Shown here: positions 1 through 64,000 of the stretch, one piece after another
Layout of the letters: each line of letters opens with the position of its first letter
Position numbering within the stretch: the stretch's first letter is position 1
NCBI GenBank assembly: GCA_963719945.1
Contig: CAVRDX010000001.1
Location: 448,001 to 512,000 of the forward strand
DNA length: 64,000 bases
Direction: 5' to 3'
From: an uncultured Thermoplasmata archaeon
GTDB lineage: Archaea > Thermoplasmatota > Thermoplasmata > UBA10834
Notes under the pieces: generated by a model
Seen by the model: only the letters and a program-made list of their open reading frames with translations
Databases searched by the model: none
What the model was told of the DNA's origin: nothing
Position numbers and translations under genes: made by a program

Positions 1-1
1 C

Positions 2-544
2 ATGGAGTTCAGATACAAGGCGATGCTCGCGATGAAAGCGGCTCGGGAGAGGATACTCCGTGTGGAGAAGGAGTTCAAGCAGGTGTTCGGGAGGGAATAC
101 GGAGGCCTGCTGGAGAACTACCGTTGTGACGACGCTGAAGTGGTTCTGGTAGCTGCGGGATCCACGGCCGCCACCGCCATGGATGTGGTCGATAGCCTGA
201 GGGAGAAAGGACAGAAGGTAGGACTTGCCAGGCTGAGGGTGTTCAGGCCGTTCCCGCATGAGGAGTTCAGGGCACTCGCAAGCAAGGTTGCCGGCATCGC
301 GGTACTTGATCGGAGCTACACATTCGGCGTTTCGGGTGCATTCTTCACCGAGATCAAAGGATCGATCTACGACTGCCCCAAGAGACCCGCGATGAAGAAC
401 TACATCGCTGGTCTGGGTGGGCGGGACATAACCCCGGCGATATTGGAGAAGATATTCGATGACATCCAACTCTTTGTCAAGCGCAGGGAGGAGACCGATG
501 TCGAATGGGTCGATGTGGCAGGTCTCCCTAGGAGGTGGCACTGA
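2..544 (+). CDS. porA: 2-oxoacid:ferredoxin oxidoreductase alpha subunit, C-terminal part (truncated by window edge)
   Basis: DAEVVLVAAGS, RLRVFRPFP and GLGGRDIT motifs; adjacent to the beta subunit. Confidence 0.9.
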   Translation: MEFRYKAMLAMKAARERILRVEKEFKQVFGREYGGLLENYRCDDAEVVLVAAGSTAATAMDVVDSLREKGQKVGLARLRVFRPFPHEEFRALASKVAGIAVLDRSYTFGVSGAFFTEIKGSIYDCPKRPAMKNYIAGLGGRDITPAILEKIFDDIQLFVKRREETDVEWVDVAGLPRRWH

Positions 545-1434
545 TGCCCAAGACTACCATCCCTGAGGAAGAGTACACATATCCTGGAAGCACGGGTTGT
601 CCTGGATGCGGTGCAAACCTTGTGATGAGATACCTGTTGAAGGGTCTCGGGGAGAGGACCATCGTATCGATCCCGGCTTGTTGCTGGGCGGTGATGCCAG
701 GATACTGGCCGAGCAACTGTCTGAAGGTTCCGCTCGTATATTCGGCCTTCGAGGCCACCGGCGCATCGATATCCGGATTGCGCGCTGCTCTGGATATGAA
801 GGGCGTTGAGGATGTCACGGTGGTCGGATTCGCTGGTGATGGAGGGACCGTGGATATCGGCCTGCAATCGTTGTCCGGGGCCGCGGAGCGACAGACCGAT
901 GCCATCTATGTGATGTACGATAACGAAGCCTACATGAACACTGGCATTCAAAGGAGCGGCTCCACCCCATGGGGCGCATGGACCACCACGACGCCAGTTG
1001 GTAAGAATCACGACTTCAAACAGGAGCAGAAGAAGGATATCATGGCTATAATGCAAGCTCACAGAGTGCCATACGCAGCGACGGTTTCCGTTGCGCATCC
1101 CGAGGATTTCATAAAGAAGGTCGAGAAGGCAAAGGCCATCAAGGGATTGAAGTTCATACACGCGCTATCGCCTTGCCCGCCTGGCTGGAAGGCCAACCCG
1201 ATGCATACGATCGGGATCGCAAGACTCGCTGTCGATACTCATGTGTTTCCACTCTATGAGATCGAGAACGGGAAGGTGCATGTGACGCGGAAAGGGAAGG
1301 GTCTGCCAGTGAGCGACTATCTGAAGCTCCAAGGGCGCTTCTCCCACCTGACTCCGGATGAGGTATCCTCGATACAGAGTGCGGTGGAGGCTAATTGGGC
1401 CCTTCTGCTGGAGAAAGAAGAATCCGGCACATGA
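535..1434 (+). CDS. porB: 2-oxoacid:ferredoxin oxidoreductase beta subunit (TPP-binding)
   Basis: GCPGCG, GDGG...DNEAYMNTG TPP motif, SPCP. Confidence 0.92.
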   Translation: MALMPKTTIPEEEYTYPGSTGCPGCGANLVMRYLLKGLGERTIVSIPACCWAVMPGYWPSNCLKVPLVYSAFEATGASISGLRAALDMKGVEDVTVVGFAGDGGTVDIGLQSLSGAAERQTDAIYVMYDNEAYMNTGIQRSGSTPWGAWTTTTPVGKNHDFKQEQKKDIMAIMQAHRVPYAATVSVAHPEDFIKKVEKAKAIKGLKFIHALSPCPPGWKANPMHTIGIARLAVDTHVFPLYEIENGKVHVTRKGKGLPVSDYLKLQGRFSHLTPDEVSSIQSAVEANWALLLEKEESGT

Positions 1435-1445
1435 TCCAGTCTGAC

Positions 1446-2579
1446 TCAGAGTATTGGCACAAGTCTTCTCCGCTTATAGCCGACCACGACTTTGACGCTG
1501 CCTCTGAGCTGTGCATCCAACGACGCATCTCCTGTGTCAACTCTCAGCTGGGGCGTAGATAGTAGTTTTGTTGGCGTGCATATTATGATCACATTATCCA
1601 GTCCAACTCGCCTGATAACCTCGGGAGATATCTGCTGATTGCCTCGCCCGAACAGAAACCCTTGGGCGCCGATCGGCGAGACGATTATCCTCGCCGGTCT
1701 CCCTGAAGCCATGATTGCTTCAAGGTCTCTCTCGGATGCATCGCGGCATACGATGTAGCCATCCCTGTAGACATCTACGCCCAGCAAGGTCTTGTCCGCC
1801 TGCATCGCTTCTGCGATGTGGGAGGTTGTGCCTCCTGGGCCGATGATGTATGTGATATCGGGTTCCATCGTGTCTACCATGAACTGGCCCAATTCCGTCA
1901 TTTCATCGTCGGCCGTGCCCGAAGCAAAGGATTGTTTTCCAGTCTGCATATGTAGGCAATCGTCAGGCACGCGCGCCACCCCGAATAGACGACTTATGAC
2001 CTTGCCATCCCTGAATGCTTCCTCATCTATGTCCATAACATCGGCTTCTTCAGATGTTCGGGATATGAGGAATGACTGAATCACCTGCGACAAGGCTTGG
2101 GGTGTGTTCAAGAAGACTGCAGAATGCATCTTGACTCCTGCCGGAACGCCCAAGATCGGGATAGTGGTGCCGACCACAGACAAGACATCCCTCGCGGTCC
2201 CGTCTCCTCCGACGAATATGATTATCTCAGCACCTTCGTCGATGAACATTGCCACACTGGTCCTAGTATCCTCGGAATCCGTCTCCGGTTTGGCTTTGTA
2301 GACCACTTGAGACGTCAATCCGACTGCGTTGAGGGCGCTCTCCCCCATGATTCCAGAACAGGTGACGAACTCGATTGGGAGCTCTGCAGATTTGATTCCA
2401 CGCAACGAATCGATGGCTCTCTGCTCAGCCATCCTGACCGCTCCTCGATTCACGGCCTCTGCAACCGCATCGGCTCCGTCAGTCCCCTTCAGACCGACCG
2501 GTCCTCCCATGCCGGCGATTGGATTGATGACGAAGCCAGCCTTCATCGAGACGGTTAGCGACTTGCGACTAGAAACCAT
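1446..2579 (-). CDS. ATP-NAD kinase family protein
   Basis: INPIAGMGG..GLKGTDG, GGDGTARD, GVKMHS, GFLFGRGNQQIS. Confidence 0.85.
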   Translation of the reverse strand: MVSSRKSLTVSMKAGFVINPIAGMGGPVGLKGTDGADAVAEAVNRGAVRMAEQRAIDSLRGIKSAELPIEFVTCSGIMGESALNAVGLTSQVVYKAKPETDSEDTRTSVAMFIDEGAEIIIFVGGDGTARDVLSVVGTTIPILGVPAGVKMHSAVFLNTPQALSQVIQSFLISRTSEEADVMDIDEEAFRDGKVISRLFGVARVPDDCLHMQTGKQSFASGTADDEMTELGQFMVDTMEPDITYIIGPGGTTSHIAEAMQADKTLLGVDVYRDGYIVCRDASERDLEAIMASGRPARIIVSPIGAQGFLFGRGNQQISPEVIRRVGLDNVIIICTPTKLLSTPQLRVDTGDASLDAQLRGSVKVVVGYKRRRLVPIL

Positions 2580-2634
2580 TTGTCGTCATCAGCTGCCTGA
2601 AAAACACCAGTGAAAGGGGTTTTCTGTCCGATAG

Positions 2635-3042
2635 TCATACCCAAGCGAAGTTATTCTTTGACGGCGGCAAGATGAATCGCTCCGCTTCCTGTATGGAATC
2701 GAATCTCCACGTATGCACGGATGCCAGTTTCGGAGGTTCGCGGCCTGAGGCAGTCCATACCTTCACATGAACATCGAAGCTGTCTGTATCCTCATGAGAC
2801 ATCCTCTTCATCATCACGTTGCCCATGGTTCCATTCAGATGCTTTCCGGTGCCGTACCGTGAGGGTACGAACACTGAACCGATCAACTTCTCCTCATTCA
2901 CCGGCACGGAATCTGGGTCGAAGACGATCGGCTCGCAGAGCCTCCTGACTTCGTCTTCGAGATAGTCATTCCTGACCTCGTTCCATTCCGACTCGTCGAT
3001 CGTCTGAAGCCAATTCCCGGAACCCTTGAGGATGTGTCTCAT
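2635..3042 (-). CDS. hypothetical protein, probably co-transcribed with the RHH/ftsZ-like genes
   Basis: 135 aa ORF with upstream GGAGG; co-oriented 36 bp downstream of the ftsZ-like gene. Confidence 0.6.
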   Translation of the reverse strand: MRHILKGSGNWLQTIDESEWNEVRNDYLEDEVRRLCEPIVFDPDSVPVNEEKLIGSVFVPSRYGTGKHLNGTMGNVMMKRMSHEDTDSFDVHVKVWTASGREPPKLASVHTWRFDSIQEAERFILPPSKNNFAWV

Positions 3043-3077
3043 GGGCTGCGCCTCCGCTCACGTGTCTCCTTGGCTTC

Positions 3078-3860
3078 TCAGAAGAAGCCAGGTCCGAAAC
3101 TGTTGAGCATCGGATTCAGATCGGCATGTATCATCGGTCCTTCCATTCCTGGGGGCATTGTCTGTGGGACCTCTTCCGATGCATCCGTGAATCCGGATAT
3201 CTCTTCCATGAGCGAGCTCACATACGAGCTGGTCTGTTGGGAAACGGAGTCCACGATCTTCATGACGCTCCTGTCGATGACTCCCATTGCCTCAGAGATC
3301 GGCAAATCGTCTCCCAGGCCGACCAACTTGTTATTGTCGAGCACGACCGTGAAATTCGCGTTTTCCTTTAGCTTGCCGAGCCCATGCATCGCAGTCTTCC
3401 TGCGCTGTGCGCCCTCTACATCGAATGGAAGTATCGGTACAGCGAACGAGATCGCGTTCATCTCCTTGGCGACATTTGCCACTATGGGCGCAACGCCCGT
3501 ACCCGTGCCGCCGCCCATCCCTGCGACGACGAACACGATGTCGTAGCCTCTTATCGCCTCTCTTATGACCTCGCGAGCCTTCTCCGCGCAATGCTCACCG
3601 ATCTCAGGGTAGCCGCTGGCATCTTTGCCAAAGGACACATCCTTGCCTATCAACACCTTCCGGTGAGCATCTGTCTTCCTCAAATGCTCCTCATCCGTGT
3701 TGATGGCAACGGTCTCGACTCTATTGTGCTTCCAGTACATCCCATGCACAATATTCGAGCCTGCCCCTCCGCAGCCAACGACTGCAATCGTCGGTTCGCC
3801 CAAACTCACTCCCAATGAATTGATTATCTCTTCCGTCCTGCTCCCTTCTTCCGCCGTCAT
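3078..3860 (-). CDS. FtsZ-like GTPase, N-terminal domain only (no T7 loop or C-terminal domain)
   Basis: GCGGAGSN, INTD, GMGGGTGTG, PFDVEG and DNNKL motifs; no NxDxAD after helix H7; start placed at MTAEE (260 aa). Confidence 0.85.
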   Translation of the reverse strand: MTAEEGSRTEEIINSLGVSLGEPTIAVVGCGGAGSNIVHGMYWKHNRVETVAINTDEEHLRKTDAHRKVLIGKDVSFGKDASGYPEIGEHCAEKAREVIREAIRGYDIVFVVAGMGGGTGTGVAPIVANVAKEMNAISFAVPILPFDVEGAQRRKTAMHGLGKLKENANFTVVLDNNKLVGLGDDLPISEAMGVIDRSVMKIVDSVSQQTSSYVSSLMEEISGFTDASEEVPQTMPPGMEGPMIHADLNPMLNSFGPGFF

Positions 3861-3954
3861 CCTTTTCTGGCCTCCGTTCACCGTTGACAATCGAGAGAGG
3901 ACCCTCTCTGCTGAGAGAATCCCCCCACCACGCCAAGGCGCCCACAAACGGTGC

Positions 3955-4335
3955 CTACGCTCGGGGAACGATCTTAACCGTGCTCCTCTGTTGGGTCACG
4001 TCCTTCTTTATGGTCTCCACGTGATCCGCGTGGAGGAAGTGGTGTCGGGCGCAATCGCTGAGCGCTTCGGATACTGAATTGTAGACTCCCTCGGCCACGA
4101 GGTGTACAACCGTATCCATCACTAGAGGTGGTAGCTCCACAACCACCTCATTCGGTTTGCTGTTCGCTCCCTCTGCACAGCCTAGCTTAGCATCCATGTA
4201 TGCGCGTATTGCAGCGCGTGCTAGTTGCGACCTGTTGGAGAACTCCTTGCTGTTCGTTATGAACTCATCGATTAGTCGGAGATCATCCGAGTCAAGGCGA
4301 AGAGTTATCCGTTCATTCTCCAACGGGTCGTTCAT
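3955..4335 (-). CDS. tandem ribbon-helix-helix (CopG/CdrS-like) transcription factor
   Basis: RITLRL...NRSQLARAAIR plus a second VVVELP...SVSEALSDCAR unit; upstream of the ftsZ-like gene, as in cdrS-ftsZ loci. Confidence 0.75.
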   Translation of the reverse strand: MNDPLENERITLRLDSDDLRLIDEFITNSKEFSNRSQLARAAIRAYMDAKLGCAEGANSKPNEVVVELPPLVMDTVVHLVAEGVYNSVSEALSDCARHHFLHADHVETIKKDVTQQRSTVKIVPRA

Positions 4336-4375
4336 GTGTGCATCCCATCCCGATTTGCTGACGCAGAAGGAACAT

Positions 4376-4490
4376 ATGTCATACAATCATATATATAGGT
4401 ATCCAAAATGTCACATTTCGTCTGATAATGTCATACCAAGTCCACTGGCCTGTCATAACTGTGTCTTCAAACTGTGCCGCCAGTCATCCA
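4376..4490 (-). promoter_or_regulatory. promoter of the RHH-ftsZ-like operon with repeated TGTCATAC-like boxes
   Basis: TATA-like (AT)n at 4389-4397; ATGTCATAC at 4376 and 4428, ATGTCACAT at 4408, TGTCATAAC at 4451, AGTCATCC at 4482. Confidence 0.55.
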
Positions 4491-4583
4491 ATTCAATGAT
4501 TGCACCAATGAGTCCAGTTCCGCGGGCAAGCTTTATCAACAGCATCCTGTATGCATCATTTAGCCTAGAGGGGAATCTACTAG

Positions 4584-4877
4584 ATGGCATCAAATGATGA
4601 TAGCAAACGCAAGAAGCCCTTCAAACTGAATGGAACACCTATCGTGGTGGGGGTCGGTATAGCGTTGTTCGTCATGGGTTTCGTGATTACAGTATATTCG
4701 TTATCCTCGCTCGAGACTGTCAGCGCTGAGAGCGATGGATCTGCATCCGAATCCCAAGTTTTCAGTTCATCCTCTCTGCCATTGTTCATCGGCCTTGCAC
4801 TCAGCCTCGCGGGAGTAGTATCAGCAACTGCGGGTCCAGCGGCGTTCTTCTTGCATAGCAAGAGGCGCGAAGCTTGA
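4584..4877 (+). CDS. small two-TM membrane protein
   Basis: 97 aa, two hydrophobic helices, SD-like GAGGGG upstream. Confidence 0.6.
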   Translation: MASNDDSKRKKPFKLNGTPIVVGVGIALFVMGFVITVYSLSSLETVSAESDGSASESQVFSSSSLPLFIGLALSLAGVVSATAGPAAFFLHSKRREA

Positions 4878-4944
4878 GTATATCGATCTCTCAAGAAACC
4901 TTTTATTGGTATCAACCATTCCGTCATACCGCTGGCTGAGCAAG

Positions 4945-7827
4945 ATGACACTCGATTTCTCGGCGATGGAAGCCAAATGGAGGACCGCCTGGTACAAAGC
5001 CAGGATAAACGAATCGAATCCCGCGCCTGGAAAGAAGAAATTCTTCATGATATTCGCGTACCCTGGCGTCACAGGATACCTCCACGTTGGTCACATGAGG
5101 GGATACACCATAACCGACGCGATCGTCCGGTACAAGATGATGACTGGACACAACGTCTTATTCCCTGTAGGGACTCATTCGACAGGCAACGGCGCAATCA
5201 GTTTCGCCCGCAAGGTGGAGAGAAGGGACGCAGCCACGATCGGTATACTGGAAGCCAATGGGTGCACCTCCGAGACGATCGAATCTCTTGCGAACGTAGA
5301 TGGTGTCGTCAAGTTCTTCAACGAGGTCTATGTGAATGATTATTGGAAGCGGTTCGGCTTCATGTCCGATTGGCGTAGGTTCACATGTACTACATATCCA
5401 GATTACTCCAAGTTCATAGAATGGCAGATGCGCAAGCTGAAGGCCCATGGACTTCTCATTCAGAAGCCATATTTCGCACCAGCTTGTCTTGAGCACGGGC
5501 CGGTTGCGATCGACGCTTCCGAGACCGATATTCAGAAGGGTGGAACCGCCGAGGTGCTGGAATATACCTTGCTGAAGTTCGATCTGGACGACGGTCGGTA
5601 TCTGGTTGCAGCGACCCTACGCCCTGAGACGGTGTTTGGTCTCACGAACTTCTGGGTGAACCCTGATGTGGAATACGTCGATGCAGAGGTGGATGGCGAG
5701 ACATGGGTGGTCAGCAGACCCGCCGCAGAGAAGCTCGCACTGCAGATGGATTCGGTCAAGGTGCTGGGCTCAGCTGACGGCAGCGCGCTGATGGGGATGA
5801 GGTGCAGGGCGCCATACACGGGCAAGATGATCCCTGTGTTCCCATCGAATCTATGCGATCCGAACGTTGGCACCGGGCTCGTCATGAGCGTTCCATCGGA
5901 CGCACCGGTCGATTGGATCGGTCTCGTTGAGCTGAAGCGCGACTCCGATATGAGGGCACGCTACGGTCTGAAAGATGATATGATTGAGGCCACAAAGCCG
6001 ATCGCGATCATAGATACGCCCGGCTGGGGTCCGATGCCCGCGGTCGAGATATGCGCGAAGATGGGGATATCCTCGCTGGTCGATCCAAAACTGGAGGAGG
6101 CGACCAAGGAGGTCTACAAGGCCGGCTTCCACAGGGGAGTCATGAACTCTTCATGTGGGGAGTTCTCTGGAAAGCCAGTCGAGGTTGCGAAGGATGCGAT
6201 CAGGGAGCAGATGCTTGCCAACCGCCAGGCCGCCATGATGCGCGACCTGTCCGAGGAAGTCATTTGTCGATGTGGTGAGAAGGTCCTCGTGCGAAAGATT
6301 CCAGATCAATGGTTCATCGATTATTCGAATCCGGGTCTAAAGGAGCGGTCGAAGGAACACGCAAGGAGCATGAAGATCCTGCCCAAGGAGTACTTCGACA
6401 ACATACAGAATGTCATAGAATGGTACAGGGAGAGGGCATGTGTCCGCCTTGGCAATTGGCTCGGCACGAGATTCCCCTTCGACCAGAGATGGATAATCGA
6501 GGCGATCGCCGATAGCACGTTGTATCCTGTCTATTATGTCCTGTCCAGATACGTGAACGAGGGTATCATAAAAGCCGAAGGTATGACCGAGAAGTTCTTC
6601 GATTATGTGATCCTTGGTGAAGGGGATGCGGCGGTCATCGAGGCAGAATCAGGCATATCAAAGAAGACACTCGACGAGATGAGGGCGGAGTTCGAGTATT
6701 GGTATCCTCTCGATATCAACCTCGGTGGCAAGGAGCACATGACCGTTCACTTCCCGGTCTTCCTGATGAACCATGTCGCAATCCTGAGGCCTGAGCACCG
6801 CCCAAGCGGAATCATGGTCAACTGGTATATCACGTCCACTGGCGGAAAGATATCCAAGTCTAAGGGCGGCGCGCAACCGATCCCCGATGCTGCAGAGAAG
6901 TTCGGGGTAGATGCGATGCGCCTCTTCTATGCGCACATAGCCTCTCTCTTCGTAGATGTTGCCTGGGATGACGAGAAGGTCGAGAGCTACAGGGACCGAC
7001 TTGAGAAGACCTGGAACCTTGTGGACGATATATTGGCCGTTAGAACCGAGGAAAGCACTGGAATGGACACATGGCTCTCGGCGAGATTGAACATGCGCCT
7101 GGCCAAACTCCATGCATATATGGCGGACTATGATGTCCGGTCGTACTCCAACGAAGTGTATTTCGAGCTCCCTCAGGACATCAAATGGTACCTCCGAAGA
7201 GGCGGAAAGAGCAGGAACGCCCTGATGGATGCGCTGAGAATATGGATTCCTCTCATGACTCCTATCACACCTCATCTGTCCGAGGAATTATGGGAACACA
7301 TGGGCGAGAAACCCTTCGTGTCTCTGCACCGACTCCCCGATGGGAACACGAGCGATGAAGTGATCTCCGAGGAGGCCAAGGAGAAACTCGTCCAGAATCT
7401 CATACAGGATGTCTCTGAGATACTGAAGGTGACGAGCATGACTCCTTCGAAGATCTCCATAATGGTTGCTCCATCATGGAAGATCGAGATGCTTTCTGCT
7501 GCGCTGAAGCAGCCAAAAGGCAAGGTGGATGTGTCCTCGTTGATCAAGGCCGCCATGGTCAACGCGAAGACGCCCGAGATGAGGAAGGCTATTCCGGCTT
7601 TCGCAAAGGATGTCGCCCAGGAGGTTTCGAGGGCCGCGGAGCATGACCGCGTCATGCTGTCTGCAGAATTCGACGAGCTCGAGGTGCTCAAAGCTGCTAG
7701 CGGTTTCTTGGGCGAACAGTTCGGATGTCTGGTCGAAGTTCGCTCGGTCGACGACCCTGAGCTAGTCGACCCGAAAGGACGCAGCAGGTTTGCCAAGCCT
7801 GGGCGGCCCGCAGTGTATGCTGAATAA
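4945..7827 (+). CDS. leuS: leucine--tRNA ligase (archaeal type)
   Basis: YLHVGH (HIGH), ATLRPET, KISKSKG (KMSKS), C-terminal AKPGRPAVY. Confidence 0.97.
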   Translation: MTLDFSAMEAKWRTAWYKARINESNPAPGKKKFFMIFAYPGVTGYLHVGHMRGYTITDAIVRYKMMTGHNVLFPVGTHSTGNGAISFARKVERRDAATIGILEANGCTSETIESLANVDGVVKFFNEVYVNDYWKRFGFMSDWRRFTCTTYPDYSKFIEWQMRKLKAHGLLIQKPYFAPACLEHGPVAIDASETDIQKGGTAEVLEYTLLKFDLDDGRYLVAATLRPETVFGLTNFWVNPDVEYVDAEVDGETWVVSRPAAEKLALQMDSVKVLGSADGSALMGMRCRAPYTGKMIPVFPSNLCDPNVGTGLVMSVPSDAPVDWIGLVELKRDSDMRARYGLKDDMIEATKPIAIIDTPGWGPMPAVEICAKMGISSLVDPKLEEATKEVYKAGFHRGVMNSSCGEFSGKPVEVAKDAIREQMLANRQAAMMRDLSEEVICRCGEKVLVRKIPDQWFIDYSNPGLKERSKEHARSMKILPKEYFDNIQNVIEWYRERACVRLGNWLGTRFPFDQRWIIEAIADSTLYPVYYVLSRYVNEGIIKAEGMTEKFFDYVILGEGDAAVIEAESGISKKTLDEMRAEFEYWYPLDINLGGKEHMTVHFPVFLMNHVAILRPEHRPSGIMVNWYITSTGGKISKSKGGAQPIPDAAEKFGVDAMRLFYAHIASLFVDVAWDDEKVESYRDRLEKTWNLVDDILAVRTEESTGMDTWLSARLNMRLAKLHAYMADYDVRSYSNEVYFELPQDIKWYLRRGGKSRNALMDALRIWIPLMTPITPHLSEELWEHMGEKPFVSLHRLPDGNTSDEVISEEAKEKLVQNLIQDVSEILKVTSMTPSKISIMVAPSWKIEMLSAALKQPKGKVDVSSLIKAAMVNAKTPEMRKAIPAFAKDVAQEVSRAAEHDRVMLSAEFDELEVLKAASGFLGEQFGCLVEVRSVDDPELVDPKGRSRFAKPGRPAVYAE

Positions 7828-7986
7828 CTGCATAATCCAGCATCCAGGTTCATCTGTTGCCGCATATCTACGAGGTCGTTGTAGACTCCGATGATCTAGC
7901 GTTCAATGGCATCTACTTGTGATGTGTGATAACGAGATGCGAAAGCATTAAGAGCAATCTGACCAGATACTGCCATACTGGTCCTC

Positions 7987-9828
7987 ATGATGCGTTTCAG
8001 GACAGCAATGTTAGCTCTTTTCTTGTGCATGGCACTCATCGTCTCAATTCCAATGGGGACTTCCGCTCAAGGCGGGAATGCGATGATAATCGAATCGAAG
8101 CTGTCTTTCACAGCCCTGGACACAATGGCGGGAAATGGTGTGGTTGTGCTGACATTCGAAGGCGATCCCGCCATAGAATTGCGTCAATCAATATTCACAA
8201 ACGATAACACCGATTTCGACGCTAATATGAACCAGTATCTCGAATTGTCAGAGAGCAGAGCGTTTCTTGTCGCGTTCACGAATGCCCTGGTTGGCAAACA
8301 ACACTGGGGCATGACGATCGATAGCCTCACCGACTTTCAGAACATGACCGATTCCGAATTGAGATATGCCACTTCAGGCGTAGTCGATACGAGATATACC
8401 TCCACCAATCCGATATCCATCAAGATAGAGTTCGACTGCATGGGCGAGAGTGTCATGAAGCTCATCAGGCCATCGGAGGTTCCGTTGGAGACCTTCGTTG
8501 GAGCACTCAACTCTGTCACCGGTTTCACGTTCGCAGGCACATTGATCTTGAAAGACCGTGTGATGCTGTTCGGGATAAGCAGTTTCACATCTCCTGATCT
8601 GGTTGCAGGCAAGTTCAGCGAGGTTAGGACTCCCATCGGTACGATCCTATGGTATTCTTTTGAGGGTGAGATCCTGTCGGGCGAGACGGCACCCCAGGAG
8701 ACCATGACTTATGAGCCTTTCAGCATCTATGAGAACAACCAGATATCCTTTGTCGTGCTTCTATTTGGGTGCATACTGATATTGAGGGTATCGTCGAAGA
8801 GGTTCAACAAGTATCTGATGCAGCACCCTAAGCGTTTCAGAGCGTCTGCCAAACAACTCCCAGTCGTCAGATGGTTGACCTGGGCTATGGTGGCGGTTCT
8901 TTGCATGTTCTACGTGCTCCCGTTCATATTCTCATTCGCCAGCAGGAGCACGATGATCTATGGTTCATACATGTATTTCCTGGTCCCTGGGTTGATTGTC
9001 GCAAGCCACATCTTCTCGAAGACGCTCTACGATCGCGCGTCTTTCCGGATACCAGATGATATCGTCATCCCTGTGAAGCAGGCGGTCGTGAGGCAAGATG
9101 ACGATTCATACACGATGAGATGCCAGATGTGCATGCGTCCCATCGATGTCGAGAAGGAACTCTACGAATGCATATGCGGATACCAGATGCACATGATATG
9201 TGCTGAGAAGGCCCAGGCATGCCCGCTATGCGGCGAGGTGCTGTTCCCGGAGCACACGCGGTCGATCCAATGCAAAGCGTGTGAGGAGACCTTCCTGTCG
9301 ACCGGTGAAGAAGATCCGTATACGCTACAATGTACTAGATGCGGCGCGTTCCAGGAGGAAGTGAAGGGTGGGAGAAACTACCTCATCGTGGACATCGATT
9401 CGCGAAGAGGGTACAACATGATACGCGCCATGGGGCTTTCAGGCCGTCCCGCGTTGGTCATGACGAACGAATTCCCGGGGAAGGTGCGCGAACAATACGA
9501 CCTCGGTGATGATTTCGACGTAAAATGCCTGTGCGACAGCACGACCGATATTGACAGCGTGAACATAAACGACCTGGACGGGGACGCGATGGAGACCGTG
9601 TCCACATTCCTTATGACGACGAAACGCTCCGGACTGCTGATAGAGGGTCTTGAGGCGATCATATTCAAAAACGGATTCGATGCTGGGTTGGCATTCATAA
9701 AGAGGGTCAACGACCTATCCGCGATTCATGGCGCGTCGGTCATCGTACCAGTGAACAAGGAAAATATTCCTGAGGATGAGTACAAGCTCATCAGCGATGA
9801 GTTCGACGAGGTACACGATTACATGTGA
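7987..9828 (+). CDS. membrane protein: signal peptide, extracellular domain, 3 TM, RING-like and Zn-ribbon fingers, C-terminal DUF835 (inactive KaiC-like) domain
   Basis: N-terminal hydrophobic signal; Cys clusters; C-terminal LLIEGLEAIIFKNGF...FIKRVND resembling DUF835. Confidence 0.7.
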   Translation: MMRFRTAMLALFLCMALIVSIPMGTSAQGGNAMIIESKLSFTALDTMAGNGVVVLTFEGDPAIELRQSIFTNDNTDFDANMNQYLELSESRAFLVAFTNALVGKQHWGMTIDSLTDFQNMTDSELRYATSGVVDTRYTSTNPISIKIEFDCMGESVMKLIRPSEVPLETFVGALNSVTGFTFAGTLILKDRVMLFGISSFTSPDLVAGKFSEVRTPIGTILWYSFEGEILSGETAPQETMTYEPFSIYENNQISFVVLLFGCILILRVSSKRFNKYLMQHPKRFRASAKQLPVVRWLTWAMVAVLCMFYVLPFIFSFASRSTMIYGSYMYFLVPGLIVASHIFSKTLYDRASFRIPDDIVIPVKQAVVRQDDDSYTMRCQMCMRPIDVEKELYECICGYQMHMICAEKAQACPLCGEVLFPEHTRSIQCKACEETFLSTGEEDPYTLQCTRCGAFQEEVKGGRNYLIVDIDSRRGYNMIRAMGLSGRPALVMTNEFPGKVREQYDLGDDFDVKCLCDSTTDIDSVNINDLDGDAMETVSTFLMTTKRSGLLIEGLEAIIFKNGFDAGLAFIKRVNDLSAIHGASVIVPVNKENIPEDEYKLISDEFDEVHDYM

Positions 9829-9832
9829 GGAG

Positions 9833-10381
9833 CTACTCTCCCTCCCAGCGCTTGTATAATGAGTTCTCTATATCCAGTATGTCTAGGATCCTCCCGACGA
9901 GGAAGTCGACCATGTCATCGACGGTGTCCGGATTCGGGTAGAACGCCGGGCTTGCTGGCATGATGACGGCACCTGCTGCTGAGAGCCTATGCATGTTTTC
10001 AAGATGTATTGTCGAAAGCGGGGTTTCGCGCACGAGCAGTACGAGCTTCCGCCTCTCCTTCAATGCGATCGATGCTACCCTCGTGATGAGCGTGTCGGAT
10101 ATTCCGCAAGCAATCTTCGACATAGTCGATACGCTACAAGGAGCGATTATGACATTGTCGAATCTGCTGGAACCTGATGCAACAGGGGCTGCCAGGTCAG
10201 CGTTGTCATAATGTTCATCTGCCAGGGATTCTATCTCCTTCCTCTCTAGGTTCATCTCGATCCGGGCGACGTGCATCCCATCCTCTGACAAGATGACCGT
10301 CTTATCGCTCGGGAGCGCTTTCAGAAGCCGTATGCCGTATGCTGTTCCTGATGCTCCAGTGATGCCGACTACAGTTCTCAC
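9833..10381 (-). CDS. ubiX: flavin prenyltransferase UbiX
   Basis: GITGASG, ASGS, APCS, LKERRKLVLLVRETP, PASPAFY. Confidence 0.95.
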   Translation of the reverse strand: MRTVVGITGASGTAYGIRLLKALPSDKTVILSEDGMHVARIEMNLERKEIESLADEHYDNADLAAPVASGSSRFDNVIIAPCSVSTMSKIACGISDTLITRVASIALKERRKLVLLVRETPLSTIHLENMHRLSAAGAVIMPASPAFYPNPDTVDDMVDFLVGRILDILDIENSLYKRWEGE

Positions 10382-10576
10382 GGTTGCCGCAAGTACCGAC
10401 TACTCTCAAAAGCCTTTTCCCCTGGTCGGGCATACGCTATCAAATTGATGTGGTCCACATGCTGGCGATGTCGATAGGCAGCAAGCATTTAAATATGAGC
10501 ACCAACTTATCCGCGTTTTGCCACCCATGTGGCACATGCTTTCAGTATGTAAGTCACACTCGTTTGAGGTAATCCA

Positions 10577-11032
10577 ATGGCTACGGCGTTTGATGTGCCC
10601 GCAGATAAGCTCATTCCAAGGCTTGCGGAAGAGCTGAAGAAGATCGAGACGATTAAACCCCCAGAATGGGCTGCATATGTCAAGACCGGACGACACAAAG
10701 AGAAGAGTCCCATTCAGGAGGACTGGTGGTATGTCAGGTCCGCTGCCGTCCTCAGAAAGATTTACATCGACGGTCCGATGGGTTCCACTAGGCTCGCCGC
10801 CTGCTATGGCGGTTACGCCGACCGTGGCGCCAAACCTGACAAGGCGGTCAGGGGCTCGCGCTCGATATCACGATCGACTATTCAATTGCTGGAGAAAAGC
10901 CAGCTGATACAGAAAGAACGGGACGGAGGCAGGAAGATATCCCCGAAGGGTCAGAAACTCGTGGACAACGTGTCCACGGTGATCCTGAAGGAACTTGCAG
11001 CCAAGAACCCAGAACTGACAAAATATCTTTAA
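10577..11032 (+). CDS. rps19e: 30S ribosomal protein S19e
   Basis: PEWAAYVKTG...DWWYVRSAAVLRKIY. Confidence 0.97.
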   Translation: MATAFDVPADKLIPRLAEELKKIETIKPPEWAAYVKTGRHKEKSPIQEDWWYVRSAAVLRKIYIDGPMGSTRLAACYGGYADRGAKPDKAVRGSRSISRSTIQLLEKSQLIQKERDGGRKISPKGQKLVDNVSTVILKELAAKNPELTKYL

Positions 11033-11374
11033 GTGAGCGATATGCCAGAAGAAGATGAGCTAGCGGCTCTGAGGCAACGCAAGATACAGGAACTCCAGCT
11101 GAGAGCACAGCAGGAGGTCATGGCGCAGGAGCAGAACAAGCAGATAGATGCCCAGAAGGCCATGGTCATGCGGCAGATACTGACTCCTGAGGCGAGAGAA
11201 AGGCTCGCCAACTTGCGCATGACCCGACCCGATCTGGTCGAGTCTGTCGAGAACCAGCTGATAACGCTCGTCCAATCCGGAAGGGTGAACCAGAAGATAG
11301 ACGACTACACCCTGAGGCAATTGCTGCGGAAGATCATGCCGACGAAAAGAGAAATCAAGATCGAGAGGAGATGA
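11033..11374 (+). CDS. PDCD5-family DNA-binding protein
   Basis: [13 protein letters not shown]...VENQLI; conserved position after rps19e. Confidence 0.9.
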
Positions 11375-11378
11375 CCCG

Positions 11379-11534
11379 ATGTCCAAGCACAAACCGACTG
11401 CTAGAAAACTCAGGCTTATGAAGGCCATCAAGAGTAACAGGAGGGTCCCCGCCTGGGTTATGATGAGGACTAACAGAACCTTCCTCAGGCATCCGAAGCG
11501 ACGCCACTGGAGAAGGACTAAGTTGAAGGTGTGA
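11379..11534 (+). CDS. rpl39e: 50S ribosomal protein L39e (absent from the ORF track)
   Basis: Hand translation [51 protein letters not shown], 51 aa. Confidence 0.96.
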
Positions 11535-11543
11535 GGGCTTACC

Positions 11544-11837
11544 ATGGTCGAAGAAGTAGAGAGAGTTTTCACCATTCCATTGTCCATGACGAGGAATGTG
11601 CCAAAGACGAAGCGTGCGCCTAGAGCTATCAAGGAGATCAAGGAATATGTCCGCAGACACCTCGCCGACAGGACCCCTTCGGAAGAGGAGGGTGCCGAGA
11701 AGAAGGATGTCTGGATCGATTACCGTCTCAATGAGTTTCTGTGGTCGAAGGGTATCGAGAATCCTCCCAGCAAGGTGCGCGTAAAGGCTATCCGGTTCGA
11801 GGATGGCCTGATTGAAGTGTCCCTTCCTGAAGAGTGA
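11544..11837 (+). CDS. rpl31e: 50S ribosomal protein L31e
   Basis: TIPL...KRAPRAIKEIKEYVRRH...LNEFLWSKGIENPPSKVRV. Confidence 0.96.
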   Translation: MVEEVERVFTIPLSMTRNVPKTKRAPRAIKEIKEYVRRHLADRTPSEEEGAEKKDVWIDYRLNEFLWSKGIENPPSKVRVKAIRFEDGLIEVSLPEE

Positions 11838-11857
11838 GGATTTTCGGAGTAGAATCG

Positions 11858-12517
11858 ATGCTTAAACTCGGCATGATGATGGGTAGTCCCTATGTGGGTG
11901 TCTTTTGCGCCGCTAGTGAGAGACTGGCCATATTGCCCGACGCAGCAGATTCCTGGGTCAAGAAAGATCTGCAGGAGGCGCTGGGCGTCGATATACTGTG
12001 CACGTATCTCGCAGGTTCCGTTTTGATCGGTTCGCTCGCTTCGATGAATTCCAACGGCATAGTAGTTACGAACTTCGCTGATAAATCCGAGCTGAAGCGA
12101 TTGCCGAATGACCTCAGGGTCGGTATGATGGAGGAGAAGTTGAACGCTGCCGGGAACAACATATTGTCCAACGATCATGGGGCCTACGTGAACCTCAATG
12201 CGTCCAGATCATCCGTCAAGATGATCGAGGATACCCTTGGAGTGGAGGTTCTGCGGAGGACCATCGCTGGCATAGATACTGTTGGCTCAGTGGCGATTGC
12301 GACATCCAAGGGCATCGTATGTCACCCGCGTACATCGCAAGACGAACTGAAGGAGATATCTGCGTTCTTCAAGGTGCCTGCCGCGCTCGCAACGTTGAAC
12401 TATGGGACGCCATACATCGGTGCATGCGCTGTTGCCAACGGCAAGGGTGCATATATCGGCGGAAAGAGCACCCCCATCGAGCTTGGAAAAATAGAGGATG
12501 GCCTAGGATTATACTGA
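11858..12517 (+). CDS. eif6: translation initiation factor 6 (aIF6)
   Basis: YVGVF, AGNNILSND, VGS...HP, TLNYG..YIGACAVAN, STPIEL; operon context. Confidence 0.94.
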   Translation: MLKLGMMMGSPYVGVFCAASERLAILPDAADSWVKKDLQEALGVDILCTYLAGSVLIGSLASMNSNGIVVTNFADKSELKRLPNDLRVGMMEEKLNAAGNNILSNDHGAYVNLNASRSSVKMIEDTLGVEVLRRTIAGIDTVGSVAIATSKGIVCHPRTSQDELKEISAFFKVPAALATLNYGTPYIGACAVANGKGAYIGGKSTPIELGKIEDGLGLY

Positions 12518-12526
12518 TGTGGACGG

Positions 12527-13168
12527 CTATAGCGAGAACAGCCAGATCTCCGTGCCTTCTTCGGGCAGGTCTTCCGGCGAGAAGTCGACTTCATTGCCTA
12601 CTCTGACTATCTGGTTCTTGTCGCAGATGTCCAGGAAATTCTGAACAGGCTTTATCGACAATGAAAGGCCCGATGTTCGGTAGTGCATGGGCACAGCAAC
12701 TTTCGGTGCGAGCTTCTGTATCGTCCTCGCAGCACCTTCAGGGCCTATCGTGAACACATCTCCCACAGGGACGAATAGGAAATCAACTGGTGCAAGTTGC
12801 TCTACCATCGAATCATCGAGCTCGTGGCCAAGGTCACCCAAATGGCAGAATGACATGCCGTCGATCTCGAACTTGAAGATGGTGACCTTGCCTCTCTTCT
12901 TCCCTCCAGCATCGTCATGGGCAGCTTCTATTCCTTCTACCCTGACCCCTTGCTCAACGGTCATTATTGGGTCTGATATGACCTTTGTATCTTCTTTCTC
13001 AACGACTTTGGGGCAGTTGTGGTCGAAATGACCGTGTGAAATCAGAACAAGATCGGCCTTTACGTCTGGTGCGGGTATGCCGATCGATTTCCCATCGTGA
13101 GGGTCCGTGACCACATCGATGCTTCCTCCGACTTCAAAACACGCATGGCCATGCCAACGAATGCGCAA
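12527..13168 (-). CDS. MBL-fold metallo-hydrolase
   Basis: WHGHACF, SHGHFDH, HLGDLG, VPMHY. Confidence 0.9.
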   Translation of the reverse strand: MRIRWHGHACFEVGGSIDVVTDPHDGKSIGIPAPDVKADLVLISHGHFDHNCPKVVEKEDTKVISDPIMTVEQGVRVEGIEAAHDDAGGKKRGKVTIFKFEIDGMSFCHLGDLGHELDDSMVEQLAPVDFLFVPVGDVFTIGPEGAARTIQKLAPKVAVPMHYRTSGLSLSIKPVQNFLDICDKNQIVRVGNEVDFSPEDLPEEGTEIWLFSL

Positions 13169-13251
13169 TTATCTACTCTCCCCGGGAATTGAAGTAATCA
13201 TCCAATTCGTACTTAACAAGCGCGGTGGCGGCGATGCAGGATTTCGCCATC

Positions 13252-13902
13252 TCATCCCTTGACACGCCTTATCGCACGCGTCTTCTTCGGAGGTTCCTCA
13301 GGCGCGGGTTTCGGTTCAGCCACTTGCCTCACTGTTCTGACGGTCCTCTGAGCAGGTGCGGGGGTCTCAGGCACGAATACGGGGATCGACTCCTCATCCT
13401 CGATCATGGGTTCGGTCTCGATGACAGGTGCTGGTAATCGAGTCTTGACGTTCCTGACCTTCCTTGTCTTTGGAGGTGGTTCAGCGACAAACTCGGGTTC
13501 ATTCGTCGGCATGTCTGCCTCAGGAGGTGCCCTATGTCTGGGTGCTGGTTCTGGTGCATGTTTCACAGGCTGGTTGCTTGCAGCCCTGCCACCTGCAAGG
13601 AGGTCTCCAGCAGTCGCTGGCGGCTCATCATCGCAATGTGCTCTGGACTGCGGATTCTCGGTTCTATCAAGAACAGGATTGCTGAGCGTCGATTCTATCA
13701 TGTGATTGACTGTTCCGGGCTCGAACTTCTGTTTCTCCAGCATGAGCTCCCTCTCGAGCTTCTCGATCTGGAGTATCCACTCATCCTCCTCTTCGAAGTC
13801 CCAGCCACAGAATTCACATATGTTGGCCTCGAGTGTAACGCCGAGACCACAACTAGGGCATTCTTTCTTGGGTTCGGCGCGGTCTAATTTTTTGGCCATC
13901 AC
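13252..13902 (-). CDS. zinc-ribbon protein with coiled coil and Pro-rich disordered tail
   Basis: CPSC..CEFC followed by Pro/Glu-rich low-complexity sequence. Confidence 0.65.
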   Translation of the reverse strand: MMAKKLDRAEPKKECPSCGLGVTLEANICEFCGWDFEEEDEWILQIEKLERELMLEKQKFEPGTVNHMIESTLSNPVLDRTENPQSRAHCDDEPPATAGDLLAGGRAASNQPVKHAPEPAPRHRAPPEADMPTNEPEFVAEPPPKTRKVRNVKTRLPAPVIETEPMIEDEESIPVFVPETPAPAQRTVRTVRQVAEPKPAPEEPPKKTRAIRRVKG

Positions 13903-14015
13903 ATAGATAATTCTGTGGTTATTATATAAGCATTTTTAACCGAACCGATGATTGTTCGAGCCAGTATCTCCGAAGCGCAGAGTAAAATAACCCTGCGGGC
14001 CATTAGGTGGGTCTG

Positions 14016-15164
14016 ATGAGGATCCTCGTTCTGTGTGTCGACAGGGATGACGACCTAGGCTCAAAGGCAGGTGTGAACGGGCCTGTCATCGGTAGAGAGG
14101 AGAACCTCGAAGCTGCACTGGCGCTTGGACTTGCGGACCCTGAAGAGGTCGACACGAACACCATCCTGTCAGGCTTGCAGCTCTACGACGACCTAGTGAA
14201 AAGAGGGATGGATGCGGAGATAGCCACCATCTCCGGTGATTCTCATGTGGGCTTCCAATCCGATCTCATACTCGCGACTCAGCTGGAGAATGTATTAGAG
14301 GTCGTGAAACCCGACCGCGCCATCCTCGTCAGCGACGGGGTCGAGGACGAGGCGATATACCCCGTGATCTCCTCAAGGATTAAGATCGATTCTGTAAGGC
14401 GCGTCTATGTGAAGCAGAGCAAGAGCATAGAAGGCACATACTACCTGATAGTCAAGACTCTTCAGGACGAGAAGATGAGACGGAAATGGGTAGTTCCCCT
14501 GTCTCTCGTGCTCATCATCTGGGGCATGCTATCGCTGATAGTCAAGATCGTGGAATTCATGGAGCAAGATTACGAGGATATAGGACTGCTTTCTCAGATG
14601 GCTTTTGGGGTCATAGGCATAGTCCTCGGACTGTACCTCCTAGGGTGGTCCTACAGATGGGCGGATGCACTACGTGAGCGCGTAATCCGGACGAAGAGGT
14701 CCATACGACAGGGAAGCCTTGCTATTCCGTTCGCAATAATCGGACTCGTACTCGGCGTAGTGGGTCTTCTGATAGGCTACGATATGGCACTGGTATATCG
14801 AGAATCCCTCCTGGTCCATGAGCGTAGCCTGGCCATCTCCATACTGGTATTCGTGTCGGGTGCTGTATGGTTCATCGTATTCGGCGTGTTCGCCTTCGAA
14901 TCCGGCAAGTCTGTCACGACATTCATGCAGACGGGAAAGATACGCTGGTCGTTCATCGTTATGATGGTCTCGGTTCTCGCCACCGGTTTTATCGTCCAGG
15001 GCTCGGCAGACGCCCTTTCCTATTTCATCGGATATGGGGACTACGACCTGACGGTGATAATCGCTGAGATGATAACCGGTATTCTGATAGCCATCTTCAG
15101 CTCAGTATTGAACGCATCTCTGAGAAGTGAGGCGGTCAAGGTGCGTCAGGCGTCCGGAGCGTGA
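14016..15164 (+). CDS. DUF373 family membrane protein
   Basis: LVLCVDRDDDLG.K.G...P..G; VSDG.EDE; multiple TM segments. Confidence 0.88.
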   Translation: MRILVLCVDRDDDLGSKAGVNGPVIGREENLEAALALGLADPEEVDTNTILSGLQLYDDLVKRGMDAEIATISGDSHVGFQSDLILATQLENVLEVVKPDRAILVSDGVEDEAIYPVISSRIKIDSVRRVYVKQSKSIEGTYYLIVKTLQDEKMRRKWVVPLSLVLIIWGMLSLIVKIVEFMEQDYEDIGLLSQMAFGVIGIVLGLYLLGWSYRWADALRERVIRTKRSIRQGSLAIPFAIIGLVLGVVGLLIGYDMALVYRESLLVHERSLAISILVFVSGAVWFIVFGVFAFESGKSVTTFMQTGKIRWSFIVMMVSVLATGFIVQGSADALSYFIGYGDYDLTVIIAEMITGILIAIFSSVLNASLRSEAVKVRQASGA

Positions 15165-15855
15165 CTTCTTGAGACTCACGGACTGGATGCCGATCTACCG
15201 GCAGATCTGCTCCGAGTTCGGATTCTCCGAAGAGGAGGATGTCGTATCGGCACATATACTGGCTGAACTACTGATGCCCAGGTCGATGGATTGCGTCAGG
15301 GTCATGAGCCGTCTCATGAGAGATTCTCAGGAGGAGGTATATGTCTGCGGTTGTGGGGGAAGTCTCTCGGATGAATTGTCCTCCATACCTTCGCGGGCTT
15401 TCGTGATCGCAGCCGATGGAGCGACCACTAACCTGTTGGATTCTGGGATCAAGCCGAAGCTGATAGTCACGGACCTGGATGGTGAGATATGCGACCAGGT
15501 GGACGCGAATGCAGATGGGGCCATAGTGTTCGTGCATGCCCATGGTGATAATATCCCGTCGCTCAAGGAACAAGTGCCCTTGTTCACAGGTCCGATCATA
15601 GGGACCTGTCAGTGCGAGCCCGTCACCGGCATCTTCAATTTCGGCGGCTTCACTGACGGAGACCGGGCCGTGTGTATATCTGCAGAACTCGGGGCAAAGA
15701 AGGCGCATCTCATCGGATTCGACTTCGACAACCCCTCGTCCAAGTCCGGGAAGGTGCTGGAAGTAAAACGAAGGAAGTTGCACTGGGCTGAACGGATCAT
15801 AACTGATACTTCTGGTCCTGATTTCACAGTCATTGGCCTTGGATCTCGAACATAG
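15127..15855 (+). CDS. mptE: 6-hydroxymethyl-7,8-dihydropterin pyrophosphokinase MptE (DUF115); start uncertain
   Basis: IAADGA, VTDLDG, HAHGDN, NFGGFTDGDRA. Confidence 0.88.
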   Translation: MRRSRCVRRPERDFLRLTDWMPIYRQICSEFGFSEEEDVVSAHILAELLMPRSMDCVRVMSRLMRDSQEEVYVCGCGGSLSDELSSIPSRAFVIAADGATTNLLDSGIKPKLIVTDLDGEICDQVDANADGAIVFVHAHGDNIPSLKEQVPLFTGPIIGTCQCEPVTGIFNFGGFTDGDRAVCISAELGAKKAHLIGFDFDNPSSKSGKVLEVKRRKLHWAERIITDTSGPDFTVIGLGSRT

Positions 15856-15920
15856 GGCTCGCTGCCAACATTATTCGACAGTCTTATAGCAGTGTACTGA
15901 GTTTCATCTTCGGGATTGGG

Positions 15921-16343
15921 ATGACTGTTGTCACCATGCAACAGGTCGAACTAGCACTCAAGAGAACCATCGGAAAGAAAGGGATGTCCGATGAGGAGAT
16001 TGAGAAGCTAGCGGAGTACCTGATGAGTTTCTTTGGATATACAGACGAAGTCATCGATAATAGACTGACTCCTGAGGACAGGGATGTCTTCTACATGCTT
16101 GAGGAGGCGGGCCTGCTCACGACGACCCAGGAAGAGGTCCTGCTCAAGAAGGGCAAACTCTGGAGGATACATTACTGGATTCTGAAGAAGGATCAGATCA
16201 TCCGGCTGGCCCTAACGGCCGAGGCCGGCAAGGTAGATGTGGATCATTCGACGGATGTATATGATGAGCTGTCCGATGAGGAATGGGCAAGGCACCGCCC
16301 TTCAGTGCCCGATCCCCCTGATGGCCATGGCGAAAAAGAATGA
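15921..16343 (+). CDS. DUF6015-like small winged-helix protein
   Basis: FFGY...IDNRL...DRDVFYMLEE.GLL...EE..L..GK.WRIHYW pattern. Confidence 0.7.
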   Translation: MTVVTMQQVELALKRTIGKKGMSDEEIEKLAEYLMSFFGYTDEVIDNRLTPEDRDVFYMLEEAGLLTTTQEEVLLKKGKLWRIHYWILKKDQIIRLALTAEAGKVDVDHSTDVYDELSDEEWARHRPSVPDPPDGHGEKE

Positions 16344-16391
16344 AACCAATTAATATCTGTATCCTGATGCGCTGACAGTTGGTTTCCTGAA

Positions 16392-17999
16392 ATGAATGGA
16401 TACTTGATAGCGCTCATTGTCTTCATCGCATGGATCATTCTGATATACATACTCAACAAGTCCAAATGGCTCGAGCGTCACCACATGAGCCTCATGGGTC
16501 CCATGATAATGATGAAGACCCAGAAAGGCAGGGATTTCATCGACCGGGTATCCAAGCGAAAGAGGCTCTGGACCATCTATGGTAAACTGTCCCTGTGGAT
16601 ATGCGCGGGGTCTATGGTGACAATCATGGTGCTCCTCCTTTGGGAGGCGACCATAGTCGACCAGGTCGAACAGGCACCTTCACCAGAGTTGATACTCGGG
16701 ATACCGGGTATAAACCCGGTGATACCTTTGGGATATGGGATACTGGGACTCGTTGTCGCCATCGTCGTGCACGAATTGGCACATGGAATAATGACTCGTC
16801 TGGGCAACATGAAGCTCGTGTCTCTCGGCGTGCTCTTCTTCGTGTTCCCTGTTGGCGCATTCGTGGAACCCGATGAGACGGAGCTGCAGTCGACCACACG
16901 GAAGAACAGGTCGAGGGTCTTCGCTGCAGGTCCTGCGACTAACATGATAGTCGCCATCATCGTATTATCTCTGTTCTCCGGTGTCATGATGGCCTCCGTG
17001 GAGCCTGCCGAGGACGGCGCTCTGGCCATGGGTGTGGTGGAGGGTTCGCCCGTCAATTTCGCAGGCGTCATAACATCGAGCCTTGTGACATCCATCGGCG
17101 ATGTGGAGTTGACTTCAGCCGAAGACCTCGACGAGATATCTTCCATTGATCCTGGATCGCTAGTAGATGTCGAATACTCGTTCTCGGGAGAACACCTTAC
17201 TGCTTCAGACGTCGTGTATGGATTAGTCGTTTCATACACCGTGAATGATTATGCTGCCAACATCGGTGGTCTGCATACAGGGATGGTAATCCTCTCGTTG
17301 AACGATACAGAGCTCAGGAATATGGATGACCTGAGACAGGCGATGTTGTTGACTCGCGCGGGTCAGTCCGTCAATGTCTCCATCATGAGCTATGAGGATG
17401 CCAACGAATCATTCGGGATCGATCCGACGATAACATCGCTCACGCTTTCCGATAAATACGATTTCTACGAGGAGTTCTATCCTTCGGACAATGAGGATTC
17501 CTTCATTGGTCAGGGATATCTCGGAGCGGGCTTCTTGAACATGGGACTCGATGTCGAGGATGCGGACTACTACGCAGCTATTCTTGCCGACCCGTTCGAT
17601 GGTGACAGGAATCTGGATGATTTCTCCAGGTCGTGGCTCAGGCTGATAGCATTGCCATTCCTCGACCTGGCCCCGTTGCGGTCTCCGGTCACTGACCTTT
17701 ACGAACCAAGCGGGGCGTTCGCATGGATGCCTGCGGGGGCCTTCTGGATCCTTACAAATTCATTGTATTGGATATTCTGGCTGAACCTGATGCTCGGCCT
17801 GACAAATGTGCTTCCTGCAGTGCCGCTGGATGGAGGATATCTGTTCCGTGACTCGGCGGATTATCTGCTCAGCAAGATCCGGAAAGGTCTTTCGACCGAG
17901 CAGAGGGAGAAAGCTGTTGGCACTCTGACGCTGATGTTCGCGCTGTCGGTGTTGTTCCTCATACTCTGGCAATTGATAGGTCCTGCCCTGCTTAATTGA
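16392..17999 (+). CDS. site-2 protease (M50 family) with PDZ-like domains
   Basis: HELAH, GAFVEPDE, AAGP, NVLPAVPLDGG. Confidence 0.92.
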   Translation: MNGYLIALIVFIAWIILIYILNKSKWLERHHMSLMGPMIMMKTQKGRDFIDRVSKRKRLWTIYGKLSLWICAGSMVTIMVLLLWEATIVDQVEQAPSPELILGIPGINPVIPLGYGILGLVVAIVVHELAHGIMTRLGNMKLVSLGVLFFVFPVGAFVEPDETELQSTTRKNRSRVFAAGPATNMIVAIIVLSLFSGVMMASVEPAEDGALAMGVVEGSPVNFAGVITSSLVTSIGDVELTSAEDLDEISSIDPGSLVDVEYSFSGEHLTASDVVYGLVVSYTVNDYAANIGGLHTGMVILSLNDTELRNMDDLRQAMLLTRAGQSVNVSIMSYEDANESFGIDPTITSLTLSDKYDFYEEFYPSDNEDSFIGQGYLGAGFLNMGLDVEDADYYAAILADPFDGDRNLDDFSRSWLRLIALPFLDLAPLRSPVTDLYEPSGAFAWMPAGAFWILTNSLYWIFWLNLMLGLTNVLPAVPLDGGYLFRDSADYLLSKIRKGLSTEQREKAVGTLTLMFALSVLFLILWQLIGPALLN

Positions 18000-18616
18000 G
18001 AAAGGGTTTTATTACCGAATCTGTTACCAAGTTCGGTACTATGTTCTCGCCAGAGAAGGACATGAAGGAACTGGTCCTCGAGATACTGAAGAAGGACCCC
18101 GCATCGATAAGCGGCATATGTCGAGAGCTCGGCACCAGAGGCGTCAAGCTCCACCGGCTTGAGCTGACGGGGTATCTCAAGGCCCTCGCAGACCTGAACA
18201 TACTCAAGGCCAGGGATATCAAGCCAGCGAAAGTATTCTCAATATCCTCTTCCAGGGAGAAGAACATATACGAACTCATAGGCGAAGCTGCCTCCATGAA
18301 CGCCGGAACATCCACTGAGCGAGCCACATTGGCCGCCTACTGCCTCCAGCGGCTCTTCAAACGGGCTGTGTTCGATATGGAGGTGCGTAGATGCAACCTG
18401 GATGGCGTGGTCGTGGGGCGGAAGGCGACTCAAGAGGAACGGACCGATGCGAAGGTTGTATTGACTCGCATGGGATACAAGGTCCCGAACAGCGACGTGC
18501 CGACGATAGTGGAAGCGGATCTCGACGAGGACTTCATGAAGGTTCTTGCGGAGATCGTGGCTGAGCGGTTCAATCTGCGCTCGCATATGAAGGAGACCGT
18601 CCAGACCAAACTCTGA
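17996..18616 (+). CDS. hypothetical HTH-type protein
   Basis: SISGICREL...HRLELTGYLKAL wHTH-like N-terminus; operon position. Confidence 0.6.
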   Translation: MRKGFITESVTKFGTMFSPEKDMKELVLEILKKDPASISGICRELGTRGVKLHRLELTGYLKALADLNILKARDIKPAKVFSISSSREKNIYELIGEAASMNAGTSTERATLAAYCLQRLFKRAVFDMEVRRCNLDGVVVGRKATQEERTDAKVVLTRMGYKVPNSDVPTIVEADLDEDFMKVLAEIVAERFNLRSHMKETVQTKL

Positions 18617-18621
18617 GATCG

Positions 18622-19626
18622 ATGTATCCCATAGATGGCGGTAATGTGGACATGATAGATGCTGACGGACTGGTCGAGGCGATCAGGGCGTATCGAGGGG
18701 TGGTGAGGAAATCTCCTATATCCTCTGTCGTCTCCAAACTGCTTCCCATGGATGCCAAGGGCATCATCGCGACCCACGGGGAGGATGCGGCTGCTATAGA
18801 GTCAGGGTCGGAAGTGCTTCTGCTGGCTGCTGATGGCATACGACCTGACCTTGTGCAGAAGAATCCGCGATGGGCGGGCTATTGCGCAGTACTCGTCAAC
18901 GTCAACGACATCGCTGCGATGGGTGGCTTGCCGATTGCGGCAGTCAATGTCCTGTCATGCTCTGATGCATCGAGACGCAGGAAGATCGTCGATGGAATGA
19001 GATTCGCATGTGACAAGTTCGGTGTGCCCATGGTGGGTGGGCACCTGCATCCTGACACTACGTATGATGCGATCGATGTGGCGATATTGGGAAAGACCGA
19101 CAAGGATCATCTCCTGCTCAGTTCAGGGGCAAGGAACGGCGATTCAATCGTATTCGCGATGGATTTGGCAGGGAGATTCACCCGTGGACTCAAATATTCC
19201 TGGGATACGACGAGCACGAAAACACCTGCTGAGGTCCAGAGACATTTGAGATTGATGCACAGGATGGCACCAATGCTGAGTTCTGGTAAGGATATCAGCA
19301 ATCCTGGATCGTTGGGGACGCTTGGCATGCTCTTGGAATCGAGTTCATGCGGGGCGGAGGTAGATGTATCATTGATACCTAGACCCGGGAATGTCGACCT
19401 CCTGCAATGGCTCCTCGCGTATCAGGGGTTCGGTTTCGTCGTGACATGCGAATCGAGCAAGGTGAGATCAGTCCTGAGCAGGTTCAGTCGTGCAGGCATA
19501 CAGGCCGCACGATGCGGAGAGGTCACAAGATCACATAGACTGGATTTGATTTTCCAAGGTGAAAGTCGCACGCTGTTCGATTTCGGGACCGACACCTTCG
19601 GATGCTCGACTCCGCAAAAGCTATGA
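18622..19626 (+). CDS. AIR-synthase-related (PurM/SelD/ThiL superfamily) protein, methanogenesis marker 2-like
   Basis: GEDAA, AGYCAVLVNVNDIAAMGG, VGGHLHPD, KDISNPG. Confidence 0.82.
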   Translation: MYPIDGGNVDMIDADGLVEAIRAYRGVVRKSPISSVVSKLLPMDAKGIIATHGEDAAAIESGSEVLLLAADGIRPDLVQKNPRWAGYCAVLVNVNDIAAMGGLPIAAVNVLSCSDASRRRKIVDGMRFACDKFGVPMVGGHLHPDTTYDAIDVAILGKTDKDHLLLSSGARNGDSIVFAMDLAGRFTRGLKYSWDTTSTKTPAEVQRHLRLMHRMAPMLSSGKDISNPGSLGTLGMLLESSSCGAEVDVSLIPRPGNVDLLQWLLAYQGFGFVVTCESSKVRSVLSRFSRAGIQAARCGEVTRSHRLDLIFQGESRTLFDFGTDTFGCSTPQKL

Positions 19627-19652
19627 GCACGCTGGCGCTTCATGTTGATAGG

Positions 19653-19777
19653 AAGAGCGAGAAACACGGTAACACAGCGGTTAGCAACCAATCCGAGAGG
19701 GCGCCTAAACGCTCGGGTAGGTTGAGCTAGTAAAAGGATGCTGTCACGCTGCGGCGTCCGCCGTGCTCGACTCTCTT
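19653..19777. ncRNA. unannotated structured RNA candidate (nested stems plus pseudoknot)
   Basis: Five nested complementary segments and a loop GGGCGCC / GGCGTCC pairing; intergenic. Confidence 0.5.
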
Positions 19778-19793
19778 GAGAAAAATAGAGGAG

Positions 19794-20105
19794 TGCTAGG
19801 CGACTGGGGTTGCCGGCCTCTCCATGCGCCAGCTACCCAGAAACCTCCTCGGTCCCGCTTCCCGGTGAGCGTTGATAGTTCGCGGTAAGGCTGCTCCCGT
19901 CAGGGCCTGACCCGATCTCCGCGACAAAGGCAGACACTCCCGCCCTCCGGCAGGAGCATATAGCCCCCTTCAACCCCATCGGACAGGGCCTCACTGTCGG
20001 CTTCTGGACTGGCGCCGGTTCGGTTACGACGTCCCCAGCTGTCACCCCCACTGTCGACGATTTTGGTGTATAAGGACACGCCGAACGTCCCGGTCGAGCC
20101 TAGCA
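19794..20105 (-). ncRNA. ffs: archaeal SRP (7S) RNA
   Basis: ~312 nt; paired ends (UGCUAGG/CCUAGCA); helix 8 GGUCAGGCCC-UGAC-GGGAGCAGCC; helix 6 GGAG loop; T-run downstream. Confidence 0.92.
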
Positions 20106-20376
20106 TGCCGGAATATAAACTACAACTAAAAGGAGTTTTGCTCACAAATATCGTTTTTCAAGCTGAATCTGCGGGGGGACTGGTGAGACATGCCCGTGCG
20201 CGAGTATCGACAGATTCATTCGATTCTCGCTCTCTGTGCAGATAAAAGCTCAGTCAGGTTAATATAGCTATGAATGGGTTTCCCGTCGCAACCTTGGGGG
20301 GAGAGTTTGGACGTTCTTAGCGGCCAACTCGCCTGACACGACGTATCAAGGGGGATATTACGGAGTGGTTTAAGGC

Positions 20377-23010
20377 ATGAACATTTGCAAGAGAGGCATA
20401 GCGTTAGCAATGTGTGCAATAATGGTCTCTATGGCTATTGCGGGACCGATCCTGTTTGTGGCCCCGCAGAATGCGGCTGCCGCGGACCCGGTACGGATGA
20501 CGATTGGTACCTTACAGGATCCTGGAACACTGAACCCGTTCTCAATGGTTCTCAGCATGGCATATACGATCTCGTTCTTGATGTATGATACACTGAATTC
20601 AGTTGAACCAGACCTTAGCTCTGGTCCACAACTGGCACGTACATGGTATCACAACGATGATGGAACTGTTTGGTACTACAACACCTCACAGGATGCATAC
20701 TGGCACGATGATGTCCAGGTCACGGCTGAAGATGTCGCATTTACCTTCAACCTCATTTTGGATAATCCGAAGGATTGCGCGCTCTGGGTTGATTACCTCG
20801 CAAATATCACGGATGTCACTGCTGTGAACGATTTCCAGGTTAGAATAACTACGGAAGTGCCAAAGGCGACGATGCTGAGCATAAATGTGCCGATTCTTCC
20901 GAAGCACGTATGGGAATTGATACCGCTCAACAAGCTCACCACAGCAAGCTACTCGGACACGAACTACTTCCCGAACGGCGGAATCGGATCTGGTGTGCTC
21001 AAGCTGGAGGAGTATGTGCGGGATGATTACATCCTTATGTCAAAATGGGACAGATACTACATCGATACAGCTAATGTCGATGAGGTATTGTACAAGATCT
21101 ACACCGATCCCAGTGCCATGATGAACGCACTATATTCCGGAGAGCTCGATGTCGCAACGGGTGTGTCTACGGAATCGTGGTCAGCAACTCTTGCTAAGCC
21201 ATCGATCGAAGGCCAGGCGGTCAAATCGCTGTCACTCTTCGAGCTCGGAGTCAACTGCATGCCTGAAGATATGAGGGAGAATTTCCCACAGGCAAGCGAA
21301 AACCTTGAGATGAACAACCTCTCGGTGCGCCAGGCCATTGCCATGTGCGTCAACAGGACCTACCTAGTCGATACGGTTCTGAGCGGTCTTGCAGAGGAAG
21401 GCAGCTCGCTGATTCCGAATGCAACTGCTCAGTGGCATTACAATGTTCCTGCGGATGAGGAATTCAAATTCGATCTTGAGGCAGCTGGAGCTCTGCTGGA
21501 TGCTGCAGGATACAGGGATGAGAACCATGACGGCACGCGTGAGAATGTGACAAGCGGTGTCGAACTGGCGGATCTCATATTCTACTACAGAAACGATGTG
21601 CCTGTCGCGGATCAGCTTGCTGCAGAACATATCTCGGATAACCTTGCACTGATTGGCATTGATGCGCCGGACCAGGGTATTGCAGAGAGCACAATGTACA
21701 CATACTGGTACCAGGCCAGGTACGATCTGTATATATGGGCATGGGACACCGATGTAGACCCATCCTTCATGCTGTCTGTCATGACGACCGATCAGATACC
21801 TGATGATCCAACTGACTGGACGGCATGGTCGGATTGCTTCTACGCGAACCCGGTATACGATGCGTTGTTCATCGAACAGCAGAACACGGTGGATTTCGAG
21901 GATCGGCAGACTATCGTCCATGAGATGCAGCAAATACTGTACCGGGACTGTCCATACATCGTCCTCTGGTATCCATATGGCCTGTACGCGTACAGGACGG
22001 ACAGGTTCTACAACTTCCCTGACATGGAGACCTACTCCGGTTCGACGCCAGGGTCGATGTGGTTCTTCTTCGACGTAACGCCAATTGGTGCTAACACCGC
22101 GCCGTATGATGTCGATGCGGGATCTGACCAGACCGTCCTTGTTAATACCGAACTCTCCTTCACAGGAAGTGCGGCCGATATCGAGACCCCGAACCAATTG
22201 ACATATGAATGGACATTCACAGAACCTGACGATTCTGAGAGCACTCTATCTGGTTCGACGGTAAGTTATTTGTTCGAGAACATCGGCGTTGTAGATGTCA
22301 TGCTCACGGTATCGGATCCAGATGGTATGTCCACTTCAGATTCGTTACAGGTGACTGTGGATGATGTTCCCGTGGACAGTGGATGGATCATCGGCCGAGT
22401 GATAGATTCATCCGAGGCACCGATTGCGAGTGCCACTGTTACTGGCGGAATCTACAGCGTGAGCACCAATGCAACTGGCGACTATAACCTGACATTGGTC
22501 GCAGGCACATATACCGTCACAGCCTCGAAGGCAGGATATGGTTCATCCTCTGCCGAGGTGACCGTCGAAGCAGCGACGCATGTCACGCAGAACTTCACGC
22601 TAGCGGTCTCTGTGGGGTCTATCTCCGGTATCATAACGGATGCAGACACCGGCCTTCCGATCGAGGGTGCGACCGTCAAGCTAATTGGTACAACGAAGAT
22701 CGTGAATACCAACGTGACAGGAGCATATTCCTTCGCGAGCCTTGTAGCGGGTACATACACGGTGAATGTCAGCAAGAATGGGTACATCTCGAACGAGACT
22801 GAGGTGGAGGTCGTAGCTGGGGAGGTTACGGAAGTCAACATGTACATGTCCGTTGAACCATCCTCATCGAGCGAAGGTGGCATAAGTGGCACACTTCTAG
22901 CTGTCATAGGTGGAATAATCGCACTGATTGTTGTGGCGCTGATAGTGAGTGCGATATTGAAACGCAAGAAGAATGCGGCACCACCGCCAGAGGAGCCTCC
23001 GGTAGCGTGA
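20377..23010 (+). CDS. oppA: oligopeptide ABC transporter substrate-binding protein (family 5) with PKD and two carboxypeptidase-regulatory-like domains and a C-terminal TM anchor
   Basis: TLNPF, WHDDVQVTAEDVAFTF, VRQAIAMCVNR; PKD-like YEWTF/VMLTVSD; GTYTVTASKAGY-type repeats. Confidence 0.88.
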   Translation: MNICKRGIALAMCAIMVSMAIAGPILFVAPQNAAAADPVRMTIGTLQDPGTLNPFSMVLSMAYTISFLMYDTLNSVEPDLSSGPQLARTWYHNDDGTVWYYNTSQDAYWHDDVQVTAEDVAFTFNLILDNPKDCALWVDYLANITDVTAVNDFQVRITTEVPKATMLSINVPILPKHVWELIPLNKLTTASYSDTNYFPNGGIGSGVLKLEEYVRDDYILMSKWDRYYIDTANVDEVLYKIYTDPSAMMNALYSGELDVATGVSTESWSATLAKPSIEGQAVKSLSLFELGVNCMPEDMRENFPQASENLEMNNLSVRQAIAMCVNRTYLVDTVLSGLAEEGSSLIPNATAQWHYNVPADEEFKFDLEAAGALLDAAGYRDENHDGTRENVTSGVELADLIFYYRNDVPVADQLAAEHISDNLALIGIDAPDQGIAESTMYTYWYQARYDLYIWAWDTDVDPSFMLSVMTTDQIPDDPTDWTAWSDCFYANPVYDALFIEQQNTVDFEDRQTIVHEMQQILYRDCPYIVLWYPYGLYAYRTDRFYNFPDMETYSGSTPGSMWFFFDVTPIGANTAPYDVDAGSDQTVLVNTELSFTGSAADIETPNQLTYEWTFTEPDDSESTLSGSTVSYLFENIGVVDVMLTVSDPDGMSTSDSLQVTVDDVPVDSGWIIGRVIDSSEAPIASATVTGGIYSVSTNATGDYNLTLVAGTYTVTASKAGYGSSSAEVTVEAATHVTQNFTLAVSVGSISGIITDADTGLPIEGATVKLIGTTKIVNTNVTGAYSFASLVAGTYTVNVSKNGYISNETEVEVVAGEVTEVNMYMSVEPSSSSEGGISGTLLAVIGGIIALIVVALIVSAILKRKKNAAPPPEEPPVA

Positions 23011-23125
23011 TCACGTTATCGCAGGCAAACCCTACCAAACCCTTTTCCATCATGCTTTCCTTCGCAGTGATTGCAGGGGACTTCGCTCCAGAATACAAAA
23101 ATGAGGATCTAATGGGTGAATTATA

Positions 23126-24109
23126 ATGCGGAGCATTAGACGAATCTTGATTCGCAAAGGTCTGAATTCTCTGACGACTATCGTGCTTGTAGTGATTCTG
23201 AACTTCTTCCTCTTCAGGGTGATGCCTGGCAACCCTCTGCAGTTCATGGTGCCTCAGAACCCTGAGATTCCCGTGGAATACAAGGAGATGCTTATCGATA
23301 AATTCGCTCTCGACCAGCCGTGGTACACTCAGTTCCCAACTTACCTGTGGAACATGGTTAATCTGGAATTTGGTGATTCGTTCATCTATTCCGGTACTGA
23401 TGCCATGTCCTATGTGATGGATAAGATGGTATGGACTCTAATCCTCACTGGGACCGCCTCCATCCTCATGATCGTCATTGGCATGTCGATGGGAATAATC
23501 TCTGCCTGGAAGCGAGGCAGTGCCTTCGATACGGGTTCACTTGCGTTCTCCCTATTCTTCTACGCGATGCCAACATTCTGGTTCGCGATGATGCTGATAG
23601 TGGTTTTCTCGACCGGGCTACATTGGTTCCCATCCAATAGCGCTCTCACATATGGGACGCAGCTCGAGCTGACATTGGTTTCGATCAAGGACCTGTTACG
23701 ACATCTTGTGTTACCCGTGGCGAGTCTCACCATCGGGAGTATTGCCGCTTTCGCCCTGATCATGCGAGGATCTCTTGTCGATGTCATGACTGAGGAATTC
23801 ATCACCACCGCGAGAGCGAAAGGGCTTCCTGAGTCGAAGGTATTGAAAGACCATGCGGTGCCAAACGCCATGCTGCCGATGGTCGCGCTCATTGCAATTG
23901 ATCTGGCCTTCGTGGTCGGAGGGGCATTCCAGACCGAGGTTGTGTTCAACTATCCTGGCATTGGTTATGCTACCGTCGAGGCAACCTTGAAGCAAGACTG
24001 GCCTATCCTTCAGGCTGCGTTCTTCCTTATTGCAGTGGTAGTGATATTGGCCAATTTCATAGCGGATGTGTTGATCGTGTACCTTGATCCCAGGATTAGG
24101 ATGGGGTGA
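23126..24109 (+). CDS. oppB: oligopeptide ABC transporter permease
   Basis: TARAKGL EAA loop, EVVFNYPGIG, LDPRIR. Confidence 0.93.
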   Translation: MRSIRRILIRKGLNSLTTIVLVVILNFFLFRVMPGNPLQFMVPQNPEIPVEYKEMLIDKFALDQPWYTQFPTYLWNMVNLEFGDSFIYSGTDAMSYVMDKMVWTLILTGTASILMIVIGMSMGIISAWKRGSAFDTGSLAFSLFFYAMPTFWFAMMLIVVFSTGLHWFPSNSALTYGTQLELTLVSIKDLLRHLVLPVASLTIGSIAAFALIMRGSLVDVMTEEFITTARAKGLPESKVLKDHAVPNAMLPMVALIAIDLAFVVGGAFQTEVVFNYPGIGYATVEATLKQDWPILQAAFFLIAVVVILANFIADVLIVYLDPRIRMG

Positions 24110-25110
24110 ATGAAATGTCCGAGATCAAAGAGGAAGCACGAAGCCAAGCGACAAGCATTGTTCCACGAAAGGGATTGCTGTCTGAGCCGACTATTGAGAA
24201 GTTCAAATTATCCAGAAAAAAGGCGAGTCAGATATGGCGGATCTACCGAAAGAACTGGATGGGCATGTTGGGCCTGTCGATCCTGATCGGGTTCATTGTG
24301 ATGGCTGTATTCTCTCCGCAGATAATGTGGGTGCTATCCATAATCGGCGGATGGGATCACGCTTATGAGCCATTTGAGAGGGTAACAACGACCCGCCTTG
24401 TGAATCCACCTTCGCCAGAACACTGGCTTGGTACGGATATTCGAGGGTACGATATCCTGACTAGAGTGATCTATGGGAGCCAGGTGTCTCTTGAGATTGG
24501 GCTGGTAGCGACGCTGGTGTCCATGGGGCTCGGAACTGCAGTCGGCCTTCTGAGTGGATTCTGGGGTGGATGGCGAGACGAGGTCCTCATGCGTGTCACG
24601 GATGTCTTCCTTGTGCTGCCTTGGCTTGTCCTGATGATTGTCCTGGCTGCCGTGCTTCCAGGAGGAGCAAGCGTGGGCAAGGTGATATTCGTGATTGGAA
24701 TCACCGGATGGTCGAGCACTGCCAGGATAGTCAGAGCACAGGTCTTCTCACTCAAAGAGCGGGCATTCATCGAACGGGCCAGAGCCATTGGGGCAAATGA
24801 CTACTATATCGTGAGGAAACACATATTCCCTAACGTATTCCCTCTGGTGTTCGCGAATTCGATCCTCACCGTCGCCCTATCGATTCTGTCTGAGAGCACA
24901 CTGAGCTACATAGGATTGGGACCCCTTCCAAATGAGGTGGTAACATGGGGCAACATGTTGCAGGACGCTGATGATGGCCAAGCCATCCATAACGGCCTGT
25001 ATATGTGGATATTGGTGCCGGGTTTATGTATAGTGATGCTTGTGCTAGCGTTCACTTTCATAGGCTATGCCTTGGACGAGATATTCAACCCCAAGCTCAG
25101 GAAGCGTTAG
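24106..25110 (+). CDS. oppC: oligopeptide ABC transporter permease
   Basis: HWLGTD..G.DILTR..YG, FIERARAIGA, FNPKLR. Confidence 0.93.
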   Translation: MNEMSEIKEEARSQATSIVPRKGLLSEPTIEKFKLSRKKASQIWRIYRKNWMGMLGLSILIGFIVMAVFSPQIMWVLSIIGGWDHAYEPFERVTTTRLVNPPSPEHWLGTDIRGYDILTRVIYGSQVSLEIGLVATLVSMGLGTAVGLLSGFWGGWRDEVLMRVTDVFLVLPWLVLMIVLAAVLPGGASVGKVIFVIGITGWSSTARIVRAQVFSLKERAFIERARAIGANDYYIVRKHIFPNVFPLVFANSILTVALSILSESTLSYIGLGPLPNEVVTWGNMLQDADDGQAIHNGLYMWILVPGLCIVMLVLAFTFIGYALDEIFNPKLRKR

Positions 25111-25156
25111 GTCGAGCCTAGAGGAAAACCCGACGACCAGATCTGAGCGGGTCTGG

Positions 25157-25819
25157 TCAAAATCTTCTTCCTTTTTCGCTCTTGATGCCCGAGAGTTCTA
25201 TTGCCAATCCCGATAGGGAAGCCAGCATCTCCATCCATTTCAACGATTCTATGGTCGGGAACTTGTAGTCAATGGTCCCCGATATCTCTATCCAGCCGAG
25301 TATGTTGTCGTTGTTCCCTCGTATCCAGATATCGAAGTAGTCTCCTTCAATACTGTCTTCTGCAGAGTGTCTCATCGATTCTAGCATTGCAGGACGGTTG
25401 TATGTCTTTGCTTCGCCATCTCCATAGGGATTGTCCTCTGCCAGGAAGAGGATGGTGTCCTTGCTGATCTCCCTCGATTTGTACACCTTCGGGTTGACGA
25501 GTTCCTCTTTCGTGTATGAGAGGCTCTTGTGCGCTTCCCAAGTATCGTGCCTGAGGCCGCCCATATACCTGTACATGAATGCGTTCTTGTCAGGGTTGAA
25601 TAGAGCAACTGTGACTTCCCTTATCCAAAGGCGTCTTCTGATAACTGAGATTACCTCATCGAAGAATCTGTCGAGGTCCATGCCTTGCTTGCGAAAATGC
25701 TTCAGCAGGGTGCTGGTATTGTCCAGAATCTTCTGATAGTCGTCCTTTGAGGAGTACATGTAGTCGAGGCGCAGCTTCCTGCCGACTTCTTCTGTACTTA
25801 CGCTCTGCTTCTTGTCCAT
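25157..25819 (-). CDS. stand-alone GAF-like domain protein
   Basis: Secondary-structure pattern ending ILGWIEISG...LEMLASL-like helix typical of GAF. Confidence 0.55.
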   Translation of the reverse strand: MDKKQSVSTEEVGRKLRLDYMYSSKDDYQKILDNTSTLLKHFRKQGMDLDRFFDEVISVIRRRLWIREVTVALFNPDKNAFMYRYMGGLRHDTWEAHKSLSYTKEELVNPKVYKSREISKDTILFLAEDNPYGDGEAKTYNRPAMLESMRHSAEDSIEGDYFDIWIRGNNDNILGWIEISGTIDYKFPTIESLKWMEMLASLSGLAIELSGIKSEKGRRF

Positions 25820-26028
25820 GGTCACCGCCCACCCAGGATCTCTCTGCCATCGACTCATCCTTCGATGAGACGCAATAGAGTTATGAACTCTATTGGGTCA
25901 TTATGAGTGTCGCATACATTTGGATTTTGGTACATATCGACATCCTCACTTCCAAAGGGTAAAGGGGATGCTGTCGTCTTGATTGCGAAGCCATTATGTG
26001 TCATATCTGGATATTTACCTGGGATCTG

Positions 26029-26592
26029 ATGAAGAAGCGTTGTGCATGGGTCAGCGACGACCCGTTGTCGATAGAATATCACGACAAGGAATGGGGTGTG
26101 CCAGTACATGATGATCTTAGATTATTCGAGTTTCTTGTACTCGAAGGCGCTCAGGCAGGTCTCACATGGATGACCATACTGCGCAGACGGGAGAATTATA
26201 GGAAGGCTTTTGACAATTTCGACCCCGTGAAGGTCGCTGCATATGGTCCTAAAGATATCAGGAGACTATTGTCGAATGAAGGCATCATCCGGAACCGTCT
26301 GAAAATAACATCAGCGATTACTAACGCAGAAGCATTTCTGAAGGTTCAGGATGAGTTCGGGACCTTCAACTCATACATCTGGCAATTCGTCAAGGGGAAG
26401 CCGACAACGAACCCTATGAGAAAATCTTGCAGACTCCTGACAACGTCCGATGAGGCCATCGAGATGAGCAAGGACCTCAAGCAGAGGGGATTCAGATTCG
26501 TGGGGCCTACTATCTGCTACGCCTTCATGGAAGCTGTCGGCATGGTAAACGACCATTCGGTGGAGTGTTACAGGCGGAAAGAGTTGAGATGA
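26029..26592 (+). CDS. tag: DNA-3-methyladenine glycosylase I
   Basis: RCAW...YHDKEWG, LEGAQAGL.W, IIRNRLKI, GFRFVGPT, NDH. Confidence 0.95.
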   Translation: MKKRCAWVSDDPLSIEYHDKEWGVPVHDDLRLFEFLVLEGAQAGLTWMTILRRRENYRKAFDNFDPVKVAAYGPKDIRRLLSNEGIIRNRLKITSAITNAEAFLKVQDEFGTFNSYIWQFVKGKPTTNPMRKSCRLLTTSDEAIEMSKDLKQRGFRFVGPTICYAFMEAVGMVNDHSVECYRRKELR

Positions 26593-26808
26593 TTCCTGTA
26601 AGCGTGGATATGGATTGCCACTATGTCTATCGGGCTGTCGATTGCCAAGAGATCCAGAGCGATCTCTGGATACTGGGTTATCGAGCAAGGACCGCGATCA
26701 TTGTGGCCAAAATGATTAGAATCATGATCATCCCTGGTCGGGTCACATAGTTGGGTTCGAGATTGGTCCGCCCCAAGATTTAATTATCTCGCCGACCTCG
26801 TAGGTTGG

Positions 26809-27198
26809 ATGCGATGTTCTCATTGCGAGAAGTGTTGTCGCGATACGGAAATGGAGCTGTGCAATGCCGATATAGCGCGACTTGTGCGGAAGGGTTATGC
26901 TCAAGAGGATTTCGTGCATCGGGACACTGATGGAATACCCAGGCTTCGCAATACCGGAGGCCACTGCTTCTTCTATGATCCTGAAATGAAACGATGCAAG
27001 GAGTACTCGCGCAGGCCTTTAGGCTGCGTCATCTACCCTGTGAACATGTCGATTGATGGTGAAGTGTTGGTCGATGAACTCTGTCCTGAGGCTACCTCGG
27101 TCAGCAGCGAAGAGCTGGATAGCAAGGGACGACGGCTCCGTATGTTGCTAGATACAATCACCCTTGAGGCAAAGATGCATGATACTCGAGGGAAATGA
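26809..27198 (+). CDS. YkgJ-family cysteine-cluster protein
   Basis: CSHCEKCC...CFFY...CKEY..RP.GC..YP. Confidence 0.85.
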   Translation: MRCSHCEKCCRDTEMELCNADIARLVRKGYAQEDFVHRDTDGIPRLRNTGGHCFFYDPEMKRCKEYSRRPLGCVIYPVNMSIDGEVLVDELCPEATSVSSEELDSKGRRLRMLLDTITLEAKMHDTRGK

Positions 27199-27320
27199 TG
27201 AGCTCCTATCTAATCTGACGAACTAAGGGGGCGCCACGGCATTGTGTGGTCCGAATCCTGTCAAAATGGGCATCAACACCGAGCTAGACTCGATTTTCGC
27301 ATTTTTACGGTCTTAATAAC

Positions 27321-27360
27321 CGACTAGTCGTCTATATATAAAGCTATATAAGCTATCTAT
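27321..27360 (+). promoter_or_regulatory. tbp promoter with a palindrome and tandem TATA elements
   Basis: CGACTAGTCG palindrome followed by CTATATATAAAG-CTATATAAG-CTATCTAT. Confidence 0.6.
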
Positions 27361-27389
27361 TCAAATACTCTTACGCCGGTGTACTTCCT

Positions 27390-27938
27390 ATGGCAGTAAT
27401 TAAGATTGAGAACGTTGTCGCCTCAGCATCTCTAGGGGTGGAGCTAGACCTTCAGGCGATTGCGATCACACTTGACGGTGCAGAATACGAACCAGAGCAG
27501 TTCCCGGGGCTGATATACCGGCTCAAGGAACCGAAGACCGCGACTCTGCTTTTCAGGAGCGGAAAGGTCGTTTGCACGGGAGCCAAGAGCCTCGAGCAGG
27601 TAAAGATCGCTGTTGGCAAGGTGGTCAAGGAGATCGAAGCCGCTGGCGTTATAATCACGAAAGAGCCAGAGATTGTGGTCCAGAACATCGTTGCCACAAG
27701 CAATCTCGGGGCGAAGATCAATCTCAACGCAACCGCTATCACCCTTGGCCTTGAGAAGGTCGAATACGAACCTGAGCAATTTCCAGGACTCGTATACCGA
27801 CTCGATGTCCCGAAGGTGGTCATGCTTCTGTTCGGCAGTGGGAAACTAGTATGCACTGGCGCGCGAAAGCCGGAAGATGCAGAGACTGCTGTTGACAAGA
27901 TCACTGAAGAGCTGAAATCAGCTGGCCTGCTTGCATAG
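27390..27938 (+). CDS. tbp: TATA-box-binding protein
   Basis: Two repeats of N(V/I)VA...YEPEQFPGL.YR...LLF.SGK.VCTGA. Confidence 0.98.
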   Translation: MAVIKIENVVASASLGVELDLQAIAITLDGAEYEPEQFPGLIYRLKEPKTATLLFRSGKVVCTGAKSLEQVKIAVGKVVKEIEAAGVIITKEPEIVVQNIVATSNLGAKINLNATAITLGLEKVEYEPEQFPGLVYRLDVPKVVMLLFGSGKLVCTGARKPEDAETAVDKITEELKSAGLLA

Positions 27939-28140
27939 AATGAGATTGCAGAGCCAGGCGCCTCTTCTTTTAGAATAGAGTAATCACTTGGGTGGTCCAG
28001 GAATGGATTATCCTCGAGTGTTCCCATTTCATGGACATTTCAATAGCGCTCGTCTTCTTCTTTATTCATCTTCTCGAGGGTCAGACGTATCATCCAGTGG
28101 AGCTCTTGATCCTGTCATCCGCTTCCATTACGGATATACC

Positions 28141-28464
28141 TCAGAATCCAAGGACCATCATGTATAGAACTGCCGCTAGCAGGATGGGCGTGACGAACGA
28201 GCCGAAAATCCCTATTATCAGACATATCTTCCCGACGTGCTGTTGCTCTGGGTCAGGCTTGGTCATGTAAATTATGCCAAGTATGATGCCAGCAATTCCA
28301 ACAAAGAACGAGATGAGGTAGAATAGAATTCGCGTGTTGGAGCTGATGGGATCTTCTGGAATCTCTATTATCGGTCTGAAATCATGCCCACAGTATGGGC
28401 AAGCGAATGCATCAAAATCTATTGTGCGACCACATGATACGCAGAATCTTGATTCCATCGCCAT
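28141..28464 (-). CDS. zinc-ribbon membrane protein
   Basis: RFCVSCGR..CPYCGHDF followed by 2 TM segments. Confidence 0.75.
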   Translation of the reverse strand: MAMESRFCVSCGRTIDFDAFACPYCGHDFRPIIEIPEDPISSNTRILFYLISFFVGIAGIILGIIYMTKPDPEQQHVGKICLIIGIFGSFVTPILLAAVLYMMVLGF

Positions 28465-28774
28465 TCCCATCCCATTATGAAGCATTCAATTCTTGAATAT
28501 TAATACCCTTGCGGGAATTCCGTTATTCCGCAACGAGAGCAATTCATATTGACGTATCTGGATTTGAACGCTTGAGATGCAATTGAGCTTAGAATCATGA
28601 TCAGTTCATATGAATAGTCGATGGCTTCATAGGAATCTTTAAGGAAATATCGAGACGATTTCCTTAAAACGCATGGTTCTCCCAATCACATTCTAATTCT
28701 CTGCTTGCACGACAGACTTCCAGTTCATGACATATTATATATTTCGTATTATGATGTTGCAGTAAGGTGTCACC

Positions 28775-29617
28775 TTGAGGTGCAATCTCATTGGCTTGAG
28801 TGGGTTCTCGCTATCTCTCATCGCAGCCTATATGGTCATTTTTATTGCATTTAATGGGACGTCCTTCGTGTATGGTGGTTGTTCCTCGGATTCGCAACTG
28901 CACACTGATATGTCCTTGCTTGTGCTGCAGATTCTCGTGATCTACCTGATCGGGGTTGCACTGTCTGCATTTACCCCTCTCGGAGCTCTTTTGCAGATTC
29001 CGAGCCTTGCGATATCCCTGCCACTTAATTGGTATCTGGGTCACGGAACCAGTCTATTTAGCGATGCAGCATCATATGCTTTGGCGTTCGCTGCAAATAT
29101 CATCCTTCTTTCCTCAGCTTTCTTGGCAATTGAATATCCTTCGCGGAGACTGTCAATACCACCTCAAAGAAGGCTCACTTGGTGGAACATTCATCATAGA
29201 GAGTTGGCTGCAAAGCCGATTCCCAAGGCTCTGAGGGTCGCACTTATTATGATTGTCACTGCGATTGTCATCATCTCGGCTTCCTTCATGTTCTACGTGC
29301 GCGCCAACGACGTTTCGGACGTCAACGTGGTCATCTTGGTAAATGGATCAATGTACGGTTCCGTGAACTTTACCCTGTATCTAGATGGAGACTCGGTTCA
29401 TTCCGCGACTATGGTATACGATCCCGAGGATCGGGATGGGACGATGATCACTTCATTGGATCTCGAGATGCCATGTGGGTCGCACACTCTAGAGCTGGAT
29501 GCATGGAACAGCACATATGATCTATCTATAGGCACGATTGATAGCATGATCCAGTTCAGAACTCTGCCGTATGAGGAAGAGACGACCTATCTGACTATTG
29601 GTGTCGGCCTGCAATGA
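28775..29617 (+). CDS. hypothetical multi-TM protein with C-terminal beta-rich domain
   Basis: 280 aa ORF with hydrophobic segments. Confidence 0.6.
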   Translation: MRCNLIGLSGFSLSLIAAYMVIFIAFNGTSFVYGGCSSDSQLHTDMSLLVLQILVIYLIGVALSAFTPLGALLQIPSLAISLPLNWYLGHGTSLFSDAASYALAFAANIILLSSAFLAIEYPSRRLSIPPQRRLTWWNIHHRELAAKPIPKALRVALIMIVTAIVIISASFMFYVRANDVSDVNVVILVNGSMYGSVNFTLYLDGDSVHSATMVYDPEDRDGTMITSLDLEMPCGSHTLELDAWNSTYDLSIGTIDSMIQFRTLPYEEETTYLTIGVGLQ

Positions 29618-29680
29618 TCAAATCGTGGAATTCGCAGTCTGCAGTCACCCTTTCGTTTTGCTCGATATTCGTGAGAATCC

Positions 29681-30274
29681 CTATCCATTAAATTCGCACC
29701 GCGTAATTTCTTCGCCAGTGGAATCATGGAGAACATAGGCGCAATAGAGGATGTCCGAGGAAAATGCTTCTGCAGCCAGAATGAAGTAATCTCCTTGATT
29801 CACATATCCATTTCCGGATAGGTCAACCACCTTAAGTGACACGCAGAGATCTCCGATGTATTCGTTTCCGTAGTTCTTGAGGTCCACAGCTATATCATCT
29901 AAATCTGCGGATGACAGGTTGTCCCATGATTCATGATGACTCCCATCTGACAGAAGAATGGTAATATCGGACCAGGGGACTTCCGCTCCTGAACCAAAGA
30001 CCAACTTCATGCCTTCGATTATTGCGGTATTTGTTAGCGAAGTTGTCGGAGTAACCGCTGGGGATGTCCACTTCGTCGGATCATTAGGGTAAGGGTCCAC
30101 ATCATCTGCATAACCGTCGCCATCCGAATCCCTTATCGTATCGTCCCAGGAGTAGTCTGGACTGTAGTAGATGCCCAGTACCGAACCTATGACCACAATC
30201 CCCATGATAGTCGCCATGACTGGCGCTGTCCATTTTCGCTTCCTCGGTATTGGCTTCAGCACATTCATCGCCAT
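29681..30274 (-). CDS. membrane-anchored surface protein with a TSP3-like Ca-binding repeat
   Basis: N-terminal TM; DSDGDGYADDVDPYPNDP; DLSGNGYVNQGD. Confidence 0.7.
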   Translation of the reverse strand: MAMNVLKPIPRKRKWTAPVMATIMGIVVIGSVLGIYYSPDYSWDDTIRDSDGDGYADDVDPYPNDPTKWTSPAVTPTTSLTNTAIIEGMKLVFGSGAEVPWSDITILLSDGSHHESWDNLSSADLDDIAVDLKNYGNEYIGDLCVSLKVVDLSGNGYVNQGDYFILAAEAFSSDILYCAYVLHDSTGEEITRCEFNG

Positions 30275-30362
30275 CTCTCAAATTCGTATTGTTTTCGGTG
30301 GTTTAATGATTTCTAATATTCCGATTGTATGACAACTTCCAATAACGACCGATATGAGTTTC

Positions 30363-30755
30363 TCACCTACTGTAATGTTCAGGGTCCTGGACGACTTCGA
30401 GTTCATTGTTGTCTAGATCGAGGAAGTCTGCGACTATGCCCCCCCAAGGCATTTTAGTGGGCTCGAGAGTGAACACTACACCCTTTCCCTTGAGCTTGCG
30501 ATGGAGTTCGTAGATGTCGTCCGTATCGAACACAATTCCGCTCTGTTTTCTCTCAGTGGACTGTTTTCCAGTTGCATGCAATCCTATCTTGGCCAATGGT
30601 TCGTCTGGCCCGACCTCTGCATGATTGAAAGTCCTTGCGTCAAGGGCAACACGTAGTCCCAAGGTCTTGCTATAGAACTCCAGAGCTCGCTGCATATCGG
30701 ATACCGATATCATCGTCAACCATACGCGAGTTATCCTTCCTCTATTCTCTTCCAT
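30363..30755 (-). CDS. VOC/glyoxalase family protein
   Basis: VSDMQRALEFY..TLGL; PWGG...F.DLDNNELE; start placed at MEENRG after GGGGGTGG. Confidence 0.85.
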   Translation of the reverse strand: MEENRGRITRVWLTMISVSDMQRALEFYSKTLGLRVALDARTFNHAEVGPDEPLAKIGLHATGKQSTERKQSGIVFDTDDIYELHRKLKGKGVVFTLEPTKMPWGGIVADFLDLDNNELEVVQDPEHYSR

Positions 30756-30780
30756 GCGACCACCCCCTTGAGTGGAAATG

Positions 30781-31020
30781 CTATGCAATTTCCTTCTTTC
30801 TCCGGATAAGAGCCTCCTTCTTCTTCCGGGCAAGAGCCTGCTTCCTTTTCCGGAGGAGCGTCTCCTTCTTCTCCCTGACAAGAGACTCTTTTTTTCTCCG
30901 GACAAAAGACTCCTTTCTATTCCGGACAATAGCCTTGATTATCCAATAAACTGCGAGGCATAATACCACTAACAAAAGGACAAGACCTGCCAAAGTGCCA
31001 AGCTCAATGTAAACTGCCAT
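30781..31020 (-). CDS. small single-TM protein with a basic 8-residue repeat tail
   Basis: Strong SD GGAGGA; TM then NRKESFVR/RKKESLVR/EKKETLLR/KRKQALAR/KKKEALIR. Confidence 0.65.
   Translation of the reverse strand: MAVYIELGTLAGLVLLLVVLCLAVYWIIKAIVRNRKESFVRRKKESLVREKKETLLRKRKQALARKKKEALIRRKKEIA
30789..30929. repeat. degenerate 24-bp tandem repeat (~5-6 copies), coding
   Basis: Recurrent ...CTCCTTCTTCTTCCGGACAAGAG-like unit with period 24. Confidence 0.75.
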
Positions 31021-31204
31021 TCCTCCCTTCTAGGTATCTCTGTTCATCTCTATGGCTTTTTCTCATCGACTCATTGGAATTTGAACCCACCAAAATGACT
31101 GGCTCGACCGATTTAGGTACATCATACCCGTCTTATCGCATCTTTGGAAGGCACCTCAAAATTGGACATAAACCCTTTCTCTTTCTCCCTTTGAGGATGA
31201 ATCT

Positions 31205-31360
31205 CTACCTGATGGTGGTAAACCATGCAAAGAGCCAAAACAGCCACGATATGAACCATAATATGCCCAGGGCAAGGAGCCAATTCAAGGTTCCTTCAAT
31301 ATTCTTCAATGAATTCGTCATCTCTGCTGACAGCTGTTGAATCGGCGAACCACTCACCAT
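31205..31360 (-). CDS. small membrane protein
   Basis: 51 aa, coiled N-terminus plus Trp-rich TM; GAGGGA SD. Confidence 0.5.
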   Translation of the reverse strand: MVSGSPIQQLSAEMTNSLKNIEGTLNWLLALGILWFISWLFWLFAWFTTIR

Positions 31361-31544
31361 AGAATTCCCTCGTTTCCGAATCGCCTTTGATGGCTTAAGG
31401 GCTTCTCTCGCCGCTATGGCCTTTTTGTCATGCACTCAGGCGCGTTTCTATGCAGGAATAGCCAGGGATTCGGAACGAATGCGTCTTGGCAAGGGTAGAG
31501 GTTGGGCATAACCAGTGCGGCCGTATACCGTCTTTAATCCAGAG

Positions 31545-31850
31545 CTAAGAGTGTTCGGAGATGTACTCTATCGTTCTGACTGCGATCAACACGACCCAGA
31601 CTATCAATCCAACCACTCCAAAACCAAGAACGACCTTGGCTCGTCGTGTGGCGCCAAAAAACGAGAAGCCGGCTGACATTAGCACCATAACTGCCGTTGC
31701 CGCACCGACTGCGACCGAGGCCAAGCCCAAGAACTCGGCTCTGAAGTAGAGCGAAGACGAAGATACAATCATCACGAAACCGAGGAAGAAGAGGTAGCCG
31801 GCATTCGATTTGCTTTTATCACTATGAGAGTCATTTAACTGTTCTCCCAT
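31545..31850 (-). CDS. small three-TM membrane protein
   Basis: Hydrophobic ORF with GGTGG upstream. Confidence 0.55.
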   Translation of the reverse strand: MGEQLNDSHSDKSKSNAGYLFFLGFVMIVSSSSLYFRAEFLGLASVAVGAATAVMVLMSAGFSFFGATRRAKVVLGFGVVGLIVWVVLIAVRTIEYISEHS

Positions 31851-32099
31851 TGGATTCCACCACTCCCGAACTCGGATGCCCCCATAAAGCCTTTCGCGTC
31901 GTAGACCGCCCATGTCTCAAGAGTGATGGGTCATAGTAGTACCAGAACCATGGAGAAGTACTATGCTCGGGTAAGAGAGGACGACGCAATCGAGGGCCTG
32001 AATCGTCTATTCGAAGATAGAGATGGACCATCAAGAACACAGCCGCGTCCTAAACCTTTGATTGAAAAGCGAGAATATATGTCTGGCTATGCATAGGTG

Positions 32100-32171
32100 T
32101 GGACCCTGTGGGATTTGAACCCACGACCTCTTCCTTGCGAAGGAAGCGATCTTCCACTGATCTAAGGGCCC
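32100..32171 (-). tRNA. tRNA-Ala(CGC)
   Basis: Full cloverleaf, anticodon loop TTCGCAA, G3:U70 pair, discriminator A, CCA not encoded. Confidence 0.97.
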
Positions 32172-32214
32172 GTATGCTTGCTCGGGAGCTGACGAGAGAT
32201 ATTTCTATCTTTCG

Positions 32215-33552
32215 TCAGGCTACAATTCTCAGGATGTTGTCCACGGTCTGTCCCGCCGTGCCCAGATACGCCCTGGGATCCAATGCTGCATCTATGTCCG
32301 CTTCCGACAGCAGGCCAGCAACTTCCTTGTTCGCCATCAAATATGATTTGAAATCCTCGCATGCTCTCTGGGATTCCATGCTGCACTTCCGTATCAGTTC
32401 GTGAGCGTCCTGTCTTCCCATCCCTTTTCCGACGAGTGCGAGAATGACCGATTCGGCCATTATGACGCTTCCAGCCCTTGCAAGATTGCGCTGCATCTGC
32501 TCTTTGTTAACCACAAGGCCCGCGTACATCTGGGTCATCTTTGCAAGCATGTCATCCAACAGTATGAACGAATGCGGGATGAAGAATCGCTCGGCCGATG
32601 AGTTGGTCAGGTCCCTCTCGTGCCATAGGATTGCGCTCTCGAAAGCAGGCGTCATGAATCCCCTGACTATCCTTGCTAGACCACAGACATTCTCCGCAGT
32701 GACAGGATTTTTCTTGTGGGCCATCGTGGAACTGCCGACTTGGTTGTTTTCGTCGAAAGGCTCTGAGACCTCTCCCAACTCCCCTCTCTGGAGGTTCCTG
32801 ACCTCAGTTGCGAACTTCTCAATCGAACATGCGATGTTCGTAAGGACTGCCATCAGCTCAACGTATCTGTCGCGGCCGACTATCTGTGTAGGTCCTTCCT
32901 CGACGCCAAGCCCAAGTTCCTCCATCACAGCCTTCTGGATCTCGGTTGCCTTGGGCCCGAAGCCTGCGCCTGTGCCCACCGCTCCGCTCATCTTGCCCAC
33001 GAGTATCCGCGTGGAGCATTCCCTCAGCCGCTGCTCCTGTCTGTGTATCTCAAGGGCGTAGTTGGCGACCTTGAGTCCGAATGTGATTGGAAGTGCGTAT
33101 TGACCATGGGTCCTGCCGACCATGATAGTGTCACGGTTCTCCTTCGCTCTCTCAGCGAGGACTTTCTTGAACTCTGCGAGATCCTTCTGGATGATCTCGA
33201 TCGCGTCCTTGATCTGTAATGCCGCAGCCGTATCGAGGATGTCATTCGAGGTGGCGCCCACATGCACGTATTTCCCGCTCTCGCCACATTGCTCGCTCAA
33301 CGCGCGTATCAACGCCGTTATCTCATGGTTTATCTTGGCATCGATCTCCTGCACTCGGGCGAGTTTGACGTACCTTGTCGATGCGGTCTTCTTTATGATG
33401 TCCGCATGGTCCTGCTTGATGTTCCCTACCTTGGCATGAGCAAGCGACAATGCAGCCTCCACATCTAGCAGTCGCTGGAGACGGTTCTCCTCTTCGAAAG
33501 TCTTCTTCATTTCGGCTCTGCCGTACCTGAAATCCAATGGACAGACTGGCAT
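32215..33552 (-). CDS. purB: adenylosuccinate lyase
   Basis: HVGATSND, GRTHGQ, GSSTMAHKKNP, HERDLTNSSAER. Confidence 0.96.
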   Translation of the reverse strand: MPVCPLDFRYGRAEMKKTFEEENRLQRLLDVEAALSLAHAKVGNIKQDHADIIKKTASTRYVKLARVQEIDAKINHEITALIRALSEQCGESGKYVHVGATSNDILDTAAALQIKDAIEIIQKDLAEFKKVLAERAKENRDTIMVGRTHGQYALPITFGLKVANYALEIHRQEQRLRECSTRILVGKMSGAVGTGAGFGPKATEIQKAVMEELGLGVEEGPTQIVGRDRYVELMAVLTNIACSIEKFATEVRNLQRGELGEVSEPFDENNQVGSSTMAHKKNPVTAENVCGLARIVRGFMTPAFESAILWHERDLTNSSAERFFIPHSFILLDDMLAKMTQMYAGLVVNKEQMQRNLARAGSVIMAESVILALVGKGMGRQDAHELIRKCSMESQRACEDFKSYLMANKEVAGLLSEADIDAALDPRAYLGTAGQTVDNILRIVA

Positions 33553-33705
33553 GGGACTCTCTCCCGACAATAGGACATATACACAAGAGACATAATGGTT
33601 TCGCGCATCCGGCAGCCCCTCCGTATATTGCCAGGACCCTTATCACCACTGATAACCTGACGAAAACCTGCTTAAATGGTGCCAATGCTCTTTCAATGGA
33701 GCTAG

Positions 33706-34077
33706 ATGACCCCCGAAGAGAAATCCCAGGAAGTGTCCAAGCTTCTGGCGGACAATTATTCCCAGAAGATCCTTGCGTACACCTACTCATCGCCCATGTC
33801 TGCCCAGAAACTGAGCAAGCTATGCCGCATACCCATCGCTGCTTGCTACAGGAGGATACACGAGCTGGAAGAGGCAGGGCTCATAACCATAGACCAGGAG
33901 AAGGAGGTCTATAAAGGTCGTAGAGTGAGGATGTACAAGTGTCGTCTGAAGTCGGCTGCGATCAAATTCTCAAAAGGTAGGTTCTCGGTCAAGTTCGATG
34001 TTCATCCTGAAAATGGCGATTTGGATGAGGAAGACACGGGGAACAGGGTCACGCGTCTGGGGTCCCAGTATTCTTAG
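33706..34077 (+). CDS. winged-HTH (ArsR-like) transcriptional regulator
   Basis: KIL...PMSAQKLS...IPIAACYRRIHELEEAGLI. Confidence 0.8.
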   Translation: MTPEEKSQEVSKLLADNYSQKILAYTYSSPMSAQKLSKLCRIPIAACYRRIHELEEAGLITIDQEKEVYKGRRVRMYKCRLKSAAIKFSKGRFSVKFDVHPENGDLDEEDTGNRVTRLGSQYS

Positions 34078-34670
34078 GCGATGTTCCTTCGGTCCAGCTC
34101 GTTATTCACTAGCGTCAGACAGTGGTCTGCATGGTAGCTGACCGGTCCCAGGGAGATCTTCTTCGGCTCGTAGTTCATCAGTATCTCCTCCTCCTCGGGA
34201 GTGAGGTCCTGGTCGTCACCAAGAACGAATGTGTTGTCCTGAACGAAGTCGCATGACCTGATGTCCACCCCGTCCTCTTTGAGATAGTACATCTGGGACT
34301 CCTTTGAAATGTTCGACAAGACCTCCTCATAGCTGCGTTCGGAGACATATATGCCTGGAGAGCACCTTCTCTCGCCCTCACCCTTCTGCATCAGTGCGTT
34401 CCTGATCAGCGCGGCAGTGCTCCGTTCGTCAGGATTGAGGTATTTGACCTCTGACCCATCGATCCTTATGGTCTTGGGTGGGTTGGGCTCTCCCAGGAGC
34501 ATGAGGGTGATCTCCACGTCTCTTCGGATGGAATGTGATAGAAAGAACGCTGAGTTGACGCATCTGAGGAGGATATCCAATCGTCCGGTCGACCCGCAGA
34601 GGTCATCGAGCTTGAAATCTGCGGACGTGATGGCCCTATGGCCCAATACAACGAACCGTCTCATCGTCAT
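34074..34670 (-). CDS. trmY: tRNA (pseudouridine54-N1)-methyltransferase
   Basis: LDDL.G.TGRLDILLRC, LNPDERS, ISLGP.SYHADHC (SPOUT fold). Confidence 0.93.
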   Translation of the reverse strand: MTMRRFVVLGHRAITSADFKLDDLCGSTGRLDILLRCVNSAFFLSHSIRRDVEITLMLLGEPNPPKTIRIDGSEVKYLNPDERSTAALIRNALMQKGEGERRCSPGIYVSERSYEEVLSNISKESQMYYLKEDGVDIRSCDFVQDNTFVLGDDQDLTPEEEEILMNYEPKKISLGPVSYHADHCLTLVNNELDRRNIA

Positions 34671-36010
34671 GCCTCCTTGGTAGAGAAGTCCGCTCCTTTG
34701 AACTGCTTCATGAGCTGCCTGCGCATCTTCCGGTTGCCCATGAAACCCTTCATGGCCTTCTTGGACATGTCATATTGCTTCAACAGCTCCTTGACTTCCT
34801 TTGTTGTAGTTCCGCTCCCGCGCGCAACCCTGATGATCCTGGACGATTTGATGAGCTTCGGGTTCTCCAGCTCCTCTTCGGTCATGGAATCCATTATAAC
34901 CCTGAACCTTGCCAAACGCTCCTGGGTCGCCTCCATGTCCTGGTCCTGAAGCTTGTCTGACATGCCTGGCAACATGGATGCGATCTTCTTCAGAGGCCCC
35001 ATACCCTGGAGCATCTCCATCTGATCGTACATCTCCTTCAGAGAGAACTTGCCGGACATCATCTTGCGTGCGGATTCTTCGGCCTTCTCCTCATCCATGA
35101 CCTCGCTCGCGACCTCTATGAGGGACTTTATATCCCCCATCCCTAGCAGCCTGCTTATGAACCTATCAGGGTCGAACCGCTCGAGATCCTCGAGATGCTC
35201 TCCCACTCCGACGTAACATATCGGGGCACCTGTCTCCGCGACCGCGCTGAGTGCGCCGCCGCCTTTGGCGGTGCCGTCCAACTTGGTTATTATCACGCCA
35301 GTGACATGAACCGCGTCATGGAACGCCTTCGCCTGAGGACCTGCCTGCTGTCCCGTCTGGGCGTCCAGGACCAGTATCTTCTGCTCAGCGTCGACTATCT
35401 TGGCGACTGATTCGATCTCATCGATCAGGTCGTCCTCTAAGGCGTGTCTGCCAGATGTGTCGAATATGATGACATCGTAATCCGAGAACTCCTTCATCGC
35501 CCGCTTCGCTATCTTGACAGCGCTCTTCTCTTTGGGATCGCCGAACACGGGCACGTTTATCTTGGCGCCTATCTGGGTCAGCTGATCAAAGGCAGCAGGC
35601 CTGTGGACATCGGCGGCAACGAGGCCGACCTTCATGCCCCTCTTGTGGAGGTCCTTGGCCAATTTGCCGGAAGTGGTCGTCTTTCCTTGGCCATAGAGAC
35701 CCACCATCAGGATGCGCTGGGGTTTGGCAGGTATCTCCCTGCCCTTGCCGATGATCTTGACCAGCTCCTCATAGACTATCTTTATGACATGCTCTCGCGA
35801 ACTCATGCCCGCAGGAGGCTTCTCTGTGAGAGCTCTATGCTCGAGCTCCTTGGTCATCGAGATGACGAGCTTGACATTGATGTCGGCTTGGAGGAGCGCA
35901 CGCTGAATATCCTTCACGACTTCCTTGACAAGCCTCTGATCAACATGCGATGCGTTGGCGATCTTTTTTATCGCATCTTTTAGAGCGCCACCGAGGTTTT
36001 CCAGTACCAT
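34667..36010 (-). CDS. srp54: signal recognition particle protein SRP54
   Basis: GLYGQGKTT, DTSGR, TKLDGTAKGGGALSA, Met-rich M domain with RVARGSG. Confidence 0.98.
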   Translation of the reverse strand: MVLENLGGALKDAIKKIANASHVDQRLVKEVVKDIQRALLQADINVKLVISMTKELEHRALTEKPPAGMSSREHVIKIVYEELVKIIGKGREIPAKPQRILMVGLYGQGKTTTSGKLAKDLHKRGMKVGLVAADVHRPAAFDQLTQIGAKINVPVFGDPKEKSAVKIAKRAMKEFSDYDVIIFDTSGRHALEDDLIDEIESVAKIVDAEQKILVLDAQTGQQAGPQAKAFHDAVHVTGVIITKLDGTAKGGGALSAVAETGAPICYVGVGEHLEDLERFDPDRFISRLLGMGDIKSLIEVASEVMDEEKAEESARKMMSGKFSLKEMYDQMEMLQGMGPLKKIASMLPGMSDKLQDQDMEATQERLARFRVIMDSMTEEELENPKLIKSSRIIRVARGSGTTTKEVKELLKQYDMSKKAMKGFMGNRKMRRQLMKQFKGADFSTKEA

Positions 36011-36078
36011 CTGAATCTACTTCCGCCGCTAACGCTACGCTTCGGATAAATATGTTGCGTAGTTGTTCTTTGAATTAC

Positions 36079-36152
36079 AAAAAAAGGGAAGGGAAGGGCT
36101 AGCCTTGTCAGAAGGGATGGGATGCACTCTAACAACTAGCCCAAAATTTCCC
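36079..36152 (-). ncRNA. candidate trans-acting hairpin sRNA with a C-rich loop
   Basis: TATAAATA at 36175-36182 (minus); 15-bp stem with a U.G wobble; loop GUGCAUCCCAUCCCU; UUCCCUUCCC-U7 tail. Confidence 0.6.
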
Positions 36153-36312
36153 GAGTGATATATTGGCGGTGCTCTATTTATACTTGTCGAATCAGCCCTT
36201 AAATACTTTCCCAGGACAGAAGTCTTGGGCGAAGTGCCTAGCCAGCATGTCAAGGAAATAACGTCGCTTTTTCGACTGGCAAGACCCCCTCTTCATGTGG
36301 AGCCTGTGCACC

Positions 36313-37185
36313 TCACATGTACCCGGATTTCTGCAGTACCATGATGTCTTCGGTGCTGAGCTTCTCGCCACTCCGGAACTTGTCGTAGATCTCCTCTGCC
36401 TCTTTCTTGACAGAGTCCTCATCCTTCTCTCTACGAGATTTACGGCCCTTGTCCCGGATGCCCGTTATGATCTTATCGAAATCGTGAACCTGTCGGATAT
36501 GCTCGATGTGTTCGCGGTGCTCCTCGTCAGCAGTCAGTTTTGCCTCAATGAACTTCTCCTGGGCATCATCGGCCTGCTTTCTGATGTCGTCCGCTTGCTC
36601 ATAGAGCTTCAGCATGGCATCGTGCTCCATCTGCGCCTTCTCGGCGTATTCGGAGACCTGTCCGTGGAATGCCTCGGCCTGGTCCTTGGCTTCCCTTGCA
36701 TCGTGCTCAGCGGTCTTTACCTCGGTGAACTGCTCCATCTCCTTCTCCAAGGCGCGTATCTTGTTGCTGAGCGAGGATATCTCTTCGACCAGGGCCCTCT
36801 CCTTCTCTGTGGTCAGGACCGATGTCATATGCTTCTTCTCGAGGGCTCTCAGCTCGGCCTTGTATTTTCGGATCGATTGACCGCTCTTGGGCATGTTCTC
36901 ACGCTTGAGCGTGATGACTTTATCGCTCTGGTCGTTGAACTTCCTGTTCCACTCATCTCTCTTGGCCTTTACTGCTCGGACCTCGGCGTTGAGCTTGTCC
37001 CTCATCTCGCGTCTCGCGTTGGCCTCTTCTATAAGCTTTCGAACCTGTGCGTTCAATTCATCTCTTCGGTCGGCCCATTCCCTGGTCTTCTCATTGAGCT
37101 CATCTCTGAGCCTCTTGTGCCGTTCGGCATCGGCATTGTGCCGTGCCCGCTTCTCTTCGAGTTCCGCAACAAGCTCTTCCGTCAT
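36313..37185 (-). CDS. archaeal long coiled-coil protein (COG1340-like)
   Basis: Continuous E/K/R heptads; C-terminal KAEEIYDKF..GEKLSTEDI..LQ. Confidence 0.8.
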   Translation of the reverse strand: MTEELVAELEEKRARHNADAERHKRLRDELNEKTREWADRRDELNAQVRKLIEEANARREMRDKLNAEVRAVKAKRDEWNRKFNDQSDKVITLKRENMPKSGQSIRKYKAELRALEKKHMTSVLTTEKERALVEEISSLSNKIRALEKEMEQFTEVKTAEHDAREAKDQAEAFHGQVSEYAEKAQMEHDAMLKLYEQADDIRKQADDAQEKFIEAKLTADEEHREHIEHIRQVHDFDKIITGIRDKGRKSRREKDEDSVKKEAEEIYDKFRSGEKLSTEDIMVLQKSGYM

Positions 37186-37422
37186 ACTGTACCAACACGC
37201 CGTCAGAACACACATTGTATTGTGGACGCAGTCAGGACAATGATAGGTCCCGTTTATATCTTTTTCGATGTATGGCAATCGCTTGGTAATGTATCCTCGG
37301 GATGGAATCGTGGTCGTTGGGACGACGAACCAAGGGTCGTCCGAACGCATATTCGTCTCGAAAACATCGGCAATCTGCTTATATGGAATAACACATTAGT
37401 GATTGATAGTCGCGTAGTGGGT

Positions 37423-38112
37423 GTGCGACCAGTGAATGAGAAAGATCTCCAGCTAGTCCAGATTATCAGCTCAGAGATTCAGACAGAAGGAGACAGCGCG
37501 CTGTATCTAATATCGGTGAAGTATACCAATCTGGTCCGATTGAACTTGGTTCTTCTGAAAGCGCTCTTGGAGCAGAAACAGAAGAAAGGCATCATGATAA
37601 CGATCGATCGACCTCATCAATATGTCTCGCATCTCCTCCAGCTCCATAGCATTGATCAGAGCAACCTCACTTTCGTTGATGCCATTTCCATACACTCATC
37701 AGATACGAAAGGCGGTGCAGTCGCTGCGGAATTCCAGAAAGGCCCTTTCCATATCGAGGTGTTGCCGGAGTTCATAGCGGGCTCGAACGGCTCCAATCCT
37801 GCCATCATTTCGGAGTTCTCACATGTCGAGTTCGTCGTGATGGACAATGTGTCCACTCTGCTGACATATAACACGATGGAGAGCGTCGAGACATTCTTCG
37901 CAAAGTATCTCGACGTCGTGAAGAATAGAGCTACCCACCGAGTGATCACTGTATTGGCGATGGACAAGGAGGTCCATTCGATCCTCTTCGAATTTGTGTC
38001 CAAAATTGCGACGAAGACTATCGAATTGTCTCCTGACATGAAGATACAACATGTCTTTCAGGGCAATCCTGGAGGACCGACTGAGCGCGAAATTTCGAAG
38101 GATGTGATGTGA
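37423..38112 (+). CDS. inactive KaiC/RecA-fold-like protein
   Basis: ITIDRP...FVDAIS...VVMDNVSTLLTYN; no Walker A; overlaps the downstream ATPase start region. Confidence 0.65.
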   Translation: MRPVNEKDLQLVQIISSEIQTEGDSALYLISVKYTNLVRLNLVLLKALLEQKQKKGIMITIDRPHQYVSHLLQLHSIDQSNLTFVDAISIHSSDTKGGAVAAEFQKGPFHIEVLPEFIAGSNGSNPAIISEFSHVEFVVMDNVSTLLTYNTMESVETFFAKYLDVVKNRATHRVITVLAMDKEVHSILFEFVSKIATKTIELSPDMKIQHVFQGNPGGPTEREISKDVM

Positions 38113-38114
38113 AT

Positions 38115-38801
38115 ATGAACGAGAATGGCTTTCCGAGACTGAACAGTGGTATTCCAGGCCTGGACGATATGATAGAGGGCGGCTTCCCATATCCCTCGGT
38201 TATTCTCGTTGCTGGCGGAGCCGGCTCTGGGAAGACCACGTTCGCTCAGAAATTCCTGTTCTCAGGCGCTGAGAATGGCGAGCAGGGCCTCTACATCAGT
38301 ACACTGAGCGAGCCAGCGCAGTGGATGCTGAGATATGCGACCCAGTTCGAGTTCGCGAAGCGTGAGTTCTACGGCAAGGAGATTGTGTACTTCGACCTCG
38401 GCCTCGAGCTCCGAAAGAGAAGCGGAGAGGAGATACTCGACATCATAGACACGAAGATCGCAGAAGTGATGCCCACGAGGATCGTCATCGATCCAATCAC
38501 GGTCGTGGGAACCATGATGAAGGATGATTACAGGATATTCGCGTTCGATCTCACGACCAGATTGAAGAATTGGCAGGCCGTCACCCTTCTGACCGGCGAA
38601 GTGCATCCGGGCGAGCTGTATCCCGCCGAGATATCGTATGCAGTAGACGGGGTCATCCTTCTGATGCTCTCCGACGAAGGCGATGCCAGACGAAAATACA
38701 TAGAGGTGCTCAAGATGAGAGGCACCAACCATCTGACTGGGAAGCAGTCAGTCGATATAACGCGCAAAGATGGCGTGATTGTGCTCAAGGCGAGATTCTG
38801 A
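38115..38801 (+). CDS. KaiC-like (RAD55 family) single-domain ATPase
   Basis: SGIPGLD...GGAGSGKT, RIVIDPI, VDGVI, KMRGT. Confidence 0.92.
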   Translation: MNENGFPRLNSGIPGLDDMIEGGFPYPSVILVAGGAGSGKTTFAQKFLFSGAENGEQGLYISTLSEPAQWMLRYATQFEFAKREFYGKEIVYFDLGLELRKRSGEEILDIIDTKIAEVMPTRIVIDPITVVGTMMKDDYRIFAFDLTTRLKNWQAVTLLTGEVHPGELYPAEISYAVDGVILLMLSDEGDARRKYIEVLKMRGTNHLTGKQSVDITRKDGVIVLKARF

Positions 38802-38935
38802 ACCTCCTGGCGCCTAAGCACTGGCGTGTTCGGGTGTTATCAGCGCTGATTTCTGTGTCGACACCCGTATAAGTAATCCTCTCCAATTGTAAACTGAGAG
38901 AAACGATTCGAAACACTGAAGAGAGGATATGGGAG

Positions 38936-39880
38936 ATGAAAGCGAACCGCGAGAAGACTGATGAAAGAACCGACGATAATGATGCTCCAGACGAGGCCAG
39001 GAGATTAGGCAAGAAAGGTACGTTCATCACTGTCAAGGAAGAGAAGAGACATCTGAGGCGGGTCGTAAAGGCGAAGCCTATGAGCAGAAAGCACATGGCG
39101 GATGCCCTGAAAGCTCCCAAGGTGACCCGGGATGATATCCAGATCACCGCTCAAGTTCTAGATCAGTTCGTTGCCAAGCCTTCTAGCGCACCTCCGAGGC
39201 CCATAAGGCGGACTTTCCAATGCTTCGAGTGTGGCACACAGATGCCTGACGGCTCAGAGATGTGCCCGAAATGCCGCACATTGTACATACAAGGAATTGA
39301 CGAGGAGCAGATGGAGGAACTCTTGCGCGCCGAGAACCTCAAGGAATTCCAGCCAGAGGATTTCGTTGCAAAGGACGGCAATCCCATGATACACTTCGAC
39401 GCCGAGCTGGGCATTCTGCACTATCTGGAGGACGATAAGGGTGATCCAGACTTCGTCTTCGAGTGCACACATTGCGGTACAGTGGTTGAATTGAACACTG
39501 ACAGATGTCCGTTATGCGGCACCCGGCTGGAGCTTGGAGACACCGGTCTTGTGGGCATATTCGCGGATATGGAGTTCGACAACAACCCGCTCGATGAGGT
39601 AGACTGTCCTTTCTGCGGGCAGCATGGTGTGCTCGATTCAGGGAAGTGCTCCGCTTGTGGTCAGATGATTGAGAATCCAGATGGCATCGATGCTGGCAAG
39701 ATAATGCCCGTCCTGAAGGTTGACAATGTCGTGTTCCTTCATCTCGATATAGAGACGGGTGATGTGAATTATCTCCAGAGGGCTGCTAACAAGCCAGGCT
39801 TCGAGCACGCGTCAGTGCATCTGCAAGGCATCGGAAGCAGCAACTTCGACCAGGAATGGTCCGGTCTGTCAAGGATTTAG
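38936..39880 (+). CDS. multi zinc-ribbon protein
   Basis: Three CxxC...CxxC ribbons (CFEC/CPKC, CTHC/CPLC, CPFC/CSAC). Confidence 0.75.
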   Translation: MKANREKTDERTDDNDAPDEARRLGKKGTFITVKEEKRHLRRVVKAKPMSRKHMADALKAPKVTRDDIQITAQVLDQFVAKPSSAPPRPIRRTFQCFECGTQMPDGSEMCPKCRTLYIQGIDEEQMEELLRAENLKEFQPEDFVAKDGNPMIHFDAELGILHYLEDDKGDPDFVFECTHCGTVVELNTDRCPLCGTRLELGDTGLVGIFADMEFDNNPLDEVDCPFCGQHGVLDSGKCSACGQMIENPDGIDAGKIMPVLKVDNVVFLHLDIETGDVNYLQRAANKPGFEHASVHLQGIGSSNFDQEWSGLSRI

Positions 39881-39891
39881 GTTGTGATACG

Positions 39892-40275
39892 ATGAATGCA
39901 TTGGATTCCTTCAAACTCATGCTCGATGAATACTCATCGAAGATAATCTCCATGACGGAGGTGCAGGCCATGAATGCCACTGATATCAGTGAAGCGCTAG
40001 GAATACCAATCGCGGCCTGCTATAGGCGTATCCGTCTGCTCAGGCAGGCAGGAATGATCCGAGAAGAGGACAAGGCGGTGTCCATCGGCGGCAAGTCAGT
40101 TGCAATGTATCGTTCTACAGTCGAATCCGCCGAGGTGGTCCTCCAGGATGGAAGACTGCGCGTATTTGTCAAAGCCAATGGGGAATCCAGCTCCGAAACA
40201 GTCAACCTGGACGATGAGCCATCCTTCCTGCACTGGTCCGCACAGGACCAGGTATTAAGCCGAAAGATAAGGTGA
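39892..40275 (+). CDS. winged-HTH regulator, paralogue of 33706-34077
   Basis: IPIAACYRRIRLLRQAGMI. Confidence 0.8.
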   Translation: MNALDSFKLMLDEYSSKIISMTEVQAMNATDISEALGIPIAACYRRIRLLRQAGMIREEDKAVSIGGKSVAMYRSTVESAEVVLQDGRLRVFVKANGESSSETVNLDDEPSFLHWSAQDQVLSRKIR

Positions 40276-40285
40276 TTTAGAGATA

Positions 40286-40987
40286 TCAGGCCTTCTCGAG
40301 GTTGTCCGCCCTCTTGCCATACATCCGGGACTCGCTCTCATGAGATTTGCTCTTCTCCAGGAACTTAGCGGCCCTCGTCCTATACTTGGCAGCCTTCTCA
40401 GTCTGATCCGCTGCGCGTGATTCATATTTTCTGGCAACTGACTCTTGCTTCGCCGTCTTTCGCTCAAGGACCGCTATCTTGTTCCTGAGGGCCTCAGGGC
40501 TCAGGTCGCTCTTGCCCTGCGCAGCTCCCCTCAGCTCAAGGTCATATTCTTTTGTCGCAGTTCTGTGCGCTTTGGCCTTCTCTCGTCTCACAGCTGCCTT
40601 CTCGCGGTATGCAACAGCTCTGGAAGAGCATTTCTGGCGTCTGGCCTCGTTGCTCTTGTATTTGTGGAAGAACTTTGCTGCCTTGTGGCTGTGTTCATGC
40701 GATTTCTTCCTGAGCACCGCTACATCGTGATATGCCTCAGCTGCAGCCCTTCCCGTCCTGGCTGCCTTGATCTGTTCATCGTGCTCCTCATCGGATGCTT
40801 CCTTAGGTGGTCGGTCCTCTTCCTCCTCCGATGGTTGGACTTTCTTGGCCGATGGTTCAGATGATACTGGCTTGGTGCTCTTAGAAGGCTCCCTCTTGGT
40901 GAGGAATGCATCTATATCATCGTCTTTGTTCTTCTGAAACTCACGCTTCTTGTAGACGCTTTCCTCCGGAGGACCCATTTGACTCAC
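40286..40987 (-). CDS. basic Lys/Ala/Glu-rich coiled-coil protein
   Basis: 233 aa; SD GGTGAG; repeated KAAKY/KAAKF helical segments. Confidence 0.65.
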   Translation of the reverse strand: MSQMGPPEESVYKKREFQKNKDDDIDAFLTKREPSKSTKPVSSEPSAKKVQPSEEEEDRPPKEASDEEHDEQIKAARTGRAAAEAYHDVAVLRKKSHEHSHKAAKFFHKYKSNEARRQKCSSRAVAYREKAAVRREKAKAHRTATKEYDLELRGAAQGKSDLSPEALRNKIAVLERKTAKQESVARKYESRAADQTEKAAKYRTRAAKFLEKSKSHESESRMYGKRADNLEKA

Positions 40988-41179
40988 CTATGCGACACGA
41001 TGGCTTCCCATGTGTAAAATCATTGTGTTCCGTCATAATGCTTTTGTCCGAATTGTCACGACTGATGAGATTTGGGCCGGGAATCGCCTTTGGATACCGT
41101 GATTCTTTCTATCTATGGGTGGTTTCGGATAAATTATATACTCATAGACCCCGTTTGCAGCTTCAACGGAAGGGATTCC

Positions 41180-41413
41180 ATGGTAAAAGCATGCATATTA
41201 GTGTGTTGCAAATTGCTTAAAACAAAAAGGATCGTGGATATTGCGAAGAAGCTACCAGGTGTCGTTGAGGCTTTCCCAGTACACGGAAGATGGGATATTG
41301 CTATCGAAACCGAGGACATGGACTTGGCAAAGATCGCGAAGATAGGAATGACCATATACGGCTCCGAGGGCGTCGAGATCGTCGAAACCCTGATCGGATT
41401 CCCGGAGATCTGA
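41180..41413 (+). CDS. stand-alone Lrp/AsnC ligand-binding (RAM) domain protein
   Basis: KACILV...GVVEAFPVHGRWDI...VETLI. Confidence 0.8.
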   Translation: MVKACILVCCKLLKTKRIVDIAKKLPGVVEAFPVHGRWDIAIETEDMDLAKIAKIGMTIYGSEGVEIVETLIGFPEI

Positions 41414-41423
41414 GGTGATTCAA

Positions 41424-41645
41424 ATGGTTAAGGCAGTTGTACTCATAATGTTGGAGCCTAAGACATACCAGGACGCAGGAAAGATAACCAAGATCACCGG
41501 AGTCAAAGACGGATTCACAGTGTTCGGACACTATGATTACGTAGCATTCCTGGACGTTCAAGGTCTCGAGAAGGTCGGGCAGATCGCAGACAAGATCCAG
41601 AAGCTCGGCTTCGTCAGGTATGTCGAGACGCTCATTGAGAGATAG
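41424..41645 (+). CDS. stand-alone Lrp/AsnC ligand-binding (RAM) domain protein
   Basis: KAVVLI...VFGHYDYVA...VETLIE. Confidence 0.82.
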   Translation: MVKAVVLIMLEPKTYQDAGKITKITGVKDGFTVFGHYDYVAFLDVQGLEKVGQIADKIQKLGFVRYVETLIER

Positions 41646-41880
41646 GCGTCTACCATAACTGGACCCAAACCATTTACCCCAAATCATTTCCTTATGATTT
41701 TGCGTCGAATTCGACCTGCGGAGTCGTGATTCGTATACTCTGCAGCTATTGCGAACGAATCTCCGTGATTTCTATGACACTGGCTCAACGGACATTCAAG
41801 AGCACAAGCTGGGCACTTAGTTGGTTAATAATTTATATGGGGAGCCTAATCCTGCGCCAACCGGTAACGGAGAGTATAGG

Positions 41881-44032
41881 ATGGTAGACATCACACTTGT
41901 GATCCCGATTGCGGGATTGGTCGGTCTTGCCTTCGCAGGCTATCTGACCTGGTATGTTTTCAGAAAGGATCTCGGGACACCCGAGATGCAAGAGATCGGT
42001 GACGCTATCAGGCAGGGTGCGATGGCCTATATGAAGCGCCAATACACGACTATCATCATAATCAGCGTGATATTGGCGTTCCTCATAGGGGCCTTCATAG
42101 ATCCCACTCCTTGGGTAGGCGCATCATTCATGGTCGGTGCGGGCGCATCTGCGCTCTCTGGCTACATCGGAATGTATGTCAGCGTCAGATCCAACATAAG
42201 GACTGCAGCTGCTGCCCGGAGATCTCTGAACGAAGCGCTTGTCACCTCATTCCGCGGCGGAGCGGTATCTGGTATGGCAGTCGTTTCGCTCAGCCTGATT
42301 GGAGTAGCCGGTATCTATTATGTCTTCTCCAATGGCATGGGGCTTGAGGTAAAAGACTCCCTCAACGCAGCCATTGGTTTCGCGTTCGGGGCTAGCTTCG
42401 CTGCGCTGTTCGCTCAACTTGGTGGCGGGATATACACAAAGGCTGCTGACGTCGGTGCAGACCTCGTCGGAAAGATTGAGGCCGGAATTCCAGAGGACGA
42501 CCCGAGGAACCCTGCAGTCATAGCTGACCTCGTTGGTGACAATGTCGGTGACTGCGCAGGCAGAGGCGCCGACCTGTTCGAGTCGACAGCGGCAGAGAAC
42601 ATCGGTGCGATGGTTCTCGGTCTGACACTATACACATTCTCGACGAACTGGCTTGGCTGGAGCGAGGGAGACGCCCTCGCATGGATATTCTTCCCACTGG
42701 TTGCCAGATCATTCGGAATATTCGCTTCGATGGCTGGTGTAATGCTCGTCAAGATAAAGAAGGAAGACAAGGACCCTATGAGCGGGATCAATATGGGCCT
42801 TTATGTTACATGCGTGCTCGCAGCGGTGTTCTTCTACATATCTACCAAATACATGTTGGGAGACAACTATCTCTACTTCTTCGCTGCAGGACTCATCGGA
42901 ATCGGTCTGAGCATAGTAATCGTATACATAACTCAATACTACACATCAGGGAGCTGGAGACCTGTCAAGGAGATCGCAGAGGCTTCTAAGACTGGACCAG
43001 CCACGAACATCATAACTGGTCTGTCCATCGCAATGGAGAGCACGGCTTTCCCGGTTATCGCAATAATCATTGCTCTCCTGGGTGCGTTTGCACTCGGACA
43101 GGCAGCAGCTCCTGCGGATGCAGGATACGAGAATTATGATACGATAAAACTGGTGTACGGATTCTACGGCACAGCTGTCGCCACCATGGGTATGCTCGCT
43201 ACATGCGCATTCATACTTGCAACGGATACTTTCGGCCCCATTACCGATAATGCTGGTGGAATAGTCGAGATGTCTGGGCAACCCGAGGAGATCAGGCGGA
43301 GGACCGACAGACTGGATGCATGCGGGAACACCACAAAGGCATTGACCAAGGGATATGCGATGGCAAGCGCAGCTCTCGCGGCATTCCTGTTGTTCGGCGC
43401 ATATTTCGAGCGTGTTGCCGACAAGACTCGGAGGCAACCTGGCGGATGCATTCAAGGTGGATATCGCTCAACCGGATGTCTTCGCTGGTGCGTTGCTTGG
43501 TGCCATGCTTGTCTTCCTGTTCGCGTCGTTGGCCATCAGGGCCGTCGGCAAGACTGCTGGGAAGATGATCACTGAGGTCCGCAGGCAGTTCAAGGAGATA
43601 CCTGGAATAATGGAGAGAACCGCAAAGCCTGACTATGCGGCCTGTGTCGATATCGCGACAAAGGGTGCATTGAAGGCGATGGTGCTTCCGGCATTGTTGC
43701 CCGTCCTCGTGCCAGTGCTCTTCGGAGTTCTGATGAACCAGGCCGGCTACGACGCGCCACAGGCCGTCGGGGGTCTCCTGATGGTCGGCACGATCACAGG
43801 AATCATGGTCGCCAACATGTTCAACAACGGTGGCGGCGCATGGGACAACGGCAAGAAGTATGTCGAATCTGGGAACTTTGGCGGAAAAGGATCCTCCACG
43901 CACGCAGCTGCGGTCGTGGGAGACACAGTCGGTGACCCGCTGAAGGACACTGCAGGACCTTCGATACACGTGCTCGTGAAACTGCTCTCGACAGTGACGC
44001 TCGTGTTCGTCGGACTGTTCGTGATATCTTAA
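41881..44032 (+). pseudogene. hppA: membrane-bound H+-translocating pyrophosphatase (K+-independent signature), split by a single extra base near 43423 (true lesion or assembly error)
   Basis: [31 protein letters not shown] in the first frame; GGAWDN.KK and GDTVGDPLKDTAGPS in the shifted frame. Confidence 0.85.
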
Positions 44033-44040
44033 ACTCAAAC

Positions 44041-44062
44041 CCGAGGGGGTCAATCCCCTCGG
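44041..44062 (+). terminator. hairpin after hppA
   Basis: CCGAGGGG-gtcaat-CCCCTCGG, flanked by AAAC motifs. Confidence 0.55.
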
Positions 44063-44127
44063 CAAACCATAAATATATAAAGCGTAATCGAGAAACCTGC
44101 GATTCGTTGCATTAGAGGACTGTCCAA

Positions 44128-44691
44128 ATGTACGTAATAGCATCAAAAGAGGACGTAGTCAGGGTGCCCCCCAACCTGCTGGGAGAGGATTTCCAGAAGC
44201 TTTCGGAGCGCCTGACCCAGGAATCCTTCCAGAACAAGGTCGAAGCTGATGGCAGCTACACCGTTCTCGTCAGGAACATAGAGACTATGGGTGATGGCAG
44301 GATAATCCACGGTGACGGAGCGGTATATCAGAAGGTCCAGTTTGAGACTCTGATGTTCCGACCCACCTTGCACGAGATAGTCGAAGGCACTGTATGTGAG
44401 GTGATGAAGTTCGGCGCGTTCGTCAGATTCGGCCCGCTGGATGGACTTCTGCACATCAGTCAAATCATGGATGATAGGATAGATGTCGATGTGGATGGCA
44501 GACGCTTGCTCGGCAAGGATACCAAGCGCGAGCTACGCATTGGAGACAGCGTCAGGGCAAGGATAGTGTCATTGAGCATCAACGAGAGGAACCCGAGGGA
44601 GAGCAAGATCGGGCTAACTATGCGTCAGCCCGGCCTTGGAAAGCTCGAATGGCTCCAGGAAGAACGGAAGAAGAAGGAGGAAAAGAAATGA
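44128..44691 (+). CDS. rpo7: DNA-directed RNA polymerase subunit Rpo7 (E')
   Basis: VRVPP, GDGAVY, FGAFVRFGPLDGLLHISQI, KIGLTMRQPGLGK. Confidence 0.96.
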   Translation: MYVIASKEDVVRVPPNLLGEDFQKLSERLTQESFQNKVEADGSYTVLVRNIETMGDGRIIHGDGAVYQKVQFETLMFRPTLHEIVEGTVCEVMKFGAFVRFGPLDGLLHISQIMDDRIDVDVDGRRLLGKDTKRELRIGDSVRARIVSLSINERNPRESKIGLTMRQPGLGKLEWLQEERKKKEEKK

Positions 44692-44873
44692 AGATTGAGA
44701 GGGCCTGCAAGAAGTGCAGCGCGATCACCGAAGACGACAAATGCCCTCTCTGCGGTGCCGATACCTCCAAGGAGTGGCAGGGTTACGTCGTAATCATTGA
44801 TCACACCAAGTCCGAGATCGCGAGGAGGATGGGCTTAAGTGTCAACGGCAAGTTCGCCCTGCGGGTTCGATGA
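44688..44873 (+). CDS. spt4: transcription elongation factor Spt4 (RpoE'')
   Basis: ACKKC...CPLCG...WQGYVVIID...SEIA...GKFALRVR. Confidence 0.95.
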   Translation: MKIERACKKCSAITEDDKCPLCGADTSKEWQGYVVIIDHTKSEIARRMGLSVNGKFALRVR

Positions 44874-45390
44874 ATCGTTCCCAGCAGATGACCTTGTCCT
44901 TCCTGAAGATATACGAGAAGAGCTTGCGAAGCCCTTCGGTGAGTTGGTTCGGGCAACTGACTTGAATGAACGAATCAAGGGCGCGAAACGTGTCATAACT
45001 GTTGGGGATGTCGTAACGACGACCCTGCTGGACATGGGCGTAGAGCCTGATCTTGCAGTGTTCGATTACAAAACCCGACGGTCCATTGATTGCGGTTCGA
45101 GGAACCGCATAGAGAAGATGTCCGGGACATTGATAATGGTCGAGAACCCCGCCGGGAAGATAACCCCCGGAATGTGGAGGGCCGTGAGGGATGCGGCTAG
45201 GTCGGACGCCCGCACCAAAGTCAAGGTGGAGGGCGAAGAGGACCTGGCAGCCCTTGTGGCGATAGTATATGCCCCTGAGGGAGCGCAAATCATATATGGA
45301 ATACCCAATAAGGGGATAGCAGTAGTCGAAGTAAATGGCGAATCGCGGGCGTTCGCGACTGCGGCCATTAATCGCATGATACGACGGTGA
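44839..45390 (+). CDS. GTP-dependent dephospho-CoA kinase (DUF359)
   Basis: ITVGDVVT, DYKTRR, NPAGKIT, VEGEEDLAAL, YGIPNKG; conserved position after spt4. Confidence 0.9.
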   Translation: MSTASSPCGFDESFPADDLVLPEDIREELAKPFGELVRATDLNERIKGAKRVITVGDVVTTTLLDMGVEPDLAVFDYKTRRSIDCGSRNRIEKMSGTLIMVENPAGKITPGMWRAVRDAARSDARTKVKVEGEEDLAALVAIVYAPEGAQIIYGIPNKGIAVVEVNGESRAFATAAINRMIRR

Positions 45391-45394
45391 AGAC

Positions 45395-45733
45395 ATGGAG
45401 ATCGAGGTAGTCGACAAGAAGGAGAACGAGCTGCTCGAGAGGATCGAGGTCACATTCAAGGCGTCTCACTCAAAGGAGGGAACTCCGCAGAGAGAAGCCG
45501 TAAAGGACAAACTGTCATCGCTCCTGAAGGCCCCGAAGGAGAGGATCGTAATCGATTCTATGACCTCCGAGTTCGGCAGGATGGAGACGGTTGGCTACGC
45601 CAAGGTGTACAAGACCAAGGACGCAGCCATGAAGTACGAGCGCGGACACATCCTCGTTAGGAACAAGCTCAAGGAGAAGGTAGCAGTCGTCAAGAAGCAG
45701 AAGGCTGCACGCGCACCACCGAAGGCGAAGTGA
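45395..45733 (+). CDS. rps24e: 30S ribosomal protein S24e
   Basis: ENELLERIEV...GTPQR...FG...GYAKVY. Confidence 0.96.
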   Translation: MEIEVVDKKENELLERIEVTFKASHSKEGTPQREAVKDKLSSLLKAPKERIVIDSMTSEFGRMETVGYAKVYKTKDAAMKYERGHILVRNKLKEKVAVVKKQKAARAPPKAK

Positions 45734-45746
45734 GGAGGTAGCGACT

Positions 45747-45944
45747 ATGGCTGAAAAGGAAAAGAAACCGAAGCCGAAGCAGATTAGGACGGCAAAGAAG
45801 GATTTCTTCAAGATCGAAGAGGGCAAGATCAAGAGGACGAGGAACCACTGCCCCAAGTGCGGGCCAGGCGTCTTCATGGCCGAGCATCCTAACCGAGTCG
45901 CCTGCGGAAAGTGCGGATACACCGAGTTCAAGAAGGCGAAGTAA
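45747..45944 (+). CDS. rps27ae: 30S ribosomal protein S27ae
   Basis: CPKCGPGVFMAEH..R..CGKCGYT. Confidence 0.96.
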   Translation: MAEKEKKPKPKQIRTAKKDFFKIEEGKIKRTRNHCPKCGPGVFMAEHPNRVACGKCGYTEFKKAK

Positions 45945-46020
45945 GGTCCTATGATGGATCGCTTCGTCTAAACCCTTACAGGAAACTCCTTTCACATTTC
46001 TGTATCCATTCTCATTGGTG

Positions 46021-46413
46021 CTACCTGTACCTGAAGTAGGATCGGACCTTCTTTCGGCCTAGATACAAGAATATGAAGATATTGAGGACTAAGGTCAGCA
46101 CTGGACTTCCTGGATCGGCGAGCACGCCACTCAGAGATATCCCAATTAGAGCGATCATCATGGCGAATATGGCAGCCCTCCTCCCCCATCTTCTGGAGGA
46201 CTCTCGTCCTTTGAGGTACCCTGCGGTGATGAAGAAGTACCATATGCTCATGGTCATGTAGATGAGGCCGATGGCGAAAATAATGCCAGAATACTCGGTT
46301 GATGAAGCTGAGATGGCGAATATGACGAACGCCACGAGCAGGAACTGGATGGCTGAGACTAGCTGGACTATCGCGAGGATCGTCACTCCAAAAGGTCGCC
46401 GTCTCCTGGCCAT
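46021..46413 (-). CDS. four-TM membrane protein
   Basis: RPFGVTILA N-terminus; YL....VRSYF C-terminus. Confidence 0.75.
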   Translation of the reverse strand: MARRRRPFGVTILAIVQLVSAIQFLLVAFVIFAISASSTEYSGIIFAIGLIYMTMSIWYFFITAGYLKGRESSRRWGRRAAIFAMMIALIGISLSGVLADPGSPVLTLVLNIFIFLYLGRKKVRSYFRYR

Positions 46414-46557
46414 GATGCACCTGCGTGATGGTCCTTTTGACTTTTAGGTTTGCCCACAAGTCCGCCCCGAATAGTCGAATTCTGTGTCTGCATGAGAAAG
46501 CTTGATTAGCCGATGCCTGATTCACCGCCAGCTACGCAATCATCGAACGGAGTGATC

Positions 46558-47433
46558 ATGATGGAGAGCTGGTTCTTGCTGGCTGCGGTTGTTGCCCTCT
46601 TCTGGGGTCTTAGCGGTATATTCGCCAAGTACAGCACTGGCCGTCTGGGCGTTGCGAGGGTAGCACTCCTGATCACACTGGTCGAAGGCGTGATGTATAG
46701 CGCTGCATTCCTGCTCTGGCGGGAGGACATCCATATATCACTGGGCGATGCACTTCTTGCAGCAGGCTCCTGCATAATAGGTATATCCGGTTTCCTATGC
46801 TATTTCGAATCAATATTGGAAGGACAGGTGGCGATTGCCGGAACGATCTCAGCAGCATATCCTGCGCTCACCGTCATAGGCGCGGTCTTCCTACTGTCCG
46901 AAGACCTCAGCATCATGCAGGCGATGGGTGTGGCAGCTATTGTGGCAGGGGTGATCGCTCTATCGTACGAACCCGACGATAAAGCAGTCAATGCCTTGAA
47001 CAAGAGATCGATGGTATTCGCCATAATTGCATTCTTTGCGTGGGGTGCATGGAGTCTATCTTCGAAGGTAGCGGTGGATCGCGTGGGCCCAGGGAATCTA
47101 TTTGGGTTCTATGTCCTCTCATCTCTGACCGCACCTCTGATATATGCATGGGCTAGGAGGATTCGGCCTGCTCCGATGAGATCCGAGGACCCGACACGAA
47201 TCGCATGGACATTCGGAATTGTCGCCCTCTCATTGAATGTCATCGGCGCCTTCGCATACACCTATGCGTTGGAGGGAGGAAACGCGTCGTTGGTCGTGCC
47301 GATATCGAGCGCATATCCCATAGTGACTGTGATATTGGCTATTTCAATCCTCAAAGAGAAGATAAACTGGGTCCAAGGCGCAGCAGTCATGACCGTCGTC
47401 TGTGGTTTGACATTGATTGGCATTTCGATGTAG
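46558..47433 (+). CDS. EamA/DMT family transporter
   Basis: Duplicated 5-TM EamA repeats (ISAAYP / ISSAYP...LKEKI). Confidence 0.9.
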   Translation: MMESWFLLAAVVALFWGLSGIFAKYSTGRLGVARVALLITLVEGVMYSAAFLLWREDIHISLGDALLAAGSCIIGISGFLCYFESILEGQVAIAGTISAAYPALTVIGAVFLLSEDLSIMQAMGVAAIVAGVIALSYEPDDKAVNALNKRSMVFAIIAFFAWGAWSLSSKVAVDRVGPGNLFGFYVLSSLTAPLIYAWARRIRPAPMRSEDPTRIAWTFGIVALSLNVIGAFAYTYALEGGNASLVVPISSAYPIVTVILAISILKEKINWVQGAAVMTVVCGLTLIGISM

Positions 47434-47516
47434 TTATAATCATCATATCTTGCGAGACAACTATGGATCTTCGCCATTGCCAAGGTAGATATACGCACTC
47501 CGCTTTTCGACAGACT

Positions 47517-47616
47517 GGGCCTGTAGTGTAGCTTGGATATCACAGGGGCCTCCGGAGCCCCGAACTCGGGTTCGAAAGACGTTGATAATATACGTCCGAA
47601 ATTCCCGACAGGCCCG
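47517..47616 (+). tRNA. tRNA-Arg(CCG) with a 26-nt intron in the T-loop (47577-47602, position 59/60)
   Basis: Cloverleaf with anticodon CCG at 47552-47554; canonical bulge-helix-bulge around the insert. Confidence 0.93.
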
Positions 47617-47663
47617 CTCCCAGTCCCATCACAATATTATACTGGACACCCTTTTTCCAGACG

Positions 47664-48833
47664 ATGCATCTCACTTCGAAGGAAGAACGGATTCTAAAAG
47701 GCGAGGAAGGGCCTGGCAGGCAGAAAGCGATTGAGTTATTGGTCGCTCTGGGAGATATCTATGGCGCGAAGAGACTGGTCCCTATATCATCTGCCCAGGT
47801 ATCGGGCGCATCATTCAAGACTGTAGGCGACGCAGGAATAAAATTCATCGAGGATTTCTCCGAAGAGGCCAAGGTCACTGTGAGAGCATCCGTCAACCCT
47901 CTGGGCATGGATGTATTGAGATGGCGATCAATGGGGATCGACGAGAAGTTCAAGGAAAAGCAGATCAGGATCATCAAAGCATATTCCTCGATGGGGCTTG
48001 AGCCATTATACAGTTGCACTCCCTACTTGGCTGGCAATCGTCCCCGAGCGGGACAGCATATCGCTTGGGCAGAGTCTTCCGCAACTGTGTTCGCAAACTC
48101 CGTATTAGGCGCGTTGACCAACAGGGAAGGTGGACCTTCTGCCCTGGCCGCTGCCGTCATCGGCAAGACCGCCGAGTACGGATTGCACCTCATGGATAAC
48201 AGGCTTCCAAGGGTGAAGATTGACGTGGAATCGATACCTCAAGGCTCGGTGCCATTATTGGGCTATGTCGTCGGCAAGATCGCTGGTAACAGGATCCCGT
48301 ACATCACCAATCTCAACCTAACGAATGATGAACACAAATCCTTCGGAGCTGCAATGGCTGCGACGAGCGCTGTGTCGATGTATCTCTACACCAAACCCGG
48401 TCTCAGATCGAAGATTGACCTGAGCCGGATAGAGGAGTGTGTTTCACTCCCAGAATCCGAATTGAAGGAATGCAAGGATTCTCTCTCAGGTGACGATTCA
48501 TGGGACCTGGTGGCGATAGGATGCCCACATTGCTCCACCCAGGAGCTGCGCAGAATGGCGAGGTCCCTGGATGGAAAACGCCCTCGAAAAGACTGCAATG
48601 TGTGGTTCTGCACATCGCGAAAGGCATATGCGAACGCGCCTGAGGCGGTGAAGACATTGAAGAGGTTCGGAAAAGTCCTCTGCGATACATGCATGGTGGT
48701 TGCACCTATTGAGAAGATGTTCAAGAGAACGGCCTCTGATTCAGGCAAGGCCATGGTATATCTTCCGACTCTTGGGAAGCAGCGGGCAACCTTCAGAACA
48801 ACGGACCAACTTCTGGAGGCGATATCACGATAA
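47664..48833 (+). CDS. aconitase X large subunit (phosphomevalonate dehydratase large subunit, DUF521)
   Basis: CTPY, WAESSA..FANSVLGA.TNREGG, GCPH, DTCMVV. Confidence 0.9.
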   Translation: MHLTSKEERILKGEEGPGRQKAIELLVALGDIYGAKRLVPISSAQVSGASFKTVGDAGIKFIEDFSEEAKVTVRASVNPLGMDVLRWRSMGIDEKFKEKQIRIIKAYSSMGLEPLYSCTPYLAGNRPRAGQHIAWAESSATVFANSVLGALTNREGGPSALAAAVIGKTAEYGLHLMDNRLPRVKIDVESIPQGSVPLLGYVVGKIAGNRIPYITNLNLTNDEHKSFGAAMAATSAVSMYLYTKPGLRSKIDLSRIEECVSLPESELKECKDSLSGDDSWDLVAIGCPHCSTQELRRMARSLDGKRPRKDCNVWFCTSRKAYANAPEAVKTLKRFGKVLCDTCMVVAPIEKMFKRTASDSGKAMVYLPTLGKQRATFRTTDQLLEAISR

Positions 48834-49609
48834 TCAAGGGAAGGTGCGTCAGAGCTGGTCTCGCAAAGGGCCCAGTACTGGCTTGCAGCACTCCTCTGTC
48901 TTTCCTCGGAGGAGTGGACCCAAAGACGGGCAGGATTCTTGATCCAGAATGCGAATGCAGGGGGAAGAGCGTGTCAAAGACCGTACTGGCATTTCCCTAT
49001 GGTAAGGGCAGCACGGTCGGATCCTATTCCATGTATCAGCTAAAGATCAAGAATGCATCCCCAGCTGCGATAATCAACACGACTGCCGAGCCAATTGTGG
49101 CTACAGGAGCAATAATCGCGAGCATCCCGATGATGGATGGTATCGATATATCTCTGTTGAGGACCTCAGACCAAGCTATAGTGGATGCCAAGTCAGGGAC
49201 TCTGGAGCTGAAGAATGTGGAGGAGAAGCAAGTCGTCACGAACATACTCCGACACAAAGGGAAGATCCTCCTGTTGCAGAGGAGTGCTGAGGTCGGTTCC
49301 TATCGTGGATTATGGGCCGGGGTTTCAGGATTCATAGAACCGGGAGAGGATCCCAAGATTGCCGCCAAGCGTGAATTGGACGAAGAGGTCTCTCTGAAGA
49401 ACGCTAGAATGGCTCGCTCCATTGATCCTCAGAGCTTCAGAGATGGCGACATCGTGTGGACCGTGCACTCGTTCCTTTTCGATGTGCGCGAGCCTCAGAT
49501 ATCGATAGATTGGGAGCACCAGGGATATGAATGGGTATCTCCGGAAGACGTGGGCAGGTTCCATACAGTCCCTGGATTGCAGAAGATCGTCTGCAAGCTG
49601 CTGTCCTGA
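48827..49609 (+). CDS. aconitase X small subunit (DUF126) fused to a Nudix hydrolase; apparent ACG start
   Basis: IIKGR...LSFLGGVDPKTG...GKGSTVGSY (DUF126), then GFIEPGEDPKIAAKRELDEEVS (Nudix box); GGAGG 7 nt before the ACG. Confidence 0.82.
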   Translation, partial: TIIKGRCVRAGLAKGPVLACSTPLSFLGGVDPKTGRILDPECECRGKSVSKTVLAFPYGKGSTVGSYSMYQLKIKNASPAAIINTTAEPIVATGAIIASIPMMDGIDISLLRTSDQAIVDAKSGTLELKNVEEKQVVTNILRHKGKILLLQRSAEVGSYRGLWAGVSGFIEPGEDPKIAAKRELDEEVSLKNARMARSIDPQSFRDGDIVWTVHSFLFDVREPQISIDWEHQGYEWVSPEDVGRFHTVPGLQKIVCKLLS

Positions 49610-49615
49610 GCAGGC

Positions 49616-52600
49616 TCATCCGGTTATGGTGTAGTCTACCTCTCGCTCCAACAGATTGAGCTGATGGCTCTCGAGCGTCGACTTGTTCACTGCCATGAGC
49701 AGTATGGACTGGTTGATCGCGACCTGGTCCCTCAGAGACTGTATCAGCCTCAGCACGGTTATGAAGTTGTTATTGGTGATGAGGTATTCAAGGCCATCCA
49801 GTAGCACTATGCCTCCTCCCGGTTGTGAGAGGAATTGCTCGAGTGAGACGCTCAGCTTCTCAAGGTCCTTCGGTCTGATGGCGTTCTCACGGCCCACATT
49901 CGAGAGCCACACCAATGGCGTGTCCTTGAGGTCGAATTTGGTGCGTATCTTCGCTGGGTAGTTCCTCGTCACGCAGTATCCCTTCATGCCCTTCTTGAGC
50001 GAGCTTACGAACAGACTGTACGATGTCTCCGGTCTGTCCTCTTCGACGAGGTATGAGAATGACCTCTCGAGGTCGCTCACACCTTGCTTGATCTTCTGGG
50101 CGGGGACCTGAGTCGCTCCACCTGAATCGGTGGAACTCATGAATGCGTCCAACAATTGGGTTGCGGCATCGAGCGTTATCCCGACGACCTTCATCATATC
50201 ATCGACAGAAGCGTTTCTGATGGATTGCTCGGACACGAAACCTGCCTTGTACAATCCCTCCGCAAGGGATGGCGTGATGCCAGGAATGGTCTTCAATCGC
50301 GCCATGAACTCATTCTGGGACGGAGCTGTCGGCGCATCGATAGGTGCGACACTTGGAGTTGGCTTCTCTGCGGGGACGGGTTCTGCCGGTACGACCGCAT
50401 TTAGATGGTCATGGATCCTTCTGGCATCGGAGTTGGTGATGCCATCGATCGAGGCTATGTCCTGGATCGTCGCGTTCTTGAGGGCATCAATTGTCGTGTA
50501 GCCATGATCGAAGATCTTGAGCGCCTTGTCCGCGGTCATGCCAGGGATGGCTCCCAGTTCGTCCAATGCCTTCTTCATCTTCAGTGAGGTTATGCCAATC
50601 AGGAGCGGTTCGTTCGAGACATTCCATTCGACGATGTATTCCCCTCTGGGTGAATTGGCGACCTCAAGCCTCTTCGCTCTGGTCTCCTTTGAGATATGGT
50701 CCTTCCAGGTCTCTATCGCGTTCTCGATCTTGCGCGAACATTCTATCTCTACCCTTATGAATTCCTCTACATTGAGGCCCATATCCTTTCTCATCTGCTG
50801 TATCCTTCTGATGGTCTCCCTCGCGAACCCCTCCGCTTCCAGAGCGGGGGTCTCTTCGAGGTCGACGTAGAACAGACCCTTTGAGAACTCTGAGCTCACA
50901 ACATCTGGTGGGAGCGTCGATGTGAAAGACACCATGTTCGGAAGGATCTTCACGAGCTGCCCTTCGATACCGAGTGAATACTCGCCCTTGTCGATACCGG
51001 CTTTGATCGACTTCGCAGGCCTGTTCTTGAGAAGAACCGCGATCTTGCTAGACCACTGACGATAGACCTTTCCTATCGCGTTGGGGTTTGGCACGACGCT
51101 CAGGACCATCTCGTCCCATTCCTCGCCGACTGGCACGACATGCATATCCTTGATATTGTTCTGAGACAGGATGACATTCTTGAGCTGTATCAGCGCGTCA
51201 GCGACATCATCATTCTGGGGCTTGATGATGATCCGCTTCAAAGGCCATCGTAGGTTGACATTCGCCTCTTGGCGTATGCGGGCGATCACCTCGGACATTT
51301 CCCTCACCAGGTTCATGCCCTCCTCCAATCCCTCATCGATCCAGCTTGGATCATGTGTCGGCCATTGAGCCATATGCACGCTCTCTGCCCTTGAGTGGAG
51401 GTTAGTATAGATCGCTTCGCAAACATGAGGTGCTATCGGAGCGAGCATTGTTGCAGATGAAGACAACGCCTCGTGCAATACTTTGAACGCAGCGGTCTTG
51501 TCTCTGTCATCTCCCTCCTTCCAGAGTCTATCCCTGACAACCTTGACGTACCAGCGTGAGAGGTCGGTCACTATGAAGTCCTCGATTATCCTGGCTGCTC
51601 GGTGCACCTCGTATATCTCCATCGCCTGTGTAAAGTCCCTCTTCATCGACTCTATTCGAGAGAGCATCCATCGGTCCTCTGGCCTGAATGTCTCCCTCAG
51701 GGATTGTATCCGCCATTGTGATTCGTCGAATTTGTCTATTGACATGTACAGTACTGCGAATTTGTAGACGTTCCACAGGATGTTTATCGTCCTGTTGGCA
51801 GCTTTTACGCCCTCATTCTGGAAGAGTATGTCTTCCCAAGGGGCGTTGGCCTTCAGGAGATATAGTCTAAGCGAATCCGCGCCGAGTGTGTTCACGGTGC
51901 CTATGGGATCTATTGCTGTGCCCTCGCTCTTGGACATGGCCTCTCCCTGGGGCGTGAGCGCCCAGCCGTGCATGAGGACAGAATTGTACGGGGACCTGCC
52001 AAATGCCACGACTCCCGTCACTAACTGAGAGTAGAACCATCCTCTGGTCTGATCATGGGCCTCTGTGACCCACTCGCTTGGCCACCATTTGTCGAAGTCA
52101 TCCTTGCTCGCAGGGTATCCCAACGAAGCCCAAGAACAGACTCCCGCATCGAACCAGACATCCAGGACATCTGGTGTTCGGGTCATGGTCTGACCACACT
52201 TCTCGCAGTCATATGTGATGCTATCGATCCAGGGCCGATGGACATCCATGCCATCGACGTATCCCTTGCCAGACTTGAGCTCCTCTGTAGATGAGATTAC
52301 CTTCACATTACCGCATGCACATCTCCAGATAGGAACGGGCGTACCCCAGTACCTCTGCCGGCTGATGCACCAGTCTCTCGCATTGGATATCCAATCCTTC
52401 TCTCTGGATGAGCCAGCCCAGTCGGGGTACCACTTGATCTGTTCGTTGGCAGCTTCGAGCTGATCTCTTATCTCGGTGACCTTGAGGAACCATTGCTCGG
52501 TGATTCTGTATATGATCGGCCTCTTGCATCGCCAGCAGTGCCCGTATCTGTGCGTGATCTGTCCTTCATGGAACATGGCACCTCTGTCGACGAGGTCTGA

Positions 52601-53734
52601 TTTGATGAGGTCATTTGATTCCTTGACATTCTTCCCCGCATACCTCTCACCGACATCATCGGTGTACGATCCCATCTCATCCACGGGTGAGAATGGTTCG
52701 ATATCGTGAGCGATGCCTATGTCGAAGTCATCAGGGCCATGTCCTGGAGCTATGTGTACAATGCCCGTGCTCTCAGCGGTCACAGTCTCAGAAGGTACGA
52801 TCGCATGGACCCATTCGCCCTTTATCTGCTGCTGATATGGGACCACATCGGCCAGTGGGTGTCTGTAGTGCAAGCCCAGTAGATCGGCACCCTTCATCGT
52901 TTCGAGGATCTTTAGTTCCTCAATCCCAGCCGTCTTCCTCAGCTCTTCTACCTTCTCTTCGAGGAATATCAACTTCTCCTCTGTTCCTCCCCGACTCACC
53001 CATACCTTCGCGTATGTGAAATCGGGGTGGACGGCTGCAGCTAGGTTTCCGGGAATCGTCCAGGGAGTCGTCGTCCATATGAGTAGGTACTCATCCTCCG
53101 TCCCTTCGATCCTGAATTTGACGTATATTGATGGATCAGTCTCGTCCCAATATTCTATCTCGGCCTCTGCAAGGGCCGTCTGGCATCGCGGGCACCATGG
53201 TAGGACCCTCAGGTCCGTTGTCAAGAGCTTCTTATCATGAGCCTGCTTCAATGTCCACCAGACCGATCCGATATATGATGGGTTGACCGTGAGGTAAGGA
53301 TTATCCCAGTCCATCCACACGCCGAGCATCTTGAACTCGTCGGTCATCTTTGATTTGAACTTGGTTGCGAACTCGCGGCATGTGTTCACGAACTTGTCAA
53401 TGCCGTGCTCTTCTATGTCCTTCTTGTTCTTCATGGCGAGGGATTGCTCTACCTTGACCTCGATGGGGAGTCCATGCATATCATAGCCTGGCTGGTCCCT
53501 TACCTGGAATCCTTGCATCCTCCGGAACCTGATGTAGGTGTCCTTCAGGATCTTGTTCCATGCAGTACCGATGTGAATCGAGCCCGTCGTATAGGGCGGG
53601 CCGTCGAGGAAGTAATAAGGCTTGCCTGACTCGCGAGCCTTCTTCACTTTCTCGTAGATCCGAGTACGGTCCCACTGCGCCTTAATTTCTTTCTCAAGCT
53701 GGACAGGGGAGTAATTCTCGTCTACTTGACGCAT
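49616..53734 (-). CDS. ileS: isoleucine--tRNA ligase with C-terminal HhH repeats and a DUF835 domain
   Basis: DGPPY..HIGT, WTTTPWT, DWCISRQRYWG, AMSKS; extension with IPG HhH repeats and LLDGLEYLITNNNF. Confidence 0.95.
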   Translation of the reverse strand: MRQVDENYSPVQLEKEIKAQWDRTRIYEKVKKARESGKPYYFLDGPPYTTGSIHIGTAWNKILKDTYIRFRRMQGFQVRDQPGYDMHGLPIEVKVEQSLAMKNKKDIEEHGIDKFVNTCREFATKFKSKMTDEFKMLGVWMDWDNPYLTVNPSYIGSVWWTLKQAHDKKLLTTDLRVLPWCPRCQTALAEAEIEYWDETDPSIYVKFRIEGTEDEYLLIWTTTPWTIPGNLAAAVHPDFTYAKVWVSRGGTEEKLIFLEEKVEELRKTAGIEELKILETMKGADLLGLHYRHPLADVVPYQQQIKGEWVHAIVPSETVTAESTGIVHIAPGHGPDDFDIGIAHDIEPFSPVDEMGSYTDDVGERYAGKNVKESNDLIKSDLVDRGAMFHEGQITHRYGHCWRCKRPIIYRITEQWFLKVTEIRDQLEAANEQIKWYPDWAGSSREKDWISNARDWCISRQRYWGTPVPIWRCACGNVKVISSTEELKSGKGYVDGMDVHRPWIDSITYDCEKCGQTMTRTPDVLDVWFDAGVCSWASLGYPASKDDFDKWWPSEWVTEAHDQTRGWFYSQLVTGVVAFGRSPYNSVLMHGWALTPQGEAMSKSEGTAIDPIGTVNTLGADSLRLYLLKANAPWEDILFQNEGVKAANRTINILWNVYKFAVLYMSIDKFDESQWRIQSLRETFRPEDRWMLSRIESMKRDFTQAMEIYEVHRAARIIEDFIVTDLSRWYVKVVRDRLWKEGDDRDKTAAFKVLHEALSSSATMLAPIAPHVCEAIYTNLHSRAESVHMAQWPTHDPSWIDEGLEEGMNLVREMSEVIARIRQEANVNLRWPLKRIIIKPQNDDVADALIQLKNVILSQNNIKDMHVVPVGEEWDEMVLSVVPNPNAIGKVYRQWSSKIAVLLKNRPAKSIKAGIDKGEYSLGIEGQLVKILPNMVSFTSTLPPDVVSSEFSKGLFYVDLEETPALEAEGFARETIRRIQQMRKDMGLNVEEFIRVEIECSRKIENAIETWKDHISKETRAKRLEVANSPRGEYIVEWNVSNEPLLIGITSLKMKKALDELGAIPGMTADKALKIFDHGYTTIDALKNATIQDIASIDGITNSDARRIHDHLNAVVPAEPVPAEKPTPSVAPIDAPTAPSQNEFMARLKTIPGITPSLAEGLYKAGFVSEQSIRNASVDDMMKVVGITLDAATQLLDAFMSSTDSGGATQVPAQKIKQGVSDLERSFSYLVEEDRPETSYSLFVSSLKKGMKGYCVTRNYPAKIRTKFDLKDTPLVWLSNVGRENAIRPKDLEKLSVSLEQFLSQPGGGIVLLDGLEYLITNNNFITVLRLIQSLRDQVAINQSILLMAVNKSTLESHQLNLLEREVDYTITG

Positions 53735-53832
53735 GATCCATCTTCCTTTGAACCATATTGATGCGAGGTATTTTAAATATGATGGACAGAGAATCGCATA
53801 TTGACTTCAGGAAGATATCGCTGCAAAGGGGA

Positions 53833-54852
53833 TCAACCCCATTGGTCCAGGCTCCTCTGGTTGGATGATTTCTCGGCCAAATCGAGCTTTCCGAGTATCG
53901 CATCTATCCTGTCCACCGAGAATCCATGCGTGTCGCACATCAGCCTGCGGATCCCTTCAGCATCCATGGCATTCCAATTGAGGATATAATCGTCTGTGGT
54001 TGGTGGATCGAGGAATATCTTCCGGATAGCACGGTAATCTGTCGGGATATCGACCTTTCCCTCGGATGCGAGCGATTCGAGGCTTCCCGTTCTCTTTATG
54101 GACATCAGTGCTCGCTTCGGTCCAATACCATGCACTCCATCATTGAAATCGGTCCCAATCAGAATGGCCATGTCAACCAATTGTTCCCTCGTCACTTCGA
54201 GCGTGGATAGCACTTCGCCCAAGCTAAGGATCTCTGGGACAACATCCTGGAATTTGCCTGAAGGGAGGCGTCTTCTGCCAGCAAGCGTAAGGTTCCTCAG
54301 AAGGGTGGAAGTGCCAAATAGAAGGGCATCGAAATCCTGGGACGCACCCGCCCAGACATCCCCCTTCTGGACCATGTATGCCATCTGAGCCTCTCCCTCG
54401 CTCGGCGCGTCTATGGTTGGGATACCCATGAGCTGCAAGAGCGACTTGGATTCTGTTATCATATCCTTGTCTAGTCGAGATGACCTCGATGCAAGGGATA
54501 AGGCCCTCTTCTGGTCCCCTCGCTCAAGGGCCAGTTTCCATTCCTTCTCGGCATCTTCTCGGATTGCACGCCTCGCTTCGATCGTCTTTCGCTTGAGTTC
54601 GGGAGGCGTGCCATCGAATACGAATGCAGGGCGAAGGCCGAATTGCATCAGGCTCGAAGTCCTGTAGAACAATCCTGACAGATGGGAGGTGACTCGCCCA
54701 TCTCTATCCATCAGTGGTGTGCCGTCAGGCTGGCGTATGCTCGATAGGAATTGATAGATGGTATTGAACGCGTCTATGGCTACAGTCCTTCCCGCCAGGT
54801 CTTCCAGCTTGACGGGCTTGCCTCGTAATAGGGCGGATATGTCCACTCCCAT
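53833..54852 (-). CDS. fen: flap endonuclease 1
   Basis: YQFLSSIRQPDG, APSEGEAQ, SQDFD, GTDFN..GIGPK, C-terminal PIP box QRSLDQW. Confidence 0.97.
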   Translation of the reverse strand: MGVDISALLRGKPVKLEDLAGRTVAIDAFNTIYQFLSSIRQPDGTPLMDRDGRVTSHLSGLFYRTSSLMQFGLRPAFVFDGTPPELKRKTIEARRAIREDAEKEWKLALERGDQKRALSLASRSSRLDKDMITESKSLLQLMGIPTIDAPSEGEAQMAYMVQKGDVWAGASQDFDALLFGTSTLLRNLTLAGRRRLPSGKFQDVVPEILSLGEVLSTLEVTREQLVDMAILIGTDFNDGVHGIGPKRALMSIKRTGSLESLASEGKVDIPTDYRAIRKIFLDPPTTDDYILNWNAMDAEGIRRLMCDTHGFSVDRIDAILGKLDLAEKSSNQRSLDQWG

Positions 54853-54903
54853 GGTACCGGAACCTCATAGGTCGCTTATCGACTGCCTGATAGACGAATC
54901 CTT

Positions 54904-55092
54904 CTATCGAGACGAGCCGTTATCGTCCGACATCGGCACGAAGAATATCATGAATGCCACTCCCAGCCAGACGATTGTTATGATGATCAGGACCACGCTA
55001 GCGCCGAAGACAATACCCATCGCAAGGAGTAGCAGCGGCAGCCCGAATGTCAAATAGCTCAGTATCGGATGTTGAGACAGTCTCTCAGCCAT
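54904..55092 (-). CDS. small two-TM membrane protein
   Basis: 62 aa; GGTGA SD. Confidence 0.6.
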   Translation of the reverse strand: MAERLSQHPILSYLTFGLPLLLLAMGIVFGASVVLIIITIVWLGVAFMIFFVPMSDDNGSSR

Positions 55093-55125
55093 GGTCTATC
55101 GTCACCTTGAACGACACGTGGGCTA

Positions 55126-55800
55126 TTAATGCTTCGACGAGCCGCAGGCCCTAAGCGTCCTTATGGCAGCAGGCATGTCATCTGCCTTGAATACATAGGT
55201 GCCAGCAGCCAGTATGTCTGCACCTGCAAGAGCCGCCAATTCACCGGTCTTGTCGGTTATACCGCCATCAATCTCTACTGGGACGGACGACCCCTGGCGC
55301 TCCATCTCGCTCTTCGCGATGCCAATCTTGGGCAATGACGATTCCATGAACGATTGTCCACCGAATCCTGGGTTGACGGACATTATCAGCAGGAGGTCGA
55401 TCTCCCTGAGATAAGGAAATGAACGCTCTATGGGTGTTGGAGGATTCACTGCCAGGGCGGCTTTCTTGCCATGGTCACGTATTGACCTCAGGGTCTTGAC
55501 AAGGTCTTGCTCTGCCTCTATATGGACCTCTATGATGTCCGAACCACTATCCGCGAATGCCTTGATGTGCCGTTCTGGATGAGTTATCATCAGATGGGCA
55601 ATGAATGGGAGCTTCGAATATTCCCTTATGCTGGACACAGTCGATGGTCCCATCGTTATGTTTGGTACGAAGACACCGTCCATGACATCGATATGTATGT
55701 AATCGGCGCCAGCGAGCGAAACCCTTGCGACATCCTCACCCAATCTCGCGAAATCTGCGGCTAGAATTGATGGTGCTACTGATGGCATTGACTCGCTCAT
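55126..55800 (-). CDS. rpe: ribulose-phosphate 3-epimerase
   Basis: APSILAADF, HIDVMDGVFVPN, MSVNPGFGGQ, EIDGGI. Confidence 0.96.
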   Translation of the reverse strand: MSESMPSVAPSILAADFARLGEDVARVSLAGADYIHIDVMDGVFVPNITMGPSTVSSIREYSKLPFIAHLMITHPERHIKAFADSGSDIIEVHIEAEQDLVKTLRSIRDHGKKAALAVNPPTPIERSFPYLREIDLLLIMSVNPGFGGQSFMESSLPKIGIAKSEMERQGSSVPVEIDGGITDKTGELAALAGADILAAGTYVFKADDMPAAIRTLRACGSSKH

Positions 55801-55880
55801 GAGCGAACTTCGTATTATGGGTTTTGGTGTCTTCCCGTGATAGTGCGAGCTTATTTGTAGTTCCTGATAAATTAACTGAC

Positions 55881-56099
55881 ATGGCCGAGCCAAAGCATGC
55901 GATATCAAAGGCTGCGACTTGCGATATAGAGGGATGCGACGGGGAATCGACCAGATCCATCTCGGGCAAGAAGGTCGAGAAGGCGGGCTTCAAGATCAAG
56001 GTCGACCCCTCAAAGAACGCTCATCTGTGCAAGGAGCATTACAGGCAGTTCAAGAAGAAGACCAAGACCGACAGGGAGTACGAACGACTGGGCAGGTAA
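55881..56099 (+). CDS. small zinc-finger protein
   Basis: CDIEGC...LCKEHY..FKK; 72 aa. Confidence 0.75.
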   Translation: MAEPKHAISKAATCDIEGCDGESTRSISGKKVEKAGFKIKVDPSKNAHLCKEHYRQFKKKTKTDREYERLGR

Positions 56100-56179
56100 T
56101 CAAAGCCTGCCACCTCTGCAATCAAGTTTTCAGCGTGATATGCAAAAATAGGTAATAGTGAACCCTGATTCGCCCCTTC

Positions 56180-57301
56180 GTGAAGCCAGAGGGCATTCAG
56201 CTTCTATCAAGCGCGGGAGTGTTCGGTCCCGCTATCATTGTCCCCGTCATACTCGCGGACCAGTTCGAGGCGTCTAAGAGTCTGATCGGCCTCATTGCAG
56301 GGCTATATGCCACGGCAGGATTCATATCGACCTATGCGTTCGGACGAGCATCCGACGTCTATGGCCGTCGAAAGATACTCCTCGCCGGGTTGGGGCTGAC
56401 GGTAATCGCCACGATGGCGCAGGCGATGTCCCTCATATACAACAGCTTCGAGGCGTTCGTTTTCGTCAGGATCCTCATAGGTTTCGCTGCAGGCATGTTC
56501 CCCGCAGCACTCCTCGCATATGCATATGATGCCAAGAGCAAGATGGGGAAGTTCAGCTCTTGGGCTGCCGCAGGCTGGGGAATAGGAAATCTGGGCGTTG
56601 GCGTCTTCGGTTCGCTGTACGAATGGGCATATTTCTATTGCGCAGGCATACTGATGGTATCATTCATACTCGCCTTGACGCTGAAATTCGGCAAGGAGTG
56701 CAGGATGGATGTCCCCCTATTCCCCATTGCGCTCATAAAGAGGAACGCGCCAGTCTACTCTGCCATGCTCATAAGGCATACAGGTGCGAACATGATATGG
56801 GTCACATATCCGCTCTTCCTTAAGAGCATCGGCGCAGACATCACATGGATAGGTGCAATATATGCAGTAAATGCCTTTGGCCAGTTCTTCATAATGAATA
56901 TACTCGACAGATATGATCCTGCAGTACTCGTCGCAGTTGGTCTGGGCAGCTCGGCGGTAACATTCTTCGCGTTCCTCTTCGTCGGGACACATTGGCAGAT
57001 TATCCCTGCGCAACTCCTTCTTGCCGCATCCTGGGCATCCCTGTACGTAGGCAGTCTGAGGTATGTGATGGACAAGAACAAGGAGAAGGCCACCGCATCT
57101 GGCATATTATCAAGCGTGATGAGCATATCCGGCATCGCAGGCCCGATCCTAGGTGGCGTGGCAGCGGCTGCCTTGGGGTTCAAGGGGACTATAACTATCG
57201 CATCTATCATGTCCGCAATTGCGCTTATGATATTCATATATGAGCTGCGTGTCTCTGGAGAACTTTATCGCCTGAGACGACTCTTTGGGAGGCCGGCATG
57301 A
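56180..57301 (+). CDS. MFS transporter
   Basis: GRASDVYGRRK motif A; about 12 TM segments. Confidence 0.9.
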   Translation: MKPEGIQLLSSAGVFGPAIIVPVILADQFEASKSLIGLIAGLYATAGFISTYAFGRASDVYGRRKILLAGLGLTVIATMAQAMSLIYNSFEAFVFVRILIGFAAGMFPAALLAYAYDAKSKMGKFSSWAAAGWGIGNLGVGVFGSLYEWAYFYCAGILMVSFILALTLKFGKECRMDVPLFPIALIKRNAPVYSAMLIRHTGANMIWVTYPLFLKSIGADITWIGAIYAVNAFGQFFIMNILDRYDPAVLVAVGLGSSAVTFFAFLFVGTHWQIIPAQLLLAASWASLYVGSLRYVMDKNKEKATASGILSSVMSISGIAGPILGGVAAAALGFKGTITIASIMSAIALMIFIYELRVSGELYRLRRLFGRPA

Positions 57302-58206
57302 AACTGATATTCCTCGGCACCGGTGGCACATATCCGTCGCTCAAGCGAGGCGTAACATCGATTGCGGTTCAGCTCCAATCGGAAGTGCTCCTCCTCGATT
57401 GTGGGGAATGTACGCAACGACAGCTGATGGGTTCATCCGTCTCATTCATGAAGATCTCCAGGATCCTAATCACTCATCTTCACGCGGACCATTTCCTGGG
57501 ATTACCTGGTCTAATACAGAGCATGAGCCTGAACGGCCGAGAAGACAAGCTCACGGTTCTTGGTCCAGAGGGGACCGATGAGATGATGGAGTCAATAATG
57601 AACCTGGGGCATTTCGACTGCGGATATGAAGTCCTATCTCAGGAACTAGCTTCGGGAGACTCGATCGATGTTGAGACCTACCAGATCACTGCCGCTGATG
57701 CAGACCATACCGTCCCTGCTTTGGCCTATTCAATCGAAGAGAAGGCACGTCTCGGTAAATTCTCACTTGACAAGGCTCGCGCTCTCGGGATACCTCCAAG
57801 CGCTCTGTATAGCCGCCTGCAGCGTGGTGAGACCATCGACTACAGAGGGATAGTTATCCGCCCCGAACAGGTGATGGGTGAACCTCGGAGAGGTCGTAAG
57901 ATCGTCTATACTGGCGATACAAGGAAATGCTCCTCGGTCACGGACCTCGCCAAGGCTGCAGACGTCCTCATACATGATGCGACCTTCGATTCGTCCTTTG
58001 AGGATCAGGCCATCAGGTACGGACACTCGACGGCAAGGCAGGCCGCTGAGGTCGCCATCGAGGCGGGGGTAGACCGGCTCTTTCTTGTGCACATCAGTCC
58101 TAGATACGATGACCCCGGCCTGATTGCAGCAGAGGCCATCAAGGTGTTTGCTAGTTCAATGGTCCCCGAGGAATTGTCGGAATATGTGATCGACCTCCCC
58201 GATTGA
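57298..58206 (+). CDS. rnz: ribonuclease Z
   Basis: FLGTGG, DCGE, THLHADH, TGDT, HDATF, GHST, HISPRY. Confidence 0.96.
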   Translation: MKLIFLGTGGTYPSLKRGVTSIAVQLQSEVLLLDCGECTQRQLMGSSVSFMKISRILITHLHADHFLGLPGLIQSMSLNGREDKLTVLGPEGTDEMMESIMNLGHFDCGYEVLSQELASGDSIDVETYQITAADADHTVPALAYSIEEKARLGKFSLDKARALGIPPSALYSRLQRGETIDYRGIVIRPEQVMGEPRRGRKIVYTGDTRKCSSVTDLAKAADVLIHDATFDSSFEDQAIRYGHSTARQAAEVAIEAGVDRLFLVHISPRYDDPGLIAAEAIKVFASSMVPEELSEYVIDLPD

Positions 58207-58429
58207 ATAGTCGGATCTTTCATTCTGAATGTATCCAGCACTTGGTGGACTCGTGAACCTTGCATCTATGTTGGGCATGAACATCCATCGGAGTCGTTTA
58301 GATACGCATTTATAGCAAAATACGATTCACGTGACATCCAGGGATTGAATGGGAACTAGCCTATTGCTACCCTGATATTCCTGTATCCGCTCACAAGCGA
58401 CAACGGACTTAGTTGAGGGGGAACAAGAG

Positions 58430-59395
58430 ATGGCCTTACTAGAAGTCCAAGGGCTAAGGACTTATTTCAAAACGCAAGAAGGAACGCTGAAAGCAGTCGA
58501 TGGTATCGATTTCAACCTGGACAAGGGTCAGGCAATGGGTCTGGCCGGAGAATCAGGTTGTGGAAAAACCACCGCGGCTCTGTCCATCATGAAGCTTCTG
58601 CCAGCAAACGGATATATCGCTGGCGGAAAGATCAATTTCATGGGCCAGGACATGGCAAGGGTCACGGGCGACAAGCTCCGTGCAATCCGGTGGAGGGATA
58701 TTTCCATCATTTTCCAGGGTGCGATGAACGCTCTCAATCCGGTCAAGCGTGTCGGCGAACAGATTGTCGAGCCCATCGTTCTACATGAGAAGGTGGATCA
58801 AGAAGTCGCATTGAAGCGTGTCAAGGAACTCTTCGAGATGGTGGGTATCAACCCGAACAGGATACGGGAATATCCGCATGAGTTCAGCGGCGGTATGCGG
58901 CAGAGGGTCATGATCGCAATGGCTCTTGCATGTAAGCCAAGACTCGTGATCGCAGATGAGCCAACGACCGCACTTGATGTTATGATACAGGCTCAGATCA
59001 TAGCACTTCTGAAGAGCCTTCAGAGGGATCTCGACCTGGCTATGATTGTCATTTCTCACGACTTGTCTGTCCTAGCCGAGACCTGCGACCTCTTGGCAAT
59101 CATGTACGCAGGGAAGATTGTCGAGAAGGCTCCTGCGGAGCAGGTCTTCTATGATCCACAGCATCCATACACCAGGGGACTGATTGCAGCTTTCCCCAAC
59201 ATTCACGGTGAGAAGAAGATGCCTGCATCGATCGCGGGTAACCCACCGAACCTGATCAACCCAACAATCGGCTGCAGGTTCTATGACAGGTGCTTCATGA
59301 AGCAGGACGCCTGTAAGACAAAAGAGCCTCCACTCGTAGAGGTAAAGCCCGGGCACTGGGCTGCATGTCATTTCGTGCCACCGATGAAGGGGTGA
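58430..59395 (+). CDS. oppD: oligopeptide ABC transporter ATP-binding protein
   Basis: [29 protein letters not shown], Cys-rich C-terminus. Confidence 0.94.
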
Positions 59396-59401
59396 TCTGA
59401 G

Positions 59402-60502
59402 ATGGTCAAGGATATTCTGGTTGTCAAAGACTTGCAGGTTTGGTTCCCCGTAAGACAGGGATTCGTCGAGAGTCTAGTCTCAAAGGAGCAGAGGTTTGTG
59501 AAGGCAGTGGATGGCGTCTCATTCAACATCAAGGAGAGGGAGATATTCTGCCTCGTTGGTGAATCCGGATGCGGCAAGACCACCACTGGAAAAGGTATTC
59601 TGAGACTCGTCGAACCGACTGGTGGCAGCGTCAAGTATTACGGCAAAGGCAAGGAGATCCTCCTCAAGGATATGATATCTGAGGCGCTTGCAAAGAAGAA
59701 GATCACGAAGGCGCAGGCTGACAAGATGACGGCTGACAGCGGAATTGATGTCCGTGCTCTCCATAAGGGCAAGATGAAGAAACTCCGCCAGAAGATGCAG
59801 ATCATCTTCCAGGACCCGTATGAATCGCTCAATCCGAAGCAGTCGATTTATGACATAATCGCCGAACCGTTGGTCGTCAACGGGATAGGCTCGACTGAGG
59901 CTGAGAGAGAGAAGAGGGTCATAAAGGCACTCGAGGATGCAGGTCTCAGACCGCCGAAGGACTACATGTGGAGATATCCGCACGAGGTATCTGGAGGTCA
60001 GAGACAGAGGGTAGGCATTGCAGGGTCCCTCGTGCTCGAGCCAGAGTTCCTGGTTGCCGATGAACCGGTCTCTATGCTCGATGTTTCGATCAGGTCCGAG
60101 ATCCTGAAGCTCATGCTCGACCTGAGAGACAACAGAGGTCTCGCATTCCTGTTCATAACGCACGATCTTGGTGTGGCATATGTGTTCAGTGACAGGATCG
60201 GCATCATGTACTTGGGCAAGATCGTGGAGCTTGGGCCAACGGAAGAGGTCGTCAAGAACCCGAAGCACCCGTACACGAAGGCACTGATATCGGTCGTTCC
60301 GACCCCGGATCCTGAGCGGAGGAGAGACAAGATCATCCTCAAGGGCGAGAGACCAGATCCATCGCACATACCTCCAGGATGCAGGTTCCACCCGAGATGC
60401 CCGTTCGTAATGGACATCTGCCGGAAGGAAGCTCCCGCGTCGGTATTCGTATCAGAAGGCCACTGGGTCGCGTGTCACCTCGAGAAGGGGAAGCCCCTAT
60501 AG
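59402..60502 (+). CDS. oppF: oligopeptide ABC transporter ATP-binding protein
   Basis: [38 protein letters not shown]. Confidence 0.94.
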
Positions 60503-60659
60503 ACACGGTCTGATCGACCGTTCAGAGGGTCTTTCGATCCAAACCACCTCAAACTCTTTGATTATCTACTTAAGCACTGTCAAGCGAGCATGAGATACTT
60601 TTTTAGTGTGTGGAACGATTGCTCCAGGCTGCCGATGCAGCACATAGATGGTCGATTGA

Positions 60660-61868
60660 ATGAAGGCCAATAAATCAGATACATTCAATAACGTCAAACG
60701 AGCGGTCCCCAAATCGGAGATAGAATCATTGGTCAAGGACCTGGTGAGGATACCTAGCCATAGTCAGGTACCTACTCGCGAGAAAGAGGTCGCAGAGTTC
60801 CTGCACGAGTTCTTGACAGATGAGGGAATCGATTCCAAGCTCAGAAAGGTCGAGAAGGACCGATATAATGTCATAGCGACGCTCAAGGGGTCAGGAACGG
60901 GAAGCAGTCTAATGCTCAATGGGCATCTGGACACAGTCCCTCCGTATGACATGGACATCCCGCCGTTCACGCCAAAGGTTCAGGGAGGGAAGTTGTACGG
61001 ACGCGGCGCCCTCGATATGAAGGGTGGCTTGGGTGCGATGGCAGCGACCATATTGGCACTGGACCGTGCGAAGATAGGCCTGAAAGGCAATGTCTATCTC
61101 ACGGCGGTCGTGGGCGAAGAGGAACGAAGCGAAGGGACCGAGGATATCGTCATCAGAGGCCCCAAGGCAGACATGGCCATAGTGGGGGAACCTACAGACC
61201 TGGAGATTCAACCGTCCCACAGAGGCCTGGAATGGCTCGAGGTGCACTTCTACGGAAAGGCGGCACATGGTGGACAGGCGGCCCAGGGCGTGAATGCGAT
61301 ATCGATGGCCGCGAGGTTCGTCAATCTACTGGATACTGAACTGTTGCCACGTATTCGCGAGCGGAAGAGTGCTCACACGGACCCGCCAACGCTGAATATT
61401 GGCGTGATTCAGGGGGGTCAGCAACCCAGTTCAGTCGCTGATCATTGCGTGGTGAAGATCGATAGACGATGGACTCCAGAGGAGGACCTCCAACAGGTCT
61501 TCAAGGAGATATACAAGTTGTTCGACGAGCTGAAACGCGATGACCCTCATTTCAAGGCGGAGCTCAAGCGAGACTCGACGAACATGAAGACGATGACGCA
61601 TGTGCCAAACGTCGTCCCAACCGATCATAGGTTGGTCAAATCCCTCAGTGAATCCGTGAAGACGGTCACGGGCAAACCAGCAAAGATGACAAGTTTCTGG
61701 GGATGGACGGATGCGGCTCTCCTGACACATTTCGGAAAGACCCCTGCGGTCATATTCGGTCCTGGAGGGAAAGGCGCACACTCGAGAGTGGAATATGTTC
61801 TCGTCGACGATCTGCAGAAGTGCATGCACGTGTACGCCAAGACCGCCATGGACATGTGTGGCGAGTGA
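60660..61868 (+). CDS. M20 family metallopeptidase (ArgE/DapE-like)
   Basis: NGHLDTVP, GRGALDMKGG, GEE, GEPT, FGPG...AH...E. Confidence 0.92.
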   Translation: MKANKSDTFNNVKRAVPKSEIESLVKDLVRIPSHSQVPTREKEVAEFLHEFLTDEGIDSKLRKVEKDRYNVIATLKGSGTGSSLMLNGHLDTVPPYDMDIPPFTPKVQGGKLYGRGALDMKGGLGAMAATILALDRAKIGLKGNVYLTAVVGEEERSEGTEDIVIRGPKADMAIVGEPTDLEIQPSHRGLEWLEVHFYGKAAHGGQAAQGVNAISMAARFVNLLDTELLPRIRERKSAHTDPPTLNIGVIQGGQQPSSVADHCVVKIDRRWTPEEDLQQVFKEIYKLFDELKRDDPHFKAELKRDSTNMKTMTHVPNVVPTDHRLVKSLSESVKTVTGKPAKMTSFWGWTDAALLTHFGKTPAVIFGPGGKGAHSRVEYVLVDDLQKCMHVYAKTAMDMCGE

Positions 61869-61871
61869 GGT

Positions 61872-63482
61872 TCAGGATACACGTGGCTTGTGTCTCAATA
61901 CCTGGCCAGCTCGCTCCTTCGTATGATCTCCATCTTGTATGGTGATGAGGCCGTTTACGAATACATGGACTATTCCTTCTGGATACTGATGAGAGTCTTC
62001 GAACGTAGCCTTGTCTCTGATGGATTCTGGGTCGAACACGACGATGTCCGCAGCCATCCCTTTGGCTAGCATTCCCCGGTCATTAAGACCGATCCGCTCA
62101 GCAGGCGATGAGGTCATCTTCCGAATAGCCTCCTCCATCGAGAATAATCCCTGCTCGATGGAATATCGTCTTATGACCCTGGGGAAAGTTCCGTATGATC
62201 GGGGATGCGTCTGCGTGTCTCCCGTCGGACCATAAGGGGCCTCCGACTCGCCATCTGACCCGATGACAGACAGCGGATGGCTGATCACCGTTTTCACATC
62301 ATCTTCGGATATCTCATGGAATATCGCGAAGGAGCCCAACTCTTCTTCGATGAGAATGTCAAGGGCGAGGTTGTCCGGATCGACTTGCAGCTCGGACGCT
62401 GCGTGCGATATCGACCGATTCTCGAACATGCGATACTTCTCACTCTTCAGCCCAATAAGTACTATCCTGTCCCAGCCATCTTCTGCGACTGTGTTCTCCC
62501 ACTCGGTCTCCTTGTTCAGAAAGGCTCGCTTTATCTCGTCCCTCGTCTCGTCATCTCTTAGTCTCTTCAATATGGAATCTTTCCCACCATCTCGGATGGC
62601 TGGAGGAAGGATTGAATCAAGCCAGGTCGAGGACGCAGTGTAGGGATATACGTCGAAAGCGACATCGACTCCCTCTGATCGGGCAGCCTCGATCATAGCT
62701 ATTGTTTTCTCAACCAAGCCCCAGTTATCTATCCCGATCGCCTTGTGATGAGATATCTGGACGCGACTCGCCGCTTCTCGTCCAATCTGGATCGCCTCGG
62801 CCACTGCTCTCACGACAGTTCTGCCTTCTCCGCGTATATGACTCGCGTATAATCCACCCAAGGATGCGGACGTCGATGCAAGGGCTATCAATTCGTCTGT
62901 GGATGCAAAGCATCCAGGGGCATATATGAGGCCGGAGGATATGCCGTAGGCGCCTTCGATCATGGCCTGTGCCAATAATTCGTTCATCTGCCGTAGCTGG
63001 CTCTCTGTCGCCTTGATATCATCCGCTCCGATCACACCAAGCCTGAGCGTCTCCGCTCCTACGAGTGATGCGACATTTACAGAGGTCCTCACATCCGATA
63101 GATGTAGAAGATATTCATCGAATGTCGACCATGTAATGTCTACCCAGAGTTTCTTTGCTTCTTCCACCGCTTGTTTTTTGGCTGCTCCGATCAGAGGTGC
63201 GGCGGAGCCACCACAATTCCCCATCAGCTCTGTGGTCACTCCCTGTCGTATCTTGCTTTCCGCCAGCGGACATCCCAGGAGGTTGATGTCCGAATGAGTG
63301 TGAATGTCTATGAAGCCTGGGCAGACCACGAGACCTTCGGCATCTATGTTCATGGAAGCTTTGCCATCTCCAGGCTTGTATAGCCTGCCTATCCTGAAGC
63401 CATCGATCACGAGATCCATCTTCACGCCCGGCGAACCCGTTCCATCTATGATTGTCCCGTTACGAATGAGGATGTCGTGCAT
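61872..63482 (-). CDS. N-acyl-D-amino-acid deacylase (D-aminoacylase) family amidohydrolase
   Basis: PGFIDIHTHSD, QGVTTE..GNCG, SGLIYAPG, SHIRGE, HPRSYGTFPR. Confidence 0.9.
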   Translation of the reverse strand: MHDILIRNGTIIDGTGSPGVKMDLVIDGFRIGRLYKPGDGKASMNIDAEGLVVCPGFIDIHTHSDINLLGCPLAESKIRQGVTTELMGNCGGSAAPLIGAAKKQAVEEAKKLWVDITWSTFDEYLLHLSDVRTSVNVASLVGAETLRLGVIGADDIKATESQLRQMNELLAQAMIEGAYGISSGLIYAPGCFASTDELIALASTSASLGGLYASHIRGEGRTVVRAVAEAIQIGREAASRVQISHHKAIGIDNWGLVEKTIAMIEAARSEGVDVAFDVYPYTASSTWLDSILPPAIRDGGKDSILKRLRDDETRDEIKRAFLNKETEWENTVAEDGWDRIVLIGLKSEKYRMFENRSISHAASELQVDPDNLALDILIEEELGSFAIFHEISEDDVKTVISHPLSVIGSDGESEAPYGPTGDTQTHPRSYGTFPRVIRRYSIEQGLFSMEEAIRKMTSSPAERIGLNDRGMLAKGMAADIVVFDPESIRDKATFEDSHQYPEGIVHVFVNGLITIQDGDHTKERAGQVLRHKPRVS

Positions 63483-63608
63483 TAGAAGCCTCCAAGGATC
63501 TCTCTCGAGGGGGAGAGTATCTCCATATTCTATGTCATTTTGGGCTGATTATTTAACATTATGTCGCGCTGACAAGGATTATATCGTATCTGCACATTAA
63601 TCGAAGCG

Positions 63609-64000
63609 ATGAAGTACGAGTTCCGTTTTGAGAAATATCAGGGCTGTGGGAATGATTTCATCCTTAAGGATGAGATGGATGATGACAGAATTCCTGATGA
63701 TCACAGAAGCGAGATGGCAAAGTTCCTTTGGGATAGGCATTTCTGGGTAGGCGCGGATGGAGTCCTATTCGTCGAGAAAGCTCCTGGAGTCGACGGATCG
63801 ATGCGCCTCTTCGAGCCTGCCGGGAACGAGGCCGATATGTGTGGGAACGGACTCAGATGCGTGGCCGCTTTCCTGATGGAGAAGCTTGGCAAGAATACGG
63901 TAGACGTCCTCACGAAGGATGGAGTCAAGCATGTCGAACGCACGCCAGAGGGAATCAGGGTGGATATGGGATTGGTGAGGACCCTCCGGAAGGACTTGGA
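63609..64000 (+). CDS. dapF: diaminopimelate epimerase family protein (truncated by window edge; absent from the ORF track)
   Basis: Hand translation MKYEFRFEKYQGCGNDF...DRHFWVGADG...EADMCGNGLRC...VDMG. Confidence 0.9.
   Translation, partial: MKYEFRFEKYQGCGNDFILKDEMDDDRIPDDHRSEMAKFLWDRHFWVGADGVLFVEKAPGVDGSMRLFEPAGNEADMCGNGLRCVAAFLMEKLGKNTVDVLTKDGVKHVERTPEGIRVDMGLVRTLRKDL

Follow-up and report, generated by a model that had tools for sequence, protein, structure and literature searches.

A conserved RNA gene beside the SRP RNA gene in a family of Thermoplasmata, and the probable circularisation of its 108-nt product by tRNA-splicing enzymes

The window, a stretch of 64,000 nt from the genome of an uncultured Thermoplasmata archaeon, contains an archaeal SRP RNA gene on the minus strand. 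It is recognised by Rfam, as is one tRNA. The SRP RNA gene converges with an open reading frame (ORF) on the plus strand (18622-19626) that encodes an AIR-synthase-like protein, scoring 354 bits with TIGR03267 ('methanogenesis marker 2') against a cut-off of 365. This ORF is the last in a conserved row of genes, after an M50 peptidase gene and a gene for an unknown protein of 191-206 aa. The gap that runs from its stop codon (19626) to the SRP RNA 3' end (19794) is filled by a structured element, as the original prediction had pointed out. That prediction also held that the element belongs to no recognised RNA family. Searches of Rfam 15 bear this out, since they gave the element no match at the gathering score in the window, and in a search of 401 nt (19500-19900) there was no match at E <= 10 save for the SRP RNA. 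The element at 19653-19777 is a real and new RNA family with no earlier description. Its features, and those next to it, are the following.

19613-19626, plus strand: BRE/TATA-like promoter motif CGCAAAAGCTATGA, overlapping the TGA stop codon of the AIR-synthase-like ORF
19653-19777, plus strand: conserved precursor core, closed by a bulge-helix-bulge stem (alignment, covariance model and contigs of metatranscriptome assembly X20)
19653-19657, plus strand: 5' strand of outer helix h, pairing with 19773-19777 (98.8% of cells paired, double changes at pairs 1:125 and 2:124)
19658-19661, plus strand: central 4-bp helix H, CGAG, pairing with CTCG at 19766-19769 (100% paired in 57 distinct sequences)
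19662-19664, plus strand: 5' bulge AAA (all sequences except one with AUA)
19664-19771, plus strand: predicted mature product, a 108-nt circle (bulge-helix-bulge rule and back-join contig)
19665-19669, plus strand: inner helix h', also P2, CACGG, pairing with CCGTG at 19761-19765 (invariant, 100% paired)
19675-19679, plus strand: CAGCG in the junction, candidate pseudoknot partner of the complementary CGCUG at 19747-19751 in the loop of hairpin B
19682-19729, plus strand: hairpin A, with P3 (19682-19689/19720-19729) and P4 (19693-19697/19712-19716)
19736-19759, plus strand: hairpin B, with P5 (19736-19741/19754-19759) and a 12-nt loop (19742-19753)
19770-19772, plus strand: 3' bulge ACT (ACU in the RNA), invariant except for one ACC
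19794-20105, minus strand: archaeal SRP RNA gene (Rfam, 169 bits)

The element is strongly conserved within a narrow group. Using BLAST and covariance model R1, it was found in 40 of the 49 genomes of the order, all 40 belonging to one family, and in each of the 12 high-quality genomes of the order. Each of these genomes has a single match, with model scores between 146 and 160 bits. The precursor core is 125 nt long in every copy, with zero indels, and an alignment from 23 genomes shows a mean column identity of 95% over these 125 nt. Compared with the copy in the window, the mean identity is 93% for the element and 89% for the adjacent SRP RNA. Scans of genomes and metagenomes yielded 99 copies altogether, 57 of them distinct, and the public contigs that carry the same element include the metagenome-assembled genomes UBA10834, UBA9653 and RBG_13_57_23. 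When hairpins A and B were allowed to vary in length in a pattern search of metagenomes, all copies obtained still had the standard spacing. Two genome-contig matches labelled as bacterial were rejected as chance matches inside coding sequence. Neither a paralogue of the element nor any other locus resembling it, the tRNA-Trp intron included, is present in its own genome.

Outside this family, the element was not found. BLAST and the covariance model gave no match in the three genomes of the sister family, the covariance model gave none in 135 other genomes of the class, and viral contigs contained zero copies. The neighbourhoods of the SRP RNA gene in six other families, searched with filters off, lacked a homologue as well (best E = 0.15). 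In the sister family, the orthologous AIR-synthase-like ORF directly adjoins the SRP RNA gene with nothing in between, which indicates that the element is specific to one family. Within the family, the gene downstream of the element varies among genomes; in the window, this position is taken by the convergent SRP RNA gene. In some genomes of genus g3 and relatives (L089, L101 and L177), an inserted gene for a clostripain-family (C11) peptidase separates the RNA gene from that of the SRP RNA, while the RNA gene is still found just downstream of the AIR-synthase-like ORF.

The ends of the element pair into a closing stem of a specific shape, which the original prediction did not recognise, although all the helices concerned (AAGAG/CTCTT, CGAG/CTCG and CACGG/CCGTG) were correctly located in it. 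The stem consists of helices of 5, 4 and 5 bp, the middle one being CGAG/CUCG, with a bulge of 3 nt on the 3' side of each strand of this central helix. Such a 4-bp helix with two 3-nt bulges on opposite strands and a flanking helix on both sides is the canonical archaeal bulge-helix-bulge motif, hBHBh' (PMC4731332). Two pairs of the outer helix covary, whereas the inner helix is invariant. The geometry is canonical on the plus strand only.

The known cleavage rule for this motif places a cut after the second bulge base of each strand. Applied to the closing stem, it predicts cuts at 19663^19664 and 19771^19772, releasing 108 nt. The same rule recovers the introns of tRNA-Val(GAC) (28 nt) and tRNA-Met (22 nt) as ARAGORN assigns them. 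The enzymes for such a reaction are encoded in the same genome: EndA by an ORF of 351 aa with two catalytic-type PF01974 domains, and RtcB. The bulge-helix-bulge shape alone is weak evidence, because 35 strict 5-4-5 shapes with a span of at most 300 nt occur in this genome, mainly within long ORFs.

Several other loci were noted in addition. A tRNA-Arg(CCG) gene on the plus strand of the window (47517-47616) has a canonical bulge-helix-bulge (47566-47608) around a predicted 26-nt intron (47577-47602) in its T-loop. Both Rfam, at the gathering score, and ARAGORN miss this gene. ARAGORN does call it after removal of the intron, which restores the UUCGAAU T-loop. The bulge-helix-bulge rule can thus recover tRNA genes with non-canonical introns that standard finders overlook. 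Secondly, the 23S rRNA of this genome is flanked by a canonical bulge-helix-bulge processing stem with helices of 13, 4 and 9 bp. The 16S, 23S and 5S rRNA genes are unlinked (C1:50768-52235, C1:127322-130252 and C3:286993-287114, respectively). Thirdly, the tRNA-Trp gene (C3:13268-13443) contains an intron of 102 nt with C/D-like boxes. Lastly, the bulge-helix-bulge arms of the element, GAGAGCGAGAAA...CUCGACUCUCUC, recur at a second locus in one related genome (L188:295-421, on G051:C30). The inner helix of this locus is compensated (GAUGG/CCAUC) and its interior of 93 nt is unrelated to the element. The locus is a singleton among approximately 400 genomes of the class, and it is crossed by an open frame of which the 5' part resembles TtcA-like coding sequence.

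To look for products of the gene, four metatranscriptome assemblies were compared with positions 19300-20300. Such contigs reveal neither the strand, nor the read counts, nor the circular fraction of the RNA. The SRP RNA is covered in all four RNA runs, whereas the neighbouring ORF (19300-19640) and the region 20116-20300 are covered in none; in X15 and X18, contigs were found on the SRP RNA only and none on the element. Assembly X16 contains a contig of 105 nt with a depth of 1580, in which alignment columns 106-119 are joined directly to 19664 and on to 19752. Its first 14 letters, ending in ...GCTCGAC, finish at column 119 (19771) and are followed by column 12, so that the join coincides exactly with the two cuts predicted by the rule. 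The contig corresponds to the predicted circle after opening at the one stretch that is polymorphic. The flanks 19653-19663 and 19772-19777 have zero cover in X16. The join was seen in one assembled contig of one metatranscriptome, from a relative that differs at 7 positions in 89 nt. At the DNA level, this order of bases was not found. A pattern of 23 nt spanning the join had zero matches in 241 million metagenome DNA records, 73 of which contain the linear order, and the 49 genomes of the order lack an exact copy of the join, with 1-mismatch matches at control level.

From these elements it is concluded that 19653-19777 is probably a stand-alone gene on the plus strand for a circular non-coding RNA, and that its transcript is most likely matured into a circle of 108 nt by the tRNA-splicing machinery. 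The main competing explanation is that the gene makes a linear structured RNA of about 125-130 nt, with a fortuitous resemblance of its ends to a bulge-helix-bulge and a join that either arose during assembly or represents an infrequent by-product. Assembly X20 fits a linear molecule, as its contigs cover 19654-19737 and 19715-19776 and thereby contain bases outside the predicted cuts. These contigs match a precursor of about 130 nt, and they imply the additional presence of a linear form, of a precursor or of DNA. The frequency of chance bulge-helix-bulge shapes in the genome and the restriction of the join to a single contig point in the same direction. On the other hand, the join falls precisely on both canonical cut sites, in a contig with a depth of 1580 that lacks the flanks. 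In addition, the bulges and the central helix are practically invariant among the 57 distinct sequences, while the outer helix covaries like that of a processing stem. A purely linear RNA is therefore considered unlikely.

The strand of the element, which had been called ambiguous in the original prediction, is settled by its G-U pairs. On the plus strand, G-U occurs at pair 31:76 in 37 distinct sequences, at 86:105 in 15 and at 1:125 in 12, and each of these would be an A-C mismatch on the minus strand. The predicted folding energy of the plus strand is -49.2 kcal/mol (z = -2.94 versus shuffles), compared to a z of -1.25 for the minus strand.

Upstream of the closing stem, motif CGCAAAAGCTATGA is located at -40 to -27 from its first base. 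The last codons and the stop of the AIR-synthase-like ORF double as this motif. Of 75 distinct upstream flanks, 74 contain its consensus, CRCAAA-RNNTAWRA, with a start between -44 and -36, most often at -38/-37. This spacing suits an archaeal BRE/TATA promoter with a transcription start within a few bases of 19653. The motif is retained even when the upstream gene is a different one or is located on the opposite strand, as in L070 and L108, where the upstream neighbour is an opposite-strand M28 peptidase gene. It is probably the RNA gene's own promoter. Most genera, though not genus g4, have a second, semi-conserved motif (YTATRGATG or TCATGTG) at a distance of 6-17 nt before the stem, in the window at 19636-19648. 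It is too close to the stem for a TATA box and could be an initiator or a leader sequence. At the other end, most copies have a pyrimidine- or T-rich tract on their 3' side, which is weak in this window.

The promoter bears on a further explanation, in which the element is an intron-like or regulatory 3' UTR element that is co-transcribed with the AIR-synthase-like gene. The short distance of 27 nt to the stop of this gene, and its upstream position in most genomes, genus g3 included, would agree with such a role. However, the BRE/TATA-like motif accompanies the element also in the genomes with the M28 peptidase gene on the opposite strand, which makes a 3' UTR element unlikely. Moreover, the ORF itself has no RNA contig, and the sister family retains the ORF beside its SRP RNA gene without the element. 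Altogether, co-transcription with the ORF is highly improbable. A cis-regulatory leader or riboswitch was rejected too, the next downstream feature being the convergent SRP RNA gene.

Pairing and double changes were counted for each helix over the 57 distinct homologues and compared with slid controls. Standard pairs make up 97.9% of the cells, and 8 pairs show double changes, versus about 40% of cells paired in the slid controls. The covariation that the original prediction proposed to look for is thus present, and the predicted three-way junction is supported by compensatory changes. Its first arm, P2, is retained in the circular consensus fold, where it is capped by a ligation loop of 7 nt, CUCGAC|A. 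The second arm is hairpin A, of which both helices (TAG-CAACC/GGTTG-ag-CTA and CCGAG/CTCGG) were already part of the original prediction. In P4, pair 43:62 is GC in 29 sequences and CG in 27, and at pair 44:61 there are 51 sequences with AU and 6 with UA. In P3, pair 31:76 shows a series of AU, GU and GC, while pair 33:72 lacks support, being unpaired in 15 of the 57. The hairpin ends in a 14-nt loop (19698-19711) with the invariant GGGCGCCUA. The third arm, hairpin B, has double changes in four of the six pairs of P5 (GC/UA/UG/CG and CG/GC/UA). Its pair 88:103 (19740/19755) is recurrently A-C, in 26 of the 57 distinct sequences, alternating with G-C and A-U; this may be a tolerated wobble. 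The most constant segments of the RNA are the unpaired ones, i.e., the GGGCGCCUA loop, the A-rich junctions, the UGUCACGCUGC loop and the ligation loop.

Two long-range pairings had been proposed in addition. CAGCG and CGCTG are perfectly complementary, but as a nested helix they are incompatible with P5, so that the pairing stands as a possible pseudoknot that links the junction to the hairpin B loop. Neither side varies in the BLAST-collected set, and covariation thus argues neither for nor against this candidate. The second proposal, a 7-bp pseudoknot between the apical loop GGGCGCC and GGCGTCC at 19753-19759, underlies the explanation that the element is a pseudoknotted ribozyme or another self-processing RNA. 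This complementarity exists in the window, and the element has many bases that are unpaired yet invariant, much like those in a catalytic or ligand-binding core. Across homologues, however, the central pair (50:104) is disrupted in 15 out of 17 distinct sequences and the two segments do not covary, hence the pseudoknot is not supported. Instead, 19753-19759 (columns 101-107) covary with 19736-19741 (columns 84-89) in hairpin B. A ribozyme is without support, since the search at E <= 10 gave no match to any ribozyme family and the predicted processing sites are of the kind cut by a protein enzyme, and it is given even less credence than a 3' UTR element. Among the natures offered in the original prediction, a new non-coding RNA is the one that stands: the element is conserved, has a putative promoter of its own, belongs to no Rfam family and is present in metatranscriptome assemblies.

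The least probable explanation is that of a permuted or disguised known RNA, such as a tRNA, 5S rRNA or RNase P RNA, that is restored by circularisation like the SRP RNA of Thermoproteus; circularisation can indeed conceal a permuted gene from covariance models (PMC4731332), but Rfam gave not even partial matches, ARAGORN was negative on both the region and the doubled circle, also for tRNAs that contain introns or are permuted, and RNase P RNA, 5S rRNA and SRP RNA are all encoded in the same genome in canonical form, the first two elsewhere than at this locus.

The following pathway is proposed for the circular RNA. The archaeal RNA polymerase would initiate from the promoter at 19613-19626, with a start around 19653, and produce a precursor of about 130 nt. 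As sequence and covariation show, the ends of this precursor form the canonical hBHBh' motif with the bulges AAA and ACU. The tRNA-splicing endonuclease of 351 aa would then, following the established rule, cut at 19663^19664 and 19771^19772. Next, the excised piece would be closed into a ring of 108 nt, the junction having been seen once in environmental RNA, presumably by RtcB, with the short ligated flanks as a by-product. The ring would adopt the three-way junction of P2 with the ligation loop, hairpin A and hairpin B, whose helices are shown by covariation, and the CAGCG:CGCUG pseudoknot may connect the hairpin B loop with the junction.

As to its function, the analysis found neither a target nor a partner protein or ligand of the ring. 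The constant unpaired parts, the single copy per genome and a conservation at least equal to that of the SRP RNA lead to the proposal that the ring is a structured, exonuclease-resistant RNA that may act through a fixed partner, most likely a protein. Constant unpaired segments would fit a folded RNA that acts with a fixed partner better than a regulator of the seed type, and a free-ranging antisense regulator seems less likely. A number of other roles were considered and rejected. Coding potential was discarded in view of stop codons in all three frames of the circle. For an antisense role, a complementarity of at least 12 nt was not found anywhere in the genome, and the sole match to rRNA, 8 nt in the 23S rRNA, is at chance level. 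The GGGCGCCUA loop resembles the 5' end of a tRNA, yet no tRNA of this genome has that acceptor stem. The element has no C/D or H/ACA boxes either.

Circular RNAs that are made through a bulge-helix-bulge have been described in literature, and those in the consulted survey and paper are rRNA intermediates, tRNA introns and one permuted SRP RNA. Nothing relevant was found in literature on circular RNA in Thermoplasmata. Of the closest cases, the first is the circular SRP RNA of Thermoproteus tenax and T. uzoniensis, in which a bulge-helix-bulge of leader and trailer is cut by the tRNA-splicing endonuclease (Plagens et al., 2015, PMC4731332). Its gene has its own TATA box, and its stable circle was detected through reads across the join (PMC4731332). 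Both are stand-alone genes for a non-coding RNA with a TATA-type promoter and a bulge-helix-bulge formed by leader and trailer. However, the Thermoproteus RNA is a permuted member of a universal family whose function is restored by circularisation, while the RNA of 19653-19777 is not a member of any known family, showed no permutation in the tests made, and is encoded beside a normal SRP RNA gene of the linear type. The second case is that of the circular pre-rRNAs, in which a long-range closing stem contains a bulge-helix-bulge that EndA cuts, followed by ligation into a circle (PMC12558985). These share the type of closing stem, which the 23S rRNA of the present genome possesses as well, but they are transient and are reopened to linear rRNA, whereas the 108-nt circle appears to be an end product. 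Thirdly, excised rings may have a job of their own, as in the case of the box C/D tRNA-Trp intron and the metazoan tricRNAs (PMC12558985, PMC6614914). Circular tRNA introns have a host tRNA. The RNA described here has none, and what could be called its 'exons' amounts to stem segments of only some 11 and 6 nt, which suggests that the whole gene exists to make the ring. In contrast to the published circles, it thus appears to combine the lack of a known family, the lack of a host gene and a ring that is the end product.

It is tempting to speculate further that the ring is the RNA core of an undescribed, family-specific machine of a ligand-binding, catalytic or RNP nature, and at the same time an instance of a wider, unrecognised class of archaeal genes that yield nothing but a circular RNA, produced by the tRNA-splicing enzymes, although this extended reading is doubtful. 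If the proposed maturation is correct, it would mean that archaea use their tRNA-splicing enzymes to produce dedicated circular RNAs from promoter-driven genes, and a clade of uncultured Thermoplasmata from sediment and groundwater would gain a new RNA with a degree of conservation similar to that of its SRP RNA.

Follow-up and report, generated by a model that had tools for sequence, protein, structure and literature searches.

What is the hairpin that lies between a coiled-coil gene and srp54 in the genome of an uncultured Thermoplasmata archaeon: an appendage of one of these neighbors or an RNA gene in its own right, and, if the latter, which transcripts might its RNA meet? We addressed this in a window of 64,000 nucleotides (GenBank assembly GCA_963719945.1, contig CAVRDX010000001.1, positions 448,001 to 512,000 of the forward strand), to which the coordinates below refer unless another contig is named. 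An earlier, sequence-only reading had proposed a trans-acting small RNA (sRNA) that blocks translation of an operon 32 kb away, encoding an RHH protein and an FtsZ-like protein.

The TATA box, the hairpin and the U7 run that this proposal placed on the minus strand were all found in the sequence. The TATA box, TATAAATA (36175–36182), is separated by 22 nt from the first G of a basal helix, GGGAA (36152–36148) paired with UUCCC, which had been missed. Nested within it are a second helix, GGGCUAG (36142–36136) with CUAGCCC (36102–36096), and an inner helix, UUGUUAGA (36135–36128) with UCUGACAA (36112–36105), which includes one U·G pair; together the three helices span 36086–36152. At the apex is a 15-nt loop, GUGCAUCCCAUCCCU (36113–36127), the proposed seed. 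Its 14-mer GTGCATCCCATCCC (GUGCAUCCCAUCCC in RNA form; 36114–36127) is part of an invariant 19-mer, UUAGAGUGCAUCCCAUCCC (36114–36132), that comprises inner-stem 5′ arm and loop seed. Between the second helix and the U7 run lies UUCCCUUCCC (36095–36086), and the run itself (36079–36085) is an archaeal oligo-U terminator. From the TATA spacing and the U-run we infer a transcript of about 75 nt (36079–36153, minus strand), from a TSS near 36153/36152 to the end of U7. The minus strand, as the earlier reading held, is the favored one: it folds at −28.1 kcal/mol (z −4.1), which none of 200 shuffles equaled, versus −25.6 kcal/mol (z −2.7) for the plus strand. The unit has its own promoter and terminator and no coding potential (the variants differ in length by numbers of nucleotides not divisible by 3), and the minus strand of 36079–36153 is, as predicted from these signals, a free-standing sRNA gene.

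None of the known RNA classes examined accounts for it. At the gathering score, Rfam 15 returned only SRP RNA and a tRNA from the window, and at E ≤ 10 cmscan returned nothing from 36350 down to 35950, the DicF family (RF00039) included. A tRNA or tmRNA identity was rejected by ARAGORN. On inspection, a C/D-box guide was rejected (there is no C box, RUGAUGA, and the sole CUGA falls within a Watson-Crick helix), as was an H/ACA guide (there is no 3′ ACA box). The best pairings with guide-type or housekeeping partners (16S, −18.4; 23S, −25.0; SRP RNA, −17.6; 31 tRNAs, −20.8 kcal/mol) were not convincing, and that with 23S falls in the pre-23S leader and inside the background.

With up to three mismatches allowed, the 19-mer TTAGAGTGCATCCCATCCC was matched in 57 of 61 relatives and 16 of 18 families, mostly exactly and in one to three copies per genome, whereas a reversed-pattern control gave close to zero. 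Among 151 genomes drawn evenly across the phylum Thermoplasmatota, an exact 15-mer core, AGTGCATCCCATCCC, was present in 104, usually as a single copy (reversed-pattern control, 0); one family of this sample is represented by complete genomes, every one of which has the 15-mer. When one genome per prokaryote species was scanned, the exact 19-mer appeared in at least 120 public contigs; the 80 matches listed carry the taxon labels Thermoplasmata, Thermoplasmatales, Methanomassiliicoccales, Thermoplasmatota, or generic archaeal ones (Methanobacteriota/Euryarchaeota MAGs). Two families that were negative at first contain diverged versions, f10 with the same nested helices around the loop AGUGCAUCCCAUCCU and f14 with a minimal hairpin. 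No candidate was found in f11, for which two near-complete genomes were searched.

Units in other classes of the phylum share the design of the window sRNA. In 65 of the 104 unique units the basal helix is preceded by a strict TATA-like octamer; the first G of that helix follows the end of the octamer by 18–37 nt, and by 18–24 nt in 61 of the 65, with a mode of 21–22 nt. A run of at least four T begins 20–39 nt past the 19-mer seed in 95 of 104 homologous units. Alignment with MAFFT and RNAalifold recovered the second helix alone when all variants were included and the invariant inner stem alone when variant A was; because these alignments missed the basal helix, it was scored by per-sequence folding. 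By this measure at least two helices enclose the seed in 109 of 112 unique homologs. The basal helix is built from 52 distinct sequence pairs (for example GGGAA/UUCCC, GGAAGGA/UCCUUCC, GGGGAGA/UCUCCCU and AGGGC/GCCCU), and the second helix has G-C in place of A-U in 36 sequences, with a G·U intermediate in 10. The sequence-only reading had staked its proposal on conservation of hairpin and loop, and both are kept in relatives.

Three apical designs were distinguished: variant A, that of the window (UCUGACAA), variant B (CCUCCUAGUGAGG) and variant C (ACCAUCCUUCC), with the 19-mer unchanged in all of them. The mean unpaired probability of the 14-mer is 0.71–0.78 in the three structural variants (55, 39 and 12 unique sequences). 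The genomic setting is less constant: srp54 is downstream of 41 of 56 variant-A loci but of none of the variant-B (35) or variant-C (9) loci, and a DUF7121 coiled-coil gene lies upstream on the same strand in 43 of 55 variant-A loci. On the evidence of the genomes, these units constitute an undescribed, predicted RNA family that spans the phylum Thermoplasmatota with near letter-for-letter conservation. Invariance of 15–19 nt throughout a phylum is unusual for an sRNA that purely pairs with mRNA, and may mean that the RNA has another partner as well, perhaps a protein.

Parts of a 451-nt query were contained in 20 sequencing runs from 14 studies; 14 of these runs, taken from sediment, ice, soil, peat and aquatic samples, are recorded as RNA. 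The RNA runs carry 7–14% of the sampled words, the share expected from the conserved core alone. Contigs of relatives from three studies span only 36076–36192 and then diverge, and metatranscriptome run X2 gave no contig over the locus. The conserved core is present in RNA libraries; contigs run into the flanks, so DNA carry-over is possible.

Among the candidate partners of the loop, the RHH/FtsZ-like operon makes the strongest case. As originally described, the 14-mer is the exact reverse complement of GGGAUGGGAUGCAC (4338–4351, minus strand), which ends 2 nt upstream of the AUG (ATG, 4335–4333) of the RHH gene (3955–4335, minus strand; 126 aa; CdrS-like, Pfam RHH_8 and RHH_1). The FtsZ-like gene (3078–3947, minus strand; 289 aa) follows directly downstream after a 7-nt gap. 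A TATA box for the operon, TATATATA (4390–4397, minus strand), is conserved in the leader alignment, and its position would place the motif within a 5′ UTR of about 32 nt, the TSS being estimated from spacing. The NCBIfam model "transcriptional regulator CdrS" ranked first for the window RHH protein and for two others, with 27.9, 40.4 and 61.8 bits, respectively, all under its cut-off of 100. The FtsZ-like protein contains a Pfam Tubulin/FtsZ GTPase domain (1.8e-40) without an FtsZ_C domain, and scores 204 bits against TIGR00065 ftsZ, for which the cut-off is 295.

The exact 14-mer is rare: it occurs only three times in the 1.78-Mb genome, in the sRNA gene, in the RHH leader and in a second copy of the hairpin on contig C3; coincidence is ruled out by conservation across genomes. 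The predicted duplex of the RHH leader with the sRNA has an energy of −30.9 kcal/mol, compared with −11.7 kcal/mol for its pairing with the 16S 3′ tail. When duplexes were scanned genome-wide, the RHH leader was the best 5′-leader hit, in agreement with the earlier choice of target, and the second-best non-self hit overall, without a clear gap in the energy distribution between it and G-rich background hits. The top non-self duplex (C4:338836–338855, −32.0) is antisense to a membrane-protein ORF that has no link to RHH or FtsZ, and was treated as chance.

At the RHH ribosome-binding site the 14-mer is exact in all four genera (g1–g4) of the family, and the bases around it vary, as does the start codon (ATG or TTG). 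Further away, in one genome of sister family f2, the motif has a single mismatch and the rest of the leader does not align; a second f2 genome has three mismatches. Where the leader has three mismatches (G037), the sRNA has no matching change. Since seed and targets are both invariant, there were no compensatory changes to score. Additional pairing between the CUGAC next to the loop and a GUCAG farther up the leader, also suggested at the outset, is not conserved: GUCAG is present at 4362–4358, but other genomes of the same genus have GUCUG or GUCUA there, and genus g2 has GUCAA.

Further RHH/FtsZ-like loci were drawn from seven families (f1, f2, f4 with two loci, f7, f9, f15 and f18), and in 13 of 14 the motif was found on the sense strand, with at most two mismatches, upstream of the FtsZ-like gene; about 0.02 such hits per locus would be expected by chance. 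The copies in f4 (both loci), f7, f9, f15 and f18 have 0–2 mismatches, and those in f4, f7, f15 and f18 are placed between the RHH gene and the FtsZ-like gene. An RHH gene is paired with a co-oriented FtsZ-family gene in all but one of the 14 other loci, the exception being the f9 locus, L174, where no RHH match was obtained. The sense copies are often mirror hairpins of the form gucagaa-GGGAUGGGAUGCAC-ucuaac, and the target motif has a conserved GCAC extension that matches the loop and is not SD-like. Across genera and families, orthologous loci keep the complementarity of the putative seed to the RHH/FtsZ-like ribosome-binding region, and this was the test that the original proposal had set itself.

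The second hairpin copy (G000:C3:304226–304290) shares 20 identical nucleotides, GUUAGAGUGCAUCCCAUCCC, with the window sRNA, and its outer stem differs in sequence and still pairs. Another CdrS-like RHH gene (RHH2, 78 aa) stops directly before it, and on the strand of that gene a U7 terminator, rich in C, follows; in its 3′ UTR the mRNA of RHH2 should thus have 20 nt that are perfectly complementary to the sRNA. A second sRNA, transcribed convergently, may also arise from this copy, which folds at −21.5 kcal/mol in the sRNA-like orientation versus −14.9 kcal/mol on the other strand. The same 3′-flank arrangement occurs in another class (G079).

A shorter form of the motif is more widespread. 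The 10-mer GGATGGGATG has 29 occurrences in the genome, compared with 3.7 expected, and approximately 10 of them lie 0–5 nt upstream of, or overlap, the starts of long ORFs; the general SD of the genome is the canonical GGAGGTGAT, which fits the canonical 16S tail. One of these ORFs encodes a full-length FtsZ paralog (G000:C1:23689–24798). Its core, GGAUGGGAU, is located 2–6 nt upstream of the AUG in 29 of 29 orthologs of this paralog in the family, and likewise in nine from other families of the class, with divergent flanks throughout. The core is absent at the FtsZ paralog in two f11 genomes, where the sRNA was also not found. The f10 ortholog examined has a canonical SD in place of the motif, though f10 has the sRNA, and the motif was not seen in the FtsZ leaders of five sRNA-carrying genomes from other classes. 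Another gene with the 10-mer, a 76-aa ORF, has a homolog in a different family with the perfect 14-mer at its ribosome-binding site. The remaining genes are mixed (DUF835, nitroreductase, Na+/H+ exchanger, KaiC-like ATPase and unknowns), and a common functional theme was rejected for this reason. Two looser matches in the window had also been pointed out, and both are there, each overlapping an ORF start: GGGAUUGGGAUG (15912–15923, plus strand) at a 140-aa ORF (ATG 15921) and GGGAUGGGAAUG (28462–28473, minus strand) at an ORF of 105–109 aa. Their duplex energies, −21.5 and −20.4 kcal/mol, are inside the genome background, and they are weaker candidate targets. The sRNA probably has several targets, including the FtsZ paralog, as judged from these sequence matches.

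We consider the locus to encode, with a probability of roughly 60%, a trans-acting antisense sRNA that masks the ribosome-binding sites of CdrS-like/FtsZ-family mRNAs and of some others. Two or three nested helices would present the invariant C-rich apical UUAGAGUGCAUCCCAUCCC, and the loop would pair in trans with G-rich, SD-like motifs, GGGAUGGGAUG(CAC), situated at, or adjoining, the ribosome-binding sites of a few mRNAs. The leader of the CdrS-like RHH/FtsZ-like operon (4338–4351) would be the foremost of these; further proposed sites are the 10-nt core before the FtsZ-paralog start codon and the 20-nt mirror copy in the RHH2 3′ flank, and the mirror hairpins may serve as extended sites of the kissing-loop type. 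The loop AUCCCAUCC is identical at 7 of 9 positions to the 16S anti-SD AUCACCUCC, and GGAUGGGAU departs from a perfect SD at the two positions complementary to the changes in the loop. Because the target motifs fit the loop perfectly and the 16S tail imperfectly, the sRNA should out-compete the ribosome there. Occlusion of the ribosome-binding site would most likely lower the translation, and perhaps the stability, of mRNAs for cell-division regulators. Of the original idea that an sRNA blocks the operon, a stand-alone gene with an exposed complementary loop stands; that the loop pairs with the leader in the cell, and that translation is thereby blocked, we infer.

A more ambitious version of masking can be entertained, though we hold it only tentatively and would not bet on it. 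The RNA could be an orthogonal anti-Shine-Dalgarno, a phylum-wide master riboregulator whose loop is the 16S tail with two substitutions and which addresses dedicated variant-SD mRNAs (CdrS-like, FtsZ paralogs and others), with loop-loop contacts to mirror hairpins setting the timing or stoichiometry of the division machinery. In its boldest form, the sRNA may aid delivery of mRNAs to the ribosome instead of blocking it.

The same likeness to the 16S tail permits a reading in which the RNA is real and acts mainly via protein or the ribosome, as a decoy that titrates a factor binding the tail or C-rich RNA, or as a sequestering RNA of the 6S/CsrB kind; complementarity to ribosome-binding sites would be a by-product of anti-SD likeness. 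Invariance of 15–19 nt over a whole phylum is indeed what one would sooner expect of an RNA-protein particle than of an sRNA that pairs through a seed, UUAGAG (the 5′ part of the 19-mer) is kept even in variants that leave it unpaired, and the absence of the FtsZ-leader motif from the five genomes of other classes points the same way. We nevertheless judge such a decoy unlikely. At RHH-linked sites the non-SD extension GCAC(UCUAAC) matches the RNA beyond what anti-SD likeness provides, and mirror copies of up to 20 nt are best explained as RNA-RNA partners; furthermore, no candidate protein partner was identified, and pairing with mature 16S, 23S, SRP RNA or tRNAs is not notable. Part of the evidence from RHH genes could also be turned toward DNA, with GTGCATCCCATCCC as an operator for CdrS-like RHH proteins, used for autoregulation and inside the sRNA gene, and the RNA complementarity incidental. 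RHH proteins bind DNA, CdrS/CdrL regulate the haloarchaeal cdrS-ftsZ2 locus (PMC7439475, PMC8406309), and the motif accompanies RHH genes in three positions: the RHH1 5′ leader, the RHH2 3′ flank and, in other families, the RHH/FtsZ-like spacer. An operator is made quite improbable by the strict orientation of the motif (all sRNA units have it antisense, and all examined sites linked to mRNAs have it sense) and by its SD distance from the start codon at RHH1, the FtsZ paralog and about eight other genes. Within the sRNA gene it forms the loop of a covarying hairpin some 25–40 nt into the transcript, and the RHH1 promoter offers better operator candidates in the inverted repeats at 4406–4418 and 4372–4379.

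There is very little to recommend the suggestion that hairpin and U-run are a cis element only, terminating transcription of the DUF7121 coiled-coil gene or attenuating that of srp54. It draws on the position of variant A between these two genes on the same strand, in the proportions given above. The hairpin, however, has its own TATA box at a conserved spacing, and about 35 nt ahead of the srp54 ATG there is a separate TATA-like box. Because the context of the sRNA gene changes between variants, with the 44 loci of variants B and C keeping the sequence elsewhere, it is not a cis element of srp54; a terminator, moreover, has no need of an invariant loop.

If masking of ribosome-binding sites by this sRNA is correct, it would be the first conserved post-transcriptional layer in the control of archaeal cell division, with a seed/target pair ready for experiment. 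It would also give annotation a new RNA family of about one gene per genome, at present unannotated. To our knowledge, archaea have few regulatory sRNAs, which are poorly conserved and seldom have a conserved target assigned, and we know only of transcriptional control of CdrS-like/FtsZ genes. Here a single predicted family has an invariant seed across a phylum, its best-supported partners are the CdrS-like/FtsZ division genes, and the complementarity points to control of archaeal cell division at the RNA level. The Thermoplasmatota comprise abundant uncultured lineages of sediment, soil and sea as well as gut methanogens. Our literature searches found neither an sRNA of this kind from Thermoplasmata/Thermoplasmatota nor sRNA control of cdrS-ftsZ2.

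Several known systems resemble parts of the proposed one. The RsaE/RoxS-type sRNAs of Firmicutes are widely conserved and use unpaired C-rich motifs to pair with the G-rich SD regions of several mRNAs. They are bacterial, however, with another fold, several short CCC motifs and metabolic targets, whereas the window sRNA has one seed of 14–19 nt. Closer in lineage are sRNA41 and sRNA154 of Methanosarcina mazei, intergenic archaeal sRNAs with anti-RBS sequences for which translational repression has been proposed (PMC5867862). Like them, the window sRNA is trans-encoded and exposes a sequence complementary to ribosome-binding sites, including sites within polycistronic mRNAs (PMC5867862). It has no relation to them in sequence or structure: they are confined to the genus level and respond to nitrogen, whereas the window sRNA is invariant across its phylum and has cell-division genes as its best targets, with mirror hairpin copies in the target loci.

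Action of small RNAs on ftsZ or cell division is known from Escherichia coli DicF (RF00039), the cis-antisense StfZ and a Klebsiella sRNA (PMC5069750, PMC9628754, PMC10907235). DicF, like the window sRNA, is complementary to the ribosome-binding region of an FtsZ-linked mRNA, the pairing in our case being predicted. These RNAs are bacterial, DicF is prophage-borne and Hfq-dependent, and cmscan detected no homology at E ≤ 10; in addition, unlike the DicF site, the main site here precedes a CdrS-like regulator that is co-encoded with an FtsZ-like gene. On the target side, the haloarchaeal cdrS-ftsZ2 locus (CdrS/CdrL) has a small RHH gene that directly precedes an FtsZ-family gene and probably shares its transcript, a locus type reported to be conserved across archaea (PMC7439475, PMC8406309); sRNA is not mentioned in either of these papers. 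The window RHH gene is likewise directly upstream of an FtsZ-family gene and co-oriented with it, but its product falls under the CdrS model cut-off, and the FtsZ-like protein is a short paralog without the C-terminal domain. The window sRNA would be of a kind already known, a trans-acting sRNA directed at ribosome-binding sites, and the sRNA analogues are related to it in function only; what is unusual is its breadth, the invariance of its sequence and its predicted cell-division targets.

The motif complementary to the sRNA loop lies at the ribosome-binding site of a small ORF of no known function, the 76-aa product of which contains ...WVKTHTLQDLEDL... and which is found in two different families, in the source genome (G000:C1:686273-686503, minus strand) and, as a counterpart, in a relative's locus (L154, genome G040). 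The ORF is a second conserved candidate target of the sRNA. Complementarity is also seen within the window at 10262-10287 on the minus strand (CUUGUCAGAGGAUGGGAUGCAC), where the loop and the entire 3' arm of the sRNA are matched at 22 of 24 positions with a 2-nt gap. This segment lies inside the coding sequence of a UbiX/flavoprotein-like gene (9833-10381, minus strand); it may serve as a target site within the gene, or it may be a chance or relic copy. A complement to the sRNA seed in the pre-23S leader, located some 110 nt before the 23S rRNA (G000:C1:130360-130381, minus strand), is split into AGGAUGGGG and GUGCACUC by 5 nt and is probably due to chance, since its pairing energy of -25.0 kcal/mol falls inside the genome background.

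Outside the window, the apical hairpin of the sRNA recurs in a second copy (G000:C3:304188-304290, equivalent to L002:2689-2791) that shares 20 identical nt with it. A CdrS-like RHH gene encoding 78 aa has its stop codon directly before this copy, which, read on the strand of that gene, is followed by GGAUUACCUCCCCCCUAUUUUUUU. Hairpin copies of this type are kept in families f1 and f2 and also in another class. In a GC-rich region of a family f27 locus (L287, positions 1204-1262, genome G162), two copies of the conserved 15-mer of the apical sequence, 44 nt apart, apparently form two tandem hairpins; the same genome has a normal single-copy sRNA unit elsewhere.

Among the other genes of the window are an archaeal SRP RNA (19794-20105, minus strand, 169 bits), which is 16 kb away from srp54 and has no relation to the sRNA hairpin, and tRNA-Ala(CGC) (32099-32171, minus strand). 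A 605-aa ORF on the plus strand (36295-38112) overlaps the DUF7121 gene (36313-37350, minus strand) and is probably spurious, because a Pfam match was found for the minus-strand ORF of this pair and none for the plus-strand one.

Upstream of the TATA box of the RHH/FtsZ-like operon is a conserved inverted repeat, AAATGTGACATTT (window 4406-4418, minus strand), and near the inferred transcription start is a palindrome, ACATATGT (4372-4379, minus strand); both are candidate operators through which the operon may be transcriptionally autoregulated. Besides the window's short FtsZ-like gene, there are five or more full-length paralogs of FtsZ in the genome, with paralog regions at G000:C1:23689-26265, C4:225407-227753 and C4:235646-236695. 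One FtsZ gene on C4 is preceded, across a spacer with only a weak motif (GGAUGGGAAU), by a CdrS-like gene with two RHH domains that scores 61.8 bits against the CdrS model.
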